Shown one piece after another: positions 1 to 32,000 of a DNA stretch of 32,000 nt. The stretch spans positions 1 through 32,000 of the forward strand of contig JAUVKC010000002.1 of NCBI GenBank assembly GCA_030592165.1, in the 5' to 3' direction. The notes under the pieces are model-generated. The model saw nothing but the letters and a program-made list of their open reading frames with translations, was not told where the DNA came from and ran no database searches. The DNA comes from Candidatus Buchananbacteria bacterium (GTDB lineage Bacteria > Patescibacteriota > Patescibacteriia > CAIXNZ01). The position numbers and the translations under genes were made by a program. Within the stretch, counting starts at the first letter, position 1. Each line of letters begins with the position of its first letter.

Positions 1-648
1 ATTTCAGCTCCAACTAAATCAGAAGATATTAAAACTTATGTTAGGGGAGTGAATGATAAGAAACTAGGTAAAGATAAAATAATTTCTAATGCTTCATGCA
101 CAACAAACTGTACAGCTCCTGTTATAGGTGTTTTAAATAACAAATTTGGGGTCAAAAAAGCCCTATTAACAACTGTTCATGGTTATACTGCCACTCAGAG
201 CCTTATTGATGGTCCAAACGCTAAAGATCCACGTAGAGGCAGGGCAGCTGCCGCTAATATTGTCCCGACGTCTACAGGGGCTGCTATTGCTACAACTTTA
301 ACAATACCTAGTTTGAAGAATAAGTTTGACGGTATATCAGTAAGAGTACCAGTGCCCGATGGTTCATTAGTTGATGTAACAGCTGTTTTGAAAAAGAAAG
401 TAACTGTAGAGCAAGTTAATAAAGCTTTTAAAGACGCTGCGAAAAATCCATTGTATAAAGAAGTTTTGACAGTAACAACTGAGCCAATTGTTTCTACAGA
501 CGTTATTGGTTCTCCATACTCAGCTATTGTTGATTTACCTTTTACAAAAGTAATTGGCGGTGATTTAGTAAAGGTTTTGGCCTGGTATGACAACGAATAC
601 GGTTATTCATGTCGTTTAGTAGAAATGGTTGAGAGGATTAAATTATAA
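1..648 (+). CDS. gap: Glyceraldehyde-3-phosphate dehydrogenase, C-terminal part (5' end outside window)
   Basis: Frame 1 is open from base 1. The translation ISAPTK...NASCTTNC...WYDNEYGYS carries the catalytic-Cys and C-terminal GAPDH signatures. Confidence 0.95.
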   Translation: MSAPTKSEDIKTYVRGVNDKKLGKDKIISNASCTTNCTAPVIGVLNNKFGVKKALLTTVHGYTATQSLIDGPNAKDPRRGRAAAANIVPTSTGAAIATTLTIPSLKNKFDGISVRVPVPDGSLVDVTAVLKKKVTVEQVNKAFKDAAKNPLYKEVLTVTTEPIVSTDVIGSPYSAIVDLPFTKVIGGDLVKVLAWYDNEYGYSCRLVEMVERIKL

Positions 649-663
649 AAATTGATTATATTT

Positions 664-700
664 GCAGTCCGCTAATATTTTGAGCGGGCTGCTTTTTTTT
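664..700 (+). terminator. Rho-independent terminator after gap
   Basis: GCAGTCCGCT-N9-AGCGGGCTGC stem with one G-T pair, followed by T8. Confidence 0.7.
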
Positions 701-783
701 CCATGGATATTTTGCTATAATGAAATAAGGAAATTAGAAATTAATTATATTTTTACCAATTTCAAATATCCAATATCCATCTT

Positions 784-1809
784 ATGACAAAAGCTCAGTT
801 TAAAAAATTTACAGATTATTTGATCAAAAATAATCAAGTGATTGCTCCTCAATATGATGTTGAGGAAATTTTGCATTTGAATGAATTGAATAATTCAGCT
901 GATTTATATTTGGGAACTGAATTGCCTTTAGACTCCTGGAAGTTTTATATGCTTCCACATGATCAGAAAATGTTTGAATATCAGGGAGATAAACTAAAAG
1001 AAACTTTACCAAAAATTGATAAGCAAGTTTTTCTTGGTGTTTCAATTCTAGATATGCAAGCATTAACGTTGCTAAACCAAGTCTATGAGAAAGATGCTTA
1101 TTATCAGGATATTAAAAAGAAAACAATAGTTATTGGCACATCTTTAGTTCCTAAAGATGGCTTTAATAAGTTTTTTGAGGTTTTTGAAGAAAACAAACTT
1201 GAGCATTTACAGTTTGATATCTTTTTAGCAGTTCAAAAAGATAATTATAAAATATTTACAGGTTCAAATGACGGTCAAAGACTTTTGGATAAATTCTCCG
1301 CCAAAGGCGGATCCACCTCTGGCGGAGGTTACAAAAAATATCAGCATATTGAATATGCCGGACCAATTAGGGAAGAAGGACTTGACCAAAGAATGGTTGA
1401 TATTAAAGACGCTATGCAAAACAATCATAAGGATAAGATTTGGCAAGATTTGGGTAAACGTTGTATAGAGTGTGGTAAATGTACTATTGCTTGTCCGGTT
1501 TGTTTTTGTTTTAGGATGTATGACCAGGCTGATTTAGATCAGGATAAAGGAAGACGTAGTCGTTGTTGGGATTCTTGTTTTTATAACGAATTTACTCAAG
1601 TCGCTGGGGTTACTCCAAAATCACCAAAACATCGCTTTATGACAAAAACTGCTGAGAAAATATACTTTTGGTATGAACATCATTTTGTCCGCACACCTGA
1701 AAGTTTTTCTATGCCTGGTTGTGTTGGCTGTGGTCGTTGTACAAGGACATGTCCAGCTGACATTGACATAACTCAGACGATTCAGGATATTTTGAAGAAA
1801 AAGGAATGA
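784..1809 (+). CDS. hydB: Group 3b [NiFe]-hydrogenase beta subunit (AsrA-like Fe-S protein)
   Basis: Two ferredoxin motifs (CIECGKCTIACP, CVGCGRCTRTCP) plus extra Cys clusters. The gamma, delta and alpha subunit genes lie in the same window. Confidence 0.75.
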   Translation: MTKAQFKKFTDYLIKNNQVIAPQYDVEEILHLNELNNSADLYLGTELPLDSWKFYMLPHDQKMFEYQGDKLKETLPKIDKQVFLGVSILDMQALTLLNQVYEKDAYYQDIKKKTIVIGTSLVPKDGFNKFFEVFEENKLEHLQFDIFLAVQKDNYKIFTGSNDGQRLLDKFSAKGGSTSGGGYKKYQHIEYAGPIREEGLDQRMVDIKDAMQNNHKDKIWQDLGKRCIECGKCTIACPVCFCFRMYDQADLDQDKGRRSRCWDSCFYNEFTQVAGVTPKSPKHRFMTKTAEKIYFWYEHHFVRTPESFSMPGCVGCGRCTRTCPADIDITQTIQDILKKKE

Positions 1810-1855
1810 ATTCCAAATAATAAATTATAAATTTTAAGTCAATTTTAAATGATAA

Positions 1856-2203
1856 ATGACTGAAAATAAAAACAATTTTGATTTAGAAGAAAGAACAGCA
1901 AGATTCGGAGAAAATGTGATTGATTTTTCTAAATCTATTCACGAAAACAATATTACTAGATCACTAATTAATCAATTGGTTAGTTGTGTTACTAGTATCG
2001 GAGTAAATTATATGGAAGCAAATGGCGCTGAATCAAAAAAAGATTTTAAACATAAAATAGCACTTTGTAAGAAAGAATCAAAAGAAGCCATGCATTGGTT
2101 CAGAATGATAGCCAAAGCAGTTAATGGAAAAGAACAAGAATGCCAAAAATATCGACAGGAGGCACATGAATTAACATTAATTTCTTGTAATAAGAAAAAT
2201 TAA
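1856..2203 (+). CDS. Four-helix-bundle protein (23S rRNA intervening-sequence protein / Avd-like family)
   Basis: 115 aa. ERTARFGENVIDFSK...LINQL..S.TSIG.NY.EA...SKKDF.HK..I..KE..E..HW is the characteristic pattern of this family. Confidence 0.7.
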   Translation: MTENKNNFDLEERTARFGENVIDFSKSIHENNITRSLINQLVSCVTSIGVNYMEANGAESKKDFKHKIALCKKESKEAMHWFRMIAKAVNGKEQECQKYRQEAHELTLISCNKKN

Positions 2204-2262
2204 AATTATAGTATTTGTTATTGATTTATAATTTAAAATTAAACATTTAAAATTTGTATAAT

Positions 2263-3075
2263 ATGCATAACGATTACCAAACATTTAATTCGAAAATTTT
2301 AAAAATAGGGAAGGAGGGTTCTGATTCCAAGACCTATACTTTAAGTTTGCCGTATAAAGGTTTTAAATTCGCACCAGGCCAGTATGTTATGATATCGTTG
2401 CCAGGTTTTGGTGAAGCGCCTATTTCGATTTCTTCTGATGTCAGTGAAACAAAAAATTTTGAATTAACTGTGCGTCGTTCAGGTGTTTTAACTACTGAAC
2501 TGCATAAAAAGAAAAAAAGCGATATTATTGGTATACGCGGGCCGTATGGTAATGCTTTTCCAATGGACTTAGGCAAAGGTAAGGAAATTTTAATAGTAGC
2601 TGGTGGTTGTGGGATTGAACCTGTTAGGCCTTTAATTCTCGATGCAGTACGAAATCCTAAAAAGTATAAAAAAGTTTCTATTTTTTATGGTGCAAGAGAT
2701 GAAGATGCTATGGTTTATGCTAAAGAATATGCGAAATGGAAAAAAGTTTGTGATTTTAATTTGACATTGGATAATCCTAAATCCAAGAAGTTTAGAAAAG
2801 GGGTTGTTACTACCTTGTTTGATGTTAAAAAAATCCCAACTGACTCGATTGCTTATATTTGCGGACCGCCGATTATGTATAAATTTGTGATCGAAAAAAT
2901 GATTAAACAAGGTTTTGATCCGAAAAATATATTTATGTCATTAGAGCGGCATATGGATTGCGGACAAGGAGTATGTCAGCATTGTGCTGTTGGTCCTTAT
3001 TATGTTTGTAAAGATGGACCGGTTTTTTCTTATGAACAGTTAAAAAATTTTAAAACCTGGTTAAAGCCAATTTAA
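2263..3075 (+). CDS. hydG: Group 3b [NiFe]-hydrogenase gamma subunit (FAD/NAD(P)-binding, 2Fe-2S; AsrB/PyrK-like)
   Basis: Ferredoxin-reductase-like fold motifs (ISISS, LIVAGGCGIEP) and a C-terminal CGQGVCQHCAV....C cluster. I prefer the ATG at 2263 over the TTG at 2254. Confidence 0.8.
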   Translation: MHNDYQTFNSKILKIGKEGSDSKTYTLSLPYKGFKFAPGQYVMISLPGFGEAPISISSDVSETKNFELTVRRSGVLTTELHKKKKSDIIGIRGPYGNAFPMDLGKGKEILIVAGGCGIEPVRPLILDAVRNPKKYKKVSIFYGARDEDAMVYAKEYAKWKKVCDFNLTLDNPKSKKFRKGVVTTLFDVKKIPTDSIAYICGPPIMYKFVIEKMIKQGFDPKNIFMSLERHMDCGQGVCQHCAVGPYYVCKDGPVFSYEQLKNFKTWLKPI

Positions 3076-3092
3076 TTATAAAATATAAAAAA

Positions 3093-3117
3093 ACTGGACT
3101 AAGAGATCTAGTTTTTT
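3093..3117 (+). terminator. Possible terminator after hydG
   Basis: ACTGGA-N8-TCTAGT stem (one G-T pair) followed by a T-run, with an A-run upstream. Confidence 0.45.
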
Positions 3118-3229
3118 AATGCTTAGACGTCTTGTCTTGTGGTGACTTTAACAAAAATTATAGGTTATATTGTTAATTTTTTAAAAATATGCGATCATTT
3201 AGTTAAGTTAAATAAACTAATAGTAATAT

Positions 3230-4126
3230 ATGCAAAACTCATTTGGTCACAAAATATGTAAAATTAAAGATCTTTTTCATGATGATAGGGTAGATGTAAG
3301 TATTAGGCAAATTCTTATTAGGGTTTTTCATTATTTAGGTATTTCTAGTGATAAGTCAGATGAAATTATTGATGAGTGTATTAATATTGCCAAAAATTAT
3401 GACACATTAGAATCATATGAACGTTCAGCTCATGAGATTTTAAAAAAAGAAGGTGTGGTTGAAGAGCTACCGAAAAAATTAGATAAAAGAGCTCATATAA
3501 TTTTTAATCAAATAAAGCCTTATCTTTTAGATGGTTCTATTCTTGATTTAGGATGTGGGGATGGTAGAGTCGGTCAGCTGGTTGCTGATTTCGGTCACCA
3601 CGTTGTTTTGGCTGGTATTTGTGAAAATGAAAATATTGAAAATATAAAATTACCTTTTAAGATTTTTAAAAAAAATCAACCATTGCCTTATGGTGATAAT
3701 GAATTTATAAATACTTTAGTTTTAACTGTACTGCATCACAGCGATGACCCTTTGTTTTTATTAAAGGAAATACATCGCGTAACAAAGGATGGTGGTAGAG
3801 TTTTGGTTCGTGAATCAGTCTATGGAGTGACTAAAGATAATTTATCAAAAGTAGAATCTGTTCGTGGCAAATATTATTTGGATCTAACAGCTGAACAGCA
3901 GAAAATGGTAAATATTTTCTTTGATCATTTTTATAGTACTATTATTCTTTATTCAGAAGATCCAGAAAAAAAAATAAAATTGCCATTTAATTTTAATACA
4001 CCAGGAGGCTGGAAGACTTTTTTTGAAGCCAATGGCTTTGATCAAGAAAAAGTTGACTATCTCGGAGTAGATCAGCCAACTGTACCTGAATATCACACTT
4101 TACATGTTTTGAGAGTAATTAAATAA
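3230..4126 (+). CDS. Class I SAM-dependent methyltransferase
   Basis: ILDLGCGDGRVG glycine-rich SAM motif I and downstream VLHH / GGRVLV motifs. The substrate is unknown. Confidence 0.75.
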   Translation: MQNSFGHKICKIKDLFHDDRVDVSIRQILIRVFHYLGISSDKSDEIIDECINIAKNYDTLESYERSAHEILKKEGVVEELPKKLDKRAHIIFNQIKPYLLDGSILDLGCGDGRVGQLVADFGHHVVLAGICENENIENIKLPFKIFKKNQPLPYGDNEFINTLVLTVLHHSDDPLFLLKEIHRVTKDGGRVLVRESVYGVTKDNLSKVESVRGKYYLDLTAEQQKMVNIFFDHFYSTIILYSEDPEKKIKLPFNFNTPGGWKTFFEANGFDQEKVDYLGVDQPTVPEYHTLHVLRVIK

Positions 4127-4145
4127 CAAATCAACAATATGAAAG

Positions 4146-4175
4146 AAGCAGTGTTTTATATAATACTGCTTTTTT
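4146..4175 (+). terminator. Terminator after the methyltransferase, with TATAAT in its loop
   Basis: AAGCAGT-N12-ACTGCTT followed by TTTT. The loop contains TATAAT at 4159-4164. Confidence 0.65.
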
Positions 4176-4178
4176 GGT

Positions 4179-5306
4179 ATGATTATGAATATGGAAGTTT
4201 TTCAAATAAAAAATAATATTAATAAAATTATTTTAGCTATGGGACCAGAATCTGATGGTAATTTTTGTATTCTAAAAAAAAGTCAGTTATATTATTTTAG
4301 TGGTTATGATGATTTGTTAGATGAAGATAATTATGTTAATTACAAGAATGAATTATTAGAATTTATTAAAAATAATAATTTGGTCCCTGATGTTATTTTA
4401 ATTGATTTACATCCATTGTTTAAAACAAGTCTATTGGGTTGTGATTTAGCTAAGAAGTACAATGCAAAATTGATCAAAGTTCAGCATCACCATGCGCATA
4501 TTGGCTCAGCAGTTTTAGATAAGATTATTAGTGATGATAATTATAAAATAAAGAATTTTGGAGCAATTACTAGTGATGGAACAGGTTATGGTTTAGACTG
4601 TAATGTTTGGGGAGGAGAGGTATTTAAGTATGAAGTGGGAAGTATGAAGTATGAGAGAATTGGGAGTTTAGAGGATCAGATTTTGATAGGTAGTGATTTG
4701 GCGATTAAAGAACCAGCCAGAATGATGTTAAGTATTTTATTAAAATTAAATAAATCCAGGGAATTAGTAAACTCCATGGTAGTCGATTATTATTGTGAAA
4801 AAGAATTAAATATCTTGATAAAGCAATATAAACAAAAATTTAATTGCCAGACAACTACTAGTACGGGCAGGGTATTGGATGCAGTCTCTGTTCTCTTAGG
4901 TTTTTGTGATAATAAACGTGATTATAAACATCAGCCGATTGATTTTTTGGAGAAAAATTCTGGTGAGCCATATAAACTTGAACCTAAAATTGAATTTGAT
5001 AAAATTCAAGATAGAGATATTATTTCAACATCGTATTTATTTGAATATTTAATTGATAACCTTGATAAAGATAAACAACGTTTAGCAGCGACTGCCCAAT
5101 TATATTTGGCTCAAGGTTTTTTTCAAGTCATGCAAAAACAAGGTTTGTCTGATATTTATTTTGCTGGAGGTATGGCTAATAATAAAATAATGTCAGAATA
5201 TTTTCAGTCTCTTGGCGTTTATTTAAATAAAAAAATCCCTTGTGGTGATAAGGGGATTAGTTTGGGTCAAATAGGTAGTTATATTTTAACAAATCCTGGG
5301 GATTAA
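4179..5306 (+). CDS. hypF: Hydrogenase maturation carbamoyltransferase HypF, Kae1-like C-terminal domain only
   Basis: VQHHHAHIGS, DGTGYGLDCNVWGGE, TTSTGRVLDAV, AGGMANNK and GDKGISLGQ match the C-terminal half of HypF. It is 375 aa, with no acylphosphatase, Zn-finger or YrdC-like part. Confidence 0.8.
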   Translation: MIMNMEVFQIKNNINKIILAMGPESDGNFCILKKSQLYYFSGYDDLLDEDNYVNYKNELLEFIKNNNLVPDVILIDLHPLFKTSLLGCDLAKKYNAKLIKVQHHHAHIGSAVLDKIISDDNYKIKNFGAITSDGTGYGLDCNVWGGEVFKYEVGSMKYERIGSLEDQILIGSDLAIKEPARMMLSILLKLNKSRELVNSMVVDYYCEKELNILIKQYKQKFNCQTTTSTGRVLDAVSVLLGFCDNKRDYKHQPIDFLEKNSGEPYKLEPKIEFDKIQDRDIISTSYLFEYLIDNLDKDKQRLAATAQLYLAQGFFQVMQKQGLSDIYFAGGMANNKIMSEYFQSLGVYLNKKIPCGDKGISLGQIGSYILTNPGD

Positions 5307-6254
5307 TTTGCCTCTTGGCATTTCTATTTTCCTTAGAGAATTAAATTTTGTTTTTAAAAATACACCTTCACCCATTTCAACCTGACCGATAATCTTTGCT
5401 TCTTTATTATATTCTTTTAATTTATTTAAAACTGATTCAGTGTTTTCTTGACCAACAGAAGCAATAAAGCGTCCTTCTGACGGTAAATTAAAGATATCTA
5501 AACCTAATAGATTAGTTAAAGCTACAACCTCTTTTTTATAAGGGAGTTTTTTTTCGTCTAGAATGATTTTCACTTTAGACTTCTTGGCAATTTCATTAAT
5601 ATTTGCTGCCAGACCTCCTCTGGTTGGATCTTTAGCTGAGGTTAAATAATTTTTAACAGAATTGATTTCATTAATTAATGGCTGGCAATCGCTTTTGATT
5701 TTTGTTTGATAGTCGAATCGGTAGGCTAGTAATGCTAATCCATGTTCTCCTAGATCCCCAGAAGTAATAATATTATCACCTGGTTGGCAACCAGAATTAT
5801 TAATTATATTATCAGCCAAGCCAACTCCTGAAGTAGTGACTTCTATTTTATCTAATTTCCCTTTATCAATTACCTTAGTATCTCCTGTAACAATAGGGAT
5901 TTGTGTTTCTTGAGATATTTGATTTATGGAGTTAGCTATTTTTAATAAATCTTTTTTTGGGAAACCTTCTTCTATGACAATGCTTAAAGATAAACCAATT
6001 GGCTGAGCGCCCATAACAGCCAGATCATTAATTGTGCCACAAACTGCTATTTTACCAATATCACCTCCAGGGAAAAAAATCGGATCAATTATAAAAGCAT
6101 CAGTTGTAAAAACTAATTTTTGATTACCCAAATCATAGACAGCTGAATCGTCTTCAATATTGCTCCAATCTTTTTTTAAATTAATTATTTGGCGAAGTTC
6201 TTTTATTAGTTCATTGTTTTTAAAACCACCGCCACCTTGTTCTAATTCAATCAT
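5286..6254 (-). CDS. hypE: Hydrogenase maturation protein HypE
   Basis: PurM/AIR-synthase-like fold motifs and the diagnostic C-terminal ...PRIC. It converges on hypF with a 21-nt overlap. Confidence 0.95.
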   Translation of the reverse strand: MIELEQGGGGFKNNELIKELRQIINLKKDWSNIEDDSAVYDLGNQKLVFTTDAFIIDPIFFPGGDIGKIAVCGTINDLAVMGAQPIGLSLSIVIEEGFPKKDLLKIANSINQISQETQIPIVTGDTKVIDKGKLDKIEVTTSGVGLADNIINNSGCQPGDNIITSGDLGEHGLALLAYRFDYQTKIKSDCQPLINEINSVKNYLTSAKDPTRGGLAANINEIAKKSKVKIILDEKKLPYKKEVVALTNLLGLDIFNLPSEGRFIASVGQENTESVLNKLKEYNKEAKIIGQVEMGEGVFLKTKFNSLRKIEMPRGKLIPRIC

Positions 6255-6255
6255 A

Positions 6256-7290
6256 TTAAGAATATTTATAATTTATATGACAGGCACCTTCAACTGACAC
6301 CATGCAGGCTCCCTGAGGTGTCTCTGGGGTGCAAGTTTTGCGAAAAAGGGGACAGTCATTGGATTTTTTTATTCCTTGTAATATTTGTCCGCAAATACAA
6401 TTATTTTCCATTGGTTTAAATCCTTTTTTTATATTAGTAATTAAATCTTTATAAATAAATTTTGCATCATTGTCTTTGAATTTTGCTTTGATTTTTAAAC
6501 CTGATAGGGGAATAGAGCCTAGACCTCTCCATCTAGCATCTTTTATTTCAAAAACTTCATTGATTAAATCTAAGGCTTTTTGATTACCTTTTTCACTAAC
6601 AACTCTGATGTATTGGTTGATTACTTTATTATTTTTATTAATAATCATTTCAATCAAAAGTTTTATTGATTCAATAACATCTTCAGGTTCAAAGCCAGTG
6701 ATTACTTGTGGAAATTTGAATCGGTTATAAATCTTTGAACCAATAATGGCAGAGACATGGCCTGGATTAATAAAACCATTAATTTGAATATCTTTATTAC
6801 TAAGTAAGGTCTCCATGGCTGGTGGAAATAATTTATGACTGGAAAAGACAGTCAGTCCTTGTTTTATTGCCCAGGCAGTCATTGGGGTTGTTGTTTCAAA
6901 TCCAATACCAAAGAAGACAAGTTTTGGATATTGTTTTTGAAGTTTTAAAGCATCTTCAGTTGAATAAACTATGAAAATATTTTTCCCATTTTGTTTGGCT
7001 TTTTCAAGAGTTGACTGTCTGCCAGGTAAAGTTAAAGCGTCGCCATAGATGGCTATAGGAATATCATTTAAGGCCAAGCCAATTACAATATCAATATCTT
7101 GTTGATCAGTTACACAAATAGGACAGCCAGGCCCGGAAATTAATTCAATGTTTTTTGGTAATAAACTTTTCAAATTATACTTGGCAATAGTTTGGGAATG
7201 AGTGCCACAGAGTTCCATTAATTTAACATGATCAAGTTGCTGAGCCATGTTTTTGATCTCGTTGATATTTTGTTGTGTTGTTTTATCCAT
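6256..7290 (-). CDS. hypD: Hydrogenase maturation protein HypD
   Basis: CGTHSQTI, GPGCPICVT and GFETTTP motifs plus a C-terminal Cys cluster. The start is set at the internal ATG 7290, which gives an ATGGATAA overlap with the hypC stop. Confidence 0.9.
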   Translation of the reverse strand: MDKTTQQNINEIKNMAQQLDHVKLMELCGTHSQTIAKYNLKSLLPKNIELISGPGCPICVTDQQDIDIVIGLALNDIPIAIYGDALTLPGRQSTLEKAKQNGKNIFIVYSTEDALKLQKQYPKLVFFGIGFETTTPMTAWAIKQGLTVFSSHKLFPPAMETLLSNKDIQINGFINPGHVSAIIGSKIYNRFKFPQVITGFEPEDVIESIKLLIEMIINKNNKVINQYIRVVSEKGNQKALDLINEVFEIKDARWRGLGSIPLSGLKIKAKFKDNDAKFIYKDLITNIKKGFKPMENNCICGQILQGIKKSNDCPLFRKTCTPETPQGACMVSVEGACHINYKYS

Positions 7291-7486
7291 TATTAAAATA
7301 TTTAAGTGTTTTGGCTGCGTCTTTTTTTGATAATTTTTCAATAGCAAATCCAGCATGAACAATAACATAGTCATCAACTTGTCCATCAATAAGAGAGACA
7401 TTGGCTTCTTTTTCTAAACCGTCATAATCAATTATAGCCTTATGTCCTGAGATACTTTTTATTTTTCCTGGAATTGCTAAACACAT
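7283..7486 (-). CDS. hypC: Hydrogenase maturation chaperone HypC
   Basis: 67 aa, beginning with the canonical MCLAIPGK. Confidence 0.9.
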   Translation of the reverse strand: MCLAIPGKIKSISGHKAIIDYDGLEKEANVSLIDGQVDDYVIVHAGFAIEKLSKKDAAKTLKYFNNG

Positions 7487-7555
7487 AATATTATTTTATC
7501 ATTTTATTGTTTAAAATTCTACTGCGAATGTGTTATAATAATAAAAAATAAGGTT

Positions 7556-8344
7556 ATGACTAAAAAAATAAAAAAACCCAGCGTCGCATTTATCAGCTTA
7601 ACGTCTTGTGAAGGTTGTCAGTTTGCTATGCTTGATTTACATGGTAAATTTTTTGAGTTAACAAAGTACATTGATTTGGATGAAATTCGTTTACTTGAAG
7701 ACGAAAAAGAACGTTCTCATTATGATATAGCTTTTGTTGAAGGTAATCCTGTGACTAAGGAAAATTTACGCACCTTAAAGCGTATCCGTAAAATCTCCGA
7801 TGTAGTAGTTGTTTTAGGCGGCTGTGCTGATATTGGTGGGGTTTGGGAAATAAAAAATTATCATGATTATAAAAAAATTGGTGCTTATGTGTATAAGGAA
7901 TGTGAGACTATTGAAAATGAAAAAATTATTGAAGTACCTAAGGCGATTAAAGTTGACTATGTTTTGCCAGGTTGCCCGATAGATGCTCAGAATTTTTTAG
8001 ATCTGGTATATAGTTTGATTAATGGCAAGCCATGGGCCTTGAAAATGAATCCGGTTTGTTATGAATGTCAGATAAATAAAAATCCATGTCTATTGCAGGA
8101 AGGTAAAATATGTTTTGGCCCAATAGCTGTTGGTGGTTGCAATTCAGTTTGTTTAAACTCACGTCAAGAATGTTGGGCTTGTCGAGGTATCTTGGATCAG
8201 TCAGATGAAAAAATAACTAATTTAATAAAAATACTTGCTCATCATGGCTGGACAAAAGATGATATAATTGAAAAAATGGAATTTTTCGGAGCAAGGGATA
8301 GAATTGAAAAAGCTTTAGTAACTCCTGAAAAGAAAAAGAAATAA
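7556..8344 (+). CDS. hydD: Group 3b [NiFe]-hydrogenase delta (small) subunit
   Basis: N-terminal SCEGCQ, internal GGCA and PGCP, and C-terminal Cys clusters typical of small-subunit Fe-S ligands. A TGtTATAAT element lies upstream. Confidence 0.85.
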   Translation: MTKKIKKPSVAFISLTSCEGCQFAMLDLHGKFFELTKYIDLDEIRLLEDEKERSHYDIAFVEGNPVTKENLRTLKRIRKISDVVVVLGGCADIGGVWEIKNYHDYKKIGAYVYKECETIENEKIIEVPKAIKVDYVLPGCPIDAQNFLDLVYSLINGKPWALKMNPVCYECQINKNPCLLQEGKICFGPIAVGGCNSVCLNSRQECWACRGILDQSDEKITNLIKILAHHGWTKDDIIEKMEFFGARDRIEKALVTPEKKKK

Positions 8345-8370
8345 TTTTAAATAAAATTTTTAGTATAATT

Positions 8371-8401
8371 AAAAAAGACGAGAAATTTCTCGTCTTTTTT
8401 T
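8371..8401. terminator. Bidirectional terminator between hydD and the convergent Cys-rich gene
   Basis: A6-GACGAGAAATTTCTCGTC-T7, a perfect palindrome. Confidence 0.75.
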
Positions 8402-8411
8402 GTTTTTGAGG

Positions 8412-8867
8412 TTAATTGTGTTGTTTTAGTATTGATTTTTCTTCTTTATACACTTGGAGTGCATTTAGAATAGCATCATTTTCTTGCTCTTTTTTTTGAC
8501 TCGCCATTTTAATGACCTTGGCAGTTTGAGTAATCATGGCAGTTACTTGAGCTTCATGTGACATTACGGCTGGAATAGTTTTTGCATAAGGTCCTGGTAT
8601 TTGAGACCAGTGATCTGTTCCACAATTACATATTCCACCATCGTCAATGAATCCTCCACATCCAGAGCAACTATTCCCGAATTGACCAGGATATATTGGT
8701 TTGTCATAGTCAATGGTGAAATGTTCTTGGCCGAGATCTTTTGCAAGTGCATCAAATACCAGCTGTGTTTGATGTTTGTCCCGTGTTCCTCTTTGAAGTA
8801 AGGAAATTGCGCAGGCGCTTAAAACACCTATCTTTTCCGCTTTGTTGGTCGTAGCAACCTTTTTCAT
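8412..8867 (-). CDS. Hypothetical Cys-rich (putative zinc-ribbon) protein
   Basis: 151 aa with a good GGAGG Shine-Dalgarno 8 nt upstream. Contains a CSGCGG-X9-CNCG motif. A TTGACA-17-TATGAT promoter lies on the minus strand at 8943-8971. Confidence 0.6.
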   Translation of the reverse strand: MKKVATTNKAEKIGVLSACAISLLQRGTRDKHQTQLVFDALAKDLGQEHFTIDYDKPIYPGQFGNSCSGCGGFIDDGGICNCGTDHWSQIPGPYAKTIPAVMSHEAQVTAMITQTAKVIKMASQKKEQENDAILNALQVYKEEKSILKQHN

Positions 8868-8901
8868 GTTAGATTCCTCCGTTTTTGTTGTTAATGTTTC
8901 C

Positions 8902-8926
8902 TTACTAGTAGTTTTAGCACTAGTAA
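8902..8926. promoter_or_regulatory. Perfect 8-bp inverted repeat in the leader of the Cys-rich gene (operator or 5' UTR hairpin)
   Basis: TTACTAGT-N9-ACTAGTAA, just downstream of the predicted minus-strand -10 element. Confidence 0.35.
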
Positions 8927-9032
8927 AGATCTTCTTTTTTTTATCATAATTGGTATTGATGATTTTGTCAAGTTTTAAACAAATTGAAAATTTGTTATAA
9001 TATAATAAATTAATTATTAATTAAAGATCCAT

Positions 9033-9260
9033 ATGACAAAGTTTTTGACTTTTAATATAGATAAAGCTTACCAGGAAATTAAAGAAAGAGCAGAAGCAGA
9101 AGCAGTTACTAATAAAAATGCTTGGGATAGTTATGTTGAAGAATATATTAACGAAAAGATAAGTGTTGGGGAGTTACACCCTGACACAAATAACGAGGAG
9201 TGTATTACTAACTTGAAATCCCGTTGGGAAATTTATAAAAATAATATAAATATACATTAA
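9033..9260 (+). CDS. Hypothetical small acidic protein
   Basis: 75-aa ORF whose stop abuts the start of the next gene (TAAT-ATG). No recognisable motif. Confidence 0.4.
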   Translation: MTKFLTFNIDKAYQEIKERAEAEAVTNKNAWDSYVEEYINEKISVGELHPDTNNEECITNLKSRWEIYKNNINIH

Positions 9261-9261
9261 T

Positions 9262-9987
9262 ATGAAAAGAAAAATAATTCAAATCAATGAAGAAAAATGT
9301 AATGGTTGTGGTAATTGCATCAATATTTGTGCTGAGGCAGCTTTAGAGCTAGTTGATGGCAAAGCCAAGGTTGTTAAAGATTTTTATTGTGATGGAATGG
9401 GAGCTTGTCTGGATGTTTGCCCTGTTGACGCCTTGAAAATTGTTGAAGCTGATGTTGCAGAATACGACCCTGAAAAAACTCAAGAACATGTAAAAGCGAT
9501 TCGTGGCGAGGAAGCTGCAAAAAAAGTTCATGGAATCGCTAAAGACGATAATTTAGCTTGTGGTTGTCCTGGGACAACATTGAGAGAAATTGAGCTTGAT
9601 GATTCAAAGGAGAAAAGTGATTTAGAGATTACTTCACAATTAACCCAATGGCCAGTTCAATTAAATTTACTTGGTCCTGGGGCACCCTTTTTTGATGATT
9701 CAGATTTATTAATCTGTGCTGATTGTGTTCCTTTTGCAGAACCAAATCTTCACCAAGTTTTATTAAAAGGAAGGTCTGTAGTAATTGGTTGTCCAAAATT
9801 TGATGATTCTCAAACTCATATTAACAAGTTAAGCGAAATTTTTAAAAGTCATAATATTAAATCTATTACAGTTGCGATCATGGAGGTTCCTTGCTGTAAT
9901 GGTTTGTTGACTGTAGTTGAAGAAGCCTTGAAACTTTCCGGTAAAGATATCCCTATGGAAACTAAAATTGTTAAAATTCAAAAATAA
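9262..9987 (+). CDS. 4Fe-4S dicluster ferredoxin-domain protein with a C-terminal Cys-rich domain
   Basis: CNGCGNCINICA and CDGMGACLDVCP motifs, then CGCPG, CADCVPFA, GCPKFDD and VPCCNG. It lies directly upstream of hydA. Confidence 0.75.
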   Translation: MKRKIIQINEEKCNGCGNCINICAEAALELVDGKAKVVKDFYCDGMGACLDVCPVDALKIVEADVAEYDPEKTQEHVKAIRGEEAAKKVHGIAKDDNLACGCPGTTLREIELDDSKEKSDLEITSQLTQWPVQLNLLGPGAPFFDDSDLLICADCVPFAEPNLHQVLLKGRSVVIGCPKFDDSQTHINKLSEIFKSHNIKSITVAIMEVPCCNGLLTVVEEALKLSGKDIPMETKIVKIQK

Positions 9988-9996
9988 TTATTTAAA

Positions 9997-10038
9997 ACAA
10001 GCAGGCGTTTTGAATTACCCAAAAACTGCTTGTTTTTT
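9997..10038 (+). terminator. Long hairpin terminator after the ferredoxin-domain gene
   Basis: ACAAGCAG...CTGCTTGT with inner GTTTTG/CAAAAC pairing, followed by a T-run. Confidence 0.6.
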
Positions 10039-10101
10039 GGTTTTAAATTTTATTTAAATAGGGTATAATTAAGTCATCTAATTCCTTTATATAAAATAGA
10101 A

Positions 10102-10130
10102 TCACACTTCGACTGGGCTCAGTGTGACAT
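10102..10130 (+). repeat. Hairpin motif copy A (shared with the rplJ leader)
   Basis: TCACAC-TTCGACTGGGCTCA-GTGTGA. 24 of 26 nt are identical to 26490-26515. Confidence 0.6.
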
Positions 10131-10136
10131 TTGAAT

Positions 10137-11402
10137 ATGTCCAAAAAAACTATAAAAATTAATCATATAGCAAAGATGGAGGGGCACGCAGGATTTGTTG
10201 CTCATATACTTGATGGTGATGTGAAAAAGGCTAAAATGGAGACTCATGAAGGCGCCAGATTGATTGAGGGTGTTGTTTTAGGCCGTGACTATTTTGAAGT
10301 TCCAATGATTACTGCCAGGATTTGTGGGATATGTCCGATTGTCCATTTTTTATCTTCAACTCATGCTATCGAAGAAGCTTTTGGAATTAAAGTATCTAGC
10401 CAAACCTTTTTGATAAGAAAAGTAATGGAACATTTGCAAATTATCCACTCACATGCTTTGCATCTGTTTTTTTTGTCGTTACCTGATTTTTTTGAGATTG
10501 AAAATGATTTAAATTTTATAAAAAAATATCCTAAAGAAACAGAGGCTGTGATCAGAGTTCGCCAGTTTGCTATTGATATGGTTGAATTGATTGGCGGTAG
10601 AGTAGTTCATCCTTTGACGATGGAAGTTGGCGGGTTTAAAAAACTTCCTTCAATTGAAGAGGTTAATAAATTAATGCAAAGATTTAATTCAGTTATTGAA
10701 GATGGTATTTTTGTTACTGAATTTGCCAGGAAAATAAATTATCCAAAATTTAAGCGTGAAACTGAATTTGTTTCATTGTATAGCCAAAATGACTATGAGA
10801 TTTTATGGGGTGATATTATGACAAGTCATGGTAAAAAAATGAAGCCCAAAGAATTTTATAAGATGATCAAAGAACATCATCAGCCATTTGAAAAAGTTAA
10901 AAGAACAACTTATTTGGGGAAACCATATTTTTCCGGAGCTTTGGCCAGAATAAATAATAATTTTGATAAGTTAAATCCAAAAGCTAAAAAATTATGGAAG
11001 GAATCTAAACAAGAAATTCCTTGTTATAATACATTTTATAATGTTTATGCTCAGGCAGTTGAAATTATTCATAGCCTTGAGTCTATTAAATCAATATTTA
11101 AACAGCTTGGTAAAATAGATCAGAAAATTATTAAAGTTAAGGTTGTAACTAGAGCAGGTGAGGGTTGGGGCGCTGTTGAAGCACCGCGAGGGATTTTACT
11201 TGATTATTATAAGTTTGATAAAAACGGTAAAGTTTTAGAAGCCAATATAATTTCACCTACATCTCAGTTCCTTGCTAATTTAGAAGCTGATTTGTTTGAA
11301 TATCTGCCAAATGTATATAAAATGCCTTTAAAACAGCGCAGAAGCAAAATTAGAACACTTGTCAGGGCATATGATCCATGTATAAGTTGTGCTACACATT
11401 AA
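10137..11402 (+). CDS. hydA: Group 3b [NiFe]-hydrogenase alpha (large) subunit
   Basis: N-terminal RICGICPIVH and C-terminal DPCISCATH Ni-Fe ligand motifs. The ORF stops immediately after the His. I prefer the ATG at 10137 over the TTG at 10131. Confidence 0.95.
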   Translation: MSKKTIKINHIAKMEGHAGFVAHILDGDVKKAKMETHEGARLIEGVVLGRDYFEVPMITARICGICPIVHFLSSTHAIEEAFGIKVSSQTFLIRKVMEHLQIIHSHALHLFFLSLPDFFEIENDLNFIKKYPKETEAVIRVRQFAIDMVELIGGRVVHPLTMEVGGFKKLPSIEEVNKLMQRFNSVIEDGIFVTEFARKINYPKFKRETEFVSLYSQNDYEILWGDIMTSHGKKMKPKEFYKMIKEHHQPFEKVKRTTYLGKPYFSGALARINNNFDKLNPKAKKLWKESKQEIPCYNTFYNVYAQAVEIIHSLESIKSIFKQLGKIDQKIIKVKVVTRAGEGWGAVEAPRGILLDYYKFDKNGKVLEANIISPTSQFLANLEADLFEYLPNVYKMPLKQRRSKIRTLVRAYDPCISCATH

Positions 11403-11490
11403 ATTTTAGGTTTAGATTTTATTTTAATGAAAGAATCGTAAATCCTCAAAATATCAAAATTAAAGATAAGGTAATATTTAATTAATATAT

Positions 11491-12744
11491 ATGACTACTC
11501 AAATCGTTATTTTATTTGTCTTGCTGGTTATGTCAGCTATTTTTTCTGGTATAGAATTAGCCTTTTTTTCACTTAGTGATATCAAGGTTAGAAACTTAGT
11601 TGATAAAAAAGTAAAAAACGCTCAAAAAGTTCAAAAATTAAAGTCAAACCCCGAGAAATTACTAATCACTATACTAATTGGGAATAATGTTGTTAATATT
11701 GGCGCTGCTTCGCTTGCTACTGTATTAGCTACTGATGCTTTTGGTTCAAGTGGGGTGGGGATAGCTACAGGTGTTATGACTTTATTAGTTTTAATTTTTG
11801 GTGAAATAACTCCAAAGTCAATTGCTAACGCAAAAAATGAAAAGATTAGTTTGTTAATGGCTAGGCCATTACTTTTATTAATGTATATTTTGTACCCGAT
11901 AATTGTAATTTTGGAATTGATAACTAAATTAATTACTAAAGTAACTGGTGCTCAAGATGGGGCGTTGGTTTCAGAAGAAGAATTAAAGACAATGGCTAAA
12001 ATGGGAGTAGAGGAAAGGGTAATTGAAGGTTACGAGGGTGAAATGATAAGTAAGGTTTTTGAGCTAAATGATATTACAGCCGAAGATGTTATGACTGTAA
12101 AATCAGAAATGCAGGTAATTGATTCACAAATGCTTTTAGCTGATGCTTTACCAATTATCTCAAGTTCACCATTTTCTAGAATACCAATTTATGATGACGA
12201 AAAATTAAATATTGTCGGAGTGATATATGCAAAAGATGTTTTAATAGAAGGCGCCAAATGTGTAGTTAGTCCTTCAGAATATGATCATAAAGGTATTAAA
12301 TTGGCTGATATTGCCAGAAAACCACTTTTTGTCCCTGAAAATATACTAATAAATGATTTGCTAAAAGATTTTCAAAAAAGAAGAATCCAAATTGCTATAG
12401 TAGTTGATGAAGCGGGTACAATTCAGGGTTTAATTACCTTAGAAGATATATTAGAAGAAATCGTCGGTGAAATAATTGATGAAACAGATATTGAAAAAGA
12501 TTTAATTAAACGATTGGATAAGAAAAGCATTTTAGTTGATGGTATGACAGAAATAGAAGATGTTAATGATTTTTTTAACATAACTATCAAAGCACCTCGT
12601 AAGGAATTTATTTCAAAGTTTCTTTTGGACAGATTTAAAAAAATACCAGAAACAGGTGATGAATTAGAAATCGACGAAATAACTTATTTTATCAGTGATG
12701 CTGATGAAAAGAAAATTAAGAAAATAAGAATAAGTAAAAAATAA
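11491..12744 (+). CDS. CNNM/CorC/TlyC-family membrane protein (DUF21 + CBS pair + CorC_HlyC)
   Basis: N-terminal TM helices, the GEITPKS motif, a CBS-like region and C-terminal LEDILEEIVGEI. Confidence 0.85.
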   Translation: MTTQIVILFVLLVMSAIFSGIELAFFSLSDIKVRNLVDKKVKNAQKVQKLKSNPEKLLITILIGNNVVNIGAASLATVLATDAFGSSGVGIATGVMTLLVLIFGEITPKSIANAKNEKISLLMARPLLLLMYILYPIIVILELITKLITKVTGAQDGALVSEEELKTMAKMGVEERVIEGYEGEMISKVFELNDITAEDVMTVKSEMQVIDSQMLLADALPIISSSPFSRIPIYDDEKLNIVGVIYAKDVLIEGAKCVVSPSEYDHKGIKLADIARKPLFVPENILINDLLKDFQKRRIQIAIVVDEAGTIQGLITLEDILEEIVGEIIDETDIEKDLIKRLDKKSILVDGMTEIEDVNDFFNITIKAPRKEFISKFLLDRFKKIPETGDELEIDEITYFISDADEKKIKKIRISKK

Positions 12745-12998
12745 TGCATGATTTACACGAAGCTAATAAAATTTTAAAAATAATATTGGAATACGCTAAG
12801 GAAAATAATTTACAAAAAGTTAGCAGGGCTGTTATAAATTTAGGAATTATTGAAGAACATGGTCAGGAAATTTCTCCTGAAAATATTGAGTTTAATATTA
12901 ATGTTCTGGCTAAAGGGACAGTGGCTGAAAATATTGAATTAGTTATAAATAAAGTAAAAAGTGAGTCATGGGAATTAAAAGAGATTGAGGGTGAATAA
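12744..12998 (+). CDS. hypA: HypA-like nickel metallochaperone lacking the zinc domain
   Basis: Starts MHD (HypA has an MHE Ni-binding N-terminus). The HypA-like pattern A..IL.I..E.A....KV....I.LG...... I.PE...F......GT.AE is present. It is 84 aa with no cysteine at all. TAATG overlap with the upstream gene. Confidence 0.55.
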   Translation: MHDLHEANKILKIILEYAKENNLQKVSRAVINLGIIEEHGQEISPENIEFNINVLAKGTVAENIELVINKVKSESWELKEIEGE

Positions 12999-13078
12999 GA
13001 AAAAAGAAATTAGTTATTAGAAATTTGAAATTAGTAAAATGAAGTGATTTATTTAATTTTTTTTGCTATAATATAGCT

Positions 13079-14275
13079 ATGAAAATAAAAACAATAAAAC
13101 AAACAAAAAATCTCAAAAACAAAATAGTTTTACTCAGAGTGGATTATAATGTGGCAATTAAAGGTGGTAAGGTTTTGGATACACAAAGGCTTGAACGAAG
13201 TTATTCAACAATTAATTATTTGCTTAAAAATAAGGCTAAGGTTGTTTTAATTTCTCATTTAGGCAGGCCAGGAGGTAAAAAGAATAAAAAATTTAGTCTT
13301 AAACCAGTTGTTAAATATTTGAATAAAATCACCAAAAAGAATGTATTTTTTATTAATGATTGTATTGGTGAAAAAGTGCAAAATAAGATTGCACAGCTTA
13401 AAGCTGGGCAAATTTTGCTTTTAGAGAATGTGCGGTTTTATCCTGGTGAAGAAAAAAATGATCCTAAATTTGCCCAAGAACTTGCTTCATTAGGCGATAT
13501 TTTTGTAAATGATGCTTTTGCTATGTGCCATCGTAAACATGCTTCTGTTTCAGCGGTTGAAAATTATTTGCCAGCTTATGCAGGATTTAATTTACTAGAT
13601 GAAATAGAGAATTTAAGTAAAGTCTTGAAAGGTTATAAAAGACCAGCCGTAGCTATTATTGGCGGAGCGAAAATTTCAACCAAAATTAAAGTAATTGAAA
13701 ATTTAGCCAAGAAATACGATTATATTTTGATTGGTGGTGCTTTGGCTAATAATTTTTTTGCTGCTCAAAAAATTAATATTGGTATGTCAAAATATGAGGA
13801 AGATTATGTGAAATTAGCAGCTCAATTATATAAGAAATATAAAAATAAAATTATATTACCAATTGATGTGAAAATAACTAATAGTGTTTTAAAAAATGCC
13901 AAACCAGTTAATATGAGTGTTATTGAACTTAATAATATTAAACAAAAGCAATGGCTGATTGCTGATATTGGACCTAAGACAGAAATATTTTATGAACATT
14001 TGATACAGCAGGCAAAAACTTTAATTTATAATGGTGCTATGGGGATTTTTGAAATAAAAAATTTCAGTCATGGAACATATTTTATTACTGAAAAAGTTGC
14101 TATGAAAAGTCTTGATGATACTTTTTCTGTAGTTGGTGGGGGAGAGACTTTGGTTGCTTTGCATAATATTGGCATGAAGAAATATCCGGATTTTGTTTCA
14201 ACTGCTGGTGGTGCGATGCTAGAATTTCTCGAAGGTAAAATTTTACCTGGTATAAAACCATTAATTAAAAAATAA
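13079..14275 (+). CDS. pgk: Phosphoglycerate kinase
   Basis: RVDYNV, ISHLGRPGG, ENVRFYPGEE and GGGET motifs along the full length. Confidence 0.95.
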   Translation: MKIKTIKQTKNLKNKIVLLRVDYNVAIKGGKVLDTQRLERSYSTINYLLKNKAKVVLISHLGRPGGKKNKKFSLKPVVKYLNKITKKNVFFINDCIGEKVQNKIAQLKAGQILLLENVRFYPGEEKNDPKFAQELASLGDIFVNDAFAMCHRKHASVSAVENYLPAYAGFNLLDEIENLSKVLKGYKRPAVAIIGGAKISTKIKVIENLAKKYDYILIGGALANNFFAAQKINIGMSKYEEDYVKLAAQLYKKYKNKIILPIDVKITNSVLKNAKPVNMSVIELNNIKQKQWLIADIGPKTEIFYEHLIQQAKTLIYNGAMGIFEIKNFSHGTYFITEKVAMKSLDDTFSVVGGGETLVALHNIGMKKYPDFVSTAGGAMLEFLEGKILPGIKPLIKK

Positions 14276-14490
14276 TGAAATTAGATCAGGTCGAATTTAT
14301 TGAAAATAAATTATTAGAAATCAGAAAGATTATCAGCCTAGATGATGCTTATCAAATATGTGGTGATATAATATCTAATGCTGGTGATGATATGCTGGAC
14401 GGACATATTGATGAAATGTTAAAAGCGATGGGTTACGATAAGTTTTGTCGAAAAAAAATAAGTAAAATAATTAAAGAAATACAAAATTAA
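14275..14490 (+). CDS. Hypothetical small protein
   Basis: 71-aa ORF with a TAATG overlap on the pgk stop. No recognisable motif. Confidence 0.4.
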   Translation: MKLDQVEFIENKLLEIRKIISLDDAYQICGDIISNAGDDMLDGHIDEMLKAMGYDKFCRKKISKIIKEIQN

Positions 14491-14506
14491 AAAATAAAAT
14501 AATTAC

Positions 14507-15766
14507 ATGCTGAATACAAGGAAAATAAAAAAAATAAAAGCCAGGGAAATTTTGGATTCACGAGGTAATCCAACTATTGAAACAAAAGTGTATTTAAAAA
14601 ATGGTCTTTGGGCCAAAGCCGCTGTACCTTCCGGGGCATCTACAGGTATCCACGAAGCTTTAGAATTACGTGATAAAAATAAGAAACGATATTTAGGCAA
14701 AGGTGTTTTAAAAGCTGTTGGTAATGTAAATAAAGACATTAATTATCTTTTGAAAAATATAGACGTCACCAAGCAACAGGATATTGATAAATTAATGATT
14801 AAGCTTGATGATACTGAAAATAAGAAAAATCTAGGTGCTAATGCTATCCTCAGCGTTTCATTGGCATGTGCTCGAGCCGGTGCAAAATCTGGTGCTATGC
14901 CATTATATAGTTATTTGAGAAAAACATTTAGAATCCATTACCAGGATTATAAAATGCCCATACCTATGATGAATATTTTAAATGGAGGAGCTCACGCAGA
15001 TTTCGCTTTGGATATTCAGGAAGCTATGATTTTACCAAAGTCAGGCAAAATGGCCAAAAGAATTCAAATGGGTAGTGAGATTTTTCATCATTTAGGTCAA
15101 ATTCTAAAAAAGAAAAAAATGAATACATTTGTTGGTGATGAAGGTGGTTACGCTGTTAATTTAAAGAAAAACGAAGATGCTTTCAAATTAATATTACAAG
15201 CGATTAAAAAGGCTGGATATAAACCATATAAAGATGTTGACCTAGCTATTGATGCTGCTGCTTCTGAGTTTTACAATAAATCAAAGAAAAGATATAAAAT
15301 TGACGGTAAAAGTTTAACTGCTAATAAAATGATTGAACTTTATAAGTTATGGTTGAAAAAATATAAGTTGGTTTCGATTGAGGATGGTTTAGATGAAGAC
15401 GATTGGGATAACTGGGCAAAGTTAACAACAATATTGGGTGATAAAAGTTTACAAGTAGGTGATGATTTGTTTGTTACTAATACAAAAAGACTTCAACAAG
15501 GAATCGATAACGGTGTAGCTAATTCAATTTTAATTAAATTAAATCAAATCGGTAGTCTGACTGAAACAATATCTGCAATTTATTTGGCTAAGCAAAATAA
15601 ATATAAAACAATTATTTCACATCGTAGCGGAGAAACCTCTGATACTTTCATTGCAGATCTAGCTGTAGCAGTTAATGCTGATTATATTAAAACAGGTTCT
15701 ATGTCAAGGATGGAGAGAGTTGATAAATATAATCGTTTAATGGAAATTGAAGAAGAATTAAGCTAA
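14507..15766 (+). CDS. eno: Enolase
   Basis: AREILDSRGNPTIE, SGASTG..EA.ELRD, IKLNQIGSLTET and SHRSGETSD motifs. Confidence 0.97.
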   Translation: MLNTRKIKKIKAREILDSRGNPTIETKVYLKNGLWAKAAVPSGASTGIHEALELRDKNKKRYLGKGVLKAVGNVNKDINYLLKNIDVTKQQDIDKLMIKLDDTENKKNLGANAILSVSLACARAGAKSGAMPLYSYLRKTFRIHYQDYKMPIPMMNILNGGAHADFALDIQEAMILPKSGKMAKRIQMGSEIFHHLGQILKKKKMNTFVGDEGGYAVNLKKNEDAFKLILQAIKKAGYKPYKDVDLAIDAAASEFYNKSKKRYKIDGKSLTANKMIELYKLWLKKYKLVSIEDGLDEDDWDNWAKLTTILGDKSLQVGDDLFVTNTKRLQQGIDNGVANSILIKLNQIGSLTETISAIYLAKQNKYKTIISHRSGETSDTFIADLAVAVNADYIKTGSMSRMERVDKYNRLMEIEEELS

Positions 15767-15786
15767 AAATGTAAATAAATAAAATA

Positions 15787-15815
15787 AATCAAGCTTTTGT
15801 TAAGGCTTGATTTTG
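15787..15815 (+). terminator. Terminator after eno
   Basis: AATCAAGC-N10-GCTTGATT followed by a T-run. Confidence 0.7.
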
Positions 15816-15841
15816 TTTGGGTGATAATATAAACTATATAT

Positions 15842-17437
15842 ATGAAAAAATATAAAAATTTACCTATAGTTCTCATAATCCTTGATGGTTGGGGTATAGC
15901 GCCTGATGCCTCTGGAAACGCTATTTCAAGGGCAAAAACACCTCATTTTGATAAGTATGTGGCAACTTATCCTTCAATGAGATTAGCAGCCTCTGGGGCT
16001 TATGTAGGGCTTTCTACTCATCTTCCAGGTAATTCAGAAATAGGTCATATTAATATTGGTACAGGTCGCATTTTTCAACAACATGCAGATATAATAAATC
16101 AGGCTATTAATAATGGTGATTTTTTTGAAAATGAAGCATTTTTAAAGGCAATTGAGAATTGTAAAAAAAATAGAACAAAGATTCATTTAGTTGGTCTTTT
16201 AAGTCAAACAAATAAGCACTCTAAAATTGAACATGTTTATGCTTTACTGAAAATATTTAAAAAATACAGATTAACTCGGGTTTTTTTACATTTGATCGTT
16301 GATGGGGTTGATACTAGTAAAATAAGTGGTTTGGAAAATTTGAAAAATTTAATAGATTATATCGAAGAAATAAAAAGTCCAGCCCAGATCGCCTCAATTT
16401 GTGGTCGTCAATACGCTATGAATCGTCAGTGTGATTGGATAAAAACACAGCTTGCCTATAATGCAATGGCTTTGGGGCTTGGTGAACAAGCAAAAGATCC
16501 TTTGTCAATTTTAAGTACTTCGTATGAAAATGAAATTCATGATGAAGATATTAAACCTGCAAATATAAGTTTCCGTAATAAAGCTATTAGCAAAATTGAT
16601 AATGGTGATAGTGTTATATTTTTTAATTACAGAAACGATGGTATGCGTCAATTAGTCAAATCTTTTGTTTTACCAGAATTTAATAAATTTGACAGACAAA
16701 AAGATTTTACTAACACTGTTTTTTGTGCAATGGTTAAATATGCTCCTGATTTACCTTTTGATCTGGTAGCTTTTCCGAAAATAAAAATTAAAAATAGTTT
16801 AACTGAAGTTTTGAATAAAGATGGTTTGCGTCAATTAAATATAGCTGAGACAGAAAAATTCCCTCATGTAACATATTATTTTAATGGTGAACAACACCTG
16901 GAATTTACCCATTATGATGAGATTTTAGTTCCGTCACCAAAGGTTGCTTTATTCAATAAAAAACCAGAGATGTCAGCTAATAAAATAACTGATGAAGTAT
17001 TGCGGGCCTTAAGTGAAAACAAATACGATTTTTTAACAGTTAATTTTGCTAATGCTGATATAGTTGCCCACAGTGAAGATTTCCAGGCAACAATTAAAGC
17101 TTGTCAGGTTATTGATAAATGTTTAGGCAAAATAGTTCCAGTTGTTTTAAGTAAAAATGGAATTGTTTTAATCTGTGGTGATCATGGTAATGCTGAAGAA
17201 ATGCAAAACATTCAAACAAGTGAAGTTGACGCAGGTCATAGTCGAAATGATGTTCCTTTTATTATGATTAGTAATAGCTGGGAGGGCAAAACAGGCGGTG
17301 TTCCAGATAGCTTAGGAGCTGATTTAAGTCTTGTTAAACCTGTTGGAAAATTAGCTGATATAGCCCCGACCATATTAAATATTTTAAAAATAGAAAAACC
17401 AGACGATATGACAGGTAATAATTTAATAAATTTATAA
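15842..17437 (+). CDS. gpmI: 2,3-bisphosphoglycerate-independent phosphoglycerate mutase
   Basis: ILDGWG, NSEIGH.NIG.GR and DHGNAE motifs. 531 aa. Confidence 0.95.
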   Translation: MKKYKNLPIVLIILDGWGIAPDASGNAISRAKTPHFDKYVATYPSMRLAASGAYVGLSTHLPGNSEIGHINIGTGRIFQQHADIINQAINNGDFFENEAFLKAIENCKKNRTKIHLVGLLSQTNKHSKIEHVYALLKIFKKYRLTRVFLHLIVDGVDTSKISGLENLKNLIDYIEEIKSPAQIASICGRQYAMNRQCDWIKTQLAYNAMALGLGEQAKDPLSILSTSYENEIHDEDIKPANISFRNKAISKIDNGDSVIFFNYRNDGMRQLVKSFVLPEFNKFDRQKDFTNTVFCAMVKYAPDLPFDLVAFPKIKIKNSLTEVLNKDGLRQLNIAETEKFPHVTYYFNGEQHLEFTHYDEILVPSPKVALFNKKPEMSANKITDEVLRALSENKYDFLTVNFANADIVAHSEDFQATIKACQVIDKCLGKIVPVVLSKNGIVLICGDHGNAEEMQNIQTSEVDAGHSRNDVPFIMISNSWEGKTGGVPDSLGADLSLVKPVGKLADIAPTILNILKIEKPDDMTGNNLINL

Positions 17438-17438
17438 T

Positions 17439-18320
17439 ATGCCAGAACTGCCAGAGGTAGAAACAGTAAAAAGAGGTCTTGCTAAAAGTTTAAAAAATAA
17501 AGTTATTAAAGACTTTGATTGTGATTGGCAGAAAATGATTAATTATCCATTAAAAGATTATAGGGATAAGATTTTAGGGCTAATTGTTATTGATGTTGAA
17601 AGAATAGCTAAAATGATTAAAATAAAATTATCAGATAATTTAAATATTTTAATTCATTTAAAAATGACTGGTCAGCTTGTTTTTTCTCAGCCAGAAATAA
17701 CTGAGGAAAAAGATTGTGTTATTGGTGGTCATCCAATTATCGAAGGTTTTAATTGTTTGCCAAATAAATATACACATGCTAAATTTATTTTCACTGACAA
17801 TAGTCATTTGTTTTTTAATGACGTACGTAAGTTTGGTTGGGTTAGATTATTTAATGACCAGGAATTAAAAGACCAGATTGCCAAATTAAACATGGGAGCT
17901 GAACCATTAAGATCTGAATTTACTCTTAGATATTTACAAAATAAATTAAAGTCACGACCAAAATCAAAAATTAAACCATTTTTGCTTGATCCTAAAAACT
18001 TAGTTGGAATTGGTAATATATATTCAGATGAGATTTGTTATTTTGCGAAAATTAGCCCAGAAAGATTAGTAAAGTCTTTTAAAAAAAATGAAATTGAGTT
18101 AATATATAAGGGAATTCAAGCTATTTTAAAAGCTTCAATTAAAGAGCAAGGCACAACTTTTCGTGATTATAGAAATTCTTCTGGTGAACCAGGTGGATAT
18201 GCTAAAAAACTCAAAGTTTACGGTCGCAATGGTCAACCTTGTTTAAAATGTAAACAAATAATTAATAAAACTAAAATAGCTGGCAGAACATCATCGTTTT
18301 GTCCTAATTGTCAAAAGTGA
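17439..18320 (+). CDS. mutM: Formamidopyrimidine-DNA glycosylase
   Basis: MPELPEVETV N-terminus and a C-terminal CxxC...CxxC zinc finger. Confidence 0.95.
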   Translation: MPELPEVETVKRGLAKSLKNKVIKDFDCDWQKMINYPLKDYRDKILGLIVIDVERIAKMIKIKLSDNLNILIHLKMTGQLVFSQPEITEEKDCVIGGHPIIEGFNCLPNKYTHAKFIFTDNSHLFFNDVRKFGWVRLFNDQELKDQIAKLNMGAEPLRSEFTLRYLQNKLKSRPKSKIKPFLLDPKNLVGIGNIYSDEICYFAKISPERLVKSFKKNEIELIYKGIQAILKASIKEQGTTFRDYRNSSGEPGGYAKKLKVYGRNGQPCLKCKQIINKTKIAGRTSSFCPNCQK

Positions 18321-18366
18321 TACCTGCCTTCGTAAAAGCTACGGGTAGCAGGGATACGGCAGGCAG
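18321..18366 (+). repeat. GC-rich nested palindromic intergenic element
   Basis: CCTGCC...GGCAGG outer stem enclosing GCTAC-GG-GTAGC, with a TTCG motif. It stands out against the AT-rich background and has no T-run. Confidence 0.5.
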
Positions 18367-18374
18367 ATAACTTT

Positions 18375-18791
18375 ATGGTTTATTCAAATAATTTCACAAT
18401 TGAAACACAAGGGAAGACTGATTTGCATAATATTACTTCTGAGGTTGTAAAAATAATTGATGAGTCCAAAATTAAAAATGGTCAGGTTTTGATTTATATC
18501 ACAGGAACAACAGCCAGTATTACAACTATGGAGGTTCAGGCTGAACTGGATAAAGATTTGAGCGAGGCCCTTGAGATTATAGCACCTGCTGACAAGGAAT
18601 ATCATCACGACAAGAAATGGGATGATCATAACGGTTATTCTCATATACGTTCAACTTTTATTGGTAATTCAATTACAGTACCTTTAGTTAATGGAGAAAT
18701 AGTTTTGGGCACCTGGCAACAAATTGTACTTTTAGATTTTGATAATAAAAAAAGAGACCGTTTGGTCACAGTGCAGATAGTAGGTGAGTAA
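18375..18791 (+). CDS. yjbQ: YjbQ/UPF0047 family protein (secondary thiamine-phosphate synthase-like)
   Basis: TGTTASITT.E, NGYSHIRS and G.WQQI.L.DFD motifs. Confidence 0.85.
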   Translation: MVYSNNFTIETQGKTDLHNITSEVVKIIDESKIKNGQVLIYITGTTASITTMEVQAELDKDLSEALEIIAPADKEYHHDKKWDDHNGYSHIRSTFIGNSITVPLVNGEIVLGTWQQIVLLDFDNKKRDRLVTVQIVGE

Positions 18792-18834
18792 ATTTTTAAA
18801 GTACTAAGCACTAATATCTAAATTCTAAACAAAT

Positions 18835-18874
18835 AAAAAAACTCTAAATTATATTTTTTTGAATTAGAGTTTTA
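18835..18874. terminator. Bidirectional terminator between convergent yjbQ and the PAP2 gene
   Basis: A-run, then AACTCTAA-N16-TTAGAGTT, then a T-run. It is nested inside a longer inverted repeat. Confidence 0.6.
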
Positions 18875-18916
18875 AATTTAAAAATTAAATTTTGTTTAGA
18901 GTTTAGTGTTTCGGAT

Positions 18917-19333
18917 TTAAAAAAGTATTGCTATTATTATGCCAAGGAGAATACCTGCAGTTGCTTGTAGATATGTGTGGCCTAGCCTTTCTTCCAAAAA
19001 AGGATATTTATCTTCTTGTTTACCAGGAAGATCCTTGATTAACATATTTAGAATCTTAGCATGATTGCCAAGATAACGACGAAGTCCAACTGCGTCACGA
19101 ACAATTAAAAATGAAATAGCGATAGCAATCGCAAAGGCAGCTGAATTAAACCCGCTTTGTAAACCGATTTCAGCGCATAATCCTCCGACCATCGCTGAAT
19201 GCGAAGAAGGCATCCCACCGTAGCGATTAAAATTACTCCACGAAAATTGACCCTTTATAGCATCAATAATCACTTTGATTAATTGAGCGATGATTAAAGC
19301 AATGAAGGGGATTAAAACAATTTTGTAATCCAT
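18917..19333 (-). CDS. Divergent PAP2-family membrane phosphatase (DUF212-type)
   Basis: GGMPSSHSA and RD..GLRR motifs. The start is set at ATG 19333. A longer ORF reaching 19405 would overlap uppP. Confidence 0.8.
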   Translation of the reverse strand: MDYKIVLIPFIALIIAQLIKVIIDAIKGQFSWSNFNRYGGMPSSHSAMVGGLCAEIGLQSGFNSAAFAIAIAISFLIVRDAVGLRRYLGNHAKILNMLIKDLPGKQEDKYPFLEERLGHTYLQATAGILLGIIIAILF

Positions 19334-19338
19334 AAAAT

Positions 19339-20151
19339 ATGATTTATTTATTTTCAATATTATTAGGGTTTGTGCAGGGGATAACAGAATTTCTACCTGT
19401 TTCAAGTTCTGGTCATTTAGTCATCCTGCATGAAGTTTTGAATTTTTCATTGGATGATAATTTAATATTTGATGTATCTTTGCATTTGGGAACATTGCTA
19501 GCCTTGATTGTTTACTTCTTTAAAGATATTATAATCTATTTCAAGGCTTTTTTAAAGAGTTTTTTGAATTGGGATTTGAAAAATAATCTTGATCAAAGAA
19601 TATCATGGTATATTTTAATATCTATGATCCCGGCTGCTTTTGTAGGTTATTTTTTTGAAGAAGTGATTGAGAATCTTTTCCGTTCAACTTTTTCAGTTGC
19701 CATAGTTTTAATTTTAGTATCATTTTTGTTCATATTAGCAGAAAAGTATTCAGCCCAAAACAAGGATTTTAATAGTTTAACATGGGTAAAATCTTTAATT
19801 ATAGGTATTGCTCAGGCATTTGCTTTAATACCTGGGGTTTCTCGATCAGGTATAACAATTGTAAGTGGTATGTTATTTAATTTAAGTAGAGAGAAGGCAG
19901 CAAGGTTTTCTTTCATTATGGCTATTCCTATTGTTTTTGCAGCCGGAACAAAAAAAAGTATTGACGCCTTTGATGTCTTGGCAAGAAATGAGATTTACTT
20001 AATAATAATTGGTTTTATTGTCTCAGCAATTGTTGGTTATTTTGCTATTAAATACTTTTTAAAATTCGTCCAAAAGTATTCACTTAATTGGTTTGCCGGC
20101 TATAGAATTACTTTAGGTTTAATAATATTAATTTATATTTTTTTGAAATAA
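19339..20151 (+). CDS. uppP: Undecaprenyl-diphosphate phosphatase
   Basis: LGFVQGITEFLPVSSSGHL and PGVSRSG motifs. A polytopic membrane protein. Confidence 0.95.
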   Translation: MIYLFSILLGFVQGITEFLPVSSSGHLVILHEVLNFSLDDNLIFDVSLHLGTLLALIVYFFKDIIIYFKAFLKSFLNWDLKNNLDQRISWYILISMIPAAFVGYFFEEVIENLFRSTFSVAIVLILVSFLFILAEKYSAQNKDFNSLTWVKSLIIGIAQAFALIPGVSRSGITIVSGMLFNLSREKAARFSFIMAIPIVFAAGTKKSIDAFDVLARNEIYLIIIGFIVSAIVGYFAIKYFLKFVQKYSLNWFAGYRITLGLIILIYIFLK

Positions 20152-20154
20152 TTT

Positions 20155-21201
20155 ATGAAAAAACTTTTAATCATTTTAGTCATCTTAATTTTAGTTATTA
20201 TTGCAGGTTGGATGTTTAAACTCGTCTATATTTCACAATCAGGTATAGGTGATATAAAAATTTTTACAATTGAATCAGGTGAGGGCGTTAATGCAATTAG
20301 TCGTAATTTGAAAAATGAAGGTTTACTTGATAATTCATTGATTTTTGAAACTTTGTTGTGGTTAAAGAATAATGAAAGTAAAATCCAAGCAGGGGAATAT
20401 CACTTACAGGACACCCAAAGCATAAACGATTTAATTAAAACATTAATCACCGGAGAAGCAGTTATTAATGAAATTGAGATTAAAATATTAGAAGGTTGGA
20501 ACTTGCGTGATGTAGGTTTTTATTTAGAAAATCAGGGAATTGCTCAGGCGGAGGAATTATGGGAATTAGTTGGTTTTCCTGGAGTAGACCACGAATTAGC
20601 AACTGACTTATCATTGCCAATAGATTATGCAGCTGATTACGAGTTTTTGAAAGAAAAACCAAAGAATTTAAGTTATGAAGGGTATTTGTTTCCTGATACT
20701 TATCGTATTTTTAAAAATACAACTGTTAAGGATATTGTTATTAAAATGTTAAACAATTTTGATAAAAAAATAACTTCAAAAATGTTAGGTGATATAAAAA
20801 ATCAGGATAAGACACTGTATGAAATATTGACATTAGCTTCAATCATTGAAAAAGAAGGCGATACCCCAGAAAATAAAAAGAAAGTAGCTGGTGTCTACCA
20901 CAATCGTTTGGAAATTGGTATGGCTCTTCAAGCTGATCCAACAGTTAATTATATTACTGGTAAAACAACTGATAGGCCAACTTATGAAGATATTGAAACA
21001 GATAATCATTATAATACATATATGTATCCAGGTTTACCGCCAGGACCAATTACTAATCCAGGCTTAGATTCGATAAAAGCCGCTATATATCCTGATAGAA
21101 ATAATTATTTTTATTTCATAAATACACCTGATGGTGAAATGGTTTTTGCAAAAACTTTCGACCAGCACAAAGCTAATCGCGTTAAATATTTTAAAGATTA
21201 A
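20155..21201 (+). CDS. mltG: Endolytic murein transglycosylase MltG (YceG family)
   Basis: N-terminal TM helix, with ASIIEKE, VYHNRL...LQADPTV and PGLPPGPI.NPG motifs. Confidence 0.95.
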   Translation: MKKLLIILVILILVIIAGWMFKLVYISQSGIGDIKIFTIESGEGVNAISRNLKNEGLLDNSLIFETLLWLKNNESKIQAGEYHLQDTQSINDLIKTLITGEAVINEIEIKILEGWNLRDVGFYLENQGIAQAEELWELVGFPGVDHELATDLSLPIDYAADYEFLKEKPKNLSYEGYLFPDTYRIFKNTTVKDIVIKMLNNFDKKITSKMLGDIKNQDKTLYEILTLASIIEKEGDTPENKKKVAGVYHNRLEIGMALQADPTVNYITGKTTDRPTYEDIETDNHYNTYMYPGLPPGPITNPGLDSIKAAIYPDRNNYFYFINTPDGEMVFAKTFDQHKANRVKYFKD

Positions 21202-21256
21202 TTCGCAAATAGCAAATGGCTTATAAATATCTGCCATATGCCATTAGCCAAAAATT

Positions 21257-21835
21257 ATGATAGACAAAAAACTTTTTACAAAACTTCAAAAAGATTATGA
21301 ATCTTATGATATTGGTCGTAGAATTATAATTAAGCATTCAAATGATATTTTGAAATTATCAAAGCAAGCTATTTTTGCTTTGCATAGAGAAAATATTGAA
21401 GATTCAAAGAAAAAATTAGATGAAGCAGGCAAAGAACTTAAATATCTTGAAGAAAAGATTAGCCAAGAAAAAGGTTTAGATCGTGAAGGCTCATATTTGG
21501 CAGCAGTTGAAGAATTTGTAGAAGCTAATTTATTTTATCAATTTATAACAACAGGTAAGGTGGGGGAGATAAAAGGTTTTAATATTGGCACAAATAGTTA
21601 TTTGGGTGGATATAGTGATCTTACTGGCGAAATTGTTAGACGAGCAGTTTTTTTAGCAACCAATAGAAAATATAAAGAAGTCGCTAAATGTAGACAAGCT
21701 ATAGAAGAAATTGTTGGGCAATTAATTTTACTTAACCTTGGTGGTTACTTGAGAACAAAATTTGATCAGTCAAAAAATAGTTTACGTAAGATTGAAGATA
21801 TTATGTATGATCTGGAATTGAAACGAAAAAAATAA
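21257..21835 (+). CDS. Translin-family protein
   Basis: All-helical 192-aa protein with the YLGGYSDLTGEIVRR motif (translin/TRAX YL.G..D..GEL.R) and an upstream EEFVEA segment. Confidence 0.6.
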   Translation: MIDKKLFTKLQKDYESYDIGRRIIIKHSNDILKLSKQAIFALHRENIEDSKKKLDEAGKELKYLEEKISQEKGLDREGSYLAAVEEFVEANLFYQFITTGKVGEIKGFNIGTNSYLGGYSDLTGEIVRRAVFLATNRKYKEVAKCRQAIEEIVGQLILLNLGGYLRTKFDQSKNSLRKIEDIMYDLELKRKK

Positions 21836-21854
21836 ATAAAAAATTTATAAAATA

Positions 21855-21888
21855 AAAAGGGATTTTCGCTTCGCGAAAATCCCTTTGA
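21855..21888. terminator. Bidirectional terminator between the translin-like gene and the convergent 386-aa gene
   Basis: GGGATTTTCGC-TTC-GCGAAAATCCC, a perfect 11-bp stem flanked by A- and T-rich runs. Confidence 0.8.
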
Positions 21889-21890
21889 TT

Positions 21891-23051
21891 TTATCCTTGA
21901 ATTTTAACTACATATTTAACGCTGCCAATAATTTTTTGATCATTGCCAATTTCAATTTTATACATTGAAAGGGCAGCATATAATTTGCCAATTTTTTTCA
22001 TCTCAGAGGTATTATCATTTTTGTCATATTCTCTTAAAAGTAGCTTTTCAGCAAGTTTTAGAATTTCCCAGAACACCTCCATTTTATCCAGTGTACGACT
22101 GTGTCTTTTGACATTGCGTAATTCTTCCATAGCACGTTCTTGAATTTCTTCTTCTGAAAAATCTGGTATTAATTCCCTGAGCATACTGACAATTCCAACA
22201 GGTGAAACTTCATGGACAACTGATTTTAATCTAAATTCAACATCTTGTCCATCACAAACTTCCTGTGTTATGGGATTCTTGGTCTCCATTGGGGGAAGCT
22301 GAATACTGTCAAAAAGGTCATCTACCTCATCTTCAGTAGGAGCTAATGGCTGGTTACTGATTTCTTGTGTGGCAGTTTGTAATTTTTCTTCTTGGATTTC
22401 TTTTAATTCAATTTCAACGGGTATGTATTTGCTAAGAATGGTTTCAAAAATTTTATCAACATCTTCCAGATTCATGTCAGGTAATTGCGGGAACTCCAGT
22501 TTTATTAAGGCTTTAAGCTCTTCTGGTGAAGTTCGAATATGAAAACTGGCCATTTTTTTTGCTGCTAATTTTAGTTCTGCTTTGAAAGTGTACTGAGGTC
22601 TTTTTCGCATAATAATTTCTTGATTGACTCTGGTTTCAATCATAAGAGAACTAATAATGGCTCTAATTAAAGCAATTCTATCAAGTTCTTTTTTTTCTTC
22701 CAGAGTCATTTCATCGAAATATTGTAGAACATTTTCTTTAGCATAATGTGACCACATATGTATCGTATGGTCAGTCAATACTACTTCTCGCCAAATTTCT
22801 TCGTTATGGATGTCGTGCCCTTTTAAGAACATGGGGATTAGTTCATAAGTTTCTTCATTACTAATCCAAGCACCAAGCTCTATTAAAATATTCAGAACTT
22901 TTTGCCAGCGATTCCTGAATGCTAATACCGCAAGATCGAAGTCGCATTTATCTTTTTGAATACTTTGCATTATTTCAAGTGCATCACCAGATTCAAAAAT
23001 TGTTTCAAGCGCTAGACCAAAAATTGCATACCTTGCTTTTTTCGATAACAT
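21891..23051 (-). CDS. Hypothetical acidic, mostly helical protein
   Basis: 386-aa ORF with a GGAGGG Shine-Dalgarno 5 nt upstream. No TM segment and no recognisable motif. Confidence 0.6.
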   Translation of the reverse strand: MLSKKARYAIFGLALETIFESGDALEIMQSIQKDKCDFDLAVLAFRNRWQKVLNILIELGAWISNEETYELIPMFLKGHDIHNEEIWREVVLTDHTIHMWSHYAKENVLQYFDEMTLEEKKELDRIALIRAIISSLMIETRVNQEIIMRKRPQYTFKAELKLAAKKMASFHIRTSPEELKALIKLEFPQLPDMNLEDVDKIFETILSKYIPVEIELKEIQEEKLQTATQEISNQPLAPTEDEVDDLFDSIQLPPMETKNPITQEVCDGQDVEFRLKSVVHEVSPVGIVSMLRELIPDFSEEEIQERAMEELRNVKRHSRTLDKMEVFWEILKLAEKLLLREYDKNDNTSEMKKIGKLYAALSMYKIEIGNDQKIIGSVKYVVKIQG

Positions 23052-23158
23052 GTTATCCCTCCTTAAAATAGTAATTTAAATGTTCAATCCATATTATAAT
23101 TTAGCATGAAACTATTGATTTGTCAATGAGTTGCTATATATGTTAATATATCAGTATT

Positions 23159-23716
23159 ATGGAAAAACGAATTAGTAAAATATTAACAAAATTAGAAGTA
23201 TTAAACCAAAAAGGAGGTCAGTGGAATATTTCTCACGAAACTGGTCAGTTTTTGCATGATTTGATTATAAAAAATAAGCCAGAACTTATCCTTGAGATAG
23301 GCGCTTCTAATGGTTATTCAACTATTTGGTTAGCTATGGCTGCGCAAAAGGTTGACGCTAAGGTTATTACTTATGAATTTGTACCAGAAAAAGTGCGTGA
23401 TTTAGTTTCTAATTTGCAAAAAGCCGGATTAATTAAATATGTCCAAGTTGTTCCTGATGATGCTAATAAGCGGTTGGGGGAGATAGATGAAAAGGTTGAT
23501 TTTGTATTTTTAGACGGCCGCAAAAATGAGTATTTGCAACAATTTAAATTACTTGAACCAAATTTTAAACAAGGATCTTTAGTAGTCGCTGACAATGTTA
23601 ATTCTCATACACATGTATTGCAGGATTATTTATATTATGTTAATAATAGTAAAGAGTATAAATCAAAATTAAAAGATATCGGATCAGGATTAGAAATAAC
23701 TGAGAAGATATCATAA
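23159..23716 (+). CDS. Class I SAM-dependent O-methyltransferase (caffeoyl-CoA OMT / YrrM-like)
   Basis: LEIGASNGYST.WLA, FLDGRK.EY and ADNV motifs. Confidence 0.8.
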   Translation: MEKRISKILTKLEVLNQKGGQWNISHETGQFLHDLIIKNKPELILEIGASNGYSTIWLAMAAQKVDAKVITYEFVPEKVRDLVSNLQKAGLIKYVQVVPDDANKRLGEIDEKVDFVFLDGRKNEYLQQFKLLEPNFKQGSLVVADNVNSHTHVLQDYLYYVNNSKEYKSKLKDIGSGLEITEKIS

Positions 23717-23766
23717 TTTAATTTGTTCATTCCAATTTAATATTTTTTTTATAAGGAGGAAATAAA

Positions 23767-23997
23767 ATGATATTAAAAGTAATTGGTGTTTTTTTATTGG
23801 GTTTTATTATTATTGTTGGTTGTGTTCTATGTTGTTTTCAGATTCTTGAAGGCTGGAAAGAGTTTAAAGAATTAATTTTACCAGATGATCATGAAAAGGA
23901 ACTTATGGCAAATATGAGAAAACAACAAAATGATACAAATCAAATGGAGGTGCATGAGAGAATAAAAATGTTATCTAATAATGAAAAAAGTAGATGA
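23767..23997 (+). CDS. Small membrane protein (one N-terminal TM helix)
   Basis: AAGGAGG Shine-Dalgarno 7 nt upstream. Hydrophobic VIGVFLLGFIIIVGCVLCCF segment, then a charged tail. Confidence 0.55.
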   Translation: MILKVIGVFLLGFIIIVGCVLCCFQILEGWKEFKELILPDDHEKELMANMRKQQNDTNQMEVHERIKMLSNNEKSR

Positions 23998-24223
23998 ATA
24001 CGAAGAAAAAAGCATGAAAGAAAATTTTGAAGATGATAGGAATTGCAGAAATTTTTTCTACATCATAGATAATATGGCAGTAATATTGGTTTTTGGAGTA
24101 AGCCAAAAAGGAGGAATATGTGCCAAACCACATGGGAGTGAGTATTGTTATCCACACTCATTAAGAAAAGCTGAACTCTAAACTTCAGCTAAACCAGATA
24201 GGATTACAACTTTGGAGGTTATT

Positions 24224-24475
24224 ATGGTAAATCTTTTTATTCGGACTTTGGCTATTTTAGCGGTGTGTGTGTTTGCATTCTTCCCTATGGGGGGATGCGA
24301 CGATGAAACAATTTCATCAGGAACAGGAAGCGGAAGTAGCTGCCCACCTGGTACCTGTTCTGTAGCGTATGTCTGTTGTCCAACAGATTATCCTTGGTCA
24401 CAAGGTACGAAGTGCTTTGTATCTTCAGCAGATTGTCATGCCTACGGTGCCACCACATGTTACGAGTGCAATTAA
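24224..24475 (+). CDS. Small Cys-rich putative lipoprotein
   Basis: GGAGG 5 nt upstream of ATG 24224. Signal peptide with a lipobox-like PMGG|C. The mature ~59 aa carry 8 further Cys. GC is visibly higher than in neighbouring genes. Confidence 0.6.
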   Translation: MVNLFIRTLAILAVCVFAFFPMGGCDDETISSGTGSGSSCPPGTCSVAYVCCPTDYPWSQGTKCFVSSADCHAYGATTCYECN

Positions 24476-24674
24476 TCAGGCTTATCGAACCGTTATTCTC
24501 CATCTTCTTATCAATGGCATGCTTTGGCATACCGCGGCTGCATGAAAAGATGGTTTTGGGTAGAGTGTCGATTGTATTGAAGATATATAATGTGGCATTT
24601 GATAGTGCTACATAAAACCAAAAAAAATACTCTGGTTCATTTATCAATTTAAATTGGAGATTTTCATTTATTTT

Positions 24675-24703
24675 AAAGGACAAGTTAATAACTTGTCCTT
24701 TTT
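24675..24703 (+). terminator. Terminator upstream of rlmH
   Basis: GGACAAGTT-AAT-AACTTGTCC followed by T5. Confidence 0.75.
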
Positions 24704-24729
24704 AATTTATACTAGTAATATATAATTAT

Positions 24730-25197
24730 ATGAAAATAAAAATAATAACAATTTCAAAAACAAAATCAGCGTATTCTGATCTTGAAAATGAATTTTTAAA
24801 GCGTTTGCAAAAATACGCTAAAATTGAAGTTTTAAATATAAAAGAAGAACCAATTACTAAAAATCGTTCACATGATGATATTAAAGCTATAGAAGGGGAG
24901 AAGTTAGTCTCTAAGATCGATCAGGATGCTTTTATAGTAGTTTTAGACGATAAAGGTAAACAATTCACTAGTCAGGAATTTGCTAAGCAAATAGAGCAAA
25001 TACGCGACTTTAAAGGTGCTAAAATAAATTTTATTATTGGTGGGCCTTTAGGGTTGAGCGGTGAAATCTTGGGAAGGGCTAATTTAGTTATATCATTTTC
25101 TCATATGACTTTTACTCATCAAATGATTAGATTATTGTTACTTGAACAATTGTACCGAGCATTCGAGATCTTAAAAGGTACTGGCTATCATAAATAA
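24730..25197 (+). CDS. rlmH: 23S rRNA (pseudouridine1915-N3)-methyltransferase RlmH (SPOUT)
   Basis: 155 aa, with GGPLGLS and C-terminal THQM.R.LL.EQLYRA....G..YHK motifs. Confidence 0.9.
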   Translation: MKIKIITISKTKSAYSDLENEFLKRLQKYAKIEVLNIKEEPITKNRSHDDIKAIEGEKLVSKIDQDAFIVVLDDKGKQFTSQEFAKQIEQIRDFKGAKINFIIGGPLGLSGEILGRANLVISFSHMTFTHQMIRLLLLEQLYRAFEILKGTGYHK

Positions 25198-25254
25198 TAT
25201 AATGACAAAGTCTTGAGAATTCGTTATAGGTTAGCCTAAATATGGCTAAATAGA

Positions 25255-25283
25255 TTGACAAAAAAGTTTAGATATGCTATAAT
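25255..25283 (+). promoter_or_regulatory. Near-consensus sigma-70 promoter of the riboswitch transcript
   Basis: TTGACA, 17 nt spacer, TGcTATAAT. Confidence 0.7.
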
Positions 25284-25302
25284 ATCTTTATAGTAAAAAC
25301 TC

Positions 25303-25430
25303 AATAGTTATCAAGAGAGCAGTATCCGGAACTGGCCTTATGATACTGTCAGCAACCTATCTAGTAAATTTACACATTTACAGGATAAGGTGCTAATTCC
25401 AGCCCTGCCATTCAGGGGAAGATAATAAGT
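25303..25430 (+). promoter_or_regulatory. SAM-I (S-box) riboswitch aptamer
   Basis: UUAUCAAGAGAG, GGAACUGGCC, UUAUGA, AGCAACC, AAGGUGCUAAUUCC and GAAGAUAA occur in canonical order, with P2a (CAGUA/UACUG), P3 and P4 pairings. Confidence 0.8.
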
Positions 25431-25442
25431 TATATATTACAG

Positions 25443-25476
25443 ATCTTACCCCTTCATGGAGCGTAAGGTTTTTTGT
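25443..25476 (+). terminator. Riboswitch expression-platform terminator
   Basis: ATCTTAC-N13-GTAAGGT followed by TTTTT. The 5' arm ATCTT is complementary to AAGAT of the P1 3' strand, which gives an antiterminator option. Confidence 0.6.
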
Positions 25477-25504
25477 TTATAACTAACTACTTAGTTAAAA
25501 ATTT

Positions 25505-25639
25505 AATAGTCATTATCAAGAGCGCAGATTTTAGTCTGTCTCGGCGATATTGCCAGCAACCTATCGAATATAGTGTAAACACGCTTCATTGGTTAGGCTG
25601 CTAAAATTCAGTAATTCAACGTAAAGAAGATAATAAGTT
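25505..25639 (+). promoter_or_regulatory. Diverged tandem duplicate of the SAM-I element (variant or degenerate aptamer)
   Basis: It shares the P1 strands, AGCAACCUAUC, GCUGCUAAAAUUC and the GAAGAUAAUAAGUUAUAUA tail with copy 1. The P2/k-turn region is replaced and P4 is not evident. Confidence 0.4.
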
Positions 25640-25697
25640 ATATAATTCAGATCTTCAGCCTTTGTTTCACTAATTTAATTTTTAACTATATTAAAAA

Positions 25698-25738
25698 CCT
25701 CTATTGAAATATTATAAAAATCAATAGGTTTTTTTTTT
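25698..25738 (+). terminator. Terminator after the second riboswitch-like unit
   Basis: CCTCTATTGA-N13-TCAATAGG (one bulge) followed by T10. Confidence 0.7.
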
Positions 25739-25764
25739 GACAAAATTTCTAGGAATGTTATAAT
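25737..25764 (+). promoter_or_regulatory. Near-consensus promoter of a ~130-nt transcription unit
   Basis: TTGACA, 16 nt spacer, TGtTATAAT. Confidence 0.7.
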
Positions 25765-25770
25765 TAAATT

Positions 25771-25904
25771 ATATGAATATACGCAAACAAGTTTGGTTTA
25801 CATTTTACTTTTTTACTGACTCTAAGAGGCCAGCTTGTTTGAATATGTTTTAACGTAGTTGTAAATTTTCAAGATAACAAGGCTGACCTCAAGGTCAGTT
25901 TTTT
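25771..25904 (+). ncRNA. Short autonomous transcript: structured sRNA and/or leaderless 26-codon ORF
   Basis: Bounded by the promoter above and a CTGACC-TCAA-GGTCAG-T6 terminator. A long imperfect hairpin spans 25775-25850. An ATG at 25773 opens MNIRKQVWFTFYFFTDSKRPACLNMF. Confidence 0.4.
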
Positions 25905-25978
25905 AGTTAAAAAGGTTAGAGCAAAATTAAAAATGCCATCCTTCGCTCTTGGTTACATAACTATGGTTTATTGGTATC

Positions 25979-26161
25979 ATGGGTTATGGTCAGAGCTACG
26001 GATGGCAAGGAGGAAAAGTAAAACAGATGAATCGTAAACAAAGGAAAAAGCTGAAACAACTAAATGAACGGTTTGGTAATAGGGGTCCTTATTTTGGGCA
26101 AAACAGCAATTGTTCGGTAACTAAGGGAAAAGGGGTTAAAAATGTCAGAAAAACTAAGTAA
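25979..26161 (+). CDS. Hypothetical very basic small protein (60 aa, or 44 aa from ATG 26027)
   Basis: ORF only. AAGGAGG at 26007-26013 lies 13 nt before the internal ATG. Lys/Arg-rich, with no known motif. Confidence 0.3.
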   Translation: MGYGQSYGWQGGKVKQMNRKQRKKLKQLNERFGNRGPYFGQNSNCSVTKGKGVKNVRKTK

Positions 26162-26354
26162 TTGGCTTGTTGGAAAAGGTCTTTTAAATGGGGGAGATAA
26201 GGCTAAACCTGAGATAGTAGGCCTTCTAAGTCGTCTTGATGTGGAGATCACATCAGTCTCAAAATCACAGGGAGGTGACATTTTGCAGATAAGTGCTGAT
26301 GAAGAGACAATGATAGGTTTAAAAGAGCTTTTAAGGGCAAATATGCATGCTTAA
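26142..26354 (+). CDS. Hypothetical 70-aa protein
   Basis: AGGGG 6 nt upstream. Overlaps the previous ORF by 20 nt and is followed by a strong terminator. Confidence 0.45.
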   Translation: MSEKLSNWLVGKGLLNGGDKAKPEIVGLLSRLDVEITSVSKSQGGDILQISADEETMIGLKELLRANMHA

Positions 26355-26361
26355 AAGCCTA

Positions 26362-26388
26362 AGAGAGCACATAAGTGCTCTCTTTTTC
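26362..26388 (+). terminator. Terminator after the small-ORF pair
   Basis: AGAGAGCAC-ATAA-GTGCTCTCT followed by a T-run. Confidence 0.8.
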
Positions 26389-26389
26389 T

Positions 26390-26417
26390 TGACAATATTT
26401 TCGACTATGATATACTG
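26390..26417 (+). promoter_or_regulatory. rplJL promoter
   Basis: TTGACA, 16 nt spacer, TGaTATACT. Confidence 0.7.
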
Positions 26418-26486
26418 TTTATAACTTAATAAAGCCGTAGACAATAGGTATCATTTACGTATAAATCCTATTTAGGAAATTAGCTT

Positions 26487-26515
26487 TCGCACTTCGACTA
26501 TGCTCAGTGTGACAT
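26487..26515 (+). repeat. Hairpin motif copy B (shared with the hydA leader)
   Basis: TCGCAC-TTCGACTATGCTCA-GTGTGA. 24 of 26 nt are identical to 10105-10130. Confidence 0.6.
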
Positions 26516-26525
26516 GCAATTTATA

Positions 26526-26549
26526 TCTGCGGAATCCCGCAGATTTTTT
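26526..26549 (+). terminator. Attenuator hairpin inside the rplJ leader
   Basis: TCTGCGG-AAT-CCCGCAGA followed by T6, 75 nt before the rplJ start. Confidence 0.65.
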
Positions 26550-26624
26550 AATTACTAAGGAATGCTTATTTATTAAAGACATCATTGAGTATTTATCAGT
26601 GTTTTATTATTCATTATATAACCT

Positions 26625-27146
26625 ATGCCAAAAACTAAAGAACAAAAAAAACAAATCATTGATGATTTGGATGAAAAGCTTAAAAATAGTAAAAGTTTAG
26701 TTTTTGCTGATTATAAAGGTTTAACTGTGGTAGAGGCACAAGAACTACGTAAATTGGCGAAACAAAGCGGTGCTGAATATGTTGTGGCTAAAAAGACTTT
26801 AATTCAAAAAGCTTTTGACAAAACAGACATTAAAGATGTTGATGTAACATCAATGGATGGTAATATTGCTCTTATGATCGGCTTTGAAGATGAAGTATCT
26901 GCAGCTAAGGTATCATCTGAATTTGCTAAGGATCATGAGTCATTGAAAATGCTAGGTGGTGTTATGGAAAACAAATATATTGATTTAGCTCAGGTAGAAG
27001 CTTTATCAAAGATCCCTTCAAAAAATGAATTACTTGCCAAACTGGTTGGTAGTATTAATGCTCCTGTTTCAGGATTTGTGAATGTTTTAGCTGGTAATCT
27101 AAGGGGTTTAGTTGGTGTTTTAAACGCTATTAAAGATACTAAATAA
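26625..27146 (+). CDS. rplJ: 50S ribosomal protein L10
   Basis: 173 aa with typical L10 sequence (F.DY.GLTV.E...LR, KNTL). Confidence 0.95.
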   Translation: MPKTKEQKKQIIDDLDEKLKNSKSLVFADYKGLTVVEAQELRKLAKQSGAEYVVAKKTLIQKAFDKTDIKDVDVTSMDGNIALMIGFEDEVSAAKVSSEFAKDHESLKMLGGVMENKYIDLAQVEALSKIPSKNELLAKLVGSINAPVSGFVNVLAGNLRGLVGVLNAIKDTK

Positions 27147-27177
27147 TAATATATATAATAATTAATTTTTAAAAATT

Positions 27178-27630
27178 ATGGCAGAAGAAAAAGATACAAA
27201 AGTAGAAGAAGTTAAAGAAGAAAAAGTTTCTGAAGACAAAAAAGATGTAAAAGTTCCTGCGAAATTCAAATCTTTAGTCGAAGAAATCGAAAAAATGTCC
27301 GTTTTAGATTTAGCTGAATTAGTCTCTATTTTAGAAGATAAATTTGGTGTAAGTGCAGCTGCTCCTGTTGCTGTCGCTGCAGCTGGTGCAGCCGGTGGTG
27401 AAGATGCTGCTGAAGAAAAATCTGAATTTGATGTAGAATTATCTGCAACTGGTGATAACAAAATTGGCGTTATCAAAGCAGTTAAAGCAATTACAGGTTT
27501 AGGTTTGAAAGAAGCCAAAGATTTAGTTGATGCAGCACCAAGCGTAATTAAAAATGCTGTTGCAAAAGCAGATGCTGAAGAAATGAAAAAACAACTTGAA
27601 GAAGCTGGAGCTTCAGTTAATTTGAAATAA
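27178..27630 (+). CDS. rplL: 50S ribosomal protein L7/L12 with an N-terminal charged extension
   Basis: [22 protein letters not shown], an Ala-rich hinge and C-terminal KI.VIKAV...[12 protein letters not shown]. About 27 extra Glu/Lys-rich residues precede the conserved N-terminus. Confidence 0.95.
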
Positions 27631-27646
27631 GATAATTTTCAATAAC

Positions 27647-27681
27647 AAAAAAACACCCTGTTTAACGCGGGTGTTTTTTTG
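27647..27681. terminator. Bidirectional terminator between rplL and the convergent 758-aa gene
   Basis: A7-ACACCC-N10-GGGTGT-T7. Confidence 0.8.
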
Positions 27682-27695
27682 TTTGGTTAATCAGT

Positions 27696-29972
27696 CTATA
27701 AATGCGATAAATTGAAAAAGTAAACTTTATTATCGTTAACTATAAAGACCTTTTTTTCATTTTCTTGCAATGTGAATGTTTTTAAGTTATCAAATAATTG
27801 ACTGTAATATTGAGTAATTAATTCTCCTTTTTTGTCTAGAACAACTATTCTATTATTTGTAGGTTCAAGCACGTATATATAATCAGTATCTTCTCCGGTA
27901 ATCATTTTTGTTGGATTGTTTAGAGCTGGGTCAAGATTTTTGATTTCAAAGCTTTGCTTGGACCCTTTGTTTAGTTTGAATATTTGCCCATCATTATTCA
28001 ATAGCCAAATGTTTGTATCAATGCCAATCGAATTTACACCTTTAAGATCAAGTGAATCTTTCAACCAGGCAATTCCTGCACCATAACCGCCTTGTGCTAC
28101 AGAGTGTCTGTAGATTTGATTTGAATTAACATCAACTACATATAGTCGGTTATTGTAAGTTGCAAAGTCTGAAATTTTACCACCTGCTTGTAGTGAAATG
28201 TTAATTGGCGAGTATTTATCATTACTAAAATTTAGTAAACCATTTTTATCCTGATAAAGCAGAGTTTTATCGGCAATTATTTTGGCCTTTTGAATAGAGC
28301 CAATATCAGAAATGTTTGAGTAAATTTTGTTAACATCACGTGAATCAAGATTTATTTTATAAATATTATTATTAATAGAATCAAAAGCGAAAAGCTGATT
28401 GTTTTTGTAGATTAAATTTTTTATATCAATATTGTTTTCCTGTAAAGTGCTTAAGTTTGTTAAAAGTAGGGAATCATTAATATTGGTAATATGTCGCAAT
28501 TTGCCAATAATAACTTCAATTTTTTGTGAAAGTTCTGATTGTTTTTGTCTTTGATTATTTGAGTCAACTTCCAAAGTGCTTAACAATGCCTGAGCATTAG
28601 TAACTTCTTCTTTGGCTAAGTTTTCATCACCAAAAATGTAGTTTGATTCCGCTTGATTTATTTTATCTTCAATTTGAGTTACTTTATCTTGGAAATCTTG
28701 TGAAAATAATTGTTGGTTTTGTTGATGTTTAAAATAACTTGTACTATATACAAAAAGTATAATTAATAGGACGGCAATAAATAAAAGTATTTTACTTAAG
28801 TTTGGGATTTTTTTTATGTAACTACCAAGATAACCTAATTTTAATTTTAAATATTTTCTTAGATTATATAATTTTTCATTTGTTTTAATGCTGCTGACCA
28901 TTTTTTGAGAAAGTCTTTTTGATTTATTGAATATATTTTTTGAGGTTGTTCCTGCACTTGAAAGTATTTTTTTTGATTTATCAAGTTTTGATTGAGTATA
29001 ATTAGTCTCTGCTTCATCATCCTGCATCGGCGATCGCTGCCGAGACGTGTCTGGGTGTTCAATAGTTTCTGTTTCAATTTCAGATTCAATAGCTTCTATT
29101 TTATTATCTTTTTTAATATAACTAATAGCATGTTGTGAAAATGATTTTAAGTTTGACCAAAAAGATGGAGCAAGTAGTCTTTCAGTTGAGCTTTCTGTAG
29201 AATTGAGCTCAGAAATAGATGTTACAGAAGCAGGGTTTTTGTCCTTAGACTCGTCTTTTAAAGCGTTGTGAATCATTACAGACGCAAAATTGTATCCTTC
29301 ATGTTGTAATAACGAATTTTTGAAATATTCAGCAGCTTTATGGATTGGTAGTGATGTCATTGTTTTTCTTATTCTTTCAGTTGTAATAAAATCAAGAAAG
29401 CTTGAATTGGCTACAAATAAATAATCAGGTGGATTTACTTGTCCTGTTATGAAATTTGAAAATAGTTTTGAGGAAGGTGTAGAATCTTCACCATTTAATT
29501 TCTTTATATTAATAAGTTTGAAATCTTGTTTGCCTTTGTGGATTAAATAAATGCCAATAGTATTTAAATATGACAAATAGATTTCAGTACCTTTAATTAC
29601 GCCAATAGAAAAATTTATTTTTTCTTTGATTGTTTCTTCGTTTAGGTTTCCTACCAGGTAAAACTTTTTCTCTTCAAGTATTTGAGAAAATTTTTGGTTT
29701 GCCTCTTCAAGAGTTTTTTCAAAAGCTTTCTCAGGAGTTATTTCTTCTTCTGATAGACTATAATAAGTATCTTCAATATGATTAATCAGTTGAGTTATGA
29801 TTGCCGCATTTTCTCGACTTGGAGTATTTATTTCAAAGATACCAAAAAGTCTACCCATGTTTTCCTCTTGGGCTTTGCTTGGTTCACTAATAAACAATTT
29901 ACAGGTTGAAGCTGCTTTGTTTGAATAATAGTGAATAAATATATGTGAAATTTTAGTCTCAAAACCAGACAT
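27696..29972 (-). CDS. Large single-pass membrane protein: cytoplasmic N-domain, TM, coiled coil, C-terminal beta-propeller-like repeats
   Basis: 758 aa. TM segment ILLFIAVLLIILFVYSTSYF lies near residue 400. Gln-rich coiled coil. Repeated ..IY.VD..NN.I... segments in the last ~250 aa resemble NHL/propeller blades. Confidence 0.7.
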   Translation of the reverse strand: MSGFETKISHIFIHYYSNKAASTCKLFISEPSKAQEENMGRLFGIFEINTPSRENAAIITQLINHIEDTYYSLSEEEITPEKAFEKTLEEANQKFSQILEEKKFYLVGNLNEETIKEKINFSIGVIKGTEIYLSYLNTIGIYLIHKGKQDFKLINIKKLNGEDSTPSSKLFSNFITGQVNPPDYLFVANSSFLDFITTERIRKTMTSLPIHKAAEYFKNSLLQHEGYNFASVMIHNALKDESKDKNPASVTSISELNSTESSTERLLAPSFWSNLKSFSQHAISYIKKDNKIEAIESEIETETIEHPDTSRQRSPMQDDEAETNYTQSKLDKSKKILSSAGTTSKNIFNKSKRLSQKMVSSIKTNEKLYNLRKYLKLKLGYLGSYIKKIPNLSKILLFIAVLLIILFVYSTSYFKHQQNQQLFSQDFQDKVTQIEDKINQAESNYIFGDENLAKEEVTNAQALLSTLEVDSNNQRQKQSELSQKIEVIIGKLRHITNINDSLLLTNLSTLQENNIDIKNLIYKNNQLFAFDSINNNIYKINLDSRDVNKIYSNISDIGSIQKAKIIADKTLLYQDKNGLLNFSNDKYSPINISLQAGGKISDFATYNNRLYVVDVNSNQIYRHSVAQGGYGAGIAWLKDSLDLKGVNSIGIDTNIWLLNNDGQIFKLNKGSKQSFEIKNLDPALNNPTKMITGEDTDYIYVLEPTNNRIVVLDKKGELITQYYSQLFDNLKTFTLQENEKKVFIVNDNKVYFFNLSHL

Positions 29973-30072
29973 ATTGTTATCAAAAGATTGACTAATTTCT
30001 TATATATATTATACTAAATATATACAAATTTTGGAAGAGTTTAGAAAGCTTTTATTAAATCTAATTTAAAAT

Positions 30073-30684
30073 ATGCTTGAACAACTATTTGGTTCACAGA
30101 CCAGAGTGAAATTATTACAATTATTTTTAAACAATCCAGAAAATAAATATTATGTTCGTGAGTTAACACGACTTTTAGATTCTCAAATTAATGCTGTCCG
30201 GAGGGAATTAGAAAATCTAAAAAACCTGGACATTATTGGTATTGTTGAAGAGAAAGATAAAACAGTCAGAAAAAAATATTTTCAATCAAATATGAAGTTT
30301 GTTTTGTATCCAGAACTTAAATCAATTATTGAAAAGTCTTCATTTTTATTAAATAAGAAATTTGCCAACTCATTAAAAAAAGCAGGTAAGGTTCATTATA
30401 TGGCCTTGACCGGATCGTTTGTCGGTGATAAGGATACACCGATTGATATTATTATAGTTGGTAACTTAAAAAAGAAATCAATTGAAAGAATTATTAAGAA
30501 TTTTGAAAAATCAATCGGCCGTGAAATTAGATATTCATTGTTTGATAAAGAAGAATTTAATTACAGACGAAGTGTTGCAGATAGATTTTTATACGCAATT
30601 TTGGATGCTGAAAAAGTTGTCATGGTTGATGACATTATGAATACACTGATTGAAATAAATAATGAAAATAATCAAATTGAGTAA
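30073..30684 (+). CDS. Winged-helix (ArsR/MarR-like) DNA-binding protein with an extra C-terminal domain
   Basis: N-terminal TRVKLLQLFL.....YYVRELTRLL....NAVRRELENL pattern. Confidence 0.6.
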   Translation: MLEQLFGSQTRVKLLQLFLNNPENKYYVRELTRLLDSQINAVRRELENLKNLDIIGIVEEKDKTVRKKYFQSNMKFVLYPELKSIIEKSSFLLNKKFANSLKKAGKVHYMALTGSFVGDKDTPIDIIIVGNLKKKSIERIIKNFEKSIGREIRYSLFDKEEFNYRRSVADRFLYAILDAEKVVMVDDIMNTLIEINNENNQIE

Positions 30685-30694
30685 ATTTTAAAAT

Positions 30695-31102
30695 ATGGTT
30701 TTATTTGTAAATACATCTAGGGAGAATAATTTAGATGTTTTTTTAATTAAAGAAAGAGATATTAAACACAGCCTGAGTTTATCTGGTGATTTTAAGGTAT
30801 CGGAAAATTTATTAGGTTTAATTGAAAAATTATTAAATCAGAATAAATTAGGATTTAATCAAATTGAAGGTATTATAGTAGTCTCTGGTCCTGGGCCTTT
30901 CACATCCTTAAGGATAGCTGTGACTGTGGCTAATACCATGGCCTATAGTTTGAAAATACCAATCGTTGGTGTAGAAAATGAACAAAATGTCTCAAATGAA
31001 AAACTAATTGATTTAGGTCTTGATTTGTTATTAAAAGCTCCAGTAGGGCAATTAATCAAACCGTTTTATAATAAGGAGCCAAATATCACAATGGCAAAAT
31101 AA
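30695..31102 (+). CDS. tsaB: tRNA t6A biosynthesis protein TsaB, N-terminal-domain-only form
   Basis: The VSGPGPFTSLRIAVTVANTMAY motif matches TsaB/YeaZ GPGSFTGLRIG. Only 135 aa. Confidence 0.8.
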   Translation: MVLFVNTSRENNLDVFLIKERDIKHSLSLSGDFKVSENLLGLIEKLLNQNKLGFNQIEGIIVVSGPGPFTSLRIAVTVANTMAYSLKIPIVGVENEQNVSNEKLIDLGLDLLLKAPVGQLIKPFYNKEPNITMAK

Positions 31103-31168
31103 AAGCCCGCCTTCGCCCCTACCCTCGTTAAAACTTCGGCAGGTAGGAAATGCTTCGGCGGACAGGGA
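31103..31168 (+). repeat. GC-rich nested palindromic intergenic element with two C(UUCG)G loops
   Basis: CCGCC...GGCGG outer stem and CCTACC...GGTAGG inner stem, with CTTCGG twice. It ends in the GGGAGG Shine-Dalgarno of the next gene. Confidence 0.5.
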
Positions 31169-31177
31169 GGAATAATT

Positions 31178-31735
31178 ATGTTAAATTTGAAAAACAATAA
31201 AAACCTTCAACATTTAAAGAATTTGACATGGGATCAGGTTTTTGATGTTTGGCGCAAAAACGAAGATTATCTAGGTTCACATTGGAAACCACTTTGGCAA
31301 GCAAGGGGATTTAAATCATGGGATGATTGGCGTATGACTTATGTTGATAGATTTGAACTAAAGAACTTAAATGATTGGGGATTATATGAAATAGTTGATC
31401 ATATGAAGTTTATTCCGCAAATATGCGGTGGTTCGTTTAGTTCCTGGGTAGAACGATATTATAATGGTGAAGACAACCCTTTATTTTCTAAGATTGTGCA
31501 GCATCCTGATATCCAGCCTCATAAAGGAATTATCAAGTTTATTGATAATTTTCCTCAAGAAACAACAATTAGTGGGGTAGTTTTGGGTGACAAGATAGTG
31601 GTTGTGGAAGGTATGCATCGTTGTGCAGCAGTTGCCTTAGCTGCTCTTCAAGGAAAAGCAATAAGTTCAAAAATAAAGATTTGTTTAGCAAATCATTATT
31701 TAGATAAATTACCAATAGCAGGGGAAAATACTTAA
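31178..31735 (+). CDS. Hypothetical protein (weak ParB/Srx-like EGMHR motif)
   Basis: 185-aa ORF with a GGGAGG Shine-Dalgarno. VVVEGMHRCAAVALA loosely resembles the ParB-like nuclease DGxHR motif. Confidence 0.5.
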   Translation: MLNLKNNKNLQHLKNLTWDQVFDVWRKNEDYLGSHWKPLWQARGFKSWDDWRMTYVDRFELKNLNDWGLYEIVDHMKFIPQICGGSFSSWVERYYNGEDNPLFSKIVQHPDIQPHKGIIKFIDNFPQETTISGVVLGDKIVVVEGMHRCAAVALAALQGKAISSKIKICLANHYLDKLPIAGENT

Positions 31736-31748
31736 ATGAAATAAGTTT

Positions 31749-31778
31749 AAAAGCTAAGTTAATAACTTAGCTTTTTTG
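31749..31778 (+). terminator. Terminator after the last gene
   Basis: AGCTAAGTT-AAT-AACTTAGCT followed by T6. It shares the AAGTTAATAACTT core with the terminator at 24675-24703. Confidence 0.75.
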
Positions 31779-31823
31779 TTTAAAAAAAGTAGCAAAGTGG
31801 GGAATATGGTTTATTTGATTTTA

Positions 31824-31856
31824 CCAAGTTGAGTTATGCACAACTCGGCTTTTTTG
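31824..31856 (+). terminator. Second tandem terminator-like hairpin
   Basis: CCAAGTTG-N9-CAACTCGG (one mismatch) followed by CTTTTTT. Confidence 0.5.
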
Positions 31857-31879
31857 TTTAATTTTAGCTAAATTGTGCC

Positions 31880-31981
31880 TGTGTATAAAGTGGTTGACGT
31901 GAGTAGTGTAGTGGGGTATAATGGATGTATTAGGGAAGGTTGTGGATGAAAGTGGGGATAACCAATCTGATCTGTGGATAA
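31880..31981 (+). promoter_or_regulatory. Cluster of four co-oriented DnaA-box-like 9-mers
   Basis: TGTGTATAA (31880), TGTGGATGA (31941), TGGGGATAA (31953) and TGTGGATAA (31973). The last is a perfect complement of TTATCCACA and the others have one mismatch each. Confidence 0.5.
31894..31922 (+). promoter_or_regulatory. Promoter facing the right edge of the window
   Basis: TTGACG, 17 nt spacer, TATAAT. Confidence 0.55.
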
Positions 31982-32000
31982 CTTGAACCTAATACTTATT

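Follow-up and report, generated by a model that had tools for sequence, protein, structure and literature searches.

Genomic context of the riboswitch region

The question raised by this locus is why an apparently intact SAM-I riboswitch, complete with promoter and terminator, should stand in a bacterial genome with no gene behind it. The sequence under study, referred to here as the window, is the forward strand of a 32-kb stretch from a Patescibacteria (Buchananbacteria-like) genome, of which these ∼32 kb are the visible part. An earlier note on this DNA had described an orphan tandem element, a canonical aptamer (copy 1) followed by a rewritten duplicate (copy 2), and had offered three readings of it: an orphan or trans-acting RNA, a tandem pair in which copy 2 had changed or lost its ligand, and a relic of a lost regulated gene. 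The evidence set out below favors the last of these. The element is probably the 5′ portion, now orphaned, of a tandem SAM-I leader that formerly controlled metK, and it is classed here as a relic of this known type of leader; a new class of RNA is rejected.

Pfam searches placed genes for an O-methyltransferase and RlmH (24730–25197) upstream of the element and genes for the ribosomal proteins L10 and L12 (26625–27630) downstream. The nearest RlmH and L10 sequences are from Patescibacteria, which the depositors call Parcubacteria or Buchananbacteria, and an exact-match look-up with the RlmH of the window gave no match. No met or SAM gene was found by Pfam downstream of copies 1 and 2, and tblastn with the MetK of a related locus (L115, see below) as query found no metK anywhere in the 32-kb window, which bears out the earlier note on this point. 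No ORF lies between copy 1 and the next terminator and promoter. The order reported 3′ of copy 2 was also recovered in full: a terminator, a fresh promoter, a short terminated transcript, two small ORFs, and the L10 leader, with the downstream genes on the same strand as the riboswitch region. The features of this downstream part are as follows.

25693–25738, forward strand: intrinsic terminator, an AU-rich hairpin followed by U10 (−7.4 kcal/mol, 13-nt loop), homologous to the terminator 3′ of metK in L115.
25737–25764, forward strand: promoter 2, matching 12 of 12 consensus positions, which begins the next, independent transcription unit.
25771–25903, forward strand: terminated leader RNA belonging to the module of small ORFs that follows, conserved in eight lineages, for which a consensus fold was obtained; it lies outside the riboswitch.

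The terminator of this leader RNA has a folding energy of −12.1 kcal/mol (z = −4.6), and the family of the 70-aa ORF of the window was recovered by blastp among the loci collected from relatives.

Copy 1 is a SAM-I riboswitch by sequence and structure criteria

The unit containing copy 1 comprises the following features, in which c1-type denotes the class shared with the first units of related loci (see below).

25255–25283, forward strand: promoter 1, TTGACA, 17 nt, TG-TATAAT (extended −10), matching 12 of 12 consensus positions, with a predicted start at ∼25290.
25305–25428, forward strand: SAM-I aptamer of copy 1, c1-type, matching RF00162 at 55.9 bits.
25415–25452, forward strand: antiterminator of copy 1, in which the P4/P1 3′ strand GGGGAAGAU (25415–25423) pairs with AUCUUACCCC (25443–25452); −11.6 kcal/mol.
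25442–25475, forward strand: intrinsic terminator T1 of copy 1, with a hairpin at 25442–25470, the stem AUCUUAC/GUAAGGU, and a U-run; −9.6 kcal/mol.

The near-consensus promoter noticed earlier thus matches the consensus at every scored position and has the upstream TG in addition; an identical promoter sequence stands in front of copy 1 of loci L099, L102, and L116. The cmscan search that had been proposed (Rfam 15) aligned copy 1 with the full RF00162 model (positions 1–108), with an E-value of 1.6e-10 for the whole window and a score well clear of the gathering threshold of 44.4 bits, and the SAM-I core features fall where the note had placed them. Across eight c1-type units, 96.8% of the cells in P1 to P4 and the pseudoknot are paired, with compensatory changes at eight pairs; none of 500 shuffles matched this pairing and compensation, and slid controls were 29–46% paired. 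The pseudoknot between the P2 loop and J3/4 reads CUGG/CCAG in the window and covaries to CUGA/UCAG in L001 and L118.

The switch itself is similarly preserved. The 9-bp stem of T1 is retained in eight lineages with one-sided G-U/A-U changes, and the antiterminator sequence is conserved in all c1-type units. Both structures, which compete for the same AUCUUAC strand, are conserved in eight lineages, in agreement with the OFF-switch logic suggested before. No decay is visible in copy 1, its promoter, or its terminator. By sequence and structure criteria, copy 1 is therefore a bona fide SAM-I riboswitch and is predicted to bind SAM, and its expression platform is modelled as a classical S-box OFF switch. 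SAM-I (S-box, RF00162) riboswitches are known upstream of metK and of met and cys genes in Bacillota, and copy 1 shares with them the four-helix junction, pseudoknot, core, and OFF switch; it differs from the Bacillota examples in having no gene behind it, in its Patescibacteria host, and in a platform linker that is unusually conserved within the clade. With respect to genomic context, a position upstream of a met, cys, or SAM gene is found for the units of L115, L118, and L119 and not for copy 1 in the window.

Tandem SAM-I riboswitches and metK in related genomes

Loci occupying the slot between rlmH and rplJ were gathered with the RlmH protein, a DNA pattern for the copy-1 platform, and homologues of L10 and MetK, and represent a small sample of lineages. 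Those with tandem units are syntenic with the window, having rlmH upstream and the L10 leader, rplJ, and rplL downstream. Their scores against the SAM-I model are as follows.

L001: units 1 and 2, 55.1 and 72.2 bits.
L086: units 1 and 2, 56.7 and 65.9 bits.
L099/L102/L116: units 1 and 2, 48.8 and 59.2 bits.
L094: units 1 and 2, 52.7 and 44.4 bits.
L115: units 1 and 2, 55.6 and 54.5 bits.
L118: units 1 and 2, 54.2 and 55.4 bits.
L112: a single c1-type unit, 71.6 bits.

Altogether, 14 SAM-I units were found in relatives, with scores of 43.2–72.2 bits. Each tandem unit in L001, L086, L094, L099/L102/L116, L115, and L118 has its own terminator-like hairpin and U-run, as read directly from the sequence. 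The first units form the tight c1-type class, being 78–97% identical to one another and sharing the leader and platform GAAGATAATAAGTWATATATTT(T)AGATCTTACCCC...GTAAGRTTTTTT, whereas the second units form a looser class (#2-type) with GGGAAAGATAA followed by a variable platform.

In L115 and L118, metK lies directly 3′ of the tandem pair. It also follows the pair in L119, where the contig end cuts the first unit so that only its c1 3′ half is seen, followed by a #2-type unit just under threshold (43.2 bits), metK, and the L10 leader. The MetK of L115 contains the Pfam S-AdoMet_synt N, M, and C domains and matches TIGR01034 at 441 bits. The order in L115 is rlmH, a promoter with the c1-type unit and its terminator, a truncated c1 remnant, the #2-type unit with its terminator, and metK; 3′ of metK come a terminator abutting the promoter TTGACAAAATTTCTAGAAATGCTATAAT, the conserved leader RNA, a small basic peptide, a 77-aa protein, and the L10 leader. 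The SAM-I units of these relatives would thus control metK, as in known systems. Riboswitches in L116, L086, L094, and L112 precede unrelated ORFs; searches of Pfam and NCBIfam found no credible domain in the riboswitch-controlled cargo ORFs of relatives, except for a weak histidine-phosphatase match in L112. The closest relatives of the window by protein identity, L108 and L109, do not have the riboswitch island, and a sub-threshold Rfam scan of the island-less loci L108, L109, L110, and L114 found no SAM-I remnants. The copy-1 platform pattern matched 26 loci in metagenomes, 4 of which are riboswitch loci, the others being chance matches in AT-rich sequence, mostly from gut metagenomes; it had no matches in viral contigs.

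Double SAM-I riboswitches have been described before: Sherlock et al. (2022, RNA Biol, PMC9481103) reported 164 doublets and one triplet, for which pseudo-cooperative behavior was predicted. The relatives resemble these in having two complete SAM-I riboswitches per leader, each with a terminator. L115 and, it would appear, the ancestor of the window possessed a c1-derived third unit as well. Of the two units in the window, the second lacks both a functional aptamer and a terminator, and no ORF follows, so that the definition of a tandem riboswitch applies to L001, L086, L116, L115, and L118 and not to the window. There, the first riboswitch survives next to a dead duplicate, the genuine second riboswitch has disappeared together with the ORF, and no tandem switch remains.

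Copy 2 derives from the first unit and is degenerate

Downstream of T1, the window contains one further element.

∼25492–25690, forward strand: copy 2, a duplicate of the whole copy-1 unit, with a leader, an aptamer-like part (25510–25636), and a platform remnant.

Aligned with copy 1, copy 2 is 56% identical, and the matches are bunched in TTATCAAGAG, CAGCAACCTATC, GAAGATAATAAGTTATATA, and CAGATCTT, the same patches from which it had been called a rewritten duplicate. Runs of 19, 12, 10, and 8 matching bases occur, the longest of which is reached by shuffles with P = 5e-4. The leader of copy 2, TAGTTAAAAATTTAATAGTCATTATCAAGAG, and its 3′ platform are c1-type and not #2-type, and copy 2 is therefore best seen as an extra duplicate of the first unit instead of the ancestral second riboswitch. 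Of the earlier reading as a tandem pair with a changed or lost copy 2, the loss of the SAM-I fold holds good, whereas the identity of copy 2 as the second member does not, the true second riboswitch having probably been deleted (see below).

In a 1.5-kb search, the aptamer-like part scored 17.3 bits against the SAM-I model (E = 1.4), below the gathering threshold. Its minimum-energy fold has P1, a long P3-like hairpin, and two new short hairpins in place of P2, with P4 absent, as the earlier note had drawn it, and none of 200 shuffles was as stable (z = −4.1). Retained are P1, J1/2, the AGCAACC strand, and the P3-like hairpin, the distal stem of which is rewritten yet paired. P4, the K-turn, the pseudoknot (possible over 3 bp only), and a terminator of its own are missing, and the pocket strand reads GGCUGCU versus GGUGCU in copy 1, with an extra C. 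Counting SAM-I pairs on the MAFFT alignment did not discriminate between units, copy 2 having 24 of 32 pairs and genuine #2 aptamers 18–26 of 32 through misalignment, and copy 2 was therefore judged on covariance-model scores. SAM-IV and SAM-I/IV riboswitches (clan CL00012) resemble copy 2 in joining a SAM-I-like P1/P3 core to other peripheral helices. Copy 2, however, has no replacement pseudoknot or extra helix and is conserved in no other genome, and in the scan of these models that had been suggested, the best match within the clan was SAM-I itself, at the same 17.3 bits; assignment to SAM-IV or SAM-I/IV was thus rejected.

The counterpart of copy 2 in L115 is a 5′-truncated c1-derived remnant (L115 ∼2476–2625) that, like copy 2, has lost P4 and the terminator. 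It has no P1 5′ strand, P2, or J2/3 and therefore cannot be an aptamer. A TTGTTT motif seemingly common to copy 2 and this remnant can be aligned in two ways, and the two elements may stem from one duplication or from two. No second locus with two matches to the platform pattern appeared in the metagenome scan, and copy 2 has been seen in this strain only. In the homologous loci, the collection of which had been proposed earlier as a check, the c1-type units are conserved and covarying, and the copy 2 variant is conserved in no other genome.

The retained P1, J1/2, AGCAACC strand, and P3-like hairpin, the stability of the fold, and the patchy, non-uniform conservation relative to copy 1 would also be expected if copy 2 had become an aptamer for another ligand, making the pair a two-input tandem switch. 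This is very unlikely, however, given the low score, the absence of P4, pseudoknot, and K-turn, and the additional C in the pocket strand. In addition, copy 2 has no expression platform of its own and no downstream gene to control, it is confined to one strain, and its sole counterpart is the truncated remnant in L115. The patchy identity and the z-score fit two histories, the decay of a third aptamer that had once worked and short-tract gene conversion from copy 1; the non-uniform decay could likewise reflect residual constraint or gene conversion. Neither history, decayed aptamer or gene conversion, would be a sign of present function.

The second riboswitch and metK are missing from the window

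Pairwise alignment and blastn showed that the window and L115 are colinear through copy 1 and the c1-derived remnant as far as the linker TTTTAACTATA, just before aptamer #2, and that the alignment picks up again at the terminator of metK and at promoter 2. The intervening L115 sequence, 2625–3981 (1357 nt), which holds aptamer #2, its terminator T2, and metK, has no counterpart in the window. The layout of the window is therefore that of L115 minus the second riboswitch and metK, with the following breakpoint.

25690–25691: junction of the deletion as seen against L115, flanked on the left by the linker found before aptamer #2 in relatives and on the right by the homologue of the metK terminator.

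No long repeat is found at the junction. The window hairpin at 25693–25733 aligns with the metK terminator of L115, and promoter 2 is also present 3′ of metK in L115, with 90% identity over 40 nt. These data strongly support the earlier suggestion that the element is left over from a regulated gene now lost, since relatives have tandem SAM-I units and metK in the same slot and the window has kept the homologue of the metK terminator. The direction of the change, a loss in the window as opposed to a gain in relatives, is suggested by distribution in an unrooted comparison, and the lack of the island in L108 and L109, the two nearest relatives, counts against it; metK may also have moved elsewhere in the genome, beyond the visible ∼32 kb. 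The slot appears to have lost metK more than once. L001 and L118 are closely related, with 89% identity between the 207/216-aa proteins encoded downstream and 86% between the riboswitch pairs. L001 has no metK and has kept both riboswitches, which directly precede the next gene; it would thus be a second, independent loss.

Survival of the metK terminator also bears on whether copy 1 might regulate the genes beyond it. At low SAM, transcripts from promoter 1 could pass 25693–25738 and contribute to expression of the small ORFs and their leader and perhaps also of rplJ–rplL. This terminator is weak by energy and loop size, copy 2 contributes none of its own, and the downstream genes have the same orientation. 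Against this, the hairpin is followed by a run of 10 U residues, and the unit beyond it is equipped with a 12/12 promoter and a terminated leader of its own. The same terminator–promoter joint divides metK from the downstream unit in L115, and the riboswitch-less L108 and L109 have the same module, which is autonomous there. Regulation by read-through is accordingly considered improbable.

Copy 1 was probably exchanged between lineages

Comparison with L115 revealed an incongruence between copy 1 and its surroundings. The two copy-1 aptamers are 98% identical (122 of 124 positions), and identity is 94.7% from the promoter through the terminator, whereas DNA identity to L115 is 67% in rlmH, 64% in the L10 leader, and 74% in the L10 gene. 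The RlmH protein of the window is 83% identical to that of L109, 77% to that of L108, and 61% to that of L115. At the protein level, L115 groups with L112 (85%), and the c1-type units of these two are only 80% identical. Promoter 2 is 90% identical to that of L115 and 54.5% to that of L109, and the leader body just 3′ of it is 85% identical to L109 and 75% to L115. The identity of 98% in copy 1 versus 61% in RlmH argues for a recent exchange of this segment, and we infer from these sequence comparisons a recent exchange between lineages that involved at a minimum copy 1, if not the whole island. Natural transformation and homologous recombination have been described in Patescibacteria (PMC11665869). 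If the exchange was recent, an intact copy 1 needs no selection in this genome.

A mosaic of this kind could in principle be produced during assembly. The data are from metagenome-assembled genomes, and two co-occurring genomes might have been chimerically joined through a near-identical copy 1, which would account for both the 98% identity to a distant lineage and the mosaic flanks. An independent Logan assembly (L107, 2307 nt), however, corresponds to window positions 24885–27191 with a single mismatch at 25267 and thus spans rlmH through rplJ. Moreover, the deletion junction has no long repeat, and copies 1 and 2 share at most 19 consecutive identical bases. A chimeric assembly is consequently most unlikely.

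Predicted behavior of the remaining element

The history that best accounts for the locus begins with an ancestral slot that would have held a promoter, a first SAM-I riboswitch with its terminator, a linker of ∼45 nt, a second SAM-I riboswitch with its terminator, and metK, an arrangement expected to act as a pseudo-cooperative double OFF switch. In the lineage of the window, the copy-1 unit would have been duplicated once to give copy 2, which would subsequently have lost P4, the pseudoknot, the K-turn, and its terminator. Loss of the block made up of aptamer #2, its terminator, and metK would have fused the linker to the metK terminator. Promoter 1 presumably still fires. With SAM bound, P1 would form and transcription would stop at T1, at ∼25475, giving an RNA of ∼185 nt; with SAM absent, the antiterminator would form and the polymerase would continue across the inert copy 2 and reach what was once the metK terminator (25693–25738), giving an RNA of ∼450 nt. 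Neither predicted RNA holds an ORF, which would leave a switch without a cis target. Copy 1 would be intact since it is young in this genome, and not necessarily since it is used.

As a counterpoint, an intact copy 1, promoter, and terminator would be expected as well if a stand-alone function were still under selection. Copy 1, alone or together with copy 2, might be a stand-alone SAM-responsive non-coding RNA, the terminated ∼185-nt product of which acts in trans or as a SAM-dependent decoy. The perfect promoter and the intact aptamer and terminator are in keeping with this proposal, as is the unusual conservation of the c1-type unit (78–97% across lineages), including its single-stranded linker AAUAAGUWAUAUAUUU, and a precedent exists in SreA, the terminated transcripts of which pair with the prfA 5′ UTR (PMC8079631). 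A search of the 32-kb window for the complement of the linker, however, returned the element only (three matches versus 1.1 expected, two of them being self-matches), and every relative has its c1-type RNA in an ordinary cis position before ORFs. Since copy 1 is 98% identical to that of L115, out of step with the flanking genes, recent exchange would explain its intactness with no need for selection. A stand-alone RNA of this kind is therefore regarded as rather unlikely, and the earlier suggestion of an orphan or trans-acting RNA like SreA/SreB found no support here. Slightly less likely again is a free-standing SAM sensor, consisting of copy 1 and possibly a structured copy 2, that was kept after the loss of metK and yields two trans-acting or decoy non-coding RNAs (∼185 and ∼450 nt). 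Were it so, this would be the first riboswitch without any cis target, and its host a Patescibacteria symbiont dependent on imported SAM or methionine. Stand-alone function of copy 1 by whichever route, as a trans-acting RNA or through read-through, is considered unlikely overall, although with a real minority chance.

In Listeria, the SAM-I riboswitches SreA and SreB yield terminated transcripts with activity in trans (Loh et al. 2009, reviewed in PMC8079631). The likeness of copy 1 to these lies in the short terminated SAM-I transcript predicted from a strong promoter. SreA, however, has cis targets and a demonstrated trans target, whereas copy 1 has no cis target and no complementary site was found in the visible sequence of the window.

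Under the preferred reading as the remainder of a tandem metK leader, the single locus is an ordinary relic. It illustrates that an above-threshold score does not guarantee that a riboswitch regulates anything, and annotation pipelines and searches for orphan riboswitches should therefore check synteny first. The comparison with relatives is of wider interest, as it documents tandem SAM-I riboswitches that would control metK in Patescibacteria, together with a regulatory RNA that appears to have passed between lineages in a mosaic fashion. The slot seems to have lost metK repeatedly, which would fit a host-dependent lifestyle. The unrelated genes of unassigned function that follow riboswitch pairs kept in relatives are candidates for new SAM-related functions.

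Possible exchange of the copy-1 segment and independent loss of metK

The window's SAM-I aptamer (copy 1) and its counterpart in L115, a related locus in which metK follows the riboswitches, are 98% identical (within window 25292-25480 and L115 2287-2473), and the whole stretch from promoter to terminator (window 25255-25478) is 94.7% identical. The RlmH proteins of these two lineages share only 61% identity, and in the closer relatives of each lineage copy 1 is either more divergent or absent. Near identity of the RNA despite such distant RlmH proteins, and its divergence or absence in closer relatives, suggests that the regulatory RNA segment carrying copy 1 was laterally exchanged between lineages.

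Two further relatives, L001 and L118, are colinear with a DNA identity of 86-89%. Where L118 has metK (4943-6073), L001 has 184 unrelated bases (7244-7427), with both riboswitches kept; L001 is a case of independent metK loss.

Genes following the riboswitches in relatives

In five related loci, ORFs stand in place of metK 3' of SAM-I riboswitches, which are tandem in four and single in L112:

L116 4556-5140, ORF region after the riboswitches
L086 2764-4171, ORF region after the riboswitches
L094 1227-1593, ORF region after the riboswitches
L112 4254-5146, ORF region after the single riboswitch
L001 7446-8069, ORF region after the riboswitches

These ORFs, which include zinc-ribbon peptides, a duplicated 207-aa protein and a weak histidine-phosphatase match, are unrelated, and no known domain was found in them. 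They represent genes of unknown function and candidates for a response to SAM. The second aptamer of L094 (1000-1137), which carries an extra hairpin, GGCCATAAACC...GGTTTAGGCC, within P2, scored 44.4 bits, exactly the Rfam threshold.

A conserved leader RNA and small ORFs upstream of rplJ

Between copy 1 and rplJ, the window contains the following features:

25737-25764, promoter of the conserved leader or small RNA
about 25771-25903, terminated leader or small RNA, common to eight lineages
26027-26161, small basic peptide (MNRKQRKKLKQLNERFG...), kept in at least eight lineages
26142-26354, protein family of 70-91 aa, kept in at least eight lineages
26417-26559, L10 leader

The leader RNA contains a stem, AAACAAGUUUGGU/GGCCAGCUUGUUU, around the near-invariant loop UUACAUUUUACUUUUUUACUGAC. 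The 3' strand of this stem is complementary to AGCUGGCC, the 5' arm of the leader's terminator, which suggests that the RNA switches between a terminator and an antiterminator. The leader matched no Rfam family and may be a new cis-regulatory RNA. Both small ORFs are conserved directly 5' of the L10 leader, and neither matched Pfam or NCBIfam. The window's L10 leader scored 40.8 bits, slightly below the Rfam threshold of 44, versus 48-67 bits in relatives.

Other observations

24212-24475, 87-aa ORF
27696-29972, minus strand, 758-aa protein, 3' of rplL

The 758-aa protein has no credible Pfam domain; counterparts of 742-776 aa follow rplL in nearly all related loci that reach far enough. The 87-aa ORF, which has no family match, has a hydrophobic N-terminal segment and a cysteine-rich C-terminal half, and its product may be a secreted peptide. 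An independent assembly, a Logan contig matching the window over 2307 nt, differs from it only by a T/C substitution at position 25267, between the two boxes of promoter 1.
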